DNA from: Vicinamibacteria bacterium
Lineage (GTDB): Bacteria; Acidobacteriota; Vicinamibacteria; Marinacidobacterales; Marinacidobacteraceae
Direction of reading: 5' to 3'
DNA length: 64,000 nucleotides
NCBI GenBank assembly: GCA_964291235.2
Contig: OZ219816.1
Location: 576,001-640,000 of the forward strand
In this document: positions 1-64,000 of the stretch, in pieces
Position numbering within the stretch: position 1 is the first letter of the stretch
Layout: every line of letters starts with the position of its first letter
Position numbers and translations under genes: made by a program
The notes under the pieces: generated by a model
Seen by the model: only the letters and a program-made list of their open reading frames with translations
The model's database searches: none
What the model was told of the DNA's origin: nothing

Positions 1-1053
1 GCCGGTCCCGGCCGGGTGGAGGTCGTGTCTCCGGGGGAGTCCGAGGTCAGCCGGCTCGAGGCGCGGAACGTCATCGTCGCCACCGGGTCCGAAGCCCGCA
101 CCCTTCCCTTCCTGCCGGTGGACGGGGACCGGATCCTCACCAACCGGGAGATGTTTTCCCTCGAGGAACCGCCCGCGCGGCTCGGCATCATCGGCGCCGG
201 GGCAGTGGGCGCCGAGTTTGCGTCGATGTTCCGTAGCTACGGCTCCCGCGTGGAACTCTTCGAAGTGCTGCCGCGGGTGTTGCCGCTCGAGGACGCCGAA
301 GTGTCCGAAGTGGTGGGCAAGGCGTTCCGGAAACGCAAGATTCAGGTGCGGACCGAGGCCCGGGTGGAGGCCGCCGACGTTGTGGAAACGGGAGTGCAGG
401 TGCGTTACCAGGTCGGGGATGAGACGGAAACGGCCGAGTACGACCGGCTGCTGGTGGCGGTGGGCCGGGCGCCGCGGACGGCGAACATCGGGCTCGACAC
501 CGTCGGGATCGAGGTCGAGAGGGGCGGTTTCATCCCCGTGGATGGGGTGTGCCGGACCCGGGCAGCTGGTGTCTATGCGATCGGCGATGTCGTCCGAAGC
601 GCCCAGCTCGCGCACGTGGCGTCCGCCGAGGCGGACGTGGCGGTGGCGACCATTGCCGGACAGAAGGCGCAACCGCTTCGCCGGGAGCGGATGCCGGCGG
701 CTACCTACTGCGTGCCCGAGGTGGGTTCGGTGGGGCTGACCGAGGAGGCGGCCGCGGCGGCCGGCCACGAAGTCCAGATCGGCCGTTTTCCGTTTGCCGC
801 AAACAGCAAGGCGAACATCCTCGGCGACCCGACCGGCTTCGTGAAGGTCGTCGCGGATGCCCGCTACGGCGAGGTGCTCGGGGTGCACATCGTGGGACCG
901 CACGCCACCGACCTGATCGCCGAAGCGGTGGTTGCGCTGGAACACGAAGCGACCCTGGAATCACTCGCGCGCAGCGTGCACCCACATCCCACGCTCTCCG
1001 AGGCGGTGGCGGAAGCGGCGCTCGCCGCTTCCGGCGCCCCGCTTCACGCGTGA
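1..1053 (+). CDS. lpdA: Dihydrolipoamide dehydrogenase (E3), 5'-truncated by the window edge
   Basis: VIVATGS, IIGAGAVGAE, YAIGD and C-terminal HPHPTLSE motifs; frame is open from base 1. Confidence 0.95.
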   Translation, partial: AGPGRVEVVSPGESEVSRLEARNVIVATGSEARTLPFLPVDGDRILTNREMFSLEEPPARLGIIGAGAVGAEFASMFRSYGSRVELFEVLPRVLPLEDAEVSEVVGKAFRKRKIQVRTEARVEAADVVETGVQVRYQVGDETETAEYDRLLVAVGRAPRTANIGLDTVGIEVERGGFIPVDGVCRTRAAGVYAIGDVVRSAQLAHVASAEADVAVATIAGQKAQPLRRERMPAATYCVPEVGSVGLTEEAAAAAGHEVQIGRFPFAANSKANILGDPTGFVKVVADARYGEVLGVHIVGPHATDLIAEAVVALEHEATLESLARSVHPHPTLSEAVAEAALAASGAPLHA

Positions 1054-1793
1054 GCCGCCTCGTGCACGGGGCTTCGGCGGCGACCGCGTCCGCGCCGCCG
1101 CTCTGGCGGCTCGACCTGAGGCCGCTGAGCTACCGGCACGCCTGGGACCTGCAGCGCGATCTCGTGGAGCGCCGCCAACGCGACGAGATTCCGGACGTCC
1201 TCTTGCTCACGGAGCACCCGCCCGTCTTCACCCTCGGCAAGAGCGCCCACCGCGAGCACCTGCTGGAGCCGCCCGCGCAGCTCGCCGGACGCGGCGCCGA
1301 GGTGATTGAGACGGATCGTGGCGGAGACGTGACGTTCCACGGTCCCGGCCAACTGGTGGCCTATCCGATCGTGCACCTCGGGGGCTGGAAGAAGGACGTC
1401 CATGCCTACCTCCGGGCGCTCGAGGGAGCGGCTATCGAAACCGCCGCGTGGTTCGGGACGACGGCTTCCCGCCGCACCGGGTTGACCGGCGTCTGGTGCG
1501 GTGGCGGCGGAGCGCCCCGCAAGCTGGCCTCCATCGGGGTCCGGGTTTCCCGCTGGGTGGCTTCGCACGGCCTGGCGTTCAACGTGACTACCGATCTCGG
1601 CTGGTTCTCCCACATCGTGCCGTGCGGCATCCGCGACTCGGGGACCACCTCGCTCGAGATCGAGACCGGCCGCTCCCCGTCTCTCGACGCGGTCGCCGAC
1701 CGGCTGGCGTCGTCCTTCGCGGACATCTTCGGGCGGCAGATCATTCCGGCTCCGGATTCCCTGACCGCCGGGCTCCGGCTGCGAACCCCGTAG
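1050..1793 (+). CDS. lipB: Lipoyl(octanoyl) transferase
   Basis: EHPPVFTLG, DRGGDVTFHGPGQLV, KLASIG, HGLAFN and IVPCG motifs; GTG overlaps the lpdA TGA. Confidence 0.93.
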   Translation: MSRLVHGASAATASAPPLWRLDLRPLSYRHAWDLQRDLVERRQRDEIPDVLLLTEHPPVFTLGKSAHREHLLEPPAQLAGRGAEVIETDRGGDVTFHGPGQLVAYPIVHLGGWKKDVHAYLRALEGAAIETAAWFGTTASRRTGLTGVWCGGGGAPRKLASIGVRVSRWVASHGLAFNVTTDLGWFSHIVPCGIRDSGTTSLEIETGRSPSLDAVADRLASSFADIFGRQIIPAPDSLTAGLRLRTP

Positions 1794-1811
1794 GAGGGCT
1801 GCGCCGACGCC

Positions 1812-2792
1812 GTGCCGGTCACCTACTTCGAGGCCATTCGGCGGGCGCTCCGCTCGGAGATGGAGCGCGACCCCCGGGTGATCCTGCTCGGGGAGGACAT
1901 CGGGCTGTACGGCGGGGCCTTCCGGCTGACGGACGGATTTCTGGATGACTTCGGTCCCGATCGGGTGCTCGACACCCCAATCAGCGAAGAGGGATTTACC
2001 GGAATGGCGGTTGGCGCGGCGCTCGCCGGTTTCCGTCCCGTGGTGGAGTTCCAGTTCATGGACTTCATCGCGAGCGCGTTCAACATGGTGACGAACTTCG
2101 CCGCCAAGAGCCACTACCGGGCCGGCGCCGCGGTTCCCATCGTGCTCCGGGGCCCCTCCGGCGCCGGCGTCCGCGCGGGACCGTTTCATTCCCAGAATCC
2201 GGAAGCCCACTTCGCGCACACTCCGGGAATCAAGGTCGCGGCGCCCGCCACGGCGCCGGACGCCGCCGGTCTCCTGCGGGCCGCGATCCGCGACGACGAT
2301 CCGGTGCTCTTCCTCGAGCACAAGCGCCTCTACCGGAGCCTGCGGGTCCCGGACGACGAGTTCGAGCGCGCGCCCGAGGTTGTTCCGCTGGGGAAGGCGG
2401 CGATCCGGCGGGCAGGCGACGCACTCACGATTGCCACCTACGGTGCGGCGGTGTGGGTGGCGCTCGAGGCCGCCGAAGAACTGGCCGCCGACGGGATCGA
2501 AGCGGAGGTTCTGGACCTCCGGTGTCTGGTTCCGCTCGACCGGGAGGCGCTGTTCGATTCCGTCCGCCGCACGAGCCGGTTGCTGGTGCTCCACGAGGAC
2601 AACCTGACCGGCGGTTTCGGCGGCGAGATCGCGGCGCTCGCCGCCGAGCACGTCTTCAGCGATCTGGACGCCCCGGTGATCCGGATCGCGGCCGCCGACA
2701 CCCCGGTCCCCTACGCGGCCGAACTCGAGGACGCAGTGCTGCCGAACGCCGCCCGGGTGGTGGCGGCGGCGCGCCGCCTGCTGCGCTACTGA
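1812..2792 (+). CDS. pdhB: 2-oxoacid dehydrogenase E1 beta subunit
   Basis: GEDIGLYGGAF, DTPISE, EFQFMDF and HSQNPE motifs; substrate (pyruvate vs branched-chain) not resolved. Confidence 0.88.
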   Translation: MPVTYFEAIRRALRSEMERDPRVILLGEDIGLYGGAFRLTDGFLDDFGPDRVLDTPISEEGFTGMAVGAALAGFRPVVEFQFMDFIASAFNMVTNFAAKSHYRAGAAVPIVLRGPSGAGVRAGPFHSQNPEAHFAHTPGIKVAAPATAPDAAGLLRAAIRDDDPVLFLEHKRLYRSLRVPDDEFERAPEVVPLGKAAIRRAGDALTIATYGAAVWVALEAAEELAADGIEAEVLDLRCLVPLDREALFDSVRRTSRLLVLHEDNLTGGFGGEIAALAAEHVFSDLDAPVIRIAAADTPVPYAAELEDAVLPNAARVVAAARRLLRY

Positions 2793-2794
2793 GC

Positions 2795-2824
2795 GTAGGA
2801 GCGCCGGCCTCTGGCCGGCATCGC
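2795..2824 (+). repeat. GTAG-type REP-like palindrome GTAGGAGC-GCCGGCC-TCT-GGCCGGC-ATCGC
   Basis: 7-bp hairpin preceded by GTAG, 2 bp after the pdhB stop; near-identical copies at 12658, 33583, 33744/35023 and 62751. Confidence 0.8.
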
Positions 2825-2944
2825 TTCGCATAGGGGAGCGAGTTCGCGCGTCGCCTTCTAGCCGGACGGTGCAACCTGCACGCGGGCGATTGCGCCGTCT
2901 CCACGCTTCCTCTCTGGTGGCCCACCCCTGCTCGGCCATACGTC

Positions 2945-3590
2945 GCGCCGGCACGGGAACGCCGGCCTCCAGGCCGGCACAGCGGCCCGCAGGGCCGCGT
3001 CGGCACAAACGCCACCCGTCGGCATGGCTCCCGTCTCGACCCCTACCCCACTGAGGCCGACGGGGAAGGAGGGACATCGGTGAACGCTCTGGCCGCCCTC
3101 CGGGCTCCCGCCGCTCTCCCCAACGTCCCTCATTCCCTGCCGAAACAGGCTCCCCAGGGTGACAAAGTTCGTGTCGTTTGACAGGTCCCCGCCGAGAGGG
3201 GAACCGTTCGGACGCTGGGGAGCCGTCCCGCCGCCCCGCTTTGCGGGGCTGTGCCGGCCTGGAGCACGGCGTTCCCGTGCCGGTGCGTTGTGGGGCTGGA
3301 GGGCGATGTGCTGTCCGCGGGCCTGCGGCCCGCTGTGCCGGCCTGGAGGCCGGCGTTCCCGTGCCGGCGTCACGGGTGGCTGGGGAGGAGTACGCGCTGG
3401 CGGGTGCCGGCCCCACCGAGCGCGAAAAAAATGGCAGCGAACCTTGTTCGCTGCCGGCGTGACCGGGGGGAAAGTGTGAAAGGGGGGCACCCCCCCTTTC
3501 ACAAGAAGGTAACGACGAACCGGAACTCGCCGAAGCGCGCGTCAGCGCGCGAGGGAGTTGCGGTTCGCGGCGCGCAGCGCCGGGGGACCG
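2945..3590. repeat. Composite intergenic repeat: GGGAACGCCGGCCTCCAGGCCGGCACAGC units plus a ~165-bp structured module
   Basis: Hairpin units at ~2955 (+) and ~3250, ~3335 (-); 3425-3585 is a near-identical inverted copy of ~20998-21157. Confidence 0.85.
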
Positions 3591-3665
3591 GAAGGGGGGC
3601 GTGACTCTGAACGGGATCGCGTTTCTCCGCCGGCCGGCCCAGCGCCCCCCTTCCGGTCCCCCGGC

Positions 3666-4586
3666 CTAAGGAATCTGGTTGGCCGCGTGGTACGAGCTGC
3701 GGACGAGCGGCCCCGCTTCGACGTGGCGAAGCCCGATGGACTTGCCCCGCTCGGCGAGCGCCCGGAATTCCTCCGGCGGCACGAACCGTTCGACCGCCAG
3801 GTGAGCCGGGGTGGGCTGGAGGTACTGGCCGGCGGTCAGGATGTCCACGGAGTTCCGGACGAGGTCTTCCATGAGGCCGTCCAGTTCCTCGCCGGTCTCT
3901 CCGAGGCCGAGCATCACTCCGGTCTTGGTCAGAGCATTCGGCCGCAGTTCCTTGGCGCGGCGAAGCAGATCCAGCGAACGCTGGTAGCGCGCGCCAGGCC
4001 GCACGGCCTTGTAGAGGCGCGGCACCGTTTCCACATTGTGGTTGAGGATCTCCGGGTCTTCCTCCATCACGGTCGCGAGCGCCGCCCAGTCGCCCTGGAA
4101 ATCCGGGATCAACACCTCGACCGTGGTGTCCGGGCACCGGCGGCGGACGGCGCGGATGGTCTCCCGGAAAATGCCCGCCCCCCCGTCGGCGAGATCGTCG
4201 CGGTTGACCGAAGTGATCACCGCGTGCCGCAGTTCCATCACTTCGACGGCGTCGGCGACCCGTTCGGGCTCTTCGAGATCGAGACCCACCGGGCGTCCGG
4301 TGGTCACCGCGCAGAACCGGCAGGCCCGCGTGCAGATGTCACCCAGGATCATGAACGTCGCGGTTCCCTGACCCCAGCATTCGGCGACGTTGGGGCAGCG
4401 CGCCTCTTCGCACACGGTGTGGAGGTTCTTCTCGCGAAGCAGTTTCCGCAGGTGCGCCCAGGTGGGGCCGGAGGGAACCCGTACCTTCAGCCACTCCGGC
4501 CGGCGTTGTCGCGCGGGCCGCGGCCCGGGAGGGACGGCGGGGGCCGGCCCCGAGGCGATGACGGGGAGGGGAACGGCGCCGGTCAA
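3666..4586 (-). CDS. lipA: Lipoyl synthase (radical SAM)
   Basis: CEEARCPNVAEC and CTRACRFC cluster motifs; C-terminal RSSY. Confidence 0.97.
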   Translation of the reverse strand: MTGAVPLPVIASGPAPAVPPGPRPARQRRPEWLKVRVPSGPTWAHLRKLLREKNLHTVCEEARCPNVAECWGQGTATFMILGDICTRACRFCAVTTGRPVGLDLEEPERVADAVEVMELRHAVITSVNRDDLADGGAGIFRETIRAVRRRCPDTTVEVLIPDFQGDWAALATVMEEDPEILNHNVETVPRLYKAVRPGARYQRSLDLLRRAKELRPNALTKTGVMLGLGETGEELDGLMEDLVRNSVDILTAGQYLQPTPAHLAVERFVPPEEFRALAERGKSIGLRHVEAGPLVRSSYHAANQIP

Positions 4587-5956
4587 GGACGGAGGTCGCC
4601 CTCGGGCCAGTCCTCGAGGCGCGACTTCACCGAGGCCATGAACTGGTCCGCAACCGCTCCGTCGATCAGGCGGTGGTCGAAGGACAGGGCCAGGAACACC
4701 ATCGAACGGACCGCAATGGCGTCCCCGTCCACCACCACCGGCCGCTTGTGGACACCCCCGACGCCCAGGATGGCGACTTGCGGCTGGGCAATGATGGGAG
4801 TGCCGAAGAGGGCGCCGTAGGGACCGGGGTTCGTGATCGTGAAGGTGCCGCCCTGCACCTCGTCCGGGGTCAGGGCGCCGCCGCGGGCGCGTTGGGCAAG
4901 GTCCGCGATCCCCCGGGCCAGCCCCATGAAGTTCCGCTCGTCGGCCCGCTCCAGCACCGGAACGATGAGCCCGTCCGGGAGGGCAACGGCGATTCCCAGG
5001 TTGACGCTCCGGTGGTACACGACGTGATCCTCGCCGAGCGACGCGTTCAGGACCGGGAATTCACCGAGCGCGTCGATCGCCGCCTGGGCGAAGAAGGGCA
5101 TCAGGGTGAGGCGGACCCCGACCCGGTTTTCGAAGGCGGGTCCGTTGGCGGCCCGCACCGCGACCACCCGCGAGACATCGACTTCGAACACCGTCGTGAC
5201 GTGCGCCGACGTCTGCCGGGAACGCACCATGTGCTCGGCGATGGAGCGCCGCATGTGGGACAGCGGTTCGGCCCGGCCCCCACCTGCCACTTCGGGAACC
5301 GCGGGAGCTGGTTCGGAGGGAACGGCGGCGCCGGCGGGAAGTTCGGCTTGCGGCTCCGGGGGCGCGGGCAGCGGCTCGGCCGCTGCGGGTTCGGGAGCGG
5401 CGGCCGGGACCGGCGTTTCGACCTCGGCCGATTCCCGGCTGTCGAGGAAGGCCACCATGTCGCGCTTCGTGACCCGGCCGCCTTCGCCGGTTCCCGGGAC
5501 GTCGGCCAGGTCCACGTCGTTTTCCCGCGCCATCCGTCGCACGAGCGGGGAACTGCGGGGCTGGCGGCGGGTGCCCGCCTGACGGCCGTCCTCCGGATCG
5601 GTGGCAGGCGCTCCTGCCTGTGGTTCCGCCGGGACGGGTCCGCTGTCCGGCTCCGGGACGTCGGAAAGCGCCGCCTCGCCGTCCGCCGCTGCCGGCTCCC
5701 CGGGAGACCAGACCTCGCCTTCGGCCGCTATCCGGCCGACGATGGTGTTCACCGTGACGGTTTCGCCCTCCGGGACCAGGATCTCGACGAGCCGGCCGGT
5801 GAGGGCCGCGGGTACCTCGGTGTCAACCTTGTCGGTGGCGATATCGAAGAGCGGATCGTCCCGCTCGATGGTGTCACCGACGGCGACCCGCCACTTGGTG
5901 ATCGTTCCCTCGGTGATGCTCTCGCCCATCTGGGGCATGATGATGTCGCTGGGCAC
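4583..5956 (-). CDS. Dihydrolipoamide acyltransferase (E2), single lipoyl domain
   Basis: MPQMGESITEG...TDKV lipoyl domain, SSPLVRRMA E3-binding domain, catalytic DHRLIDG. Confidence 0.92.
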   Translation of the reverse strand: MPSDIIMPQMGESITEGTITKWRVAVGDTIERDDPLFDIATDKVDTEVPAALTGRLVEILVPEGETVTVNTIVGRIAAEGEVWSPGEPAAADGEAALSDVPEPDSGPVPAEPQAGAPATDPEDGRQAGTRRQPRSSPLVRRMARENDVDLADVPGTGEGGRVTKRDMVAFLDSRESAEVETPVPAAAPEPAAAEPLPAPPEPQAELPAGAAVPSEPAPAVPEVAGGGRAEPLSHMRRSIAEHMVRSRQTSAHVTTVFEVDVSRVVAVRAANGPAFENRVGVRLTLMPFFAQAAIDALGEFPVLNASLGEDHVVYHRSVNLGIAVALPDGLIVPVLERADERNFMGLARGIADLAQRARGGALTPDEVQGGTFTITNPGPYGALFGTPIIAQPQVAILGVGGVHKRPVVVDGDAIAVRSMVFLALSFDHRLIDGAVADQFMASVKSRLEDWPEGDLRP

Positions 5957-6006
5957 GGGCCGGGAATTCTAGTGTGGAGAGGTCGGGACGCCGTATCCAC
6001 AGGCCG

Positions 6007-8004
6007 CTAGGGCGGCGCGAGGTGGAGGGACAGGAACTCCAGAACCCGGGTGTAGAACGCGTAGCTGGCGCCCCGGTCGGTCTCCCAACGGAAGATGGAA
6101 CGGCCGATGTCGGCGCGGAAGTAGCGCTCCACCAGGGGGAAGTCGGAGCGGGACCGGAGTTCGGTAAGAAAATCGCTTTTGGCCTCGAGCGGCACCTCCG
6201 GCACCTCCTCGCCGTGAAAGGACATGAGCGGCGCCCGAACCGCATCGCCCTCCCCGTTCAGCGACAGCCGCCGGTAGTTCTCGAGATTCCCGCGGTCCGG
6301 TCCGAGCTCTCCTTCCACGAAGGCCCGCCGCTCCGGATCAAGCGACCGAAACAGCGCGCGTGGATCCGCGAACCCCATGGCCTCGACGCCGCAGGTGAAG
6401 AGTTCGGGATGGCGCGCCAGCGCGGCCAGCGCCAGGAAGCCGCCGTACTCGATCCCGAAGATGCAGGCGTCCTCCGGTGAGATGTCCGGGAGCGCCTGCG
6501 CGGCCCGGGCGAGCGCCACCAGGTCGTCGAGGTCGGAGGCGCCCCAGTCGCCGTCGTTGAGCGCCGCGAAGGCTGCCCCGCGACCGGAGGAGCCCCGCAC
6601 GTTGGGCGCCAGGATGGCGTAGCCCTGTCCGGTGAGCAGCTGCACGATGGGATCGAACCCGTTCCTCCACCCATCGCCCGCTGGTCCGCGAACGTGCACC
6701 AGGAGGGGCGCCGGCGTTTCTTCCGGAGGCGGAACCGGCCGATAGAGGAAGGCGCCCACGGTGACGCCGTCCTCCCGTTCCACCTCGATCCGCTCGGGCC
6801 GGGAAAAGGTGCGCACGTCGATCTCGGGGAACAGGGTGTCGGTGATCCGGGCGCGTCCGCCCCGGAGAGGAAACGACCAGACATCGCGGGGAAACGCGGG
6901 CGCCTCGTGCAGAGCAAGGATCTGGGTTCCGTCCCGGCTCCAGCGGAGGTTGCGCGCGACTCCGGCGCCCCGCGTCACGATCCGGCTCCGGCCGGCCGGG
7001 ATCCAGCGTCCGTGCTCGTCGCGCTGCAGCCGCGAACGGTGGATGCGCCGGCTGCCGCGGTCGGCCTCGATCCAGGCGATCTCGAGTTCGTCGGCGGCGC
7101 TCCCCAACGGGCGAAAGCGAGGCTCGGCAAGGTCGCGCTCGGCGGTCAGGAGTGGGTAGGGCGGGGCCGTGCCGTCCGCGGCGCCAAAGTAAACCGTGTC
7201 GAAGCCGCCGTCCGGGCATCCGGAGGCGCACGAGACACCGCTCGACCAGGCGAGGCCGGCGCCACCGGGCGCCCAGCCGGGGCCCCCGCGCACCGAACGG
7301 TCGTTGCCGGCGGCGAGGATGAGGGGTTCGCCTCTCGTTTCGACCGCGACCACCGCCAGGCCGCGTCCGGCCCCCGAAGCGAAGCTGTAGGCGAGCCGGG
7401 TTCCGTCCGGGGACCAGACCGGTGCTCCCTCGTCCCCGGGGTGGTCGGTGAGCCGTTCGGCCGGCCCCCCGCTGGCGGACACCAGCCAGATGTCCTCGCC
7501 GCTCCCGGGGCCGCCATCCGCTTCCTCGGGCGACGGCCGCCCGAGGAAGGCGATCCGTTCTCCCGCCGGGTCCACGGCCGGGGCGCGTGCTTCGAGTCCC
7601 GGTTCGGTCAGGGGTTGGGGCTCGCCGCCGAGGGAAAGACGAAAGAGGCGGCCGGTTTCGGGTTCGCGGCCCCGGGGCCGGCGCCCGGAAACGAAGACCA
7701 CCGTCATTCCGTCGCCGAGGAACCGCGGCGCCGAGTCCCAGCGCCGGCCCTCGGTGAGCATTCCCGGCTGAGCCCCGGCAGCGGTCAGGAACAGGGTCGA
7801 GCGATTTCGGGTGGATGCGGCCAGCACCACCCGGCGCCCGTCCGGCGAGACGTCGAAGCCGAGCGCCTGCGGCAGCCCGAAAACGGTGTCCAGCGCGAGC
7901 TGCTGGTCCGGCTCGATGAGCTGCCCGCGCTGGCCCGCGGCCGCTGTGGGCAGGAGCGTGAGCAGCGCCACCCCCGCGCCGACCAGGATCGCGGGAAGCC
8001 TCAT
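6007..8004 (-). CDS. Secreted S9-family peptidase homolog with TolB-like propeller; catalytic triad appears degenerate
   Basis: Signal peptide, SPDG/WSPDG repeats, PNVRGSSGRG; nucleophile motif reads GIEYGG. Confidence 0.8.
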   Translation of the reverse strand: MRLPAILVGAGVALLTLLPTAAAGQRGQLIEPDQQLALDTVFGLPQALGFDVSPDGRRVVLAASTRNRSTLFLTAAGAQPGMLTEGRRWDSAPRFLGDGMTVVFVSGRRPRGREPETGRLFRLSLGGEPQPLTEPGLEARAPAVDPAGERIAFLGRPSPEEADGGPGSGEDIWLVSASGGPAERLTDHPGDEGAPVWSPDGTRLAYSFASGAGRGLAVVAVETRGEPLILAAGNDRSVRGGPGWAPGGAGLAWSSGVSCASGCPDGGFDTVYFGAADGTAPPYPLLTAERDLAEPRFRPLGSAADELEIAWIEADRGSRRIHRSRLQRDEHGRWIPAGRSRIVTRGAGVARNLRWSRDGTQILALHEAPAFPRDVWSFPLRGGRARITDTLFPEIDVRTFSRPERIEVEREDGVTVGAFLYRPVPPPEETPAPLLVHVRGPAGDGWRNGFDPIVQLLTGQGYAILAPNVRGSSGRGAAFAALNDGDWGASDLDDLVALARAAQALPDISPEDACIFGIEYGGFLALAALARHPELFTCGVEAMGFADPRALFRSLDPERRAFVEGELGPDRGNLENYRRLSLNGEGDAVRAPLMSFHGEEVPEVPLEAKSDFLTELRSRSDFPLVERYFRADIGRSIFRWETDRGASYAFYTRVLEFLSLHLAPP

Positions 8005-8066
8005 TCCGGAAGCGTAGTCTTCCGGCCGCTCGCGGAACGTGTCCCGGCGCCCGGCCGGAGGCGATA

Positions 8067-9740
8067 ATGCCGGTACGCCTTCCGGTGAATCCCACTTCCG
8101 TGATCTCTCCTCCTCCGATCCGCTTCGAGTCGCACCCGTCCCGCTATCGGCACTGGGACCTGGAAACCGGCGGGGAGGTCGCCACCCTGACCCTACGGGT
8201 GGATGAGACGGGTGGTCTCCGGCCGGGGTACGCGCTCAAGCTCAACAGCTACGACCTGGGGGTGGACATCGAACTCGCGGACGCCGTGGAGCGGCTGCGG
8301 TTCGAACACCCCGAGGCCGGAGCGGTGGTGATCCGCAGCGCCCTCGACCGGGTGTTTTGCTCCGGCGCCAACATTTTCATGCTGGCCGGCTCTTCCCACG
8401 GGTTCAAGGTCAACTTCTGCAAGTTCACGAACGAGACCCGGCTCGCCATCGAGGATGCGAGTCGCGGGAGCGGCCAGCGGTATCTGGCCGCGCTTGCCGG
8501 GACCACCGCCGGCGGCGGCTACGAACTCGCACTTGCCTGCGACGAAATCCTCCTGGTGGACGATGGCAGTTCCGCGGTTTCGCTGCCGGAGGTGCCGCTC
8601 CTCGGGGTGCTCCCGGGGACCGGCGGGCTGACCCGGGTCATCGACAAGCGCGGGGTCCGGCGGGACCGCGCCGATGTGTTCTCCACGCTCGCGGAAGGAA
8701 TCCGGGGCCGCCGGGCGCTCGAATGGGGCCTCGTGGACGGACTCGCACCGCGCAGCCGCTTCGAAGAGCACGTTCGGGAGCGCACGGCGGCGCTTGCCGC
8801 TTCTTCGCACGGCCGCAAGAAGCGGGGCGTGGTCCTGGAGCCCCTGGAGCCCGAGGAGGGTCCCGACTCAATCCGCTACCGCCATGTCGACTTGTGTTTT
8901 GACCGCAGCGCTCGTACCGCGACCCTCACCGTACGGGCCCCGGAAGACCCGTTCCCGGAAGACGACGCGGCGCTTCGCGCGGCCGGATCCTCGCTCTGGC
9001 ACCTGCGGATGGCGCGGGAACTCGACGACGCGCTCTGCCGGCTCCGCTTCAACGAGCCGGAGACCGGCGTGGTCCTGCTGCGCACGGCGGGCGATCCCGA
9101 CGCCGTGAAGGAAGCGGACCGCCGGCTTGAGAAGTTCGGCATGATCTGGCTCGCCTCCCAGACCCGCTTCCGGGTGGGCCGGATGCTCCGCCGGCTCGAC
9201 CAGACCGCGCGGAGCTTTTTCGCGGTGGCGGAACCCGGCGAACGGTTCGTGGGGACCCTCGCCGAACTCGCGTTCGCCGCCGACCGCTCCTACCTCTGCG
9301 ACGATCCGGACCGCCCCGCGGGGATCGAGGTCACCGCGCTGAACCTCGGCGCCTACCCGATGGGGAACGGCCTCTCGCGGCTCGAGACCCGGTTCTACGG
9401 GAAGGCCGATTGGATCGAGGGCCTCCGGTGGCAAGGCCGGTTCGGCGCCGCCGAGGCGGAGAAGCTGGGTCTCGCCACCTTCGCTCCCGACGACCTCGAC
9501 TGGGAGGACGAGCTGCGGGTCGCGATCGAGGAACGCGCCGGGTTCTCGCCCGATGCGCTCACCGGGATGGAGGCGTCACTGCGCTTCGCCGGTCCCGAGA
9601 CCATGGAAACCCGGATCTTCGGGCGCCTCTCCGCCTGGCAGAACTGGATCTTCCAGCGGCCCAACGCGATGGGGGAGCGCGGCGCCCTCACCACCTACGG
9701 CAAGCCTGAACGCCCCGCCTTCGACTGGGAAAGAACCTGA
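8067..9740 (+). CDS. boxC: 2,3-epoxybenzoyl-CoA dihydrolase (start may be slightly downstream)
   Basis: KLNSYDLGVDIEL, KVNFCKFTNETR, IFGRLSAWQNWIFQRPNA; crotonase AGGGYELALACD. Confidence 0.93.
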   Translation: MPVRLPVNPTSVISPPPIRFESHPSRYRHWDLETGGEVATLTLRVDETGGLRPGYALKLNSYDLGVDIELADAVERLRFEHPEAGAVVIRSALDRVFCSGANIFMLAGSSHGFKVNFCKFTNETRLAIEDASRGSGQRYLAALAGTTAGGGYELALACDEILLVDDGSSAVSLPEVPLLGVLPGTGGLTRVIDKRGVRRDRADVFSTLAEGIRGRRALEWGLVDGLAPRSRFEEHVRERTAALAASSHGRKKRGVVLEPLEPEEGPDSIRYRHVDLCFDRSARTATLTVRAPEDPFPEDDAALRAAGSSLWHLRMARELDDALCRLRFNEPETGVVLLRTAGDPDAVKEADRRLEKFGMIWLASQTRFRVGRMLRRLDQTARSFFAVAEPGERFVGTLAELAFAADRSYLCDDPDRPAGIEVTALNLGAYPMGNGLSRLETRFYGKADWIEGLRWQGRFGAAEAEKLGLATFAPDDLDWEDELRVAIEERAGFSPDALTGMEASLRFAGPETMETRIFGRLSAWQNWIFQRPNAMGERGALTTYGKPERPAFDWERT

Positions 9741-9743
9741 TCC

Positions 9744-11150
9744 ATGTCCGAACTCGACGCCCGTATCCCCAACAACGTGGCGCTGTCCCAGGATCCGCGC
9801 CTCCAGCGGGCGCTGCTGCGCTGGCAGCCCGCGTTCCTCCAGTGGTGGAACGAGATGGGGCCGGAGGGTTTCCAGGGCGACGACGTGCTCCTGCGCACCG
9901 CGGTCTCGGTGGAGCCGTCGGGCTGGTCGCACTTCGACTACGTGCGCATGCCGGACTACCGCTGGGGCATCTTCCTGACGCCGCCGGAGGAGGATCGGCG
10001 CATCGGCTTCGGGGATCTGGCGGGCCGACCGGTGTGGCAGGAGGTTCCGGGAGAGTTCCGGACCGACCTGCGGCGGCTCATCGTCACCCAGGGCGACACG
10101 GAGCCGGCGAGCGTGGAACAGCAACGCCAGTTGGGAAAGACCGCCCCCAGCCTCTACGACCTCCGGAATCTCTTCCAGGTGAACGTCGAGGAGGGGCGGC
10201 ATCTTTGGGCGATGGTGTACCTGCTGCACTCCTACTTTGGCCGCGACGGCCGGGAGGAAGCGGACGCCCTGCTCGAGCGCCACAGCGGAGACGTGGACCG
10301 GCCGCGCATCCTGCAGGCGTTCAACGAGCCCTGCGATGACTGGTTGAACTTCTACCTGTTCACCATGTTCACCGATCGGGACGGCAAGTACCAGCTTCTC
10401 GCGCTCGCGGAGAGCGCCTTCGATCCCCTCGCGCGCACCACCCGGTTCATGCTCACCGAGGAGGCGTTCCACATGTCGGTCGGCGAGACCGGGGTGGGCC
10501 GGATCGTCGAGCGAACCGCCGAGGTCATGGCGGCCGGGCACGACGATCCCCGGGAAGTGGGCGTGTTCGATCTGCCTCTCATCCAGCGCCACATCAACTT
10601 CTGGTTCAGCGCTTCGCTCGACCTGTTCGGCGGCGAGGTCTCCTCGAACGCTGCCCACTACTTCGCGAACGGGCTGAAGGGCAGGGCGCGGGAAACGCGC
10701 CGGAAGGACCACGCGGCGCTCGACGGCGTGTACCGGATGCGGTTGCCCGAAGCGGGTGCACTCGGCGAGCGGGAGGTGCCGCTCCGGAACGCCATGAACG
10801 AGATCCTTCGCGACGACTACGTTCGCGACTGCGAGCGTGGCCTGGCGCGCTGGAACAGGATCCTGGAGAACGCCGGGCTCGGGGACCGCCTGAGTCTGCC
10901 CAGCCGCCGCTTTCACCGGCAGATCGGGGCCTACTCCGGTCACCGGTTCGACCCCGAGGGGAACCTCGTCGAGGAAGAGGTCTGGCAGCGGGAGTGCGGG
11001 CAGTGGCTGCCGACCGCGAACGACCGCGAGTATGTGCGGCGCCTGATGGCGCCGGTGTACGAGCCGGGCAAGATGGCGTACTGGATCGCGCCGCCGAAGA
11101 GCGGGGTGGACGGCAAGCCGATCGGCTACGAGTACGTCCGGCGTCCGTGA
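9744..11150 (+). CDS. boxB: Benzoyl-CoA 2,3-epoxidase, di-iron subunit
   Basis: IPNNV, MPDYRWGIF, QGDTEPASVEQQR; di-iron ExxH motifs EEGRH and EEAFH. Confidence 0.95.
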   Translation: MSELDARIPNNVALSQDPRLQRALLRWQPAFLQWWNEMGPEGFQGDDVLLRTAVSVEPSGWSHFDYVRMPDYRWGIFLTPPEEDRRIGFGDLAGRPVWQEVPGEFRTDLRRLIVTQGDTEPASVEQQRQLGKTAPSLYDLRNLFQVNVEEGRHLWAMVYLLHSYFGRDGREEADALLERHSGDVDRPRILQAFNEPCDDWLNFYLFTMFTDRDGKYQLLALAESAFDPLARTTRFMLTEEAFHMSVGETGVGRIVERTAEVMAAGHDDPREVGVFDLPLIQRHINFWFSASLDLFGGEVSSNAAHYFANGLKGRARETRRKDHAALDGVYRMRLPEAGALGEREVPLRNAMNEILRDDYVRDCERGLARWNRILENAGLGDRLSLPSRRFHRQIGAYSGHRFDPEGNLVEEEVWQRECGQWLPTANDREYVRRLMAPVYEPGKMAYWIAPPKSGVDGKPIGYEYVRRP

Positions 11151-12337
11151 GCGACGGTTTGCCGATGGACATCGTGCTCGCCGGAGCGCGACGCACTCCC
11201 ATCGGGCGTTTCGGCGGCGCGTTCGCCTCCCTGACGGCGCCCGCCCTGGGGGCCGCCGCCGCGCGCGCCTCGCTCGCCGCCGCCGGTGTTCCGCCCGAGG
11301 CGGTGGACGAGGTGGTCTTCGGGAACGCTCGGCAGGCGGGTGTCGGCCCGAATCCCGCGCGGCAGATCGGACGGCGGGCCGGTCTCGGCGACCGCGTGCC
11401 GGCGCGGACGGTGAACCAGGCGTGCGCTTCCGGACTCCGGGCGATTCTGGACGCCGCCGCCTCCGTCCGCCTCGGAGATGCCGAGGTGGTACTCGCCGGG
11501 GGCACCGAGAGCATGAGCAACACCCCGTTTCTCCTGCCCTCCGTGCGCTGGGGACAGCGATTCGGCGATGGATCGCTCGACGACGGGATGTACCGCGACG
11601 GGTTTCACTGCCCGCTGGCGGATCAGCTCATGGGAGACACCGCGGAGACCCTGGCCGACCGGTACGGCCTCTCCCGCGCCGAGTGCGATGGCTACGCGGC
11701 GACGAGTCAGAACCGTGCCGAGGCGGCGCGCGCCGCGGGTCGTTTCGATCAGGAGATCGCCCCGGTCCGGGTCGCCACCCGCAAGGGCGAGGTCGAAGTG
11801 GCGCGTGACGAGCACCCCCGCGCCGGGGTGACTCGGGATTCGCTAGCGAAACTCCCGCCGGTTTTCCGGGAAGACGGAGTGGTCCACGCCGGGAATTCGT
11901 CCGGGATTACCGACGGCGCCGCGGCAGTCGTGGTGCTCTCCGCGAGCCGAGCTCGGGAACTCGGCGTCCGACCGCTGGCCCGCCTCGCGGGCCATGCGAC
12001 CGCCGGGGTGGACCCTCGCGTGATGGGCATCGGGCCGGTGCCGGCGGTACGCGATCTGCTGGACCGCACCGGGATGCGCCTTGCGGACGTGGCGCTCGTG
12101 GAACTGAACGAGGCGTTCGCTCCGCAGGTGCTCGCCTGCGTCCGCGATCTGGATCTCGATCCCGGGCGGCTGAACGTGAACGGAGGCGCCATCGCGCTCG
12201 GCCATCCCATTGGCGCCACCGGAGCCCGGATCGTCGTCACGCTGCTGCACGAGATGGAGCGACGCGATGTCCGCCACGGGATCGCCACCCTCTGCGTGAG
12301 CGGCGGGATGGGGGTAGCCGTCCTGCTCGAGCGTTAG
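11147..12337 (+). CDS. Acetyl-CoA C-acyltransferase (thiolase)
   Basis: [25 protein letters not shown] and CVSGG motifs; GTG overlaps the boxB TGA (alternative ATG 11165). Confidence 0.92.
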
Positions 12338-12760
12338 GAGCGCCCTGGGGCTGGAGGGGGACGGCGCCGCGGGCAGGCACCGGGGCGTTGCGCCGTCCCC
12401 GTTTGGGTGAGTGTCATCAAGGCTGATTGAGTCAGGGAGTTTCGCGGCCAGGAACCCCCACCGGGAGAACTGGGCCAGCCTCCGGCTGGCATCGCCCGCG
12501 TAGCGGGCGAAACTCCCAAACCTGATCCGCCCGGATGACGCCGCCGCCCAACAGTACGGCGGAGCGGCACCCCGGAGGGCGAACAGAGTGGCGCCGTCCT
12601 CGTTTAGGTCGCCGTCATCAAGGCTGATTGAGTCAGGGAGTTTCGCGGCCTGCGGCCGCGATGCCGGCCGGAGGCCGGCGCTCCTTTTTCTGAGCGCCGT
12701 GGGGCTGGAGAGGGGCGGCGCCGCGGGCAGGCACGGGGGCAATATGCCGTTCCCGTTCCG
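12335..12760. repeat. BIME-like mosaic of REP-like hairpins and linker modules
   Basis: Two copies of GTCATCAAGGCTGATTGAGTCAGGGAGTTTCGCGGCC (~12413, ~12614), hairpins at ~12474 and 12658, CCCCCACCGGGAGAACTGG at ~12455; the same modules recur at 62751-63420. Confidence 0.85.
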
Positions 12761-12763
12761 GAA

Positions 12764-13822
12764 TTAGCGCCTGAAGTATTCGACTTGCCACTTGCGGACG
12801 GCGCGGTTGTGCTCGCGCAGCGACCGGCTGAACTCGTGGGTGCCGTCGTTCCGGGAGACGAAATAGAGGAAATCGCTGTCGGCGGGGTTCAACACGGCGT
12901 CGAGCGCCGCGATCCCGAACGAGCTGATGGGCCCCGGCGGTATTCCCCCGGCCTGGTAGGTGTTGTACGGGGAATCGATCTGGAGGTCTCGTCTCCTGAT
13001 GTTGTTCCCGGTGTCACCCGCCTCGCGCATCGCGAAGAGGACGGTCGGGTCGGACTGCAGCGGCATCCCCCGTTCGAGCCGATTCCAGAACACCGAAGCG
13101 ATCAGGGGGCGTTCTCCGCTGCTCCCCGTCTCTTTTTCGACGATCGAAGCCAGGGTGGCGATCTCGCGCAGCGAGCGGCCGAGTTCCTCCGCGCGGCGGC
13201 GGCGGCGGTCGGTCCACAGTGCCCGGAACTGGCGCACCAGCACTCCGGCGAGCCGTTCGGGACCGGCTTCGGGAGGCAGGCGATAGGTGCTCGGAAAGAG
13301 ATAGCCCTCGAGATCCTTCGCCTCCGGGTCGAGGTCGCCGACGAGGTTGGCCGCGGTTTCCGGATCCTGGAACACCGCGAGCAGCGCGTCCCGATCCCCG
13401 GCCCCCTGTTCCGCGAGCGCCGCCGCGGTGGCGGCCTGGTCGAGACCCTCGGGGAGGGTCACCGCCAGGGTCGCCACTTCGCCGCTGACCAGCCTGCCGA
13501 TCACGTCGGTGGGGGTGAGCGGGCCCTCAAACCGGTAAAGACCTGCCTGCAGGCGACTTCCGAGATCCGCCCTCCTCACCCCGCGGAGGAAAACGTCGCG
13601 GTCCGCGACGATTCCCGAAGCCTCCAGGCGGTTTGCGATCGTCTCGGCGGTCGAGCCGCGCCCCACCCGGAACAGGACAGCTCCGCGATGCTCGGCGTAG
13701 GGACGGCCGAGCGCGTCTTCCAGCGGCTTCAGGTAGAAGGACTGGTAGGCCAAGGCCCCGGCGGCCGCGACGGCCGCAATCCCCGTCAACCCGAGGGCGA
13801 GCCGCCGAACGCGGCGGGACAC
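12764..13822 (-). CDS. mltG: Endolytic transglycosylase
   Basis: N-terminal TM, LEGYLFPSTY, LASIVEKE, LQSDPT, SPYNTY and LYFVS motifs. Confidence 0.95.
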   Translation of the reverse strand: MSRRVRRLALGLTGIAAVAAAGALAYQSFYLKPLEDALGRPYAEHRGAVLFRVGRGSTAETIANRLEASGIVADRDVFLRGVRRADLGSRLQAGLYRFEGPLTPTDVIGRLVSGEVATLAVTLPEGLDQAATAAALAEQGAGDRDALLAVFQDPETAANLVGDLDPEAKDLEGYLFPSTYRLPPEAGPERLAGVLVRQFRALWTDRRRRRAEELGRSLREIATLASIVEKETGSSGERPLIASVFWNRLERGMPLQSDPTVLFAMREAGDTGNNIRRRDLQIDSPYNTYQAGGIPPGPISSFGIAALDAVLNPADSDFLYFVSRNDGTHEFSRSLREHNRAVRKWQVEYFRR

Positions 13823-13851
13823 TGGTTGGCTCCCGAGCGCGCTCCGGTCCT

Positions 13852-15186
13852 TCAGGAAGGACCTTGCGCGGCCGCCCGGCGCCGCTTCAGGGCCCGGATC
13901 GCCAGGTCCACTTCCGGATCCTCGTCGTCGAGATCCTCGGGTTCGATGTCCAGATCCGCGGGACTCGCACTCGGCGCCACCCCGACCCCCAGGATGTCTT
14001 CACCGTCCGTATCCTGGATGTGGGCGGTGGAAAGGAGGATTGCGTCCCCTTCCGGAAGCTCGATGAGTTCGGGACGTCCGGTGCGGCCGGCGGTGCGCCG
14101 TCCGACGATGTCCGTCTCCTCGCGGGACTTGAGGGCCGCCGCGAGCACTTCTCCAGCACACACCGTGCTCTGGTTGATGGCCACCGCCACTGGGCCGTCG
14201 AAGACGGGTTCCCCGACCGGGGTGGCGAGCGGCGCCGACGATTCATCGCCGTTCGGCTGGCGCTCGAAGAACCGGGCCACTTCGCCCTCCATGAAGGCGC
14301 CGGCAGCCTCGACCCCCGCGTCGCAGGCGCCGCTCGCACCGCGGCTTCCCCTCAGATCGAGCACGAGGCCCGTCGCCCCGCCGGCTGCCAGTGACTCCAC
14401 GGCGGCCTCGAGTTGGCCGCTCGTCGCGTCGTGGAAGCGCCGGATCCGGACGAGCCCGATTCCCTCGCCGAGCGTGCGGTGCTCCACCGGTGGGGCAGGG
14501 AGCACGGCCCGCTCGACGGTGACGTTCCGGGACTCCGCGTCGGTGGCGTCGCGAAGCGACAGCTGCACCGAGGTGCCGGGCTCGCCGGCGAGCAACAGGA
14601 GGGCGACGGGAATCCGGAGTTCGCGGGTGTTTTGACCGTCGATCGCGGTAATCGCGACGCCGCGCTCGATACCGGCCTCGGCGGCGGGTGATCCCGGAAG
14701 CACGTCGTCCACGTGCAGGTAGTACCGCTTCTGCAGGCCGATCCCGACGCTCGCGTTCAACGACGTGCGATTCCGGTAGCGGGCGAGATCAGCGGCGCTG
14801 AGATAGGCGCTGTCCGCGTCGAGCGCTTCAAAGATGCCGCGGACCGCCCCGTCCATCAGGAACGCCGCGTCCACCGGCTCCAGGTACTGGTCCCGGATGA
14901 GCATCAACGCTCCGCTGAACACCTCGATGGCGTCGTAAACCGACTCCTGAACGGGCGCCGGCGCCGCGGAGCCGTTCCCGGCCGAAAGCCCGGCCCGGGC
15001 CAATAATGGCGCTGCCCGATCGGCGGCTTCCGGACCGAGCCGATCCGCGGCGGCCACCGCCGCCGCCGCCAGCAGGATGCCGGCGAACGCCCTCCGTCCC
15101 CAACTGGGCTTCCAACGGAGCCCCCGACTGGGCCGCCCCCCGGCGTCCGGGGGGCGGCCGGAGACGGCCGGATTCGAGGAGATCAG
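13852..15186 (-). CDS. S41 (CtpA/Prc-like) peptidase homolog with PDZ domain; start uncertain
   Basis: YLEPVD, LDADSAYL, GSPAAEAG PDZ, LVLDLRG; active-site region STVCAGE...RTAGR is non-canonical. Confidence 0.78.
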   Translation of the reverse strand: MISSNPAVSGRPPDAGGRPSRGLRWKPSWGRRAFAGILLAAAAVAAADRLGPEAADRAAPLLARAGLSAGNGSAAPAPVQESVYDAIEVFSGALMLIRDQYLEPVDAAFLMDGAVRGIFEALDADSAYLSAADLARYRNRTSLNASVGIGLQKRYYLHVDDVLPGSPAAEAGIERGVAITAIDGQNTRELRIPVALLLLAGEPGTSVQLSLRDATDAESRNVTVERAVLPAPPVEHRTLGEGIGLVRIRRFHDATSGQLEAAVESLAAGGATGLVLDLRGSRGASGACDAGVEAAGAFMEGEVARFFERQPNGDESSAPLATPVGEPVFDGPVAVAINQSTVCAGEVLAAALKSREETDIVGRRTAGRTGRPELIELPEGDAILLSTAHIQDTDGEDILGVGVAPSASPADLDIEPEDLDDEDPEVDLAIRALKRRRAAAQGPS

Positions 15187-16803
15187 GATCCGGCTACCTG
15201 GAACTCGACGACCTCGGTGACCGAGCCTCCGCCGACCATGTCCTTCACGGTGATCTCGGCGGTGTAGTCGCCGGCCTCGAAGACCTCCCGGCGGCCGTCC
15301 TGGAAGAGCCGCGCCAGCGGAACGTCCACGATGGCGATCGCCAGTTCCTCGGAGGCGAGATTGAAGGCCGTCGGGTTGTAGCGGAGGAGCTGCTCGCCAT
15401 CCTTCGTGAAGGCGATCTGCCACGTCAGGTTCGGCTGACCAGCCCCCCCGTAGCCGTAGGCGTTGAACACGAGGCGCAGCTGGTCTCCGGGCGCGTACAC
15501 CGGGGAGACCTTCGGTACGAAGTGGAAACCACCGACCAGCAGGGCGCGGCCGGGCTCCGGAGTGAAGTCTTCGACACGGGTGCCGTCGGAAAAACGCGCC
15601 ACCGAGGACAACATGAACTCGCCGCTCCCGAAGTTGGGGCTCTCGATTTCCCGGGTGATCGTTCCGTGCGTCTGCGTGGAGGGATCCAGGATCCCGGCAT
15701 AGATCGAGTAGGCGCCGGGCGCCATTTGCATCGGCATCTCCAGGACCGTCGGACCACCCGCAGATCCCTTCTGAATTTCCACCGTGCGCTCGTCGTAGCC
15801 AATCACGGTCCCCAGCGCATCCACCACGTTGTAAAAGACCGAGAGGGACGCTTGGTCGCCGCTCCAGGTGATGGCGTCCGAATCCAGTTCGAAGACGGCG
15901 GCCACGTAGGTGTCACCGACGTTCGAGCGGAAGAACGAGAAACTGGCGTCAAGACCGATGCCGGTGCCGGGCTCGCCACCGGCCCGCAGCGCGTTCAGGA
16001 TGGTCTTGCCGGGGCTGTTGGGATCGAGGAGCGCCCGCGTCTCCGCGCCGAAGAGATCCTCGACGTCCGGTAGCTCGCCGTCGGCGTTCAGGCTGAAGTT
16101 GATCTGGCTGGGCCAGACGATCTGCCGCGCCCGCGCCCGATCGATAGCGGCCTCGATCTCATCGGTGCGGACCAGCCGCGTGCCGAGATTCGTGCGCCGG
16201 AACTCGAGTTCGAGCCCGTCGGGGAGGCCGCGGTCGGGGTTCGGAACGTAGCTGAACTTCATCCCGCTGCCCGGGCCGCCGCCCATGCCGCCGCCACCGC
16301 GGCCGCCGCCCCCGCCGGCGCCCATACCGCCGCCGCTTTCCCCGAGGGGGTTCTCGCCCGTCGCGCCACCCGGTGGCCGTCCGCCGCCGGGACCGGCCGC
16401 GCGGCCCCCGGTCGCCTCCCGGTTGTCCGGGGGACCGAAGAGCAGCATCACGAGCGCCATGTCGGTTCGCGATCCCTTGATGCCGCGCTGCCCGAACTGG
16501 TCGTCAGCCTGCTTCCTCCAGTTGTCGAACTGGTCTTCGGCGCGATCCGGATCGTGCGGGTTCTGGCTGCGACGCGACCAGAAGTGCTCCTTGAACTTGT
16601 TTCGCTCGCCCCGTGGCAGCGACTCGAACGCCTGCCGCTCCTGGGCGGTCATGATCGGCTCCACCTCTTCCAGCCAGCGCCGGTCGCCCCGGCTCAGGCT
16701 GTCCTGGGCAAGCGCCGGGAGAGCGAGGGCGAGGATCGCGAGGGCGGCAAAACCCGCCTTGAAATGGGAAAAGCGGGGGGCAACCCGCGTCTGCTCAGGC
16801 ATG
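15183..16803 (-). CDS. GWxTD-domain secreted protein
   Basis: Signal peptide; WLEEVEPIMT, FWSRR, GSRTDM..FGPPD; Gly-rich insert. Confidence 0.8.
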
Positions 16804-16943
16804 AGGCCTCCTGATGCTGAAGCGGCCACAAAGCCGAGGCTCCACCTCGGACCGGACACGCGATAGCCGTGAAATTGCCGTGAAAGAATACGTCCGGAGG
16901 GGGTTCCCCGCAAGCCTTGGAACCCACGCTATACTCGATTTCG

Positions 16944-18173
16944 ATGTCGTCTTCAATACCCCCGCCACGGCGCTCCCTGCGCCGGACCACGCTCGGGTTC
17001 CTCCTTTCCGGGCTGCTGCTCGGGTCCTGGGCCTGCGGAACCGCTCCCAAGCGGACCTGGACGGTGGAGGAGATTCGGGCGGACCTGAATCACCGGATCA
17101 CCCCCGACGTGCTCGCCCGCGTCGAGATCCCGTTCGAAATCGACGATGAAATCCGGGAACTCGCGTTTCGGGTCACAGAAAACCTGAGGACCGACAAGGA
17201 GAAGATGCGGGCCATCATCCGGGCGATCCGTCACCACACCGGCGGCACCATCTCCTACGACTGGCTTTCCAACAAGACCGCGAAGAACGTGTACCGGGAG
17301 GGCCGCGGCAACTGTCTCGCCTATACGAACCTCTTCGTCGGCATGTCCCGGGCGGTGGGGGTGGACGCGGTCTACGTGGATGTCACCACCATCGAGAAGG
17401 TCACCAAGGAAGCCGAAGTCATCGTCAACAGCGGTCACATCACCGGCGGCATCAAGGACGGCCCCGACCTGATCTTCGTGGACTTCACCTCGAACCCCGA
17501 GCGCGAGTACGCCGGGGCGAAGATCATCGACGACTTCGAGGCCATTTCGAACTTCTACAACAACGAGGGCTTCCTCTACGGCTATTTCGCCGAAGCGCTG
17601 GCGGACCAGGGAGGCTTCGACCCGCTGGCCCGGGAGATCGAGATGTACCAGCTGGCGCTCTCGATCCGTCCCAACTTCAACCGCGCGCGGAACAACCTCG
17701 GGGTCGCCTACAAGCGGCGCGGCCACGTGGACGCCGCGATCGAGCAGTATCAACTGGCCCTCGACATCGAACCGGATTTCACCGAAGCCCGCTCCAACCT
17801 GGCGAGCGCCTACTACTCCCAGGGGGACACGGACAAGGCGATCCAGGAGTTCCAGCTCGCGGCGCGAAACGACGGGTCCAACGCCTACGTCGTCTATCAC
17901 CTCGGGGTGCTGCACTACCACGAGGGCAAATACCGGCAGGCCGCCGACTTTTTCCGCAAGGCGATTTCCCGGGACCGGCAGATGGCGGACGCCCGGTTCT
18001 TCCTCGGGGAAGCGCTCCTGAAGCTCGGTGACGAGGACAAGGCGATGCGGGAATACGAGCGGGCCATCGAGATCGATCCGAACTACATCTCGGCGCGCGC
18101 CAAGCTCGATCTGCTGCGGGACGCGCAGCGGTCGCGTCCCCCCAGCGGGGAATCGCCCGACGCTTCGCGCTAG
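16944..18173 (+). CDS. Lipoprotein with transglutaminase-like domain and C-terminal TPRs
   Basis: Lipobox SWACG; GNCLAY, SGHI, FVDF putative Cys-His-Asp; repeated ARNNLG/ARSNLA TPRs. Confidence 0.8.
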   Translation: MSSSIPPPRRSLRRTTLGFLLSGLLLGSWACGTAPKRTWTVEEIRADLNHRITPDVLARVEIPFEIDDEIRELAFRVTENLRTDKEKMRAIIRAIRHHTGGTISYDWLSNKTAKNVYREGRGNCLAYTNLFVGMSRAVGVDAVYVDVTTIEKVTKEAEVIVNSGHITGGIKDGPDLIFVDFTSNPEREYAGAKIIDDFEAISNFYNNEGFLYGYFAEALADQGGFDPLAREIEMYQLALSIRPNFNRARNNLGVAYKRRGHVDAAIEQYQLALDIEPDFTEARSNLASAYYSQGDTDKAIQEFQLAARNDGSNAYVVYHLGVLHYHEGKYRQAADFFRKAISRDRQMADARFFLGEALLKLGDEDKAMREYERAIEIDPNYISARAKLDLLRDAQRSRPPSGESPDASR

Positions 18174-18215
18174 CGGCTCCTCGCCCGCTGGCCACCGACT
18201 GTTAGTCTCTTTCCC

Positions 18216-19925
18216 TTGCGGGTCGAAGGAGACACGGCGGGCCTCAAGTCCCGTGACCGGAAGGTCCTGGAGCGCCTCAGCCAGCGGCGCTTGCCTCCGG
18301 CCGCGCTACTGACCCAGGAGTTCGCCCGGCAGCTCGCGGGGATTTCCCGCACGATCCGCCGTCAGGTGGGCGCCCTCGTGGACCGGCGCGGGACGATTAC
18401 CTGGGTTGGAGTGGGCGACGCGCACCGCATCGAACTGCCGGACCTGAAACGGCAGCGCGCCGCCGGCCGGCGACTCCGCGGGCTCCGCTTCGTCCACACC
18501 CACCTGGCGGGAGAGGCGCTGACCCGCGATGACCTTGCGGACCTGGTGCTCCTGAGGCTCGATCTCATTGCGGCCGTCACGGTGGGCGAGGACGGGTTGC
18601 CCGGCGTCGTTCATGCGGCCCACCTGAAGCCGCCGGGGCGCCCCGAGGGAAGGTCCGAAGACGAAACGCCGTGGGAACTTCTGCCGCCCGTCGCCCCGAG
18701 CCAGTTGGACCTCGACTGCACCTCGCTGCTGGCGGATCTCGAACGGGCCTTCGCGCGCTTTGCCCCGGAGCGTCCCGGACGGAGGTACTCGGGACGCGCG
18801 ATTCTGGTCGGGGTGGGGGAGACGGCGCTCGGGTTCGAAAACGTCATGGAGGAGCTGGGAGAACTGGCGCGGGATGCGGGCCTCGAGGTCGTGGACTCGA
18901 TCGTGCAGCGCCGCACCCGCCTCGATCCCCGCACTCTGGTCGGACGGGGCAAACTGGAAGCGCTTGTGATCCGGGCCCTCGACCGGGGCGCCGATCTCAT
19001 TCTGTTCGCGTGTGACCTGAGCCCCTCGCAGACCCGCAACATTTCCCAGGCCACCGATCTCAAGGTGCTGGACCGGACGCAGTTGATCCTCGACATCTTT
19101 GCCCGGAGGGCAACGAGCCGCGAGGGAAAACTGCAGGTCGAACTCGCCCAGTTGCGCTATCGGCTGCCGCGCCTCGTCCAGCGCGATACCTCGCTCTCCC
19201 GGCTGGGTGGCGGTATCGGCGGCAGGGGGCCGGGTGAGACTCGACTCGAAGTCGATCGGCGACGTACCCGCGAGCGCATCGCCCGCCTCCAACGCGACCT
19301 GGCCCAGGTTGCGGTGAAGCGCGACGTGCGCCGGAAACGGCGCGACGCCCGCGGGCTGCCGGTGGTGTCGCTCGTCGGCTACACGAATGCCGGGAAATCC
19401 ACCCTGCTCAACCGGTTGACCCGCAGCGAGGTGGCTGCGGGGAACCGCATGTTCGAAACGCTCGATCCGACCAACCGGCGGCTGCGGGTACCGGTGGAGC
19501 GGGAGGTGCTGCTCGCGGACACGGTGGGTTTCATCCACGACCTGCCCGAGGACCTCATCGAGGCGTTTCGCGGCACCCTCGAGGAAATCTCGGCGGCATC
19601 CCTGCTGTTGCAGGTGGTGGACGCATCGAGTCCCCGACTCGATTCCCGCGCCGGCGCGGTGGAAGCCCTGCTGGGTGAACTCGGCTTCCTCGACATCCCC
19701 CGGATCGTGCTGTTCAACAAGGTGGACCAACTCGACGAGGCCGCGCGGTCGGCGCTGCCCCAGCGGTTGGCGGGCGCGGAGACCTGGCGGGTTTCCGGGG
19801 TCACCGGCGAGGGGCTCGAGGAGCTGGTTGGCGAGATCGCCCGGCTTATTCCGATGAAGCGGGTGGGTGTCGTCCCGGCGTCTCCGCTGCGAGACCGGCC
19901 TCCGACAGATCTGCTTCTTCGCTGA
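18216..19925 (+). CDS. hflX: Ribosome-splitting GTPase HflX, long N-terminal form
   Basis: DRTQLILDIFA, GYTNAGKST, FETLDPT, DTVGF and NKVD motifs. Confidence 0.95.
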   Translation: MRVEGDTAGLKSRDRKVLERLSQRRLPPAALLTQEFARQLAGISRTIRRQVGALVDRRGTITWVGVGDAHRIELPDLKRQRAAGRRLRGLRFVHTHLAGEALTRDDLADLVLLRLDLIAAVTVGEDGLPGVVHAAHLKPPGRPEGRSEDETPWELLPPVAPSQLDLDCTSLLADLERAFARFAPERPGRRYSGRAILVGVGETALGFENVMEELGELARDAGLEVVDSIVQRRTRLDPRTLVGRGKLEALVIRALDRGADLILFACDLSPSQTRNISQATDLKVLDRTQLILDIFARRATSREGKLQVELAQLRYRLPRLVQRDTSLSRLGGGIGGRGPGETRLEVDRRRTRERIARLQRDLAQVAVKRDVRRKRRDARGLPVVSLVGYTNAGKSTLLNRLTRSEVAAGNRMFETLDPTNRRLRVPVEREVLLADTVGFIHDLPEDLIEAFRGTLEEISAASLLLQVVDASSPRLDSRAGAVEALLGELGFLDIPRIVLFNKVDQLDEAARSALPQRLAGAETWRVSGVTGEGLEELVGEIARLIPMKRVGVVPASPLRDRPPTDLLLR

Positions 19926-20892
19926 GCCCGGCGGCTTCCCGCGAGAGGCGGATCAGGCTTTCGTAGCGGGCCGGATCCGCTCTGCCGGCGGCGACGGCCG
20001 CCTGGACCGCGCAATCGGGCTCCGCCCGGTGGGAACAATCGGGGAACCGGCAGTCATCGGCGTAGTGGGCCAGATCGGGATGGGCGGCCCGGATGCCGGC
20101 TTCGGTCAGGCCGTCGAGACCGAGAGCCCGAATCCCCGGAGTGTCCACAATCTCCCCGCCGCCGGGAAGCCGGATCAGTTCCGCCGCCGTCGTCGTGTGG
20201 CGGCCCCTTCCCCTCCGATCGAGTCCGCCGCTACGGCGTCCGGGGACGCCGAGCGCCGCCAGCAGTTCCGTTTTTCCGACTCCCGAATGGCCGAACAGGA
20301 CGGCCCGGCCGCGGGCGACGCTCTCTCGGAAGGCGTCGAGGCCCTCCCCGGAACGCGTGCTGGTCCGGTGGACTTCGAGTTCGAGCCCGCGATACGGAGC
20401 GAGATCCTCTTCGAGTCCGGGGAGATCACCGGTTTTCGCCAGATCGAGCTTGTTGAAGACGAGGACTGGCGTCACGCCGGCATCGAAGGCAACCACGAGG
20501 GACCGGTCCAGGAAACCGGTGCGATACGGCGGGTCAACCAGGGCAGAGACGATGTAGCAGCGGTCGAGATTCGCCGCAAACACCCGCATCTCCCGGCGTT
20601 CCGGAGGCCCCACGGCTCGACGCAGCGCGTTCTTGCGGGGAAGGACGGCGGTAATGCGCCCGCCGGAGTTCCGGGGCCCGCTACCGTCTCGCCGGCCCGA
20701 CTCGGTCTTTTCGACGGTGACCTCGTCCCCGACCACCGCGGTAGCTCCGCCCGAGCGGACGGCGCCGCGGCCGAAGAGGCGTCCGGAGAGGGAGCAGCGC
20801 CAAAGGGAATCCGCTTCGCGGGCGGTATCGGAGTGGAGCCGGACCACGGCCGCCTTCCGGCCGATCCGGACCACGGTTCCGCTTCGCTCCAT
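19846..20892 (-). CDS. rsgA: Small-subunit-dependent GTPase A
   Basis: Circularly permuted NKLD / GHSGVGKT / GRHTT / DTPG; zinc finger CRFPDCSHRAEPDC. Confidence 0.93.
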   Translation of the reverse strand: MERSGTVVRIGRKAAVVRLHSDTAREADSLWRCSLSGRLFGRGAVRSGGATAVVGDEVTVEKTESGRRDGSGPRNSGGRITAVLPRKNALRRAVGPPERREMRVFAANLDRCYIVSALVDPPYRTGFLDRSLVVAFDAGVTPVLVFNKLDLAKTGDLPGLEEDLAPYRGLELEVHRTSTRSGEGLDAFRESVARGRAVLFGHSGVGKTELLAALGVPGRRSGGLDRRGRGRHTTTAAELIRLPGGGEIVDTPGIRALGLDGLTEAGIRAAHPDLAHYADDCRFPDCSHRAEPDCAVQAAVAAGRADPARYESLIRLSREAAGLSEEADLSEAGLAAETPGRHPPASSE

Positions 20893-20997
20893 CGGCCGGA
20901 TGCTACGTCGAGCGCTCCGGGGGTGGGGGCGGCACGCCAGGCTCCGTTCCAGTTATTCACGACGGAGCGGGCGAAAGGAGCCCCCACCCCCGGACCG

Positions 20998-21157
20998 CCC
21001 GGCGCTTCGCGCCGCGAACCGCAACTCCCTCACGCGCTGGCGCGCGCTTCGGCGAGTTCCGGTTCGTCGTTACCTTTTTGTGAAAGGGGGGGTGCCCCCC
21101 TTTCACACTTTCCCCCCGGTCACGCCGGCAGCGAACAAAGTTCGCTGCCATTTTTTC
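20998..21157. repeat. Structured repeat module, inverted copy of 3425-3585
   Basis: Direct comparison of the two loci; contains GTGAAAGGGGGG/CCCCCCTTTCAC and GGCAGCGAAC/GTTCGCTGCC stems. Confidence 0.9.
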
Positions 21158-21190
21158 TCTGCTGCAAACCCCGCAGCCCCACCGCACACA

Positions 21191-21547
21191 CGCAAGGGAA
21201 CGCCGGTCTCCAGGCCGGCACAGCCCCGCCGGAGGCGGGACGGCGGGACAGCCTCCCGCGAGCCAAGAAACGCGGGCGACCGCAAGGGAACGCCGGTCTC
21301 CAGACCGGCACAGCCCCGCGCAGCGGGGCGTCGGGACAGCCTCCCGCGAGCCAAGAAACGCGGGCGACCGCAAGGGAACGCCGGCCTCCAGGCCGGCACA
21401 GCCGCGCGCAGCGGGGCGGCGGGACAGCCTCCCGCGAGCCAAGAAACGCGGGCGACCGCAAGGGAACGCCGGCCTCCAGGCCGGCACAGCCCCGCGCAGC
21501 GGGGCGGCGGGACACCCTCCCAGCGTCAGGATGGTTCCCCTCTCGGC
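21191..21547 (+). repeat. Tandem array of four ~88-bp hairpin-containing units
   Basis: CGCAAGGGAACGCCGG starts at 21191, 21281, 21369 and 21457 (periods 90, 88, 88). Confidence 0.92.
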
Positions 21548-21686
21548 GCCGACCCCGGTAGCCCCAGCGTCGCACAAGCGAGAGAGGCACCCTCCAGCCC
21601 CACGCCCCACGACAGCGTCGCGCTCCTGCTCGGCCGGGTCCGCATGCTAACTTTCTGAGGCTGTCCGGGAGCCGCTGGGGAGCCTT

Positions 21687-22256
21687 GTGTCCGTGTCCTC
21701 AAAAACTGCGCAACTCGCCGTCCGCCGGTGGCTTTGCTGGTCACTCCTGGTGGTCGCCGGGAGCCTCGAGGCGTCCACCATTCGCTACCTGCCACTCGAC
21801 CAGATGGCGGTGCGGGCCGACCAGATCTTCACGGGCGAGGTGGTGGGCATCGCCAGTCAGTTGAACGCCCGGCGGACCGGCATCCATACCTTCGTCACCA
21901 TCGAGGTTGACGAGTACCTGAAGGGCGGCCGGCGCCGCCTGTTGACCCTCAGAATTCTGGGAGGAGAGGCCGAGGGCTACCGGCTGGTGGTGCCGGGTTC
22001 TCCGGTGTTCCACCTGGGCGAAGAGGTCCTGGTGTTCAGCGACGGCGGGGCGGGGAGAATTCCGGCCGTACTGGGGATGGCCGCGGGCAAATTCACGGTG
22101 AGCCGGGACCCGGAAACCGGGGAACGCGGCCTGGAACGGTCGCTGGCCGGCCTGACACTCGAGTCCGACGAGGGGGTTCCGGTCGCGGCCCCGCGCGGGG
22201 ATCCGGCGACGCTTGACGAAGTGCGCGACATCGTGCGCCAGGCCCTCGCCCGGTGA
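21687..22256 (+). CDS. Secreted hypothetical protein (possible NTR/TIMP-like OB fold)
   Basis: Signal peptide; ADQIFTGEV...GEEVLVF pattern; stop overlaps the next gene. Confidence 0.7.
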   Translation: MSVSSKTAQLAVRRWLCWSLLVVAGSLEASTIRYLPLDQMAVRADQIFTGEVVGIASQLNARRTGIHTFVTIEVDEYLKGGRRRLLTLRILGGEAEGYRLVVPGSPVFHLGEEVLVFSDGGAGRIPAVLGMAAGKFTVSRDPETGERGLERSLAGLTLESDEGVPVAAPRGDPATLDEVRDIVRQALAR

Positions 22257-23263
22257 CCGTTCGTCGGCTCCCCGGGCGCCTGCCCCGCTGGGCGGCGGCG
22301 GCGATTGTGCTGGCGCTCGGAGTCTCCGTCGGGACCACGACCGCGCTCGGGTATCAGTTGTTCCGGGGTCAGAGCTTCGTGTGGGCCACCGGGCTCCGCC
22401 CGGTGAGCTACTGGGTCGCCAACATGGAGGACAACTGGATGACCGTGGACGAGGTGGTGGAGGAGACCCGCGCCGCTTTCGATACCTGGTCCGCTCCGGA
22501 GGAGGTCGGCCTCGGGTTCTCCTACCGCGGCAAGACCAACCAGCGCCCCTTCGAGTTCTTCGACCGGACCAACACGGTGGGCTTCACCACCCGCGAACAC
22601 ATGGGCGAGCTGGGACTCTCCGAACTCACGCTGGCGGTGACGAGTTGGCTCACCATCATCGAAACCGGGGCCATCGCGGAGTCCGACATCCTCGTCAACC
22701 CGGCCTACAACTGGACGGACACGCCGGAACGGGGTGGATGGGACTACCGGTCAACGCTGGTCCATGAAGTTGGCCACTTCGTGGGGCTCGGACACTCGGG
22801 CGTCGGCCGGCAGTCCGAAGGCGCGCTGCTGGCGGGTTCCTCCGTGATGTGGCCGTACGGATTCGGAAGCGGCACCGCCCTCGGCCGGGCACTGACCGCG
22901 GATGACATAACCGGGGCCGCGGTCCTCTACCCGGGTCCGGCCGCGAAGAGCGGCGCCATCCAGGGCGTCGTCCGGCGTACCTCGGGAGAAACCGTCCGCT
23001 ATCCGCACGTCGTCGCCTACGAGCCGCTCCTCGACCACACGGTGGGCGGCTGGGGTGATGCAGAGGGGCAATACGAGATCGCCGGCCTGCCGAACGGGAA
23101 CTACGTGTTGCGCGTGAACCCGATCCCCGAGAGCCATGGCGCGCGGGCCTACTTCTTCCCCTTCGGTCGCGCGGACACCAATTTCAGCGTCTCCGTCCAT
23201 CCCCGGCTCGTGGGGGTAACCGACGGGCAGGCCACCGAGGTCAATCTCGAGGTCAGTCCGTGA
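22253..23263 (+). CDS. Matrixin (M10) metalloprotease with C-terminal carboxypeptidase-regulatory-like domain
   Basis: HEVGHFVGLGH zinc motif, SSVMWP Met-turn, signal peptide. Confidence 0.88.
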   Translation: MTVRRLPGRLPRWAAAAIVLALGVSVGTTTALGYQLFRGQSFVWATGLRPVSYWVANMEDNWMTVDEVVEETRAAFDTWSAPEEVGLGFSYRGKTNQRPFEFFDRTNTVGFTTREHMGELGLSELTLAVTSWLTIIETGAIAESDILVNPAYNWTDTPERGGWDYRSTLVHEVGHFVGLGHSGVGRQSEGALLAGSSVMWPYGFGSGTALGRALTADDITGAAVLYPGPAAKSGAIQGVVRRTSGETVRYPHVVAYEPLLDHTVGGWGDAEGQYEIAGLPNGNYVLRVNPIPESHGARAYFFPFGRADTNFSVSVHPRLVGVTDGQATEVNLEVSP

Positions 23264-24063
23264 GGATTCGGCGGCTCGGGTCTGCCGCGCTGCTTGTCGT
23301 AGCCACAGCCGGTCCAGCCGCCGCGGCCCCCGCCGGGACGGGCTGGGACCGGGCGGTTCCGAGTCGCGATTCCGGCAGGCTCCGAGACCTGCTCGAGAGT
23401 CTTCGGGAAGCCTCCCGGAACGCCTCCAGCGTCGCCCAGACGGACGCGAACCGCCAGGGGCCGGTCTTCTCGCGGCCCGGCGACTGGACGCACGCCGAAG
23501 CGGCCGTCGTTATTGGCAGCCAACTGGTGAACCAGGATCTCGGCTTTTCCCAAAACGTCTTTCAGACCGTCTCCGGAGAGGCCGAGGACGTGGGCTTCGG
23601 ACGACACCTGGGCGCCCGCGGCTCCTTTTTCGTGAACCGCTACCTGGGGGCGGAGGCCGGTTTCGCGCGCACGACGACCGAGTTCGAGTTCTCGGTCACC
23701 GACACGGAGGCCGGAGTCACCGTCCTTGCGGAGCCTCTCGAACAGATCAGCCAGGAGGCTTCCGTATCTGCGGTCGCGCAGTGGCCGCGCGCCGCCGTGA
23801 CGCCGTATGCGGTCGTCGGTTACGCGTGGAGAACCTCGGAGGTACAAGGGACGGACGCGTTCGAGTCGGGAGCCATCGTCCTGGGGGTCGGGATCAAGGT
23901 GCCCTTCCCGCGAATTCCGATCTCCCTGGCCTTCGACTACCGCTATGTCCAGTTTCGGGACGAGGAGGGCGATGTCCTCCGGCTCGCCGAGGGCGGTTTG
24001 GGGAGTCCCACGGTGTCCGCGCTGACGCTGGGCGTCGTCGTTCGACTCAACGTCAACCGTTAG
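23260..24063 (+). CDS. Putative outer-membrane beta-barrel protein
   Basis: Signal peptide, alternating beta strands (TPYAVVGY, AFDYRY, TLGVVVRL). Confidence 0.65.
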   Translation: MRIRRLGSAALLVVATAGPAAAAPAGTGWDRAVPSRDSGRLRDLLESLREASRNASSVAQTDANRQGPVFSRPGDWTHAEAAVVIGSQLVNQDLGFSQNVFQTVSGEAEDVGFGRHLGARGSFFVNRYLGAEAGFARTTTEFEFSVTDTEAGVTVLAEPLEQISQEASVSAVAQWPRAAVTPYAVVGYAWRTSEVQGTDAFESGAIVLGVGIKVPFPRIPISLAFDYRYVQFRDEEGDVLRLAEGGLGSPTVSALTLGVVVRLNVNR

Positions 24064-24153
24064 CGATAGCCGGGTCCGGGCACCGGCAAGCGCCGGGCCG
24101 GGTGCCCGCCGGCGTGGGCGGAGTCTTTTCGCGCCTGGCGCGCGGAGCGGGAA

Positions 24154-25197
24154 TCAGCGGGTCGCGGCGGCGCCCGGGAGGCCGCGGGTCAACAGCTTGA
24201 AGAGCAGTTTCAGGGCGAGATTCGAGCAGGCGAAGAGGTTGCTGACGACAACCACCGCGCCTACGGCGCGTCGGGACACCTTGACGTCCCGGCCACTTCG
24301 AAAGGCCGGCCGGCGGCGAATCCGGCGGAGGGTAAGCAGCGCGATGCCCAGGGGCCAGAGGCAGGACCGGCGAATGCCCGTTTCCCCCGCGGGAATCAGC
24401 AAGACGTAGCGAAGCGCGTCCTCAAGGTGCCCGCGCGCATATCCGACCAGTTCGGTCAGGCCGGCGGCGAAGCCGGGATCCGAGGCTCCGGGGGCGAGGG
24501 AGCCGAGGTTCACGCCGGCCGCCTGGAACAGATCCCGGGGCAGCCAGCACGCCCCGCGCCGGCGATCTTCCCAGATGTCCTTGAGGACGTTGATCATCTG
24601 CAGACCCTTGCCGAAAGAAACCGACAGCGCGAGCAGGTCGCTCCGCCGCCGGGCGATCTCGGCGGAGTAGTCGCAAAAGAACATGGTGAGGGTTTCTCCC
24701 ACGACGCCGGCAACGTGGTAGCAGTAGCGGTCCAGTTGCGCCAGGTCCCGGAGTCCGTCGGGGGTCGCGCTCCGCTGGAACTCCACCATGCCTCGCGTCA
24801 TGACCTCGACGCAGCGCCGGGTCGCGGCGCGCTGCGCGTCACTGAGCCGTGCGGTCACCCGGAGCACCCGTTCGGTGTTCGCCACCAGCGCGCGCTCGCT
24901 CCCGGAGGCGGCCGGGGAGAGGTTCGCTCCCAGTTCCCGGGCGAACCGGTCCGGATCACCCTGGCCCGCGACAAGTTCGACGAAGCGGTCCGAGAACGCC
25001 GCCTTCTCGTCCGCAGAGAGGGCCGGCTCGTCTTCGATGGTGTCCGCGATCCGGCAGAGGAGATAGAGATTGCCGGTAGCGTCGTAGAGGGTCCCCGGCA
25101 GCGGACGCAGGGTGAGAGCGAAGGTGCGGGCCACGCCCTCCAGGATTTCCCGCTGGTAGGCGAGATCGTCGCTCTCCGAACGGGTCCGGGACGTCAT
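24154..25197 (-). CDS. Squalene/phytoene synthase family protein
   Basis: [28 protein letters not shown] and [13 protein letters not shown] motifs. Confidence 0.88.
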
Positions 25198-25210
25198 CGC
25201 GAAGTCGGCT

Positions 25211-26911
25211 TCACCGTTCGAGCTGGTCCAGCGCCGCCAGGAAGTCGCTCCAGGGCACCGGCTCGCCGTGCACCGGGGCGAGCGTCTCCACGTCGAGCTG
25301 CATGCGTTCCACCTGCGCCCGCAGGGAGCGCATGGACGGCAGCTGCGCCGCTTTCGGAGGCTCGTGGGTGTCGAACAGATCGGCCTGAAACGCGATGCGC
25401 TCGTCCGGCAAATAGGCCATCAGCATCCCGGCGGCGTGCCGCAGCGGTTGCACGTAATAAACGCGCAGGATTCGGGAGTTGTCGGTGATGACGTAGTTCT
25501 CCTGGACCGCCTCGTAGGTGTAGCCCTCGGCCAGCTCGGTCGGGGGCCATTTCGAGACGATATCGGGCCTGACCGTCCTCGGCTCGTAGGTCAGCACGTC
25601 GTGGTTCAGGAAGTCCAGGTTGAGGATGTGGGTCACGACGGTCGATCCGACGTGCAGGTAGGTGCGCAGCCCCCCGATGTGGTCGAAGTGCGGGTGGGAG
25701 GTGATCACCCAGCGGATCGGCTTGTCCGGAGCCAGCTGCGCGATCCGGTCGATGACCTTCAGGCTCCGCTCCTCGTCGCCGGGGGCTTCAAAGACCGCGA
25801 CGAAGTCGCGGAACTCCACCAGGTAGCTGTTCGCCGGACCGCCGCCGAGCCGATACACGCCGCCGGTGATCTCGTCCACCGTCACCTCGGCGGACCAGTC
25901 CGCCGCGGCCACCGACTCCGGCACCGGCACCGGGCTCCCGCACTCGTTGGGGCGGATGTCCGCGAAGGTGCCGCCGTAGGCGTTGTGCCCGGTGCTCTGC
26001 CGGTAGAACTGCCAGTTGTCGTCCCAGCCCTGGTGCGAGTGCCAGTCGGCCGGCCACCTGACGTTGCCGAACGAGAGGTGATTCGTGGACTCGTGCTCGA
26101 TGTTGAAGTCGCCCAGGGCGGGGATGTTCACCGTCGTCTTGATCCGTTGAATCCGGTTTCGGGAGTTGATGGTGGCGTCCACCCGGTACTTGCCGAACAT
26201 GGTGATTGCGACGACGTGCATCTTCTCGGGTGCGACGACGTTGCCGTCGCGGCCCTTCTCGATCTGCTCCCAGCGCCAGAAGGCCACCGGGTCGGCTCCC
26301 GGCAGGCGCGCGGCCTTGAGGAACCCGTGCGGGTTCAGCCACATGTCGAGCCGGTACACCTCGGCGATTTCGGGCGGCACCGCGACCGGCGGGCCGTCGC
26401 CGTCCATGTGCCAGGAGAACTCGCCGTTCGTGACGTGGGTCTGCCGCCTCTGCCGCTGGGTCGGCGTGCCACCGCGCCAGCCGAGGCCGTACTTCCACGA
26501 CGCCGGCGCCAGGCCCGGCTGCCGTTCGAAGGTCTCCACGCTCGTGCCCGCTTCCCAGTTGATCACGCGCGTGTAGTTCGCCAGGGCGTCGATGCGTGGC
26601 CAGTCAACATTCACCGCGTTTTCGAACGTCTGGCCCACGGCGCCGGCGTAGCCGCTGCCGGAGAAGGTGATGCAGCGGAGGTCGGCCTCGCCGATCTCCT
26701 CGCCGACGGCGGCGAGCAGGGGAGCCGGATCGACGAAGCCGGGCGGAAACTCCTGGGCGGCCAGTGGATGCGCCCCCAGCACGAGCACCGCGAGGCTGCC
26801 GGCGAGACGCTTCGCCACGACGCCCGCACCCGGTCGCGCGCGGCGATCCGCCGGCTGCCGGTCGTTGCCGAGCGGTGATGGCGAGGTCCTCGCGGGTGGC
26901 GGACGGGGCAT
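25211..26911 (-). CDS. Secreted metallo-beta-lactamase-fold hydrolase
   Basis: [21 protein letters not shown] and PVHG motifs; signal peptide ending LAAQ. Confidence 0.85.
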
Positions 26912-26922
26912 CGGGAACGGCC

Positions 26923-26928
26923 TACAAT
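26923..26928 (+). promoter_or_regulatory. Putative -10 box (TACAAT) for tRNA-Thr
   Basis: TACAAT 11 bp upstream of the tRNA 5' end. Confidence 0.55.
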
Positions 26929-26939
26929 GGAGTCGGCTA

Positions 26940-27011
26940 GCCGGTGTAGCTCAGGGGTAGAGCAGCTGATTCGTAATCAGCAGGTCGGTGGTTCAAATCC
27001 ACTCGCCGGCT
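26940..27011 (+). tRNA. tRNA-Thr(CGT), CCA not encoded
   Basis: GCCGGTG/CGCCGGC acceptor stem, TAGCTCAG D-arm, GCTGA-TTCGTAA-TCAGC anticodon arm, GGTTCAAATCC T-arm. Confidence 0.96.
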
Positions 27012-27427
27012 CAGCCGCCCGTTTCCCTGGTCCGCCACCGTGTCCAGATGCCCTGGACGGCGAAGGCCAATCCGAGGGCAGCCAGGATGGGGATTCCTCC
27101 CAGGAGCAGGATGCCGGGCGGGCCGAGCAGGCCTCCGAACACGCTGCCGAGGGCCGAGAGGGGAACGGCGACGATCCAGAGAACGATCGGCACCCTGGGG
27201 TTCATCCGGAAGCGACGCAGCGTCCAGATGAGTGGCAAGGCGAAGATGCAGCCGGCCGCGTAGGCGAAGAGCAATCCCGGGATCACCGCGGACGCGTCCA
27301 CGAGCGAGAGCGGCCCCGCGTCCTACATCAGCAACAGGCGGCCCAGCGCGACTACCAGGAATACGCTGGTGTAGGCGGCCCCGTACCAGAGGCTGGCGCG
27401 GTAGCCGGGTTGCTGCGGGATGGGCAT
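27011..27427 (-). pseudogene. Small membrane protein interrupted by an in-frame TAG at 27323-27325
   Basis: MPIPQQPGYRASLWYGAAYTSVFLVVALGRLLLM*DAGPLSLVDASAVIPGLLF...; hydrophobic helices continue in the same frame on both sides of the stop. Confidence 0.55.
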
Positions 27428-27486
27428 CCGGGATTGTGGGGTGAAACGCCACCTTAGCGCGACGAGGCCCGCTCCCCCGCGGCCCC

Positions 27487-28518
27487 TCAGGGCGCCTCCA
27501 CCGAGAACGCTTCGAGGGTGGCTCCCAGCTTCCTCAGGTCTTCCGTATCTCCGAGGAGCATGAGCTTGTCGCCGCGCTCGATCCGCTGATCGCCCCTTGG
27601 CGCGATCAGCAGGTTCTGGCCGTCCCGCCGAATCGCCAGGACGAGGACGTTGGCTTCCCGGCCCAGGGAGGAATCGGCGATCGTCTTCTCGGAGAGTGCG
27701 GACCCGGCGGTCACGACGAGCTCGCCGGACCCGAATCCCGGATGCGTCATTTCGGAGATGCCGTGCAGCAGGTGATGGGTGTCCGAACCGCAGAGATTGC
27801 GGAGCACCACGCGGCTGGCGGTGAGGTGCGGCGAGATGACATCGTGGGTGGCGGCGCCCGCCCGCTCCAGATTCGCGCGGGAACGATCCTCTTCGGATCG
27901 TGCGAGGACCCGGATCCTGGGACGAAGCGCCGTGGCGGTCATGGTGATCGACAGGTTGTCGCCGTCGTTCGGGAGCAGGGCGACGATGGTCGAAGCCCGC
28001 CGCACACCGGCCCGCTCCAGCGTCTCTTCAGCGGTGGAATCTCCTTGGATGATGTCCACTCCCTGCCGGGTCGCTTCTTCGACGGCTTCCGAGGAGTCCT
28101 CGATCACGCACACCTCGTTCCCGTGCCGCCGGAGGCCGGCCGTGACCCGCCGGCCCATCCTCCCGAAGCCGCAGACAATGATGTGATCCTTCATGCGTCG
28201 GATTCTCCTTTCCTGCCGCTGCACCGGCGCTTCGGTGATCCATTGGGCCAGCGCCCCGAACGAGTAACCCAGGGTCGCCACGCCGCCACCGATGAGAAAC
28301 ACTGTGAATAGCCGGCCGGTTGGCGACAGTGGCTGAACCTCGCCGTAACCCACGGTCGAGAGGGTGATGACCGTCATGTAGAACGCGTCCAGGGGACTCC
28401 AGGACTCGATCCACATGAAGCCGAGGGTGCCGGTGATGACAACGCCGGCGGCGGCGGTGGCCGCGGCCCCGAAGCCGAAGCGCCACCGGGCGCCCAGCCA
28501 GGGCCGGAAAACAGTCAC
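27487..28518 (-). CDS. Potassium channel with RCK (TrkA-N/C) domains
   Basis: TVGYG selectivity filter, CGFGRMG Rossmann motif, TrkA-C tail. Confidence 0.92.
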   Translation of the reverse strand: MTVFRPWLGARWRFGFGAAATAAAGVVITGTLGFMWIESWSPLDAFYMTVITLSTVGYGEVQPLSPTGRLFTVFLIGGGVATLGYSFGALAQWITEAPVQRQERRIRRMKDHIIVCGFGRMGRRVTAGLRRHGNEVCVIEDSSEAVEEATRQGVDIIQGDSTAEETLERAGVRRASTIVALLPNDGDNLSITMTATALRPRIRVLARSEEDRSRANLERAGAATHDVISPHLTASRVVLRNLCGSDTHHLLHGISEMTHPGFGSGELVVTAGSALSEKTIADSSLGREANVLVLAIRRDGQNLLIAPRGDQRIERGDKLMLLGDTEDLRKLGATLEAFSVEAP

Positions 28519-28604
28519 CGGAGGCTCCCGTCGGAAGGTTTCAGGGGGCCGCCCGAGGCGCGGATGGCGATGCGATTCATCCGTCGGCCAGACTCAAGCC
28601 TTTA

Positions 28605-28873
28605 CAGCCCGTGGCCAAACCCGCGCGGCCCGGTTCTCCCGGTGGGGGCTTGAGCGGCGATGCCCAGTTCTCCCGGTGGGGGCCCCGCCTGGTTCCCACC
28701 GGGAGGACTGGCCGCCCCCCCACCCGGAGAACTGGCGCCTAGCGGCGCTCATCGTTGCGTTTCGGTCGCAATACACCCGGTATTCCTTCCGCACGCGCCG
28801 CCCCCACCGGGAGAACTGGGTCACCCGGGCGCCTCGCCACTCTCGGCGCTCACGGGGGTTTCACCACAGGCTG
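28605..28873. mobile_element. MITE-like element, copy 1
   Basis: Ends CAGCCCGTGGCCAAACCC / GGGTTTCACCACAGGCTG; interior similar to 59334-59566; flanks TTTA/TCCA are not a clean duplication. Confidence 0.7.
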
Positions 28874-28882
28874 TCCATCCGG

Positions 28883-28957
<75 letters not shown>

Positions 28958-28974
28958 TCCGGATGAGGGGCGCC

Positions 28975-29004
28975 ACTCTACATCCGGGGATGGGAATCTG
29001 TCAA
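28975..29004 (-). promoter_or_regulatory. Sigma70-type promoter of tRNA-fMet
   Basis: TTGACA-18 bp-TAGAGT followed by GC-rich discriminator GGCGCC. Confidence 0.75.
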
Positions 29005-29148
29005 AGATCCGGAACGGGTGTCCGCGGCGGGCGGGAGGCCGGAAGAAGCCGGACCGCGAGTTACTATGAAAAAAGAGTTTCGGCGGGCTCCCGGCAGTGT
29101 CGCCGGCGCTCCGTCGCCCGCCAACCCGCCTGCCTCCCGAGTGCGTTC

Positions 29149-30156
29149 GTGACCGTGCCCAATCCGGATTCCCTGCTTTCTGCGGAGGAGGTCCAGGCGG
29201 CGATCCAGTCGCTTTCCGGGCTCGCCGAGGAGCGGGCGATCGAGTTGTGGCGGACCGAACACCTCGGGCGCAAGTCGAAACTCATGCTCTCGCTGCGCTC
29301 GCTGGGACGGCTTGATCCTGCCGCTCGAGCCGCCGCCGGCCGGTTGCTGAACGACGCGAAGTCCCGTCTCGGGGAAGCGTTGAAGGCAAAACAGGCCGAG
29401 GTGAAGGCGCGCCGAACCAGGGACCTGGCGGCCCTCGACGTGAGCCTTCCCGGACGGCCGCTGCCCGCCGGTGGACTCCACCCGATCGCCCGCACTGAGC
29501 GGGCGATCGTCGCCGCCTTCGCTTCCATGGGATTTCACGTGATCGAGGGACCCGAGGTCGAGCTCGAGTACTACAACTTCGAGGCCCTCCGGATCCCGGC
29601 CGATCACCCCGCGCGGGACGCGATGGACACGTTCTATCTCGATGGTCCCGATGACGGGCAGCCGCTTCTCCTGCGGACCCACACCTCACCGAACCAGATC
29701 CGCCACATGGAACAGCACGAGCCGCCGATCCGGCTGATCGCTCCCGGCCGGACCTACCGGAACGAGGCCACGGACGCCACCCATGAGTGGATGATCACCC
29801 AGACCGAGTTGCTGGCGGTGGACCGCGGCCTCACCCTCGCGCATCTCAAGGGAACGCTCTACGAGTTCGCGCGGCATCTGTTCGGAGAAGAGCGGGAGAT
29901 CCGTTTCCGCTGCGACTACTTTCCGTTCGTGGAACCGGGAGTCGAGGTGTCGATCAGCAGTCCCGACGGCTGGATCGAGATCCTCGGCGCGGGGATGGTG
30001 CATCCCGAGATCCTCGCCAACATGGGCTACGACCCGGAGGAGTACACCGGATTCGCGGCGGGACTCGGCGTCGAGCGGATCGCGATGCTCCGGCACGGGA
30101 TCCGGGACATCCGCCGCTTTTACGAAAACGACCTCCGTTTCCTACGCCAGTTCTAG
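29149..30156 (+). CDS. pheS: Phenylalanyl-tRNA synthetase alpha subunit (start approximate)
   Basis: HPARDAMDTFY, LLRTHTS, FPFVEP, GAGMVHP and GLGVERIAM motifs. Confidence 0.96.
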   Translation: MTVPNPDSLLSAEEVQAAIQSLSGLAEERAIELWRTEHLGRKSKLMLSLRSLGRLDPAARAAAGRLLNDAKSRLGEALKAKQAEVKARRTRDLAALDVSLPGRPLPAGGLHPIARTERAIVAAFASMGFHVIEGPEVELEYYNFEALRIPADHPARDAMDTFYLDGPDDGQPLLLRTHTSPNQIRHMEQHEPPIRLIAPGRTYRNEATDATHEWMITQTELLAVDRGLTLAHLKGTLYEFARHLFGEEREIRFRCDYFPFVEPGVEVSISSPDGWIEILGAGMVHPEILANMGYDPEEYTGFAAGLGVERIAMLRHGIRDIRRFYENDLRFLRQF

Positions 30157-30168
30157 GTTCAAACTCCA

Positions 30169-32601
30169 GTGCGCGTTCCGCTCCGGTGGCTCCAGACCAT
30201 GGTTCCCCTGCCGGAGGACATCGAATCCCTCGCCCATCGGCTCACGCTGGCCGGCCTGGAGGTCACCGGCATCGAACAGGTCGGCGGCGACTGGGACCGG
30301 GTGGTCGTGGGGCGGGTTCGCGAAGTGCAGCCGCATCCCGATGCCGACCGGCTCCGTCTCGTGACGGTGGACAAGGGAGGGGAGAACCAGACGGTCGTCT
30401 GCGGCGCGTCGAACGTCGCCGCCGGACAGGACATCGCGTTCGCGCCGGAGGGAGCCATGCTCACCGACCCGCGAACCGGGAATCTGCGCAAGCTCAAGAA
30501 ATCGCGCATCCGGGGGGTGGTCTCGGGCGGCATGGTCTGCTCCGAAGCCGAGCTGGGACTCTCCACGGAACACGAGGGCATTCTGGTGCTCGCTACCGAC
30601 CGGCCCGCCGGCACACCGCTCCGCGAGGTGCTGGGGGACCGCGTGCTCGTGTTCGACCTGACCCCGAACCGGGCTGACGCGCTCTCGGTCCTGGGCGTCG
30701 CCCGCGAGGTGTCGGCGCTGACCGGGGCGCCGCTGACACCTCCCGAAGTCAGCGCCCCGCGGCCCGGTCCGGGCATTGACGGACGCGCCTCGGTCGAGAT
30801 TGCGGCTCCCGATCTCTGCCGCCGGTTCACGCTGGCTCTCATCGAAGGCGTCGAGATCGCGTCCTCCCCCCAGTGGATGCAGGAACGGCTGACCGCTGCC
30901 GGGATGCGTCCCATCAACAACCTGGTGGACATCACGAACTACGTGATGCTCGAGCTGGGTCAGCCGGTCCACGCCTTCGACTACGACACGGTGCGCGACC
31001 ATCACATCATCGTGCGTCGGGCGGCGGCGGGCGAGACCCTGACCACCCTGGACGGGAACACGCTTCCACTCGACCCCAGCCGGCTGGTCATCGCCGATCC
31101 TGGCGGGGCTATCGCGCTGGCCGGGGTCATGGGCGGACTCGAGACCGAGATCACCGATTCCACCCGGAATGTCCTGCTCGAAGTCGCCAACTTCGAGCCG
31201 GCCGGCGTCCGCCGCACCGCCCGGGCGTTTGACCTGCTTTCGGACGCCGCGCGGCGGTTCGCCTGGGGCCTTCCCGCCGAGATGCCGCCCGTCGCTTCCG
31301 CTCGCGTCTGCCGCTTGCTCGCCGAGCACGCCGGTGGACGGGTGGCGGACGGAATGGTGGATTCCTGGCCGGTACGGGAGCCCGCCGCCCACATCCGGAT
31401 GCGCCGCTCCCGCATCCCTCAGGTTCTCGGTATGGAGGTTCCGCGGGCAGCGGTACGCGCCGCGCTCGACGGCCTCGGCTTCGAGGTGGAGGAGACCGAA
31501 GAGACGCTCTCGGTCGGCGTTCCCTATTGGCGCCGCGACGTGCGGGTGCCCGATGACGTGGTGGAGGAAGTGGCGCGGATCGCGGGGTATGACGATCTCC
31601 CGGCGACTCCGCTCGGCGGCGCGATACCCCATCATCCACCCGTTCGCGCGCGTTGGCTGCGGGAACGGGTGCGGGATCTGGGAGTGGAAGCCGCCCTCTA
31701 CGAGGTCCAGACCTATTCGCTCGTCTCGGCGGCAGATCTCGCCGCCGTGACGCCACCGGAGACGCGTGACTCCCCCCCGCTGAAAGTCAAGAATCCTCTC
31801 GGCGAGGCCCGGGACACCCTGCGAACCTCGCTTCGCCCGGGAATCCTGCGCGCCGCGGCCCACAATCTGGCGCGCGGCGCCAAGACCGTGCGCCTTTTCG
31901 AGGTGGGCAGGTCCTATCACCCGGCGCCGGACCGCGGCGACGGCCGCCCGGAGGAACGGGAGCAGGCCGTCGGGCTGGTTGTGGGTGTCCGGGTGGATCG
32001 TTTCGGGAGCCCGACGGAAGCGGGACTCGACTTCTTCGACGCCAAGGCGACCGTCGAGCACATCCTGGACGGCCTGCGGACGGCGGCGACCTTCCGGCCG
32101 GTGGAGGCCTTCGGATTCCTCGCGGGACGCACCGCTGAAATCGCCGCGGCCGGGACCGTGGTGGGGGTCGTGGGCCAACTGCATCCCGAGGCCGCCGCCG
32201 CGTTCGGGGTCGAACGGGACGCCTTCTTGTGGGAGCTGAACCTTTCCCGGCTGCTCGCGGCCGCCCCCGGCATGACGGCTCCGCCGCTCGCGGCGCCGCT
32301 TTCCCGTCATCCCTCAGCCGTCGAGGACTTCGCACTGCTCGTCGGACCGGACGTCCTGGCGCAGGATCTGGTTCAGGAAGCCCTCGCCCATCCGCTGGTC
32401 GTCGAGGCGCGCGTCTTCGACGACTACGTATTGAACGAAGCAGGCGGTGGGGTTGCCGGCGGCGCCCGGTCGCTCGGCATTTCGGTCCGCTACCAGGCGC
32501 CGAACCGGACTCTGAACGAGAACGACATTGCCAAGGTGCGGCGCACCATCCTGAAACGGCTGAAGGCGAACCACGGTGCGGTCGTCCGGGAACGCGGCTG
32601 A
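30169..32601 (+). CDS. pheT: Phenylalanyl-tRNA synthetase beta subunit
   Basis: HPDADRL, TPNRADAL, NNLVDITNY, YWRRD..DVVEEVAR, C-terminal FDX-ACB domain. Confidence 0.96.
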   Translation: MRVPLRWLQTMVPLPEDIESLAHRLTLAGLEVTGIEQVGGDWDRVVVGRVREVQPHPDADRLRLVTVDKGGENQTVVCGASNVAAGQDIAFAPEGAMLTDPRTGNLRKLKKSRIRGVVSGGMVCSEAELGLSTEHEGILVLATDRPAGTPLREVLGDRVLVFDLTPNRADALSVLGVAREVSALTGAPLTPPEVSAPRPGPGIDGRASVEIAAPDLCRRFTLALIEGVEIASSPQWMQERLTAAGMRPINNLVDITNYVMLELGQPVHAFDYDTVRDHHIIVRRAAAGETLTTLDGNTLPLDPSRLVIADPGGAIALAGVMGGLETEITDSTRNVLLEVANFEPAGVRRTARAFDLLSDAARRFAWGLPAEMPPVASARVCRLLAEHAGGRVADGMVDSWPVREPAAHIRMRRSRIPQVLGMEVPRAAVRAALDGLGFEVEETEETLSVGVPYWRRDVRVPDDVVEEVARIAGYDDLPATPLGGAIPHHPPVRARWLRERVRDLGVEAALYEVQTYSLVSAADLAAVTPPETRDSPPLKVKNPLGEARDTLRTSLRPGILRAAAHNLARGAKTVRLFEVGRSYHPAPDRGDGRPEEREQAVGLVVGVRVDRFGSPTEAGLDFFDAKATVEHILDGLRTAATFRPVEAFGFLAGRTAEIAAAGTVVGVVGQLHPEAAAAFGVERDAFLWELNLSRLLAAAPGMTAPPLAAPLSRHPSAVEDFALLVGPDVLAQDLVQEALAHPLVVEARVFDDYVLNEAGGGVAGGARSLGISVRYQAPNRTLNENDIAKVRRTILKRLKANHGAVVRERG

Positions 32602-33577
32602 CCGGATTCGCTTTCCGGCGGGCCTGGTTGCCGCCTCGCCCGCGATGCGGACACTGCTTCTTGAGGCTGGCCGCGCCGCGCGCTTCGATGTCCCGGTACT
32701 GATCGAGGGGGAGACGGGTTCCGGGAAGGAACTCCTCGCCCGCTACGTGCACGACCAAAGCCCCCGGCGCCAGCGCTCCCTGGTCCCCGTGAACTGCGCG
32801 GCAGTTCCGGACGAGTTGCTGGAGGCCGAGTTTTTCGGTCACGTCCGGGGCGCCTTCACGGGCGCCGAATCGGCGCGTCCGGGCCTTCTGGAGGCGGCGG
32901 ACGGCGGCACCCTGTTCCTCGATGAGGTGGGAGAACTGTCGCCTCGAGGGCAGGGGCTCTTGTTGCGGGCTCTTCAGGAGCGGGAGTTCCGGCGGGTGGG
33001 TGAGACGCGGCTCCGGCGAGCCGACTTCCGCCTGGTGGCGGCAACCCACCGCCCACTGGCCGATCTGGCGGCGAACGGCGGGTTCCGTTCGGACCTGTTC
33101 TACCGGCTGGGGGTCATTCGGCTCCGCCTGCCGGCGCTCAGGGAACGAAGGTCCGAGATTCCCGAACTCGCCGCCACGCTCCTGATGCGGCTGGCCCGGC
33201 GGCACCGGCTGCGGCTACCCCGGCTCTCGTCCGAGGCCCTCGAGGCGCTCGCGAGCCGCGATTGGCCCGGGAACGTCCGCGAGCTGGAATCGGTGCTCGC
33301 CGGCGCGCTCCTGCGCCAGCCCGATGTCCGGGTCATCGGCCCGGAGATGGTGGCGGTGCCGGAGCCGCCGCCGCGCGGTTCCGGGGAGACGCCCGCCGAG
33401 CCCCTCCTGTCCGTTTTGGAAATTCGCAGACTGGTGGCGGCGCGGGCGGCCTTCGAGAGGATCGTCCTGTTGCGCGCCCTGCGCCGGACGGCGGGGAGCC
33501 GCGCCCGCGCGGCCCGCGAACTGGGCATTTCCCGGCAGGCGCTGTGGCAAAAACTGCGGCGCCACGGAATCGCGTAG
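32576..33577 (+). CDS. Sigma54 enhancer-binding protein (AAA+ and Fis HTH) without an N-terminal sensor domain
   Basis: GETGSGKE, GAFTGA, LFLDEV, WPGNVRELE and AARELGISR motifs. Confidence 0.9.
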   Translation: MRSSGNAADRIRFPAGLVAASPAMRTLLLEAGRAARFDVPVLIEGETGSGKELLARYVHDQSPRRQRSLVPVNCAAVPDELLEAEFFGHVRGAFTGAESARPGLLEAADGGTLFLDEVGELSPRGQGLLLRALQEREFRRVGETRLRRADFRLVAATHRPLADLAANGGFRSDLFYRLGVIRLRLPALRERRSEIPELAATLLMRLARRHRLRLPRLSSEALEALASRDWPGNVRELESVLAGALLRQPDVRVIGPEMVAVPEPPPRGSGETPAEPLLSVLEIRRLVAARAAFERIVLLRALRRTAGSRARAARELGISRQALWQKLRRHGIA

Positions 33578-33582
33578 AGCGC

Positions 33583-33759
33583 CAGGAGCGCGGGCCTCCG
33601 GCCGGCATCGCCGAGCAAAGCGAGGCGAAACTCCCGTCGCTCATCCGCCTCACGGCACCCAGCCAAACGGGGACGGCGCAACGCCCGTGTGCTCTTGCGC
33701 CGTACGGCTGAGGGGCGATGCGCGTTTCGCTCCCCTGTGGGGAGCGATGCCGGCCGGAG
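33583..33759. repeat. Inverted REP-like pair with linker; the right-hand REP is split by the IS
   Basis: CAGGAGCGCGGGCCTCCGGCCGGCATCGC at 33583; CCAAACGGGGACGGCGCAACGCCC linker; GCGATGCCGGCCGGAG half-site at 33744-33759. Confidence 0.8.
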
Positions 33760-33818
33760 TGGAGTTGCCCCGGGAAAACGGACCACTCATAGTGCCAGTG
33801 GCACAAAGGAGGTCTGAG

Positions 33819-34121
33819 ATGGGTAGTCCTGGCCGCCGATATACGGCGGAGTATCGAAAGCGGGTGGTTGCGCTGGTTCGCTCGGGACATAGCGCCGAGG
33901 AAGTCGCGGAGGAGTATGAGGCGAGTCCGCGAGCGATCCGGCGTTGGGTGATGGACGCGGATGCGGCGGAGGGCCGCGGGGGCGACGGCTGGACGAAAGA
34001 GGAGCGGGAGGAGTTGAAGCGGCTGGAACGTGAGAACCGGCGGCTGCAGCGGGAGAACGCCTTCCTAAAAAAAGCGGCGGCCTGGTTCGCGCGGGAGACA
34101 TCGTCGGGAGGTACCGACTGA
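33819..34121 (+). CDS. IS3 transposase OrfA
   Basis: AAGGAGG RBS; RYTAEYRK..V HTH, IRRWV, ELKRLERENRRL..ENAFLKKA zipper. Confidence 0.92.
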   Translation: MGSPGRRYTAEYRKRVVALVRSGHSAEEVAEEYEASPRAIRRWVMDADAAEGRGGDGWTKEEREELKRLERENRRLQRENAFLKKAAAWFARETSSGGTD

Positions 34122-34969
34122 TGGATGCGAGCCAGGCCGTGATGAGCGTGCGGGAGATGGGGCGCCTGCTGGGAGTGTCCCGCAGTGGGTACTACGCCTG
34201 GCGTGGCCGCGGGGCCAGTGCACGGGTTCAGGCGGACGAGCGCCTGAAGGTGGAGATCGCGGCGGCCCATGCGGCGAGTCGCGGCACCTATGGGGCGCCA
34301 CGGATCCGGGCGGAGCTGGCGGCGCGGGGGATCCGGACCAGCCGGAAGCGGGTTGGCCGGCTGATGCGGGCGTTGGGGATCTGTGGTGTAAGCCGCCGGC
34401 GCCGCGTCCGCACCACGATCCGGGACGGCGAGGCGCGGCCGGCACCGGACCTGGTGGACCGGAACTTCGAGGCCACGGCTCTGGACCAGCTCTGGGTGGC
34501 CGACATCACCTACATCCCGACGCTGACGCGGATGCTGCACCTGGCGGTGGTTGTGGACGCCTGCAGCCGGCGGGTGGTGGGCTGGGCAATGGCGCTGCAT
34601 GCGCGGGCCACCCTGGTCCTGAAAGCCTTGGACATGGCGCTCGAGCAGCGGCGGCCCCAGGGAGTGATCCACCACTCGGACCAGGGATGCCAATACACCT
34701 CGGTGGCGTTCGGGCGCCGCTGCCGGGCCACCGGGGTCCGGCCTTCCATGGGTTCGGTGGGGGACTGCTACGACAACGCGATGGCGGAGTCCTTCTTCGC
34801 CACCCTCGAGTGCGAGGTGCTCGACCGGACCCAGTTCCCCAACCCCAAAGCTGCCGGCGAAGCGGTCTTCGAGTTCATCGAGGCTTGGTACAACCCTTAC
34901 CGGCGGCACTCCGCCCTCGGCTACCTGTCGCCCGTAGACTTCGAACAACAACTCCGGGGGCCGCTATGA
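34067..34969 (+). CDS. IS3 transposase OrfB (DDE), joined to OrfA by a predicted -1 frameshift at A7G (34067-34074)
   Basis: WVADITY, HHSDQG and DNAMAESFF motifs; the -1 frame is open from the A-run to ATG 34121. Confidence 0.92.
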   Translation, partial: KKSGGLVRAGDIVGRYRLMDASQAVMSVREMGRLLGVSRSGYYAWRGRGASARVQADERLKVEIAAAHAASRGTYGAPRIRAELAARGIRTSRKRVGRLMRALGICGVSRRRRVRTTIRDGEARPAPDLVDRNFEATALDQLWVADITYIPTLTRMLHLAVVVDACSRRVVGWAMALHARATLVLKALDMALEQRRPQGVIHHSDQGCQYTSVAFGRRCRATGVRPSMGSVGDCYDNAMAESFFATLECEVLDRTQFPNPKAAGEAVFEFIEAWYNPYRRHSALGYLSPVDFEQQLRGPL

Positions 34970-35212
34970 ACCGGCGCTCCCACTGGTCCGAGAAACTGGG
35001 GCAAGCTCAGAGGCCGGCGCTCCGACTCTATGTCGGCGTAAACGCCCGGGGACGACGTAACGCCCGGGCGCCGGCACGCCGTACAGCTGAGCACCGATGA
35101 GCATTTCGCTCTCCTCCGGTAGCGGAACGCTCATCGCGAATCCTCACTGATGGCGCAGTCTTCCCGGGCCTTCCCATACGCTACCCGACCCATATCCGCC
35201 CGGAGAGTCCGC

Positions 35213-38179
35213 ATGATCCAACGCGCCCTTTTTCTGTTGGCCTTCAGCCTCAGCCTCACCCTCGAGCCGGTTCCGGCCGCCGCCCAGGACGCCGACCGAC
35301 ACGAGCCACTGCCCGTCATGGACGACCTGCGAATGAGGTCCATCGGGCCGGCGGTGATGGCCGGCCGGATTTCCGATCTGGCAGTGGTCCCCGGCCGTCC
35401 GTGGGAGTACTACGCCGCCACCGCCTCCGGAGGGCTCTTCCGGACCCGGAACAACGGCGCTACCTGGGATTCGCTCTTCGACCACTTCACCACCACGTCG
35501 CTGGGCGCCGTGGCGCTCTCACCATCCGATCCCGCGACCGTCTGGGTCGGCACGGGTGAGCCGGCGAACCGGCAGAGCTCCTCGTTCGGCGACGGTGTCT
35601 ATGTGTCCTTCGACGGTGGAGACACCTTCCGCCACGCGGGACTCGAGGAGAGCGAGCACATCGGACGCATCGTGCCCGACCCGGAGCGGCCCCGGCGCGC
35701 GTTCGTGGCCGCGCTCGGGCCGTTATGGCGGTCCGGCGGCCAGCGCGGCGTCTTCCGGACCGACGACGGCGGCGCGACCTGGGACCACGTGCTGGACATC
35801 TCGGCCGACACCGGGGTGGTGGACCTGGAGATGGACCCCCGGAATCCGGCGATTCTCTACGCCGGCGCCTATACGCGGCGGCGGACCCCCTGGGGCTTCA
35901 ACGGTGGAGGCCCCGACGGCGGCATCTTCCGGACCACCGACGGCGGGGACACCTGGGAGCGCCTCCGGGACGGACTGCCGGAGGGCCCGGTCGGCCGCAT
36001 CGGCCTCGAGATCTCCGGCTCGGATCCGCTGAGCGTCTTCGCCCTCGTCGAGCACGCCACTGAGTCGGGGCTGTTCCTGTCCCGCGACCGCGGCGCCTCC
36101 TGGGAGCGGATTTCGGACTTGAACCCGCGCCCCATGTACTACTCGCACATCGAGGTGGACCCCACGGACATCCGCCGGGTCTATGTGCTGGGCTCGCAGG
36201 TCCACCTTTCGGACGACGCCGGACGCACGTTTCGCACGAACCGGGACATGACCCCGACCTACGACATCGGCGTCCACGGCGATCACCACGCGCTCTGGAT
36301 CGATCCCGAGGCTCCCGAGCACCTGCTGCTGGGCAACGACGGGGGAATCTACGAGTCCTGGGACCGGGCGGTCACGTGGAGAAAGATCAACAACATTCCC
36401 CTGACCCAGTTCTACGCGATCTCGCTCGACCACGAAACCCCCTACAACATCTACGGCGGGGCGCAGGACACCCACTCCTGGGTGGGGCCCTCCGCCACCC
36501 GGAACCAGGCCGGCATCCTGAACAGTGACTGGCGGCAGACGAACTTCGGCGACGGGATGGACCAGGAGGCCGTTCCCCGGGAGCCCGGGATCGCGATCGC
36601 CTCCTCCCAGAACGGCAACCCGGTGCGGATCGACACCGCGACGGGAAACCGGACCACGGTCCGTCCCTTTCCCGACGAAGACGAGGACCGCTACCGGTTC
36701 CACTGGCTCTCCCCGCTGGGGGCCTCCCCGCACACCCCCGGACGGGTCTATATCGGAGGAAACCGGCTCTTCCTGTCGGACGATCTGGGGAGCGCCTGGC
36801 GCGCCACCGAGGACCTGACGCTGCGTGAGGACCGCAGCGAGCTTCCCATCCTCGGCGTGCTGCCCGCGGAGGGCATGCTGTCCATGCACGACGGGGTCAG
36901 CGACTGGGGCGCCCTCACGACCCTGGCGGAATCGCCCCTCGTCCCCGGCCTGATCTACGTCGGCTCCGACGACGGCCGCGTCGCCCGCTCGGACGACGAC
37001 GGCCTCACCTGGGAGTTCCTGGAAGCCAACCTCCCGCTCGAGGCGCTCCGCGCCACCATCAGCCGCGTCACGCCCTCGGCGCACCGGGAGGACCGTCTCT
37101 ACGTGGCGGTGGACCGCCATCACCTCGGCGACTTCGCGCCCCACGTCTTCGTCTCCGAGGACCGGGGAGCGAGTTTCGCTCCGATCGGCGCGGGACTGCC
37201 GCGCGGATGGGTCAACGACGTTGTCGAGCATCCCCAGGGCGAGAACCTGTTGGTAGCCGGCACCGAGGTCGGCGCCTTCTACTCGTTCGATCGGGGCGAG
37301 ACCTGGATGCGGGCGGGCGGGGGGCTTCCCCACGTGCCGGTGGACGACATCGAAATCCATCCGCGCGAGCGTGATCTGGTCTTCGGCACCCACGGGCGCT
37401 CCATCTACATCCTCGACGACAGCGCTCCGCTTGCCTGGCACGACCCCGAAACCACCACGGCCGAACTCTTCGAGCCCCGGACGGCCCGGCTGTTTCTGCC
37501 CTGGAAACACGAGAGCTACGAGGGGCAGGCGCGGTACGCGGGGGAGAACCCTCCGGTCGGAGCGCTCCTGACCGTGTTCCTCCCGGCCGGTGGCGAGGTC
37601 TCCCCGGCCCTCGAAATCCGAACCTCCGCGGGTGCGCTGGTGGCAAGTCTCGCGGCGGAATCCCGGTCCGGCTTCCAGCGGATCGTCTGGGACCTCAGGG
37701 CCGGCGCGGCTTCCGGGGATGCCCGCGGCGCCTGTGGTAGTCCGCCGCCGCGGGTGCCGGTCGACAGCTACGAGATCCGCCTGACGGGCGCCGGAGAGGT
37801 GCCGCCGGTTCCGCTCGAGGTCGAGCTGGACCCTTCGGTCCCGGTAAGCGAGGCCGCCTATGCCCAGCGCGCCGCCTTCCTGTCCGAGATCCACGGCGTC
37901 ATTCAGGATGCGTGCCGGGTGGGCGCTGCCGCGGGAGATCCGGACAGTCTTTCCGCGGCGGCGGGGGATGCCCTCCGCGAGCTTCGGCCGGGCGGCGGCT
38001 TCCGGAACCCCTCGACGCTCGGGCGTCTCGGGCGTCTCTACGGCGAGTTCACCGGCGACGATGTCCGGCAGGGAACGCTGGACGCCCCCACCGTGGTCCA
38101 CCGCCAACGTTTCGAGCGGTTGCGGATCGGAATCGAGGAGGCGATGGAAGTCGTGAGGGGGGCCGGCGGCGGGCGGTAG
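35213..38179 (+). CDS. Secreted VPS10/BNR-repeat (sortilin-like) glycosyl-hydrolase-like protein
   Basis: Signal peptide; RSIGPAVMAGR; many S/TxDGGxTW Asp-boxes. Confidence 0.85.
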   Translation: MIQRALFLLAFSLSLTLEPVPAAAQDADRHEPLPVMDDLRMRSIGPAVMAGRISDLAVVPGRPWEYYAATASGGLFRTRNNGATWDSLFDHFTTTSLGAVALSPSDPATVWVGTGEPANRQSSSFGDGVYVSFDGGDTFRHAGLEESEHIGRIVPDPERPRRAFVAALGPLWRSGGQRGVFRTDDGGATWDHVLDISADTGVVDLEMDPRNPAILYAGAYTRRRTPWGFNGGGPDGGIFRTTDGGDTWERLRDGLPEGPVGRIGLEISGSDPLSVFALVEHATESGLFLSRDRGASWERISDLNPRPMYYSHIEVDPTDIRRVYVLGSQVHLSDDAGRTFRTNRDMTPTYDIGVHGDHHALWIDPEAPEHLLLGNDGGIYESWDRAVTWRKINNIPLTQFYAISLDHETPYNIYGGAQDTHSWVGPSATRNQAGILNSDWRQTNFGDGMDQEAVPREPGIAIASSQNGNPVRIDTATGNRTTVRPFPDEDEDRYRFHWLSPLGASPHTPGRVYIGGNRLFLSDDLGSAWRATEDLTLREDRSELPILGVLPAEGMLSMHDGVSDWGALTTLAESPLVPGLIYVGSDDGRVARSDDDGLTWEFLEANLPLEALRATISRVTPSAHREDRLYVAVDRHHLGDFAPHVFVSEDRGASFAPIGAGLPRGWVNDVVEHPQGENLLVAGTEVGAFYSFDRGETWMRAGGGLPHVPVDDIEIHPRERDLVFGTHGRSIYILDDSAPLAWHDPETTTAELFEPRTARLFLPWKHESYEGQARYAGENPPVGALLTVFLPAGGEVSPALEIRTSAGALVASLAAESRSGFQRIVWDLRAGAASGDARGACGSPPPRVPVDSYEIRLTGAGEVPPVPLEVELDPSVPVSEAAYAQRAAFLSEIHGVIQDACRVGAAAGDPDSLSAAAGDALRELRPGGGFRNPSTLGRLGRLYGEFTGDDVRQGTLDAPTVVHRQRFERLRIGIEEAMEVVRGAGGGR

Positions 38180-38212
38180 GCGACGGCCGGTGCGCCGGCG
38201 CGGAAGTTCTGC

Positions 38213-38923
38213 TCAGCAGCCCACCGCGCTGAGCAGGGCCGCGGTGCGACAGGGCCGTTCCGCCGCGTCGAGCGCCCGGATCTCGGCCGCGAGGCGGAGC
38301 AGGTCCTCGGGACGGTCCACGTCCCAGTAGAGGGGCAGTTCGCTGAACCGCAGACCGGCGCGGCCGGCGGCCTCGGCGGTGGCTCGGCCAACCTCGGCGG
38401 TGCCCCAGGGAATGTCCGAGAACAGGCATTCGATGGCCGGCCCGGGCAGTCGCCCCACGGCGACGGCCACCAGGACGTAGCCACCGTCCTCGGCCGGAGC
38501 CAGGACCGCGTCCTGGGTGTCGAGGGTCGAAAACGCCGATTCCACCAGCGGGACCGGCAGCAGCGGGGCGTCCGAGCCGATCATGACGAGGCGGTCAAGT
38601 CCCTCCGCTTGCGCCGATCGGGCGGCGCGCGCCAGCCGCTCGCCCAGGTCTCCCGGCCCCTGGGGCACGACAGCCCAGCCGGCGGGGATGTCCAGGCTTC
38701 CCGGCACGGGTTCCCGGTCGCAGCGAACCTCCCGGGAGAAGAGCCCGGGCGCGCCAGTGTCCAGGGAGCGATCGAGCCGTTCGAGCAGGTCTTCCGTCAT
38801 GGCGCGCTGGAGCGTCGCGGCCTCGGCCGGGGTGAGCGGGGGAACGAGGCGCGTCTTGGCGGCGCCGGGCACGGGTACGCGCGTGAACACCGAGATGCGC
38901 CGGCGCGGAGCCGCGAGAGTCAA
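38213..38923 (-). CDS. DUF2064/TIGR04282-type glycosyltransferase-like (CofC-like) protein
   Basis: PGAAKTRL, QGPGDLGER, IGSDAP, PAEDGGY and DVDRPEDL motifs. Confidence 0.85.
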   Translation of the reverse strand: MTLAAPRRRISVFTRVPVPGAAKTRLVPPLTPAEAATLQRAMTEDLLERLDRSLDTGAPGLFSREVRCDREPVPGSLDIPAGWAVVPQGPGDLGERLARAARSAQAEGLDRLVMIGSDAPLLPVPLVESAFSTLDTQDAVLAPAEDGGYVLVAVAVGRLPGPAIECLFSDIPWGTAEVGRATAEAAGRAGLRFSELPLYWDVDRPEDLLRLAAEIRALDAAERPCRTAALLSAVGC

Positions 38924-39001
38924 CGGATCGGTCCCCTCGTCAGCGCCAAGCTTCAGGCCCTCCGCACTCCCGCCCGTGTGGGGTGCTTTCCCCCCGGGGT
39001 G

Positions 39002-41222
39002 CTAACTGCCGACGCGCGCCTCGGCGGCGCCCCGGTTCCCCATGTCGTCCTCCACCTTCACCACCACCGATCCGGCGTCCTCCGGAAAATCCGGGAGCCG
39101 GGTGTCGTAGTCCTCATTCGGGGAGTCGGCGATCCCGTCCACCGGGCGCACGACGCGCGCCGGCCCGCCGTCCACGGTTATCGAGGCGCGCCGTATCGGG
39201 CTCCCGCCGTCCTGGGCCTGGAAGCGGATGGCGCCATCGGCCGACACCGTGAGACCCGTGATCACCGGCGGGGTGTTGTCCACGGTGAACGGCCGGCTGA
39301 TCCGGTTCCCGGCGAGAGACTCTCCGGGAGGATTGTCGGGAGAGTCAGACGCCTCGACCCGGAGTTCATAGCGGCCGTCAGGCATGGTCGAGGTGTCCCA
39401 GGCGACGATCGTCTCGGAGAGTCCGGACCGGAGGGGCTGCCAGGGGACGTCTCCCTGGCGCCGATAGGAAACCCGGTAGCGGAGCCGGTCACCGTTCGGA
39501 TCCTCGGCCCGGAAGCTGGCGGTGCGCACTCCGTGCAGGTAGAGCTGGCGTCCGCTCCCGGCGGGGAAGGAAGAGCCCGATTGTCCCCGCCTGGCGGCAT
39601 CGGTCCGCTCCGGCCGGTTCGCCATTCCCTGAAGACGGGGGGACGAACTGTTGAGCATTTCCTCGAACGCAATCCCGGGAGGGTGGAGGGTGATTCCGGT
39701 TACCCGGGGAGCGAGGTTGACCGGGAGATAGGCAGCTTCGAGAGAGGCCATCTCCGGTGAGGAGTTCCCGTCCGACCGCAGCGTCGCCCGCCACTGGAAA
39801 AAGCGCGCGGCGGGGCTGGGAACGGCCGTGTCCGCGGTGGCCGCCATCCAGTTGCTCCAGGTGTCGTCGGGTTCTTCCGAGTTTCCCGGTGCGCGTCTCG
39901 ACGCTCACCGCGGAGCCAGGCGGGGTCCGGGTGTCCCAGGAAATCCGGCCGAAATGGGCCGCGCCGCCGGCGTCGAGCACGCGGGACAGGTAGCTGCCCT
40001 CGGTGCGCGGGGAAGCGGAGAGCTCAAGGACCCTCCCCGGGTTCGAAGCGCCGAGCAGGGTGACCCCGCCCTCGGACACGGCCGCGGTCACCTGCTCCGA
40101 ATCGGCCCGAAACAGGAGGGTGACGTCGCCGTCGCGCGTCACGCGATAGACCCGCCCGCGGTCTCCGGTTCCGAGCAGGAGACGTTCGTCGCGCAGCATG
40201 GCCAGGGAGAGCGGCCGATCGGTGGCGGACCTCCAGATGGTCCGGGCTGCCCCGGTTGGCGCGATGCGGTAGAGCGCCCCGGCCGTCCCGTTTGCCGCGG
40301 CGGCCGCCGGTCCGGGCGCCGAGGCCGGCGCTGCCCCGGCCAGCACGCGGAACGAGGTGGTGGCCACTACCCCCGCCGCTGGAGAAGAAGTCTCCGGAGG
40401 CGGCGGGACCGCTCCGCCGCCGGTCGCCGCGCCGCGCCCGGTGTCCGCCACCGCGGCCGCGAATACTTCGCCCGCCGCGTTGACTGCCAGGGCCCGGATT
40501 TCCGCGAGGGGACTGTCGTAAAGCGCCATCGCGCCCGATGCCGCGTCGATGCGGAACACGATCCCGGACGGTTCCGTTCCGAGGTGGATCGTGCCATCGG
40601 TCGCGCGATGGAGCGCGGTGACGTTTTCCTCGCTCGTGGTGAAGACGGTTTCCGCGCTTCCCGAGGGCTGAATCCGGATCACCGAAGCCGGCATTCCGGT
40701 CGCCACCAGGATGCTGCCTCCCGGTTCGGGAACGATGGCCCAGATGTAGCGCGCTTCCGGCTGGAAGAAGACTCCGCGCTCCCCTCCGGGGAGGATTCGC
40801 TGCACACTCCCGCCCGGTGCGGTGGCGAAATAGACGGCGCCGTCGGGTCCCACCGCGACGGCGTGAATTCCGGCTTCTCCAGTGTCGGCGAGCACCTCCG
40901 CCGCTCCGTCGCGGACCCGGATCAGGGTCCCCTGAGCCCCTCCGCCGGCGACTACCCCACCCGAGCCGTCCGGGGCCAGGGACCACACGAAAGGCTGCTC
41001 CGATTCGTGCAGGGCGCGCAGCGCGGGCGCCAGCCGGACCTGGCCCTCCGGCCCGATGCTGACTCCCTCGCTCTCTCCCGCGAGGAAGTCCTCCGACGTT
41101 TCGAAGCGCCAGAAGTCCCGGTTCCCTGCAAAACCCGCCGCCGCGGCTGCCGCCGCCAGCAGTGCGGCCAGCACGCGGGGCTTCCAGGCGCCCGGGTTGC
41201 GGCGCGCGATGCACGTGCTCAT
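39002..41222 (-). pseudogene. Secreted beta-propeller/fibronectin-like protein split by a 1-bp frameshift near 39883
   Basis: Removing one A from GGGAAAC restores TRTGNSEEPDDTWSNW and joins ORFs 39489-41294 and 39002-39847; ATG overlaps the upstream TGA. Confidence 0.75.
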
Positions 41223-43066
41223 CGGGATTCCACCTGCAGGGTCAACTGCCGGGAACCGGTAACGGTGGCGTCGAAGTCGAGATGTCCCTCCCACAGCACC
41301 GAAGCGGGAAGTTCCCGAATGAGACCGCCCGAGGAATCCCGGGAAATCACGGATCGCACGCTGGGCGGCAGCGACGGCAGGTACTCGCCGCCGACGACCG
41401 CCGCGTTTCGCCCGGATCCGAGGAGCCGCACGTAGAGGCGGCTCTGCCGGCGGTGGCGGGCGATGGCGCGATAAATCTGTTCCACGCTGACCGGCGTGCC
41501 GCTGACGCCCTGCCGCTGGTCCGAGAGCGCCGCCGAGAGGGCGTCGGCGACGAGCAGCGTCAGGCGACTGCCCGCGGCGCTCCGGGGGATCGGCACTTCC
41601 ACCTCGCGGGTGCGTTCCGATCCGCGGAAGTCCTTCAGCGCGATCCGGAGGGTGGCGCTCTCTCCGGGCCGGACTCTCGATGAACGGAGCCAGGCGCGGC
41701 TCAGGGTAGCGGCCTGCGCCTCTTCGCTGGCCGAGATCTCCACCTCGATCTCCCGGACCGGAATCCGCTCCACCGGGTTGCCCAGGAGGAGCGCGAGCGG
41801 AGCGGCCACCAGGGCGGCGGCGCTGGTGACCACGCCGGGACCGCCGGAGGCGAAGACGTCCTCGACCGGGAGAGTGCGACCACCGTCGAGGCCGATGCGG
41901 GCGCCGAGCCGGATTGTCTGGGTTCCCGCGGGACGTTCTTCCTGGGTCAGGATGGACACCAGGCCGGAGAAGGCCAAGAGCGGACTGAACAGGTCGTGAT
42001 CCACGAGTTCCAGGTTGTACTGGCGGCGGCCGCCGCGACTGCCTTCCACCTCGATCCGCATCGGGATGGTGCGGGCGCGGGCCCCCAGCCGGCCCCTGAT
42101 GCCGGTGGCTCGATCCTGCTGCCAGACGCCGATCGGGGCCCCGGCGCTCGCCAGCTTGAACGAGTTCTGGAGCGAGGCGACGCTTGCCTCCACGCGAGCC
42201 GCCTGCATGGGAATCGAGATGCTGCCGAGGCCGGTGAACGGGTGTCCGAACGCGAACACCTCACCCGTGCCCTCGTCCACGTGGGTGACGGTTCCACTGG
42301 CCATCAGGACCATGTCTCCGCCGATGAGGGTGGCGCCCACCGGACTTCCCGGACTGAGGGCGGGCGGGTCCGGCTGCTGGCCGGCGCCCCGGCGAGCGGT
42401 CCCCGTGAGTCCGCCGTGAGCGAGCTCCATCCCCAGTTGGCGGAACAACGGCGCGAGGATCCGGTGTGCGCTGGAACTGAGGCCACTCGCGGTCACCGGG
42501 GTCCGGATGGGAAGCAACTGTTGCCCGTCCCGGTCGATACCGGGCTCGGAGACCGGCGCCGGATCGAAAGAGGGCTGCCCCGCGGGGGAAAAGCGCAGGG
42601 CGGGAGCCGCCCCGGAAGAACCGCCGCTGCTGAGGGGCATTTCGGTGAACCGGACCATCTCCTCGAACGGGGTGATGCCGCAGATGGGGTCCTTCGCGAA
42701 GGGGAACGCGTACGCCACGGCGCCCAGCAGGCGCCCGTCCACGTACACCGGGCTCCCGCTCATCCCCTGCATGACTCCGGTGTGGGCGAGCGGACCGCCG
42801 GACAGGTTGGCCAGCACGATGCTGCGGCCCGGCATGGCGCCCTCCAGCACCCCCACGATTTCCACCCCGAAGGTCTCCACCTCCTCGCCCGAAAAGGCGG
42901 TGCGGCCCTCTCCCACCATCCCCGGCCGCACTTCGTCGAGGGGCAGGATGGCGGTCTGGGCGGCGGCTTGGGATGCGACGGCGGTCCATGCGACGAGCAG
43001 ACACGCCCCGCGAAGATGGGCTTTCAAGGTGAACTCCGGGGAGGGCGGAATGCTACCGCCCGTCAT
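41219..43066 (-). CDS. SpoIVB/S55 peptidase domain protein
   Basis: GVMQGMSGSPVY, AFGHPF and signal-like N-terminus. Confidence 0.88.
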   Translation of the reverse strand: MTGGSIPPSPEFTLKAHLRGACLLVAWTAVASQAAAQTAILPLDEVRPGMVGEGRTAFSGEEVETFGVEIVGVLEGAMPGRSIVLANLSGGPLAHTGVMQGMSGSPVYVDGRLLGAVAYAFPFAKDPICGITPFEEMVRFTEMPLSSGGSSGAAPALRFSPAGQPSFDPAPVSEPGIDRDGQQLLPIRTPVTASGLSSSAHRILAPLFRQLGMELAHGGLTGTARRGAGQQPDPPALSPGSPVGATLIGGDMVLMASGTVTHVDEGTGEVFAFGHPFTGLGSISIPMQAARVEASVASLQNSFKLASAGAPIGVWQQDRATGIRGRLGARARTIPMRIEVEGSRGGRRQYNLELVDHDLFSPLLAFSGLVSILTQEERPAGTQTIRLGARIGLDGGRTLPVEDVFASGGPGVVTSAAALVAAPLALLLGNPVERIPVREIEVEISASEEAQAATLSRAWLRSSRVRPGESATLRIALKDFRGSERTREVEVPIPRSAAGSRLTLLVADALSAALSDQRQGVSGTPVSVEQIYRAIARHRRQSRLYVRLLGSGRNAAVVGGEYLPSLPPSVRSVISRDSSGGLIRELPASVLWEGHLDFDATVTGSRQLTLQVESR

Positions 43067-43142
43067 GCGCCTCTCTCCGCCAGGGGAAGTGAGAGCGCGT
43101 CCGGGAGCGGGCGCGGCGCCGGGTTTGGCTGCGAATTGGCGC

Positions 43143-43619
43143 CTATGGCGCTGGCCCGGCTACGGACAGCGGCCGCACGACCCGGTAGCAGCGATCCATC
43201 CACTCGTCGTACTGGGATTCCTGCGCCCCGGCAAGCGCGTTCTCGTATCCGCGTTCGGGATCGAGCAGGAAGCGGAACGCCCGGAAGTGATCGTCGCAGG
43301 TGTCGGCCAGGTACTGGGACTCGGCTCCGGCAAGCCGGGCCCGGACGACATCCACTCCGTCCTGAGTGTCGTCGCCGTCATTCATGGCCACCGAAACCAT
43401 GACCACCAGGACCTGCATGCACTCCTGATAGGCCACCAGCTCGACCGATTGGCGGAGCTGGTCGCGGAACTGGATGGGGATCTGCTGCGCCGCGGTTTGG
43501 GCAAGCACCGTGCACGTGGCGCGCAGCGGGAGCTCCCCGCCCGGCAGGTCCGTCGGATGTGGCGTGTCGTCTGCAGGAGACATCATCTGGATCGTCGTAC
43601 AGCCGAGTCCGGCCGACAC
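43143..43619 (-). CDS. Hypothetical protein (start uncertain)
   Basis: Fills the gap between genes with protein-like, non-shadow composition; no recognised motif. Confidence 0.5.
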   Translation of the reverse strand: MSAGLGCTTIQMMSPADDTPHPTDLPGGELPLRATCTVLAQTAAQQIPIQFRDQLRQSVELVAYQECMQVLVVMVSVAMNDGDDTQDGVDVVRARLAGAESQYLADTCDDHFRAFRFLLDPERGYENALAGAQESQYDEWMDRCYRVVRPLSVAGPAP

Positions 43620-43756
43620 GAGCAGGGAAAGGGTGAGTCTCAGGATCCGACCATCCTCTCACGACGCGCACGCATTCGACGTGCCAGACCGATCCGGGGC
43701 CCATGAATCGCGACCCTGATCCCTTCCGAGTCCTACACTCTCCGGTTTGGCGCACG

Positions 43757-44812
43757 ATGTCCGACGACCGCTACTCCCGCCAGACGCTCTTTTCCGGAAT
43801 CGGCGTCGAGGGACAGGAACGATTGGGCCGCGGCCGGGTCCTGGTAGTGGGAGCCGGAGCGCTCGGCTCCGCCGCGCTCGACATGCTGGTGAGAGCCGGG
43901 GTCGGAACGGTGCGGTTCGTGGACCGTGACACCGTCGAGACTTCGAACCTGCAGCGACAGTCCCTCTACGACGAACAGGACGCCCGCGAGGGAATCCCGA
44001 AGGCCGAAGCGGCGCGCCGGCGGCTGGCGGCGGTGAACCCCGAAGTAACGCTCGAGCCGCTCGCGCTCGATCTCCACCCCGGGAACATCCGCGAAGTCAT
44101 GGGCGGAGCGGACCTGGTGCTGGACGCCACCGACAACTTCGAGACGCGCTATCTCATCAACGACGCGGCCATCGCCACCGACACTCCCTGGATCTACGCG
44201 GCGGTGGTCGGGAGCTACGGGATGACGCTCACCGTCCTTCCGGGCCGTACCGGGTGTCTGCGCTGCGTGGTCCCCGACATCCCGCCTCCGGGCGTCTCCC
44301 CGACCTGCGACACCGCGGGGGTGATCGCGCCGGCGGTGCAGGCGGTGGCGTCCTACGCGGTAACCGAGGCCCTGAAGCTCCTGGCCGGGCGGGAGGAGGC
44401 GCTTTCCAGCGGCATCTGGCATCTCGATGTGTGGGAGCGAAACGCCTACCGCATGGATGTCGGCGCTCCCGATCCCGAATGCCCCGCGTGCGGCCGGCGC
44501 GAGTTCCCGTTTCTGGACGGAGACGCCGGCGGATCGCTGCTGACCCTGTGCGGGCGCAACGCGGTCCAGGTGCGGCCGGCTGCCGCGAGCCCTCCGGCGG
44601 GAGCCGGCGATGCGGATTTTCTCGACCGGCTGGGTGGGCGGCTCGGCGCGTTGCCCGAGGTGCGCGACTCGCTGCGGGTCACCCGGCACCTGCTGCAATT
44701 CGAAGTCGGAGAGCGGCGCCTGGTGGTCTTCCCCGATGGGCGGGCGATCGTGCACGGAAGCGGCGACCCGGCGGAGGCGCGAACGCTGGTCTCCCGCTAC
44801 ATCGGAAACTGA
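43757..44812 (+). CDS. ThiF/MoeB family adenylyltransferase
   Basis: RYSRQ, GAGALG, SNLQRQ, DATDNF, CLRC, TCDTAGV and CPAC motifs. Confidence 0.92.
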   Translation: MSDDRYSRQTLFSGIGVEGQERLGRGRVLVVGAGALGSAALDMLVRAGVGTVRFVDRDTVETSNLQRQSLYDEQDAREGIPKAEAARRRLAAVNPEVTLEPLALDLHPGNIREVMGGADLVLDATDNFETRYLINDAAIATDTPWIYAAVVGSYGMTLTVLPGRTGCLRCVVPDIPPPGVSPTCDTAGVIAPAVQAVASYAVTEALKLLAGREEALSSGIWHLDVWERNAYRMDVGAPDPECPACGRREFPFLDGDAGGSLLTLCGRNAVQVRPAAASPPAGAGDADFLDRLGGRLGALPEVRDSLRVTRHLLQFEVGERRLVVFPDGRAIVHGSGDPAEARTLVSRYIGN

Positions 44813-44814
44813 CG

Positions 44815-45915
44815 ATGACATCCTCGGACTCGTTGTTGCGGGCCCCCTCCGGGGCGGTCACCCACGTGGGAGACGCGGCGCGCCGCCGCCGCCGCGTGGA
44901 GGAAACCGCCGCCGGGGTGTTCCGCGGTTGGGGCTACGAGGAGATCCTCCTGCCGCTCTTCGACCACGCGGACGTGTTCGCGCGGGGCGGGGGGCGCTGG
45001 TCGGAGCGATCCAGTTACCGGTTCACCGAGGGCGGAGACCTGCTGGCGCTCCGGGCCGACTTCACCGCGCTGGCGGCGCGCGCGGCCGTGACCCGGCTGT
45101 CTCCGGAAACGGAGCGCCTCTTCTATCGCGGCGAGGTGGTGCGGCGTCCGCGCCGCGGACTTGGACCGTCCGCCTTCCGGGAGGTGGGGCTGGAGCACTT
45201 CGCCGCCGGGCCGGCGGCCGATCTCGAGATTCTGATGGTCGCGCTCGAGGTGCTGGAGCGGCTCGGGCTGCCCGGGTTCGTGTTCACGTTGGGGCACGCC
45301 GGCTACCCGTTGGGCCTCCTGGAGGAGGCGCTTTCCGGGGTTTCGGATCGGGATGAGCGGCGCGCGGAGGCGCTGCGGGGTCTCTGGCGGCGCGATCCGT
45401 CCCGGATCCGGTCCGCCCTCGGGTCAGGCGGAGCAAGGCTCGTTCAGACGCTCGAACTCTTTGGCGGGAAGGAAGTGCTGGCAATAGCGGATCGGGGCTC
45501 CCTCCCCGGGCGGGCGCGACAGGCTGCCCGCGAACTCGCCGGAACCGCCCGGGTACTCGAAGACCTGGGCCTTTCGGAGCGGTTCCGCTTTGATCTGGCC
45601 GAACTGCGCGGCTTCGACTACTACACGGGGCTCATCTTCGAGATCCATGCCCCCGGCGCCGGCCGGGAAATCGGGGGAGGGGGCCGCTACGACGACCTGC
45701 TCGCGAACTTCGGCGCCCCGCGCCCGGCGGTGGGATTTTCGCTCTCGGTGGACGGGGTCGCCGGGGTCCTGCCGCAAGCTGCGGAATCCGCCGGCGGCGC
45801 GATCGAGTCCATTGAGCGGGGAGCGGACACCGAGACCGGGCTGGCGGCCCGTTTCCGGGCGGCCCGAACCGCCCGGCGCGGCGGCGCGTCCGTCCGTTTC
45901 GAGTCTTCCTCCTGA
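44815..45915 (+). CDS. hisZ: ATP phosphoribosyltransferase regulatory subunit
   Basis: LRADFT, YYTGLIF and GGGRYD HisRS-like motifs; precedes the short hisG. Confidence 0.9.
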   Translation: MTSSDSLLRAPSGAVTHVGDAARRRRRVEETAAGVFRGWGYEEILLPLFDHADVFARGGGRWSERSSYRFTEGGDLLALRADFTALAARAAVTRLSPETERLFYRGEVVRRPRRGLGPSAFREVGLEHFAAGPAADLEILMVALEVLERLGLPGFVFTLGHAGYPLGLLEEALSGVSDRDERRAEALRGLWRRDPSRIRSALGSGGARLVQTLELFGGKEVLAIADRGSLPGRARQAARELAGTARVLEDLGLSERFRFDLAELRGFDYYTGLIFEIHAPGAGREIGGGGRYDDLLANFGAPRPAVGFSLSVDGVAGVLPQAAESAGGAIESIERGADTETGLAARFRAARTARRGGASVRFESSS

Positions 45916-45987
45916 TCCCGGCTGCGGGAGGCGCCCGCGACCCGGTCCTCCGTGTGGAGGCCGCCCCCTAGAATCCCCGGCTCGCCC

Positions 45988-46611
45988 ATGGAACCTCCGC
46001 TCGTCGCCGCCCTCCCCACTGGGCGGCTGCTGCGGGCGGCGGGCGAGGTGCTGCGGCGGGCGGGAGTGCCGCTGCCCGATGGGAGTGCCGATCGCCGGCT
46101 GCGCCTTTCGGGGAACGGAATGGAGGTGCTGTTCGCGAAGGACCGCGACGTGCCCATCTACGTGGAGCACGGGGTGGCGGACCTCGGCGTGGTGGGCCGC
46201 GACATTCTCGAGGAGCAGCCGGCCCACATCTACGAACCGCTCGATCTCGGTCTCGGCCGCTGCCGGATGGTGATGGCGCGCCCGGCAGCCCGGCCCCTGC
46301 CGGAGCCGCCGCTCCGGATCGCGACCAAGTATCCGTCGGTAACGGCCCGGTATTACGGCGCCCGAGGGATTCCCGTCGAACTCATCCGGCTTTCCGGCGC
46401 CATCGAGCTGGCGCCGACCATGGATCTTGCCGATGCCGTCGTCGATCTCGTGGAAACCGGCGCCACCCTCCGCGAAAACGGCCTTCTCGAGGAGGAAACC
46501 CTTTTCGAGAGCAGTGCCCGGGTGGTGGTGAACCGCGCCGCCTTCCGCCTTCGCGGGCCCGAGCTCCAGTCGCTTCTGCGCCGCTTCGAAGCGGCAATGG
46601 CGAGCGGATGA
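45988..46611 (+). CDS. hisG: ATP phosphoribosyltransferase, short form
   Basis: ALPTGR, DVPIYV, IATKY and DLVETGATLRENGL motifs. Confidence 0.95.
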   Translation: MEPPLVAALPTGRLLRAAGEVLRRAGVPLPDGSADRRLRLSGNGMEVLFAKDRDVPIYVEHGVADLGVVGRDILEEQPAHIYEPLDLGLGRCRMVMARPAARPLPEPPLRIATKYPSVTARYYGARGIPVELIRLSGAIELAPTMDLADAVVDLVETGATLRENGLLEEETLFESSARVVVNRAAFRLRGPELQSLLRRFEAAMASG

Positions 46612-47969
46612 GCGGGGCGGCTCCGGAGCCCCCGGGTCCTTTCGAAGTCCCGATTTTCGAGGGGATCGATTCCTACCGCAACGATCCGAGGCTCGCCGGG
46701 ATGAGTCATGGAGCGGGCGATCCGGCCGTTCGGGAAGCCACCGCCGGCATCCTGGAACGCGTGCGGCGGGAAGGAGACGCCGCCCTCGTCGATCTGGCCC
46801 GCCGGTTCGATGCGCCTGATTTCGATGCCTCCCGGCTTCGGGTGTCGCCGGATGAGCTTGGCCGGCTGGCCGCGGGCGCCGGGTCGGAGGAACGCTCGCT
46901 GCTCGCCCGCACCCGGGACCGCATCGCCGCCTACCACGGGCGCCAGCACGAGGCGTCGTTCCGGATGGACATCGACGGCGGCTCCCGTCTCGAGTGGCGC
47001 ACGCTGCCGATCGCGGCCGCCGGTGTGTATGTGCCCGGCGGCGCCGCGGTCTATCCCTCCACCGTCCTGATGAACACCGTTCCCGCCGCGGTGGCCGGGG
47101 TTCGGCGAATCGCGCTTGCCACCCCTCCCGGCGCGCTCGAACGGAGCCCGGTGCTCGCGGCGGCGATCGAAGCGGCGGGGGTGACCGAGGTGTACCGGAT
47201 CGGCGGGGCCCAGGCCATCGCCGCCTTCGCGTTTGGAACGGCGACGGTGGGCCCGGTAAACATGGTGGTGGGACCGGGGAACGCCTACGTGGCCGAAGCC
47301 AAGCGCCAGCTCGCCGACCGGATCGGCACCGACGCCTTCGCCGGACCTTCGGAGGTGGTGGTGCTCGCCGACGGGACCGCCCGCGCCGACTGGGTCGCCG
47401 CCGATCTGCTGGCGCAGGCCGAACACGGTTCCGGAGAAGAGCGGGCCGTCCTGATCACGACGTCCCCCGAGCTTGCCGAGGCCACGGTCGCCGAGCTGGT
47501 GCGGCAGGCGCCCGGCCAGCCGAATGCGGAGACGATCGCCCGGGCGCTCGCCCGTCACGGCGCCGTGGTGGTCGTCGAAGGCATCGAGGAAGCTGTCCGG
47601 CTGGCCGAGGAACTCGCCCCCGAGCACCTGCAGGTAATGACGGCCGACCCGGAAGCGCTCGCGGACCGGTTGCCGGGGGCCGGCGCGGTACTGCTCGGCC
47701 ACCATTCGCCCGTGGCCATCGGAGACTACGGCGCGGGCCCGAACCACGTCCTGCCAACCGGTGGAACGGCCCGCTTCGCCTCTCCGCTCTCGGTGGGCGA
47801 TTTCCAGAAGCGGCAGAGTGTTCTTTCGTACCGGCGCGAAACCCTGGCAGCCCAGCGGGAGGACTTCGAGCGCTTCGCCCGCATCGAGGGGTTCGAGGCG
47901 CACGCCCGATCCATCGCGGTGCGGTTCGGCGACCGCCGCGCGCCCGAGACTCCGGCAACTCCCGATTAG
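46608..47969 (+). CDS. hisD: Histidinol dehydrogenase
   Basis: YVPGG, GPGNAYV, AGPSE, QAEH, APEHL and GPNHVLPT motifs. Confidence 0.97.
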   Translation: MSGAAPEPPGPFEVPIFEGIDSYRNDPRLAGMSHGAGDPAVREATAGILERVRREGDAALVDLARRFDAPDFDASRLRVSPDELGRLAAGAGSEERSLLARTRDRIAAYHGRQHEASFRMDIDGGSRLEWRTLPIAAAGVYVPGGAAVYPSTVLMNTVPAAVAGVRRIALATPPGALERSPVLAAAIEAAGVTEVYRIGGAQAIAAFAFGTATVGPVNMVVGPGNAYVAEAKRQLADRIGTDAFAGPSEVVVLADGTARADWVAADLLAQAEHGSGEERAVLITTSPELAEATVAELVRQAPGQPNAETIARALARHGAVVVVEGIEEAVRLAEELAPEHLQVMTADPEALADRLPGAGAVLLGHHSPVAIGDYGAGPNHVLPTGGTARFASPLSVGDFQKRQSVLSYRRETLAAQREDFERFARIEGFEAHARSIAVRFGDRRAPETPATPD

Positions 47970-47990
47970 CGTTCCGCTAGATTGCCAGCC

Positions 47991-49118
47991 ATGAAACCAG
48001 TTCCGCTGGACGCGATCCGGGCCGAGGTGTTCGAGCTCGCCCCCGACATCGGATCCCGTCCGGACGTCCCCATCTACCTCGATTGGAACGAGAGTCGCTG
48101 GCCGCTTCCCGAGGGTGTTCTCGCCGGGATGGCGGAGGCGGTCGCCGGCACGGACGCCCGGCCGTATCCCGACCGCGGGTATCCGGAGGTTCGCGAGGCG
48201 ATCGCGCGCCTCGCGGACTGGACGCCGGAAGGAGTGGCGTTCGGAAACGGCGGCGACGACATGTTGGCGTTGATCGCGCTCGCCACGACCGGTTCCGGAC
48301 GCCGCGCCCTGTACCCATCTCCGGGTTTTTCCATGTATCCGTGGGCGGTTCGGCTCGCGGGCGGGGAGCCGAGTCCGGTGTCGCTGGCGGAGGACCTCTC
48401 CTACGACGTCCCCGCGTTCCTGCGGCGGATCGAGTCCGAGCAGCCCTCGCTCATCTTCATCACGAACCCTCACAACCCGACGGGACAGCGGCTGCCGCTC
48501 GACGCGCTTCGGGAACTGGCCGAGGCGGCGCCGGGATTCTTGCTGGTGGATGAGGCCTACCACGAGTTCAGCGGGCAAAACGCCCGTCCGCTGCTGGACG
48601 AGTTCCAGAATGTGATCCTGTTGCGGACGTTTTCGAAGGCGATGGCGATGGCGGGCGCCCGGCTCGGCTATCTGCTCGGCGCCCCGGACGCGATCTTCAA
48701 CATCCGGCGGGCCCAGCCGCCGTTCCCGGTCGGTGTCTATACCTGCCGGGCGGCTTCCGCGGTCATGAGGCGGCGCGACGCCCTGCTCGAAATGACCGTC
48801 AGGATCACGGCGGAACGGGAATCGCTCGCGGGGCGGCTGGCGGCGGTGCCCGGGGTGTCGGTCTGGTCTTCGCACACGAATTTCCTCCTCTTCAGGACCC
48901 CGATGGAGAGCACCGTGCTGGCCCGCCGGCTTCTCGACCGGGGGGTGGCGCTCCGCGACTTCTCGCGTCATCCGCTCCTCCAGGGCACGCTCCGCGTCAC
49001 CGTGGGGACACCGGAGGAGAACGTGGTCTTCCTGGCAGCGCTTGCAGATTCGTTGTCCCGGCGGGTTCAGGATTCGGAACTTCAGGTTGCCGGGGAACCG
49101 GAGTCTCCCGTCGCATGA
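47991..49118 (+). CDS. hisC: Histidinol-phosphate aminotransferase
   Basis: NPHNPTG, DEAY and RTFSKA..GARLGY motifs. Confidence 0.93.
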   Translation: MKPVPLDAIRAEVFELAPDIGSRPDVPIYLDWNESRWPLPEGVLAGMAEAVAGTDARPYPDRGYPEVREAIARLADWTPEGVAFGNGGDDMLALIALATTGSGRRALYPSPGFSMYPWAVRLAGGEPSPVSLAEDLSYDVPAFLRRIESEQPSLIFITNPHNPTGQRLPLDALRELAEAAPGFLLVDEAYHEFSGQNARPLLDEFQNVILLRTFSKAMAMAGARLGYLLGAPDAIFNIRRAQPPFPVGVYTCRAASAVMRRRDALLEMTVRITAERESLAGRLAAVPGVSVWSSHTNFLLFRTPMESTVLARRLLDRGVALRDFSRHPLLQGTLRVTVGTPEENVVFLAALADSLSRRVQDSELQVAGEPESPVA

Positions 49119-49738
49119 GCGGTTCCGCTCCACCGCAAGCCGGGGCGCGCCGGCGCACGGCTGCCCGGTTGCGGGAGACGCGCGAAACGCGCGTCCGGAT
49201 CGCGCTCGATCTCGACCCGGCGGTCCCGGCGGCCGAAGTCTCCACCGGTATCGGTTTTTTCGATCACATGCTGGAAGCGTTGGCCCGTCATTCCGGGATC
49301 GCGCTGACCGTAGAGGCGGCAGGCGACCTGCATGTGGACGCCCACCACACCATGGAGGATGTCGGGCTGACGCTCGGCGACTGCCTCGCCGAGGCCCTCG
49401 GCGACCTGAAGGGGGTACGCCGATTCGGGACCGCGCACGTTCCGCTCGACGAGGCGCTCTCGCGTGTCGTGGTGGATCTCTGCGGCCGGCCGTTTCTGGC
49501 CTGGCGGGTGGCCTTCTTTGCCGAGCGGGTAGGCGAGACCCCCACGGAACTCTTCGAGGACTTCTTCCGCGCCCTGACCGACCGGGGCCGGTTCACGGTC
49601 CACGTGGACGGGCTCACCGGCCGCAACAGCCACCACATCGCGGAGACGGTTTTCAAGGCCTTCGCCCGGGCCTTCGCCGACGCGAAGGAAGTCGTGGGAG
49701 GCGCGGTTCCCTCGACCAAGGGCTCGCTCTCGGTCTGA
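49115..49738 (+). CDS. hisB: Imidazoleglycerol-phosphate dehydratase
   Basis: FFDHML, DAHHTMED, NSHHIAE and PSTKG motifs. Confidence 0.96.
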   Translation: MSGSAPPQAGARRRTAARLRETRETRVRIALDLDPAVPAAEVSTGIGFFDHMLEALARHSGIALTVEAAGDLHVDAHHTMEDVGLTLGDCLAEALGDLKGVRRFGTAHVPLDEALSRVVVDLCGRPFLAWRVAFFAERVGETPTELFEDFFRALTDRGRFTVHVDGLTGRNSHHIAETVFKAFARAFADAKEVVGGAVPSTKGSLSV

Positions 49739-49739
49739 C

Positions 49740-50369
49740 GTGGGCCCCGAAACCGTCGTCGTGGATCACGGCGCCGGGAACCTGGCGAGCGTAGTCCGGG
49801 CGCTCGGGAGACAGGGCGCCGACGCCTCCCTCAGTTCGGATCCGCAGCGCGTCGCCGCGGCCCGGAAACTGGTTCTGCCCGGCGACGGACACTTCGGCGA
49901 GGCGATGCGGGCACTGCGCGCCCGGGGTCTGGAAGCGCCGGTGCGCCAGGCCATCGAGGCCGGGGCGTGGCTCCTCGGAATCTGCGTCGGGCTGCAGATG
50001 CTGCTCGGGGAGAGCGACGAGGCGCCGGGGATCTCGGGACTCGGTTTGCTTTCGGGGCGCGTGCGCCGTTTCGCGAGGGGGCTGCCGGTGCCGCACATCG
50101 GCTGGAATCAGCTCGAGGGAATCGACGGGAGCCCCCTGTTTCAGGGTATTCCCGAAGGCGGCTACGCCTACTTCCTGCACTCGTTCTACGCGGACCCCTC
50201 CCAGCCGCAACACCGGCTCGCGAGTACCGAGTACGGGGTCCGGTTTGCTTCGGCGGCCGGGAAGGGCAGGGTGTTCGGGATCCAGTTCCATCCGGAAAAG
50301 AGCGGCCGTCTCGGGGCAGCGGTGCTCTCGAACTTTCTGGCGCTCGGCGGGTCGCCGGCCGGCCGGTGA
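49740..50369 (+). CDS. hisH: IGP synthase glutaminase subunit
   Basis: GICVGLQ, PHIGWN and QFHPEKS motifs. Confidence 0.96.
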   Translation: MGPETVVVDHGAGNLASVVRALGRQGADASLSSDPQRVAAARKLVLPGDGHFGEAMRALRARGLEAPVRQAIEAGAWLLGICVGLQMLLGESDEAPGISGLGLLSGRVRRFARGLPVPHIGWNQLEGIDGSPLFQGIPEGGYAYFLHSFYADPSQPQHRLASTEYGVRFASAAGKGRVFGIQFHPEKSGRLGAAVLSNFLALGGSPAGR

Positions 50370-51148
50370 TCGAAACGGGCATCGAGCCGATTCCGGCCGT
50401 CGATCTCTCCGGCGGGCGCGTGGTCCGGCTGCTGCGGGGGATTCGCGACCGGGAAACTGTGTACGGCGAAGATCCGCTCCAGGTGGCGGCGGGCTTCGCC
50501 GCCGCCGGAGCCCGGTGGCTCCACGTTGTGGATCTCGACGCCGCGTTCGGTGACGGAGGAAACCGCCACGCCGTGCGGGCCCTGCTCGCGTCGTCACCCC
50601 TCGAAGTCCAGGTGGCGGGAGGCGTCCGGACGGCGCGCTCCTACGCGGAGCTACGGGAAGCGGGGGCCGCCCGGGTGGTATTCGGAACCGTCGCCGTCGA
50701 AGCACCCGAGGTGGTGGAGGAGGCCATCGGGATGGATCCCGCGGGGGTCGTGGTCGCGCTCGACGTGCGGCGCGGCCGCCTGCAGACCCGGGGGTGGGTG
50801 GAGCCCGATCCGGGCGGGACCGGAGTCCGGGGCGCCGCACCCGAATCGGCGGCCCGCCGGTGGGGAGAGAGGGGCGCTGCCGGCCTCGTGTACACGAGCG
50901 TGGAGCGGGACGGGACGATGGAAGGGCCGGACGCGGAAGCGGCTCTACAGGTGGCCGCCGCGTCCGGACTTCCCACGGTCGTGGCCGGCGGGGTCGGGAC
51001 CCTGGCGCACCTTCAAGCGGTGGGGGCCGCCGCCCGTGAAGCCGCGTCGGGCGGCCGTCGAGGGGGCGGGTTGAGCGGAGTGATCCTCGGGCGCGCGCTC
51101 TATGAGGGGCGCTTCACCCTTGCCGAGGCCCGGCGGGCGCTTGAGTAG
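50366..51148 (+). CDS. hisA: ProFAR isomerase
   Basis: IPAVDLSGGRVVRL, LHVVDLD and RDGTMEGP motifs; GTG overlaps the hisH TGA. Confidence 0.93.
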   Translation: MIETGIEPIPAVDLSGGRVVRLLRGIRDRETVYGEDPLQVAAGFAAAGARWLHVVDLDAAFGDGGNRHAVRALLASSPLEVQVAGGVRTARSYAELREAGAARVVFGTVAVEAPEVVEEAIGMDPAGVVVALDVRRGRLQTRGWVEPDPGGTGVRGAAPESAARRWGERGAAGLVYTSVERDGTMEGPDAEAALQVAAASGLPTVVAGGVGTLAHLQAVGAAAREAASGGRRGGGLSGVILGRALYEGRFTLAEARRALE

Positions 51149-51157
51149 CCCGTTTCC

Positions 51158-51798
51158 TCAGCTCTCCCGGGGCGGGAACCGGCGGGTGACTTCCGCCGCC
51201 ACTTCCCGGCCGTCGATTTCGAGATTCTCGAGCAGCACGAGCAGGTGGTAGAGAAGATCCACCGACTCATTCACGACCTCGCTCTTGGAGCCGGCCGCGG
51301 CGGCCAGCGCCACCTCGACGCCTTCCTCTCCCACCTTCTGGGCGATGCGGCGGGTTCCGGCCTGCAGCAGGGCGGCGGTGTAGGAGCCTTCGGGACGGCT
51401 CGCGGCGCGCTCGCGGACAATCCGCGTGAGCTCGCCGAGCGCCGGCCCGAGTTCCGAGACGGCGGCCGCGGGCGGCGTGCTCTTTCCTCCTTCGAGGGGT
51501 TCGAAAAAGCATGACGTCTGCCCGGTATGGCACGTGGGTCCGGCGGGATCGGCATGAACCAGCAGGGCGTCACCGTCGCAGTCAATCGCCAGCGAGCGCA
51601 GATGGAGTTCGTTGCCCGAGGTCTCGCCTTTCTTCCACAGGGCCTGGCGGCTTCGCGACCAGAAATGGACCCGGCCGCTCTCGATCGTCCGCGCCAGGGC
51701 TTCGTCGTTCATCCACCCGAGCATGAGGACCCGGCCGCTGACCGCGTCCTGGACGACGGCGGGCACCAGCCCGGCCTCGTTCCACCGAATCTGCTGCT

Positions 51799-51802
<4 letters not shown>
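51158..51802 (-). CDS. hisIE: Bifunctional PR-AMP cyclohydrolase / PR-ATP pyrophosphatase
   Basis: [26 protein letters not shown] and DLLYH motifs. Confidence 0.96.
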
Positions 51803-52602
<800 letters not shown>

Positions 52603-52654
52603 CGGGCGATTCTAGGCCGCGCGGCGAGGCCTTCCCGACCCCTAAGATTCCCGG

Positions 52655-53395
52655 ATGGACCCGACGCTGCCGCTGCACCCGGGAGGGGGATCGGTTCCTT
52701 CGCAGGGGCCCAGCCAGGAAATCCGCGCCCGGCGCGACCGCATCCGGGAGCAGGTGGGGAGCGAGCGGTGGCGGGCGTCCCGCGACCTGCTGGTGGTGGA
52801 AGCCGCCCGGGCGACGCTGCAACTGACCGGGACAGCCATCCCGGAAACGGAACTCCGGGCTGCTGTCGAGGGAGCGCCCACCGCCACCTTCGCCCCGGCG
52901 CTCGGGGCGCTCCGCCTGCTCCAGCGGGCGGCGGCGGACCGGGATCCCACCCGGGAGCTGATTCGTGAGGTTCACGCGGTTTCCGCCGGGGAAGCCGGAG
53001 CGAGTCCCTTCCGCGGCCACCAGATCGAGCCGCAGTTCCAGGGCGCGGGCCTCTCTCCCCCGCAGACCATTGAAATCCGGCTCGCCGAGCTTCTCGAATG
53101 GATTTCGGGGACCAGCGGTCAGGATCTCGAAACCGCGCCGCGCGCGGCCCTCTTCTTCGCCCGGTTCCTCGAGATCTCTCCTTTCGTGCGCGCCAACTTC
53201 CGGGTGGCGCACCTGATGCTCACCTTCTTCACGCTCGCCGACGACCAGCCGCCCGTCTGGTTCGAGGCGGAGGATGCGCCCGGTATCCGCGACGATGTCT
53301 CGCGGGCCTTCCGCTTCGACACGGGTCCCCTGACGGCGCGCATCGAGAGTTCCCTCCACCGCTCCCTCGACCGTGTCTCGGGTCCGGAGAGTTAA
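52655..53395 (+). CDS. Fic/Fido-fold protein with degenerate active site
   Basis: ELIREVH, FRG and FLEISPFVRANFRVAHL, versus canonical HPFxDGNGRxxR. Confidence 0.7.
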   Translation: MDPTLPLHPGGGSVPSQGPSQEIRARRDRIREQVGSERWRASRDLLVVEAARATLQLTGTAIPETELRAAVEGAPTATFAPALGALRLLQRAAADRDPTRELIREVHAVSAGEAGASPFRGHQIEPQFQGAGLSPPQTIEIRLAELLEWISGTSGQDLETAPRAALFFARFLEISPFVRANFRVAHLMLTFFTLADDQPPVWFEAEDAPGIRDDVSRAFRFDTGPLTARIESSLHRSLDRVSGPES

Positions 53396-53630
53396 GAGCC
53401 CATGGCAAAACCCGCGCCCCCCCACCGGGAGAACTGGCACTTCGCGGCGCGTAGCGTCGCGGGGGTGGGGTGCGGGGAGGGGTTTCCCCTCCCCGTGAAA
53501 GACGATGCTGCGAATCGCACAGCGATTCGCAGCATCAACTCGTGGTGAAAGCGCCCCGCACGCACGCAAACCACGGATTTGGTGCGCGAGATCTCCTGGG
53601 GCTCGTGCGGGGTGCTTTCACCACGGGCTG
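53396..53630. mobile_element. MITE-like element, copy 2, flanked by TTAA
   Basis: TTAA at 53392-53395 and 53631-53634; ends GAGCCCATGGCAAAA / TTTCACCACGGGCTG; internal perfect hairpins. Confidence 0.75.
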
Positions 53631-53702
53631 TTAATCGCCCGCTACAATCCGAAGCATCGGGTGATGCGGGGGCTTCCTCCCGGCTCCGCCCCGATATCCG
53701 AA

Positions 53703-53993
53703 ATGTTTCTGTGGTTCGGGCTACCCGGCTCTCTCGTCTCCGGCGTTGCCGGCCTTGGGGCGATGCTCCAGCAGCGGCAGACGGTCGAGTTCGTCACTCT
53801 CCCGAACCCCGAGCCGCCCCGCGGAATCCTGACGCTGATCCTGGAGTCCTTCGCGCTTGCCGGGACACTCCTGCTGGGAACGGTGCTGGTCGGACTCGGT
53901 TTCGGACTCTTCCGAATCTGGCTCATCCGCCGGTATCCGGACAACCGCTTCAACGGAAGCGGACGGGACACTCCCCGGCTCGACCTCAGTTGA
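53703..53993 (+). CDS. Small membrane protein (start uncertain)
   Basis: Hydrophobic segment LILESFALAGTLLLGTVLVGLGFGLF; TACAAT upstream at ~53643; stop overlaps the next start. Confidence 0.6.
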   Translation: MFLWFGLPGSLVSGVAGLGAMLQQRQTVEFVTLPNPEPPRGILTLILESFALAGTLLLGTVLVGLGFGLFRIWLIRRYPDNRFNGSGRDTPRLDLS

Positions 53994-54406
53994 GCGCGGC
54001 GGCGGATCTCCGGACCCCCGACCCGGTTCCCCTGGTCATCTATGACGGGGGCTGAGGTTTTTGCACACGCGCCGCGGTCGCGGCGGCCCGTTTCGCCGGC
54101 GATCGGCCGATTCGGTTTGCCGCTCACCAGGAACTGACGGACGACCGGCTGGCCGAGCTCGGCATCTCGCGGACGGCATGTGAGAGGCGGGTCCGGTTCC
54201 GGGATCCACGAGGCCGCTTTCACGGCGGGGCCTTCGCCGTGAACCGATTTCTGCTCTACGCCGCGCCGCCGGGGCTCCCGGGGTTTCCCTCCCGGGCGCT
54301 CGCGCTCCTCTGCTACGCGTTCCCGCCGCTGCTCCTCGCCGAACTCCTCGCCTACGAACTCGTCGCGCGGAACCGCGACTGCCGTCTGCTCAATCCGTCC
54401 GATTAG
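53990..54406 (+). CDS. DCC1-like (DUF393) thiol-disulfide oxidoreductase with in-frame TGA (putative selenocysteine) at 54053-54055
   Basis: Manual translation LVIYDGG[TGA]GFCTR...GGAFAVN...AYELVARNR; 138 codons; TTG overlaps the upstream TGA. Confidence 0.82.
54056..54085 (+). promoter_or_regulatory. Putative bacterial SECIS hairpin
   Basis: CGCCGC-GGTC-GCGGCG (54070-54085); apical loop 20 nt after the TGA and starting with G. Confidence 0.65.
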
Positions 54407-54446
54407 ACGGTATCCTGCCCCACCGACCTATCCGAGGAGATTTCCC

Positions 54447-55325
54447 ATGTCCCGCTTTCGTTCCCTGACCCTCGCCTGCGCTCCGCTGCCGCTCCTCCTG
54501 GCCTGTGGCGCCCCTCCCGCCGAGGCGCCGATGGCCCCCCCCACGGTCGCGGTGGACGACCAGCCGGCCGGGGAATACGTTCGTTTTGCCGGCGCTTCGG
54601 GCGGGGCCGCCTGGGGCCGTATCGAAGGCGAAGAGATCGTGGTCCTGGGCGCGGCTCCCTGGGACGGCGGGGCGCCCACCGGAGAGCGGGTGGCGCGTTC
54701 CGGCGCCCGCCTGCTGGCGCCTGCCGACCCCGGCAAGGTGATCGCGATCGGTCTCAACTACGCCTCCCATCTTGGGGACCGCGAGCCGGCTTCCTATCCG
54801 GGGGTCTTCGCGAAGCTGCCGACGAGCATCGTGGGGCCGGGCGACGCGATCGAGATGACCGATGATGCCGGCAACGTCCACTACGAAGGCGAACTGGTGG
54901 TCGTGATCGGCAAGACGGCGCAGGACGTCTCCGTGGACCAGGCCCAGGACTACGTCTTCGGCGTGACCGCGGGCAACGACGTGAGCGAACGCGATTGGCA
55001 GGGCGCCGACCTCCAGTGGTTCCGGGCGAAGGCCTCCGACACCTACGGGCCGATCGGGCCAGTGATTTCCCGCGGCGTCAACTACGACGACCTCGAACTC
55101 ACGACCCGGCTGAACGGCGAAGTCGTGCAGCAGCAGCGCACCAGCGACCTGATCTTCGACACCAGCGACATCGTGAGTTACGTGAGCCGCTACGTGACGC
55201 TGATGCCCGGCGATGTCATCTTCACCGGGACCCCCGGCACCACCCAGGCGATGAACGAAGGGGACATGGTGTCGGTGGAGGTCGAGACGGTGGGCGTGCT
55301 CGAGAACCCGGTCGCCCGTCGCTAG
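54447..55325 (+). CDS. Fumarylacetoacetate hydrolase family protein with lipoprotein signal
   Basis: GLNYASH, HYEGEL, GNDVSERD and TGTPG motifs; lipobox LLACG; GAGGAG RBS. Confidence 0.9.
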   Translation: MSRFRSLTLACAPLPLLLACGAPPAEAPMAPPTVAVDDQPAGEYVRFAGASGGAAWGRIEGEEIVVLGAAPWDGGAPTGERVARSGARLLAPADPGKVIAIGLNYASHLGDREPASYPGVFAKLPTSIVGPGDAIEMTDDAGNVHYEGELVVVIGKTAQDVSVDQAQDYVFGVTAGNDVSERDWQGADLQWFRAKASDTYGPIGPVISRGVNYDDLELTTRLNGEVVQQQRTSDLIFDTSDIVSYVSRYVTLMPGDVIFTGTPGTTQAMNEGDMVSVEVETVGVLENPVARR

Positions 55326-55385
55326 CCGGGACGGATCCCCGCTCCACTCCCGGTCCCGCCGCGCGGCCGACGCCGCGCGGGACCT

Positions 55386-55700
55386 TCAGGCGCTTGCGGC
55401 AGCCTTTTGCAGGCGGCGTCCGAGATGTTCCTCGATGGCGGAGCAGGGGACGAACATCGGCTTCTCGTCCACGTCGATCCGGAACGAACAGCCGCCACCG
55501 CCGTTGTCCGTGACTTCGAAGGTCCCCGAGAAGTTCCCGAGCGGCGTCGGCAGGGAGAATTCGCCGAACCCGGCGGAATCCTCGCCCCCGTGGACGGTGC
55601 CACCGAACCGGGCGAAGTCGGCCCGGAGGGCTTCCAGAAGCCGTGCGGCCTCGACACCGAGGCTGAAATCGAACTGACAGGCGGACATGCCCGACCCCAC
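55386..55700 (-). CDS. Hypothetical protein
   Basis: 104-aa ORF directly downstream of the M20 gene; KPMFVPC motif. Confidence 0.65.
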   Translation of the reverse strand: MGSGMSACQFDFSLGVEAARLLEALRADFARFGGTVHGGEDSAGFGEFSLPTPLGNFSGTFEVTDNGGGGCSFRIDVDEKPMFVPCSAIEEHLGRRLQKAAASA

Positions 55701-55703
55701 CAG

Positions 55704-57014
55704 CTAGTTCGCCGCTTCGAGGCCGGCTTCGGCCAGCACGAGCAGCAACGCCTTCTGAATTCCGAGGTGGCCGTCCCGGTTGGCCCACCACTCGTGAAGC
55801 GAGTGAGCGCCGAAGCCCTCCCCGCCGCTCCCGATGGTGGTGGCCGGAATGCCGCGGGCGATGGGAACGTTCGAGTCCGTGGAACCCATGCTGAGCTCCG
55901 GTTCCGCTCCCACGGCCCGGGTCGCCGCGAGCGCCCGCTGAATGAGGGGGGTGTCGATGGCGACCATTCCGGAGGGCCGGTCTCCGATCATCTCGATGTC
56001 CACGGTGAGTTCCTCGCCGTCCCGGCGCATTTCGTTCTGCTCCGCGAGGGCCTCGGTCATGGCTTTCTGGAAGATGGCGTCGATCTCCTGCAACCGTCCC
56101 GGTTCCATGGAACGCATGTCCACTTCCATCCAGTTTTCGAACGGGATCGAGTTCACCGAGGTTCCGCCCCCGATGCGGCCGATGTTGTAGGTGGTCTTGG
56201 CTCCCGCGGTGACGTACTCGCCCGCCCGATCGTCGAACAGCTTGATGGCCCGGGCCATCGCATGGGCGGGATTCCCGAGGCCGAAGGCGCCCCAGGAGTG
56301 CCCGCCGGGTCCGAGGAAGCGGACCCGGTAGCGGTGGGAACCGATCGCGTGGTTCAGGACCCGGGTGTTGCTCGTGCCGTCGATGGCGATGAACGCGTCG
56401 ATCTGCGGTCCCCCGTCCCGGAAGAGGTGCTTGACTCCCCGCAGGTCACCGATGCCCTCTTCGCCGACCGATCCGACGAACAGCACGTCATCGCGCGTCT
56501 CGAGCCCGTGGCGATTCAGGAGCTTGACGATGGTCAGCATCGTCACCAGGCCGCGGGTGTCGTCGGCGATTCCCGGGGCCATGAGCTTGTCGCCGTCCCG
56601 GGTAACGGTGACGTCGGTCCCTTCGGGAAACACCGTGTCGAGGTGGGCCACGACCGCTACGGTCCGGCCACCGGTCCGGCCCTTTCGGCGCGCGACCACG
56701 TTGCCGATCTCGTCGAGTTCGGCCTCCAGCCCCGCTTGCTGAACCAGTCCCCGATAGTGCGCCGCGCGCACTTCCTCCTTGAAGGGTGGCGCCGGGATCT
56801 CGGTCAGTTCGATGAGCAGGCGTTCGTTCGCCTCGTCCATCGCGAGGACCTCCTCGAGCGCCGCCGAGACCCGGGAGTCGGCCGTGATCTCCGCCAACTC
56901 GGCCTCGTATTCGGGGAGCACCTCGAGCTGTTGGGCCCGGGCCCCGAGTGCCGGGAAGGCCAGGGCGGCGACCAGGACGGAAAACAGTTGTGTTCTGGAA
57001 TGCGATAGCGGCAT
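55704..57014 (-). CDS. Secreted M20/M25/M40 metallo-hydrolase
   Basis: AHLDTV, IADD, VGEEG, GGHSW, STDSN and AHS motifs; signal peptide. Confidence 0.9.
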   Translation of the reverse strand: MPLSHSRTQLFSVLVAALAFPALGARAQQLEVLPEYEAELAEITADSRVSAALEEVLAMDEANERLLIELTEIPAPPFKEEVRAAHYRGLVQQAGLEAELDEIGNVVARRKGRTGGRTVAVVAHLDTVFPEGTDVTVTRDGDKLMAPGIADDTRGLVTMLTIVKLLNRHGLETRDDVLFVGSVGEEGIGDLRGVKHLFRDGGPQIDAFIAIDGTSNTRVLNHAIGSHRYRVRFLGPGGHSWGAFGLGNPAHAMARAIKLFDDRAGEYVTAGAKTTYNIGRIGGGTSVNSIPFENWMEVDMRSMEPGRLQEIDAIFQKAMTEALAEQNEMRRDGEELTVDIEMIGDRPSGMVAIDTPLIQRALAATRAVGAEPELSMGSTDSNVPIARGIPATTIGSGGEGFGAHSLHEWWANRDGHLGIQKALLLVLAEAGLEAAN

Positions 57015-57119
57015 AACCGCCCAATGCTACCCGAGTCGGTGTCCGGTTCCGCCGCTGCGCTTTCGACGGGGAAAGGGTTGCCAGCAGCGTCGGTTGCTCG
57101 CTGTAACCTCCCCGCGCCG

Positions 57120-59324
57120 ATGTCGTTTCGCAGCCTTCCCGCCTGGCGGGGGCGCGCTCTCCGGGCCACGCTGTTTCGCCGGCTCTGCCCGGTGCTCGTC
57201 GTCGCCGCTTCCCACCTCCCGGGGTGGGCAAGCGAAGCGCACGCCCAGCCGCCGCAGCCGGAGCGGGTGGTAGTGCTCGGTTTCGACGGAGCCGACCCGG
57301 ACACCATCGCCGGGATGATCGCGGAGGGCGACCTTCCGAACCTCGCGAAACTCGCCCGGGAGGGAACCTTCGCGCCGCTCGCCACCACGAAACCGTCGGA
57401 GTCCCCGGTGGCCTGGGCGACCTTCGCCACCGGGATGAACCCCGGCCGCACCAGGATCTTCGACTTTCTCGAAAAGCGCGAAGACACCTACGTCCCTCAA
57501 ATCGCGCTCGTGCGGCAGGCATCGAGGGAGCTGCCGGGGACGCCGATCCGGGTGGGTGCGGTCCTGGTGTTCGCGCTCGGGGCCGGAATCGCCGCCACGT
57601 GGCTCCTCTCCCGCACCCGGTTGCGCCCTCGGGTCCGCTGGGTGATTCTCGGGGTGCTGACGGTGGTTCCCGGGGTGGCGGCAGCTCTCGTTGCGGCATG
57701 GGTGCCCGCCGCCGTCCCGCAGGCGATCCGGGCCCGGCAGGGAGACGCCTTCTGGAAGCTCGCTGGCGGGGCAGGGGTGCCCACGGTGGCGCTCCAGGCC
57801 CCCATGGAGTTCCCGGTCGAAGAATCGCCCGGCGCCCGCATCCTTGCCGGATTCGGAGTCCCCGACGTCCGCAAGTCGTTCGGACTCTGGTCCGTGTACA
57901 CCACGGACCTCCTGGAGGAGGAGTCCACGGAAACCGGCGGCACCCGCTTTCCGCTCCGTTTCGAAGCCGGCGTGGCGACGAGCGTGATCCGCGGGCCGCG
58001 AAATTTCGCCGCCGCGACCCGGGAGGCGGATCAGCCCGAGGTCGAGATTCCGGTCACCTTCCGCCGGAGCGCGGACCGCCTCGAGATCGCGACCTCCGGC
58101 ACGGTTGCCCGTCTTGCCGCGGGAGAGTGGTCCGACTTCGTCCCGGTTCGATTCTCTTTGAATCCGCTGATCAGCCTCGCCGGGCTGGTGCGTTTTCGGG
58201 TGCTTTCCCTGGAGCCGAACGTGTCGGTTTACATGGAGCCGATCAACTTCGACCCCGAGCGACTGCCGCCGATCGTGGACCTGTCGTTCCCCCGGGATTT
58301 TGCGGGCGATCTGGCGCGGCGCACGGGGTCCTACGAGACGATCGGCTGGAAGATCATCACCAACCCGCTGCGTGATGAGGCGGTGGACTTCGAGGCCCTG
58401 CTCGAGGACGCACGGTTCGCCCGGGAGTCGAACGAGCGGCTCCTCATGGAGACGATCCGGGAGGACTCATGGCGGCTGCTGACGGCTGTCTTCCTGTTTC
58501 CCGACCGCATCCAGCACATGCTGTATCGCTTCGCCGACCCCGAGCATCCAAACCACGATCCGGAGCTTGCCGCTCGCTACGGCGGAGGCATTTCCGACGC
58601 CTACCGGGACGTGGACCGCATCGTGGGCGCGGCGATGGAGTCAGCGCCGCCGGACACCCATTTCCTGGTGGTCTCCGATCACGGCTTCCATTCCTTTCGC
58701 AAGCAGTTCAACGTGAACACCTGGTTGGCCGAGAACGGGTACCTGCGGGCCATGGGAGATTCGGGGGAACGCCGGCTCGAGGATCTCTTCGACCCCGACG
58801 CGCTGTTCTTCGTCGGCGTCGATTGGAGCCGGACGAGCGCCTTCGCCCTGGGCCTTTCCGGGATCTATCTGAACCAGCGGGGCCGCGAGCCGGAAGGGAT
58901 CGTCGCGCCCGGCGCGGACCGCGAGCGGCTCATCGAGCGGCTCATCAGCGATCTCAGGGCGTTCCGCGATCCGGAGACCGGCGCGCCGGTGGTCCGGACG
59001 GTGTACCGGCGCGAGGACATCTACCGCGGCCCGTTCGTGGAGGAGGCTCCCGACCTGATCCTCGGTCTCGAGCCCGGCTACCGGATCGGGTGGCAGAGCA
59101 CGCTTGGCGGCATGCCCGCGTCCTCGATCACCCCCAATCTGGACAACTGGAGCGGTGACCACTGTTCGATGGAAGACACCGAGGGAGTGCTCCTCTCCAC
59201 GCTGCCGCTCCAGGAGCCGGCGGCCCTCCGGGATGTCGCCCCGACGGTCCTCGACCTGCTCGGCGTCGAGGCGCCGGAGGAAATGGACGGAATCTCCCTC
59301 CTGTCCCCGCCGCCGCCTCGCTGA
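57120..59324 (+). CDS. Alkaline-phosphatase-superfamily (NPP/phosphodiesterase) protein with internal TM hairpin (start uncertain)
   Basis: LGFDGAD, ESPVAW, DRIQH, VSDHGF, SGDH and DVAPTVL motifs. Confidence 0.88.
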   Translation: MSFRSLPAWRGRALRATLFRRLCPVLVVAASHLPGWASEAHAQPPQPERVVVLGFDGADPDTIAGMIAEGDLPNLAKLAREGTFAPLATTKPSESPVAWATFATGMNPGRTRIFDFLEKREDTYVPQIALVRQASRELPGTPIRVGAVLVFALGAGIAATWLLSRTRLRPRVRWVILGVLTVVPGVAAALVAAWVPAAVPQAIRARQGDAFWKLAGGAGVPTVALQAPMEFPVEESPGARILAGFGVPDVRKSFGLWSVYTTDLLEEESTETGGTRFPLRFEAGVATSVIRGPRNFAAATREADQPEVEIPVTFRRSADRLEIATSGTVARLAAGEWSDFVPVRFSLNPLISLAGLVRFRVLSLEPNVSVYMEPINFDPERLPPIVDLSFPRDFAGDLARRTGSYETIGWKIITNPLRDEAVDFEALLEDARFARESNERLLMETIREDSWRLLTAVFLFPDRIQHMLYRFADPEHPNHDPELAARYGGGISDAYRDVDRIVGAAMESAPPDTHFLVVSDHGFHSFRKQFNVNTWLAENGYLRAMGDSGERRLEDLFDPDALFFVGVDWSRTSAFALGLSGIYLNQRGREPEGIVAPGADRERLIERLISDLRAFRDPETGAPVVRTVYRREDIYRGPFVEEAPDLILGLEPGYRIGWQSTLGGMPASSITPNLDNWSGDHCSMEDTEGVLLSTLPLQEPAALRDVAPTVLDLLGVEAPEEMDGISLLSPPPPR

Positions 59325-59333
59325 CACGGTTAA

Positions 59334-59566
59334 CAGCCTGTGGCAAAACCCCCGCGGCGTCCGACGGGCGATGCCTCCTGGCTGGCCCCCACCGGGAGGA
59401 CTGGCCGCGCCTCTGCGAGGCGCTCATCGTTGCGTTTCGGTCGAAATACACTCGGTATTCCTCCCTCACGCGCCGCCCCCACCGGGAGAACTGGGTCAGC
59501 CAAGCGCCTCACCCCCAGTTCTCCCGGTGGGGGCCTCGGCGCTCACGGGGGTTTCACCACAGGCTG
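59334..59566. mobile_element. MITE-like element, copy 3, flanked by TTAA
   Basis: TTAA at 59330-59333 and 59567-59570; TIRs CAGCCTGTGGCAAAACCCCCG / CGGGGGTTTCACCACAGGCTG. Confidence 0.85.
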
Positions 59567-59609
59567 TTAACGGGGCCCGGTTTCGCCGGTTTTCCGGGTG
59601 CGGCCGGGA

Positions 59610-61379
59610 TCAGTTGCTGCGGTTGCGGAAGATCCAGACCGCGGCGCCGACCGCAATGCCCGCGACTACCAGGGAACCGGCGTTGACCGGTCCCAGCGAC
59701 CCGGACCACAGGATCGCGTAGCCGAGCGCCCCGGGTAGCAGGGCGTAATACACGAAGGGCACCAGGGTGCGCCGGATCACGGCGCCTTCCCGGCCGACCA
59801 GACCGACCACCGCCGAGGCGGCGACCACGTTGTGGACGCAGATCATGTTTCCTGCCGCCCCTCCGACGGCCTGCAGGGCGACCACCCAGCCGGGATCCAC
59901 CGACAACCGTTCGCCCACTCCGAATTGGAAGAGCGAGAACATCATGTTGCTCACCGTGTTGCTGCCGGCGACGAAGGCGCCGAGGCCGCCGATGAAGGGT
60001 GCGAAGAACGGCCACGCCGACCCCGCGACCTGCGCGGCGCCCTCGGCGAGCGCGATCGGCATCGAGGCCAGGCCCGCGGCTCCGCCGCCGGTATTCAGGA
60101 AAACCTGCACCATGGGAACGGTGAAGACGAGCGCCACGGACGCGAGGCCGGTGCTCCGGAGCGAGGCGGAGACCGCGCGCCCTATCTGTTGACCGTCCAT
60201 ACGGTGCAGCACGGCGGCAAACAGGGAAGCCGCGATGAACACCGCGCCGGGCAAAAAGAGCGGGGCGGCGCTGGCGGTGATGCCGCTGCCGAAGATGTCC
60301 GGCCAACGGATCACCACCCCCGAGAGGAACTCCTTGAACGGCAGCGACGGCAGGCGGGTCAGGACCAGCAGGCCTCCGACCACCGCGTAGGGGGCCCACG
60401 CGGACACCGTTCCGATCGTCCGGCCCGCGGCCGGCTGGATGTCGGAGACGAGTTTGCCGCCGACCCAGTCGGGCTCCCACGAGGAGCGCGCCGGGAATTC
60501 GAAGTGCTGGTCGGGAGGGGGCATGAAGAGCCCGCGCCTGGCGGCCGTGACCACGATCCCAAGCCCGATCAACCCGCCGAGCAGCGCCGGGAACTCCGGA
60601 CCGAGGAGCCAGGCGGTGAGCAGGTAGGGGGCCGTCATCGACACCGCGGCGAAGAGAGCGAACTTCCAGACCGCGAGGCCCTCGCGGAAACTGCGCCGCT
60701 CGCCGAAGAACCGGGTCATGGTGGCGACCACGATGAGAGGAACCAGGGTGCCGGCGACGGTGTGGAGCACGGCGACCCGGAAGCCGATGAAGGCGAGAAA
60801 ATCAGTCCACTCCACGAGACCGAGTCCCGCGGCATAGGCGGTCACCGCCTCGGATCCGGAGAGCCCGGTCGAGACACCGACCAGGATCGGGGTTCCGGCG
60901 GCGCCGAACGAGACGGGAGTGCTCTGAATCAGCATCCCCGCCACCACGGCGGCGAGCGGCGGGAAACCGAGCCCCACCAACAGGGGCACGGCGACGGCCG
61001 CCGGGGTCCCGAAGCCGGCGGACCCCTCGATGAACGCTCCGAAGAGCCAGGCAATCAGAAGGACCTGGATGCGCCGGTCCGGAGTGATACCCACAAATCC
61101 CCGGCGGATGACGGAGAGCGCTCCGCTTTCCTGCATGGTGTGGAGCAGCAGGAGCGCGCCGAAAATGATGTAGAGGAGGGTCGCTGCGACGACCAGTCCG
61201 TTGATCGAGGCGGCGGCGATCCTGACGCCCGAGATGCCCCAGACGCCGAGGGCGAGCCCGGCGGCGGCGAGCCAGCTCAGCGGCATGGCGCGGGACGCCG
61301 GCCAGCGCAGTCCGACCAGGAAGAGGGCGACCACCGCGATCGGCACGAGTGCGACCGCGGCAAGACCGAGAGTTCCCAT
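59610..61379 (-). CDS. lctP: L-lactate/glycolate permease (LctP family)
   Basis: [26 protein letters not shown] and GAAGNMIC motifs; polytopic membrane protein. Confidence 0.9.
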
Positions 61380-61450
61380 GAGAGTTACCTGCCTTTTGCT
61401 CCTCGCGCCGCCTCGTGGGCTACGGAGGACCGGCTGCTAGGCTCCCGGCC

Positions 61451-62848
61451 GTGCCACGGGCATCGTTTACTTCGCTCGGCTGTCGTCTCAACCACACGGA
61501 GGCAGCGAACTGGGCAGGGCAGTTCGCGAGCAAAGGCTACACGATCGTCCCCTGGGGGAACCCGGCCGATCTGGTGGTGATCAACACCTGTTCGGTGACC
61601 CATCGGGCGGAGGCCCACTGCCGGAACACGGTGCGGCGGACGCTTCGCCATTCCCCCGAGGCCTTTGTGGTGGTGGCCGGGTGCTACGCGCAGTCCGGCC
61701 TCGACGCGCTGCGCGAAATCCCCGGGGTGGACATGATCGTGGGGACCGAGTTCAAGGAGAGTTTCCCCGACTACCTGGATCGGCCCCGGAAACTCCCCGA
61801 GCCGATCGTCCTTCACTCGGCGCGCATTTCGCGACACGAATTCGAGGTTCCGTCCACCGGACGCTACGACTCCACGCGCGCCAATCTCAAGGTGCAGGAC
61901 GGGTGCGATTTCTTCTGTTCGTTCTGCATCATCCCCTACACGAGGGGGCGCGAACGGAGCCGGCGTTTCGAAGATCTGGTCCGGGAGGCTCATGAACTCG
62001 CCGAGGCCGGCTATCGGGAACTGGTGCTCACCGGGGTGAACATCGGGCGCTACCGGAGCGGCGGGCGGACCCTTGCCGATGTCGCTGACCGGCTCGAGGA
62101 AATCTCCGGTGTGCACCGGGTCCGGATCACATCCATCGAGCCCACCACCGTGGAGGACCGTCTGCTGGAGCGGATGGCCGAGCGTGGGACGCTCTGCCGC
62201 TATCTGCATCTCCCGCTTCAGAGTGGCGACGACCAGGTGCTCGCGGGAATGGGCCGTCGCTACGGCAGGCGCGATTACCGCGAGTTTGTGGACCGGGCCG
62301 TCGATCTGGTGCCCGGACTCGGGTTGGGGACGGACGTGATTGTCGGATTTCCGGGAGAGACGGACGAGGCGTTCCAGCGCACCTGCGACAGCCTGGAGGA
62401 AATGCCGTTCGCCTACTACCACGTGTTCAGCTACTCGTCACGCGCGGGGACCAGGGCGGCGGGACTCCCCGGGCACCTCCCGCCGGAAGTGGTCGCCGAC
62501 CGGAGCCGGACGTTGAGGGAACTCTCGGACCGGCGCCGCGACGCGTTCGCAAGGCGCCACGTGGGCCAACGGGTGGAAGTGCTGTTTGAACAGCGGGATC
62601 GGTCGGGGCGCTGGACCGGTCTGACGGACTCCTACCTTCGGGTCGGGGTGGTTTCCGCCGAGCCGCTCGAAAACTGCATCCGTGAGGTGCGGATCAACCG
62701 GGTGGCGAGCGACGCGCCAGGCCTTGCCGTGGGAACCCTGGAGCGCCGGCCAGGAGCGCCGGCCTCCGGCCGGCATCGCGGCCAAAGGCCGCGAACCTCC
62801 CAGACTCAGTCAGCCTTGATGGCGGCAACCCAAACGGGGACGGCGTAA
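61451..62848 (+). CDS. mtaB: tRNA t6A37 methylthiotransferase (MtaB-type)
   Basis: LGCRLN, INTCSVT, KVQDGCDFFCSFCIIPYTRG and SIEP motifs; C-terminus runs into a repeat. Confidence 0.9.
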   Translation: MPRASFTSLGCRLNHTEAANWAGQFASKGYTIVPWGNPADLVVINTCSVTHRAEAHCRNTVRRTLRHSPEAFVVVAGCYAQSGLDALREIPGVDMIVGTEFKESFPDYLDRPRKLPEPIVLHSARISRHEFEVPSTGRYDSTRANLKVQDGCDFFCSFCIIPYTRGRERSRRFEDLVREAHELAEAGYRELVLTGVNIGRYRSGGRTLADVADRLEEISGVHRVRITSIEPTTVEDRLLERMAERGTLCRYLHLPLQSGDDQVLAGMGRRYGRRDYREFVDRAVDLVPGLGLGTDVIVGFPGETDEAFQRTCDSLEEMPFAYYHVFSYSSRAGTRAAGLPGHLPPEVVADRSRTLRELSDRRRDAFARRHVGQRVEVLFEQRDRSGRWTGLTDSYLRVGVVSAEPLENCIREVRINRVASDAPGLAVGTLERRPGAPASGRHRGQRPRTSQTQSALMAATQTGTA

Positions 62849-63420
62849 CGCCCTCGTGCCTTTGCACGGTCGGGTGGACGGCCTCCTGGCCCGCGTAGCT
62901 CCCACGCGTTGGGGGCCTTCGCCGTCACGGATTGGGTCCGGGACGTGAGGGCAGATCAGGTTTGGGAGTTTCGCCCGCTGCGCGGGCGATGCCAGCCGGA
63001 GGCTGGCGCTCCTGCCCGCGTAGCTCCCACGCGTTGGAGGTCTTCGCCGTCACGGATTGGGTCCGGGACCTGAGGGCAGATCAGGTTTGGGAATTTCGCC
63101 CGCTGCGCGGGCGATGCCAGCCGGAGGCTGGCGCTCCTGGCCGCGAACTCCCAGACTCAGTCAGCCTTGAAGGCGCCCATCCAAGCGGGGACGGCGTAAC
63201 GCCCTCGTGCCTTTGCACGGTGGGGTGGACGGCCTCCTGGCCCGCGTAGCTCCCACGCGTTGGGGGTCTTCGCCGTCACGGATTGGGTCCGGGACGTGAG
63301 GGCAGATCAGGTTTTGGAGTTTCGCCCGCTGCGCGGGCGATGCCAGCCGGAGGCTGGCGCTCCTGTTTGGGAGGTTCGCGCGCGCTGCGCGGGCGATGCC
63401 AGCCGGGAGGCTGGCCCTCC
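62751..63420. repeat. BIME-like array of REP-like hairpins with modules ordered A-B-B-A-B-partial B
   Basis: ~125-bp B unit starts at 62890, 63015 and 63241; A unit at ~62787 and ~63139. Confidence 0.92.
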
Positions 63421-63441
63421 TACTCCTCGCTCGTGGCGTTC

Positions 63442-63999
63442 CTACGAGCAGCCGGAGGTGGCGCCGCAGTTCATGCACTTGAAGCAGGTGCCACTCCGAA
63501 CCATCAGGGCGCCGCAGGTCGAGCATGGAGGCGCATCCGCGAACACCGCGGCGGACTCCAGCACCGTGCCGCGGCGGGGGTACCGCCGCTGGGTCTTGGC
63601 CGGTGCCGAGGCGGGTGGTGACGGCTCGTTCTCCTCCGCTCCCAGGTCGTCGGAATCGGTCAGGAAACGATGTCCCAGCCAGCGGAAGATGTAGTCGGTG
63701 ATCGAGTCGGCATGCGGGATGTCCGGGTTACCGGTATAGCCCGAGGGTTCGAAGCGGGTGTGCGAGAACTTGTCGACCAGCACCTTGAGGGGAACCCCGT
63801 ACTGGAGGTTGTAGGAAACCGCCCGCGCGAAAGCGTCCATCAGCCCGGAAACGAAGGAACCTTCCTTGGCCATCCGCAGGAAGATCTCGCATGGCGAGCC
63901 GTCCTCCCGTAGCCCGACCGTGAGGTATCCCTTGTGTCCCCCGATATCGAACTTGTGAATGATGGCTTCGCGTTCGGGCGGCAGATGCTCCTTGTCCGC
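63442..63999 (-). CDS. nrdJ: Vitamin B12-dependent (class II) ribonucleotide reductase, C-terminal TSCPD part; truncated by the window edge
   Basis: HKFDIGGHKGY, EIF..MAKEGS, LQYGVP, RFEPSG, SITDYIFRWL, terminal CSTC..CMNCGATSGCS. Confidence 0.9.
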   Translation of the reverse strand, partial: ADKEHLPPEREAIIHKFDIGGHKGYLTVGLREDGSPCEIFLRMAKEGSFVSGLMDAFARAVSYNLQYGVPLKVLVDKFSHTRFEPSGYTGNPDIPHADSITDYIFRWLGHRFLTDSDDLGAEENEPSPPASAPAKTQRRYPRRGTVLESAAVFADAPPCSTCGALMVRSGTCFKCMNCGATSGCS

Positions 64000-64000
64000 G

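Follow-up and report, generated by a model that had tools for sequence, protein, structure and literature searches.

The question raised by this locus is whether a TGA at positions 54053-54055 of the window (the whole 64,000-nucleotide stretch of DNA that was analysed) ends a gene or is read as selenocysteine (Sec, U). Under genetic code table 11, the ORF list gives a frame at 53579..54055 that terminates at this TGA as ...LVIYDGG. The original prediction described a longer protein, with TGA-GGT-TTT-TGC as an internal stretch and 116 sense codons in all between the TGA and a TAG at 54404-54406, and re-reading the sequence confirmed this continuation. One detail needs correction: the motif AYELVARNR, which had been taken as the end of the protein, is close to the C-terminus but is followed by nine more codons (DCRLLNPSD). 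We conclude, from sequence evidence, that 53990..54406 (+ strand) is very probably a working DCC1-like (PF04134) selenoprotein gene whose TGA is read through as Sec; it would have 138 codons, with a TTG start, the Sec-UGA as codon 22, and the TAG as stop.

The start is placed at a probable TTG codon (53990..53992, + strand) that overlaps the TGA stop (53991-53993) of the upstream gene as TTGA. A TTG located 21-27 codons 5' of the TGA and preceded by the conserved sequence cggctcgaYctSag is found in 15/15 Sec-form loci, and in 13 of these it is the sole ATG, GTG or TTG of its stretch (the other two, L028 and L031, have an additional GTG 7 codons 5' of the TGA); the TTG at 53990 is therefore the presumed start site. 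The gene directly upstream (53703..53993, + strand; start uncertain) encodes a small hydrophobic protein that matches no Pfam family, and its stop overlaps the DCC start in 15/15 Sec loci. The C-terminal ~70 residues of this protein (...RGILTLILESFALAGTLLLGTVL.GLG.G.FR.WL.RRYP.N.FNGSGRD.PRLDLS) are conserved in 15/15 Sec loci and in 3/4 loci that encode Cys forms of the DCC protein; they were not recovered by our script in the fourth (L040). Because the TTG start overlaps the upstream stop, the DCC gene and this conserved small membrane-protein gene are likely to be translated as a coupled pair, and the upstream protein is a possible partner of the DCC protein.

The family assignment spans the TGA. 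When U is read as C in the profile search, the Pfam DCC1-like model matches the read-through protein with 39.1 bits (cut-off 27.8; E 2.1e-9), aligning residues 16-129 with positions 1-107 of the 113 in the model. The redox motif is D19-G-G-U22-G-F-C25, that is, Sec would take the place of the first Cys of DxxCxxC, encoded by the UGA at 54053..54055 (+ strand); the resolving cysteine, C25, is encoded by TGC at 54062..54064 (+ strand; TGC in 14/15 and TGT in 1/15 of the Sec-form sequences). In an alignment of 19 sequences (A2), the D, both G, the U/C column, and the second C (column C13) are invariant, as are Y110, E111, A114, R115, N116 and R117 of the C-terminal Y-E-L-V-A-R-N-R. The DCC1/DUF393 identity proposed at the outset thus rests on a Pfam score above the cut-off together with both the N-terminal redox motif and the C-terminal Y...A.NR motif.

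Arabidopsis DCC1 and B. subtilis YuxK are named examples of the Cys-type proteins. Cys-type DCC1-like/DUF393 oxidoreductases share with the read-through protein the Pfam domain, the (Y)DGxCxxC and Y..ARNR motifs, and a similar length; however, they have TGC or TGT followed by variable sequence where the present gene has UGA followed by a conserved hairpin within the coding sequence for helix alpha1. An AlphaFold2 model of moderate quality (pLDDT 71.4, pTM 0.62) predicts the order beta-alpha-beta...beta-beta-alpha and puts U at the N-terminal end of helix 11-24. The top Foldseek matches in the PDB are all glutaredoxin, thioredoxin, GST or PDI folds; the best are glutaredoxins (E 0.035-0.08, TM 0.33-0.38), and no PDB match has E <= 0.001. 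NCBIfam, including its selenoprotein-specific models, contains no family for the read-through protein at E <= 0.01.

Relatives of this genome supply the comparison between Sec and Cys forms. The orthologue match contains the TGA in 15/15 genomes of the same genus (for one, G015, only a partial contig piece), and no stop is found inside the orthologue in 9/9 genomes of six other genera in the same family. At the nucleotide level, an identical column reads TGA in 15 sequences (this genome and 14 others) and TGC in 4 sequences from sister genera, so that the TGA/Cys alternation by which the prediction was to be judged is indeed seen. The sister-genus Cys-form orthologues have 53-68% identity; three more Cys forms were taken from named genomes. 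The Cys-form set comprised 7 close and 41 distant sequences, the latter having been retrieved by a Cys-containing pattern and hence being Cys by construction. One Cys-form match without stops (L039, from G021) was excluded from the nucleotide reading and from the tree, because the motif search found nothing in it.

One objection is that the locus is a pseudogene, or that a Cys-type DCC gene has acquired the TGA through a sequencing or assembly error, as the truncation that gene callers would introduce at 54055 might suggest. The same TGA in the assemblies of 14 other members of the genus excludes an assembly error as its origin, and 3 metagenome contigs that belong to the clade have it too. 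Contigs from two runs of one study, which is possibly the source of this DNA, have zero differences from the window; in a second study, a 229-nt contig over 54033-54093 differs at 5 other letters and has no listed difference at 54053-54055, although such agreement is weak near contig ends. (For the contigs of a third study, the gene body lies outside their coverage.) The 15 Sec-form sequences contain no frameshifts and no further stops, and their dN/dS is 0.075 for codons -9..-1 relative to the TGA, 0.113 for codons +1..+61, and 0.130 for codons +62..+112; that is, it is about 0.1 on both sides, with dS near saturation (0.7-1.06 around the TGA; mean 1.06 for codons +12..+61). Decay or error at this position has next to no probability, and purifying selection of similar strength on both sides points to translation through the TGA.

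The same measurements bear on a second alternative, in which the TGA is a true stop. The locus would then yield a 21-residue peptide and, from its own start codon, a C-terminal protein without the first redox residue. For the latter, a 55-aa ORF does open in frame with a GTG at 54239; however, no in-frame ATG, GTG or TTG occurs in the 61 codons that separate the TGA from 54239, yet these codons are under purifying selection (the dN/dS of 0.113 given above) and specify the conserved core of the Pfam domain. On its own, the C-terminal piece would, judging from the structure model, be without most of the thioredoxin-like fold. We regard termination at the TGA as exceedingly improbable, and return to read-through with Sec.

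In the tree, the 15 Sec sequences form a single clade (support 89/96) that is nested within the Cys forms of the same family. This topology fits a Cys-to-Sec switch that happened once, at the base of the genus (marine Vicinamibacteria, "Ca. Marinacidobacterium"). Members of the genus are marine Acidobacteriota and, judging by isolate names, are often sponge- or coral-associated. Across the phylum, a PF04134 search yields a DCC1-like match in 221/401 genomes (a tally that takes in two unpublished genomes, G064 and G192, used nowhere else). The TGA is absent from the best 150 of these phylum-wide matches; the match of the present gene, at 2.6e-11, would itself fall among the 113 weaker ones, so the search does not bound the spread of the Sec form.

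A Sec reading calls for the machinery that would insert Sec, and all four genes named in the prediction are present in the genome, which is 90% complete by marker count. The matches to selA (498 bits), selB (311 bits), selD (249 bits), and selC, the gene for tRNA-Sec (69.7 bits; ARAGORN call SeC(tca)), are all above their curated cut-offs. Other genes of the genome also have a TGA where selenoproteins are known to have Sec: 2/10 AhpC/TSA matches and 1/3 CMD matches contain one TGA each at known positions (W-U-PFC, WTGG-U, CHY-U), and each of these three genes has a hairpin downstream, with its loop 22-27 nt from the U of the UGA. A search for FdhA in the same 90%-complete genome found no match.

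These data also weigh on the possibility that the UGA is decoded as an amino acid other than Sec, either by hairpin-stimulated near-cognate read-through (as Trp, Cys or Arg) or by lineage-wide reassignment of UGA. Downstream RNA structures can stimulate read-through, and a hairpin does follow this UGA. Reassignment is contradicted by the upstream gene, which has TGA as its stop codon in all 15 loci; TGA is thus an ordinary stop here. Against non-Sec decoding more generally, the codon aligns with the catalytic Cys and not with Trp or Gly, the genome encodes a complete Sec system and the three known-family genes just described, and the GG-first apical loop and its spacing are as in the SelB-dependent model. 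We consider such decoding very unlikely; Sec insertion is the reading that we carry forward.

The hairpin was predicted as CGCCGC-GGTC-GCGGCG with its loop 20 nt after the TGA, and it is found exactly so at 54070..54085 (+ strand): CGCCGC (54070-54075) and GCGGCG (54080-54085) form a 6-bp stem, closed by a GGUC loop (54076-54079). It lies within a 23-nt block (54068..54090, + strand) that is identical to the nucleotide in 15/15 TGA forms and that we propose as the core of a bacterial SECIS element; a conserved hairpin downstream of the TGA had been a further expectation of the prediction. The Cys forms differ in sequence at the position of the block. In the 15 sequences, no synonymous change is seen at codons +5..+11 (R A A V A A A), each of them four- or six-fold degenerate, so that 7/7 degenerate codons in the block are codon-invariant vs 2/47 comparable columns outside it (Fisher p = 2e-7, a value that overstates independence because the 15 genomes are kin).

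Structural models of bacterial SECIS elements (bSECIS) specify a 3-9 nt loop, a 4-16 bp stem, a G in the first two loop positions, a distance of 16-37 nt after the UGA, and an MFE <= -7.5 kcal/mol (PMC13188914). In our own simplified implementation, four properties of the hairpin fall within these limits: the 4-nt GGUC loop, the 6-bp stem, the 20-nt spacing, and the -10.8 kcal/mol of the hairpin alone. Such agreement is common in this DNA. A loose bSECIS-qualifying hairpin, by the simplified constraints, follows 158/1060 TGA trinucleotides (14.9%) on both strands of the window, and hairpins of this kind also follow the Cys codon in 5/7 close and 3/15 distant Cys-form relatives; the bSECIS model alone therefore does not discriminate in a GC-rich lineage. 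A strict version (>=6 Watson-Crick pairs; loop <=5 nt starting GG or GU) is found after 6/1060 TGA trinucleotides of the window. Folding energy was considered as support for the hairpin and rejected: the 60 nt 3' of the TGA have a folding energy of -22.4 kcal/mol (z = +1.09), and with 182/200 shuffles folding as well or better the region is no stabler than shuffled sequence. RNAalifold retains 5/6 stem pairs with 0 compensatory pairs, covariation being absent because the block never varies. An Rfam scan of 53900-54500 at E <= 10 returned five chance-level matches and no SECIS family. As judged from these sequences, the support for the hairpin beyond chance comes from the comparison with relatives.

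That comparison also addresses the suggestion that the 23-nt block is kept for a reason other than Sec (e.g., a protein- or DNA-level signal) and that the hairpin is incidental. Ala-rich, GC-rich coding sequence readily forms hairpins, and in the nearest Cys sister (L038), whose hairpin-prone helix segment is R-L-A-A-A-A-A vs R-A-A-V-A-A-A here, the Cys codon is followed 23 nt later by a 5-bp hairpin with a GGCC loop. The synonymous sites, however, are frozen in the TGA forms only, and in this block only. Moreover, two Sec-form DCC genes from outside the clade, found in metagenome contigs (L149 and L152; C-terminal motifs VYDWVARNR and VYGWVARHR, respectively), have different sequences at the hairpin site and yet have G-first hairpins 16 and 26 nt after the UGA, and the three other candidate selenoprotein genes of the genome have G-first post-UGA hairpins as well. 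An incidental hairpin is thus highly improbable, and we continue to treat the block as a candidate SECIS.

The best-known point of comparison is the SECIS element of E. coli fdhF, whose loop was said in the prediction to contain GGUC; with the TGA at codon 140, the predicted apical loop is indeed GGUC. It lies 18 nt after the UGA vs 20 here (nt 22-25 from the U of the UGA vs nt 24-27), and both elements are within a coding region. The stem sequence of the fdhF element is unrelated and the gene belongs to another family; the fdhF element also carries a bulged U, for which the perfect 6-bp stem of the present gene shows no evident counterpart.

The central claim of the prediction, a DxxUxxC selenoprotein, is supported alike by the TGA/TGC alternation, the conserved hairpin, the Sec machinery, and the family match; Sec insertion itself, SelB binding to the hairpin, the redox chemistry, the substrate, and the coupling with the upstream gene are inferred. 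We envisage an mRNA for a DCC1-like thioredoxin-fold thiol-disulfide oxidoreductase in which UGA stands where the first redox cysteine would be encoded. SelB, with GTP and Sec-tRNA(Sec), would bind the GGUC-looped hairpin 20 nt downstream, in the coding sequence of helix alpha1, and Sec would be inserted at the UGA in place of termination. The product would have 138 residues, with the U22-x-x-C25 pair at the N-terminus of the first helix, and this pair may cycle between the selenol/thiol and selenenylsulfide states. The Sec form would have originated a single time, at the base of one marine Vicinamibacteria genus (Acidobacteriota), from an ancestor with Cys.

A 2026 review tabulates 119 bacterial selenoprotein families or subfamilies (PMC13188914). 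PF04134, DCC and DUF393 are absent from its main text and its 119-row table; the suggestion in the prediction that DUF393 lies outside the standard selenoprotein families therefore holds for those two sources and for NCBIfam. BSepDB Table S2 and deep-Sep Table S2 could still list the DCC family. Among the papers that our literature searches listed, none linked DUF393 or the DCC1-like/DCC family to selenoproteins or selenocysteine, and nothing relevant appeared among the matches listed for selenoproteins of sponges or Acidobacteriota. Known UxxC selenoproteins of the thioredoxin fold include Sec-thioredoxin, Sec-glutaredoxin, the Prx-like thiol:disulfide oxidoreductase, the DsbA-like proteins, and the redoxin family (PMC13188914, Table 1); a Prx-like UxxC gene is present in the same genome. 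These proteins share with the single-Sec (UxxC) DCC protein of this clade the replacement of the N-terminal Cys of CxxC by Sec at a helix start, abundant Cys homologues, and a SECIS just 3' of the UGA, but DCC is a different protein family. The mechanism is not of a new kind, and new UxxC-type selenoprotein families are regularly reported.

L149 and L152 belong to the same family as the present gene and likewise have a hairpin after the UGA. Given its nesting in the Cys forms of its own bacterial family and a hairpin sequence of its own, the clade seems to represent a separate Cys-to-Sec switch within DCC. On balance we lean, by a little over an even chance, toward a broader view: that DCC1-like proteins are a real, uncatalogued selenoprotein family with repeated Cys-to-Sec switches, and that this genus preserves a clean before-and-after series in which a few substitutions in an Ala-rich, hairpin-prone segment coding for a helix gave rise to a SECIS that was then frozen at all synonymous sites. 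If true, the genus would be a natural model for the joint origin of a coding-region SECIS and a Sec codon, the nesting of Sec within Cys forms and the synonymously frozen hairpin making it a compact system for the study of recoding evolution. For annotation, gene callers would cut the gene at codon 22, leaving the protein missing or fragmentary in the public annotation of the whole genus; for catalogues, the gene would add a thioredoxin-fold family and a marine acidobacterial lineage to the bacterial selenoproteins. For function, the Sec/Cys pair would mark residue 22 as the catalytic nucleophile of the DCC family.

The DCC1-like gene at 53990-54406 (plus strand) starts with TTG at 53990 and contains an in-frame TGA at 54053-54055 that is followed by GGT TTT TGC and, in all, by 116 sense codons before TAG at 54404-54406. 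The standard ORF list cuts this frame off at ...LVIYDGG and gives GTG at 54239 as the next in-frame start codon after the TGA. The hidden frame is as the original prediction described it; AYELVARNR, which was proposed as the end of the protein, is present, but nine codons still precede the stop. Reading TGA as U gives a product of 138 residues with the motif D19-G-G-U22-G-F-C25. With U read as C, this protein matches the Pfam DCC1-like family (PF04134) over residues 16-129 with 39.1 bits (cut-off, 27.8), so the domain spans the TGA, and the score bears out the proposed DCC1/DUF393 identity; no NCBIfam model matches the read-through protein. The AlphaFold2 model, built from 19 input sequences, has moderate confidence (pLDDT 71.4) and a thioredoxin-like order of elements (beta-alpha-beta...beta-beta-alpha), in which U/C10 (numbering of the modelled segment) sits at the N-terminus of helix 11-24. 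A Foldseek search of the PDB with this model returned nothing at E <= 0.001; the top matches are all glutaredoxin, thioredoxin, GST or PDI folds (TM 0.33-0.38) and hint weakly at a thioredoxin-like fold. The source genome also contains a second, distant DCC1-like match (G000:C1:476625-477032; 35% identity) that has no stop and lies inside a 486-aa open frame; similar weak matches occur in several genomes of the same genus.

The predicted CGCCGC-GGTC-GCGGCG hairpin is found downstream of the TGA on the plus strand, with arms at 54070-54075 and 54080-54085 and a GGTC loop (54076-54079) that starts 20 nt after the TGA. According to a 2026 review (Zhang et al., PMC13188914), bSECIS elements have a loop of 3-9 nt with G within its first two positions, an upper stem of 4-16 bp, a UGA-loop distance of 16-37 nt, and an MFE <= -7.5 kcal/mol; the hairpin at 54070-54085 has a 4-nt loop (GGUC), a 6-bp stem, a spacing of 20 nt and an energy of -10.8 kcal/mol, all four within these ranges. 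As the original prediction stated, the predicted apical loop in Escherichia coli K-12 fdhF (TGA at codon 140) is also GGUC, located at nt 22-25 from the U of UGA as compared with nt 24-27 here. However, the 60 nt 3' of the TGA have a folding z of +1.09 (182 of 200 shuffles are as stable or more); in a scan with our own simplified version of the published constraints, a qualifying hairpin follows 158 of the 1060 TGA trinucleotides in the window, with six passing a strict version (at least 6 Watson-Crick pairs and a loop of <=5 nt starting with GG or GU); and 5/7 close and 3/15 distant Cys-form relatives have a qualifying hairpin after the Cys codon too. Therefore, in this GC-rich lineage the structural model alone is not discriminating, and the hairpin alone is weak evidence for Sec recoding; the case for a selenoprotein is based on the comparison with relatives. 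In sequencing runs X1 and X2, a second contig (1319 nt) matches 54070-54105 alone (36 nt, 5 differences); therefore, that sample contains a similar GC-rich stretch elsewhere.

A six-frame search of 41 genomes, including the source genome, identified a DCC match in 26. In the same genus, all 15 genomes have a match and in all 15 it contains a TGA (one is a partial piece at a contig end); in six other genera of the family, all nine genomes have a match, none with TGA; in two other families of the order, 1/16 genomes has a match (38% identity), also without TGA. The nucleotides were read in 19 of 20 loci (L039, a Cys-form match without stops, was left out because the motif search was unsuccessful there): the same codon is TGA in 15 loci (the source genome and 14 others) and TGC in four, the TGA/Cys alternation at the catalytic column that was anticipated. 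No gap, frameshift or additional stop occurs in the alignment of the 15 TGA sequences. Over the nine codons that precede the TGA, dN/dS is 0.075; the 61 codons that follow it, a stretch without in-frame ATG, GTG or TTG, give 0.113, and the remainder of the gene gives 0.130, with dS of 0.7-1.06 across these regions; therefore, both sides of the TGA are translated in this frame.

The hairpin site, which had been named in advance of any comparison with relatives, lies in a 23-nt block (54068-54090) that is identical in all 15 TGA sequences, while flanking third positions vary freely. Codons +5 to +11 after the TGA (R A A V A A A, each four- or six-fold degenerate) are invariant in 7/7 columns, as compared with 2/47 of the columns in the rest of the gene whose residue is invariant (Fisher p = 2e-7, a value that overstates independence because the genomes are kin). 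At the equivalent positions the Cys forms have other residues and other nucleotides. RNAalifold retains five of the six base pairs of the stem and no compensatory pair emerges, which is what a block without variation should give. In the Cys form nearest the Sec clade (L038), a 5-bp hairpin with a GGCC loop is located 23 nt after the Cys codon, within the alanine-rich stretch that codes for the helix; it could be a pre-adaptation to SECIS evolution or mere GC-rich chance.

The source genome (3.45 Mb, two contigs, 90% complete) was searched for selA, selB, selC and selD, as the original prediction proposed, and all four are present: selA (498 bits), selB (311 bits, including the C-terminal part), selD (249 bits) and tRNA-Sec (69.7 bits, cut-off 47; SeC(tca) by ARAGORN). 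The selD locus (L019:220-2556, contig C1) is a 778-aa ORF in which a pyridine nucleotide-disulphide oxidoreductase domain (Pyr_redox_2, 109 bits) makes up the N-terminal half and SelD forms the C-terminal part; the ORF has no in-frame stop, so SelD itself is not a selenoprotein. The genome also has three further candidate selenoprotein genes of known families. Two of ten AhpC/TSA matches have a single TGA at a known Sec position, one for a Prx-like UxxC protein (L138, G000:C2:1341210-1341599; GGW-U-PFC) and one for a Prx TxxU protein (L141, G000:C2:1804116-1804565; WTGG-U), and so has one of three CMD matches, for an AhpD-like CxxU protein (L148, G000:C1:714906-715127; CHY-U). In each of these three genes the UGA is followed by a hairpin with its loop 22-27 nt from the U; two loops are G-rich (GGC, GGGUC..), and the loop in the Prx TxxU gene (ACA/UACAA) lacks the usual G. 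The genome, at 90% completeness, gave no match for the formate dehydrogenase alpha subunit (FdhA, TIGR01553); in that case redox selenoproteins alone would uphold the Sec trait. TGA also ends the gene upstream of the DCC gene in 15/15 Sec loci, so UGA is not reassigned. Taken from sequence, the reading of the DCC gene as a real selenoprotein gene that uses the ordinary bacterial Sec-recoding mechanism is well supported.

The upstream gene (~53703-53993, plus strand), always directly adjacent, encodes a conserved small hydrophobic protein without a Pfam family. The TGA that ends this gene shares nucleotides with the DCC start (TTGA in 15/15 Sec loci, CTGA in two of the four Cys loci read, L038 and L041), which suggests translational coupling; the two proteins are possibly a functional pair. 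In the Cys loci L040 and L041, the stretch from the upstream in-frame stop to the redox motif contains no ATG, GTG or TTG; therefore, these genes may start at CTG via termination-reinitiation. The flanking genes (Fic/DOC family, FAA-hydrolase family and M20 peptidase) provide no clear functional link to the DCC gene. The Fic/DOC domain (29.6 bits) is in a 246-aa ORF at 52655-53395 (plus strand), two genes upstream. Another ORF, on the minus strand (51799-52602), overlaps the end of the preceding plus-strand ORF.

In the proposed mechanism, SelB with Sec-tRNA(Sec) would bind the GGUC hairpin while the UGA occupies the A site, leading to insertion of Sec as residue 22; the pair U22/C25, where helix alpha1 begins, would then act as a selenenylsulfide/selenol-thiol redox couple. 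The sequences show the codon, its frame, the selection on both sides of it, the invariant hairpin, the Sec machinery and the family membership; we infer the Sec insertion, the SelB binding and the chemistry, as well as a substrate and a partner protein.

In a maximum-likelihood tree of 29 distinct sequences, the 15 Sec rows form one clade (support 89/96) nested in a series of Cys-form branches from its own bacterial family (L038, then L040 + L041, then L042); given a root outside the family, this topology is consistent with a single change from Cys to Sec at the base of the genus. The named genomes in which this gene occurs are MAGs with the labels Acidobacteriota, Vicinamibacteria and "Candidatus Marinacidobacterium"; their 14 TGA loci are identical to loci already counted, so they add no support. 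Scanning metagenomes for sequence that encodes exactly YDGG-TGA-GFC identified five stretches. Three are from this clade and share its hairpin; the other two (L149 and L152) are DCC-family genes unrelated to the clade that carry TGA in this column and have hairpins of their own, with G-first loops 16 and 26 nt after the UGA; therefore, Sec DCC forms occur in other lineages with their own SECIS. Table 1 of PMC13188914, which gives 119 selenoprotein families/subfamilies with domain identifiers, has no DCC, DUF393 or PF04134 entry, in line with the doubt expressed at the outset that DUF393 is a standard selenoprotein family. None of these terms occurs in the main text of BSepDB (PMC13326102) or of deep-Sep (PMC12013277), although their supplements could list the family; full-text literature searches joining selenoprotein/selenocysteine to DUF393, DCC or DCC1-like returned nothing relevant, although groundwater-MAG candidate lists could include the family. 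The gene thus represents a further lineage of a Sec-DCC family that is missing from the published main-text lists searched.
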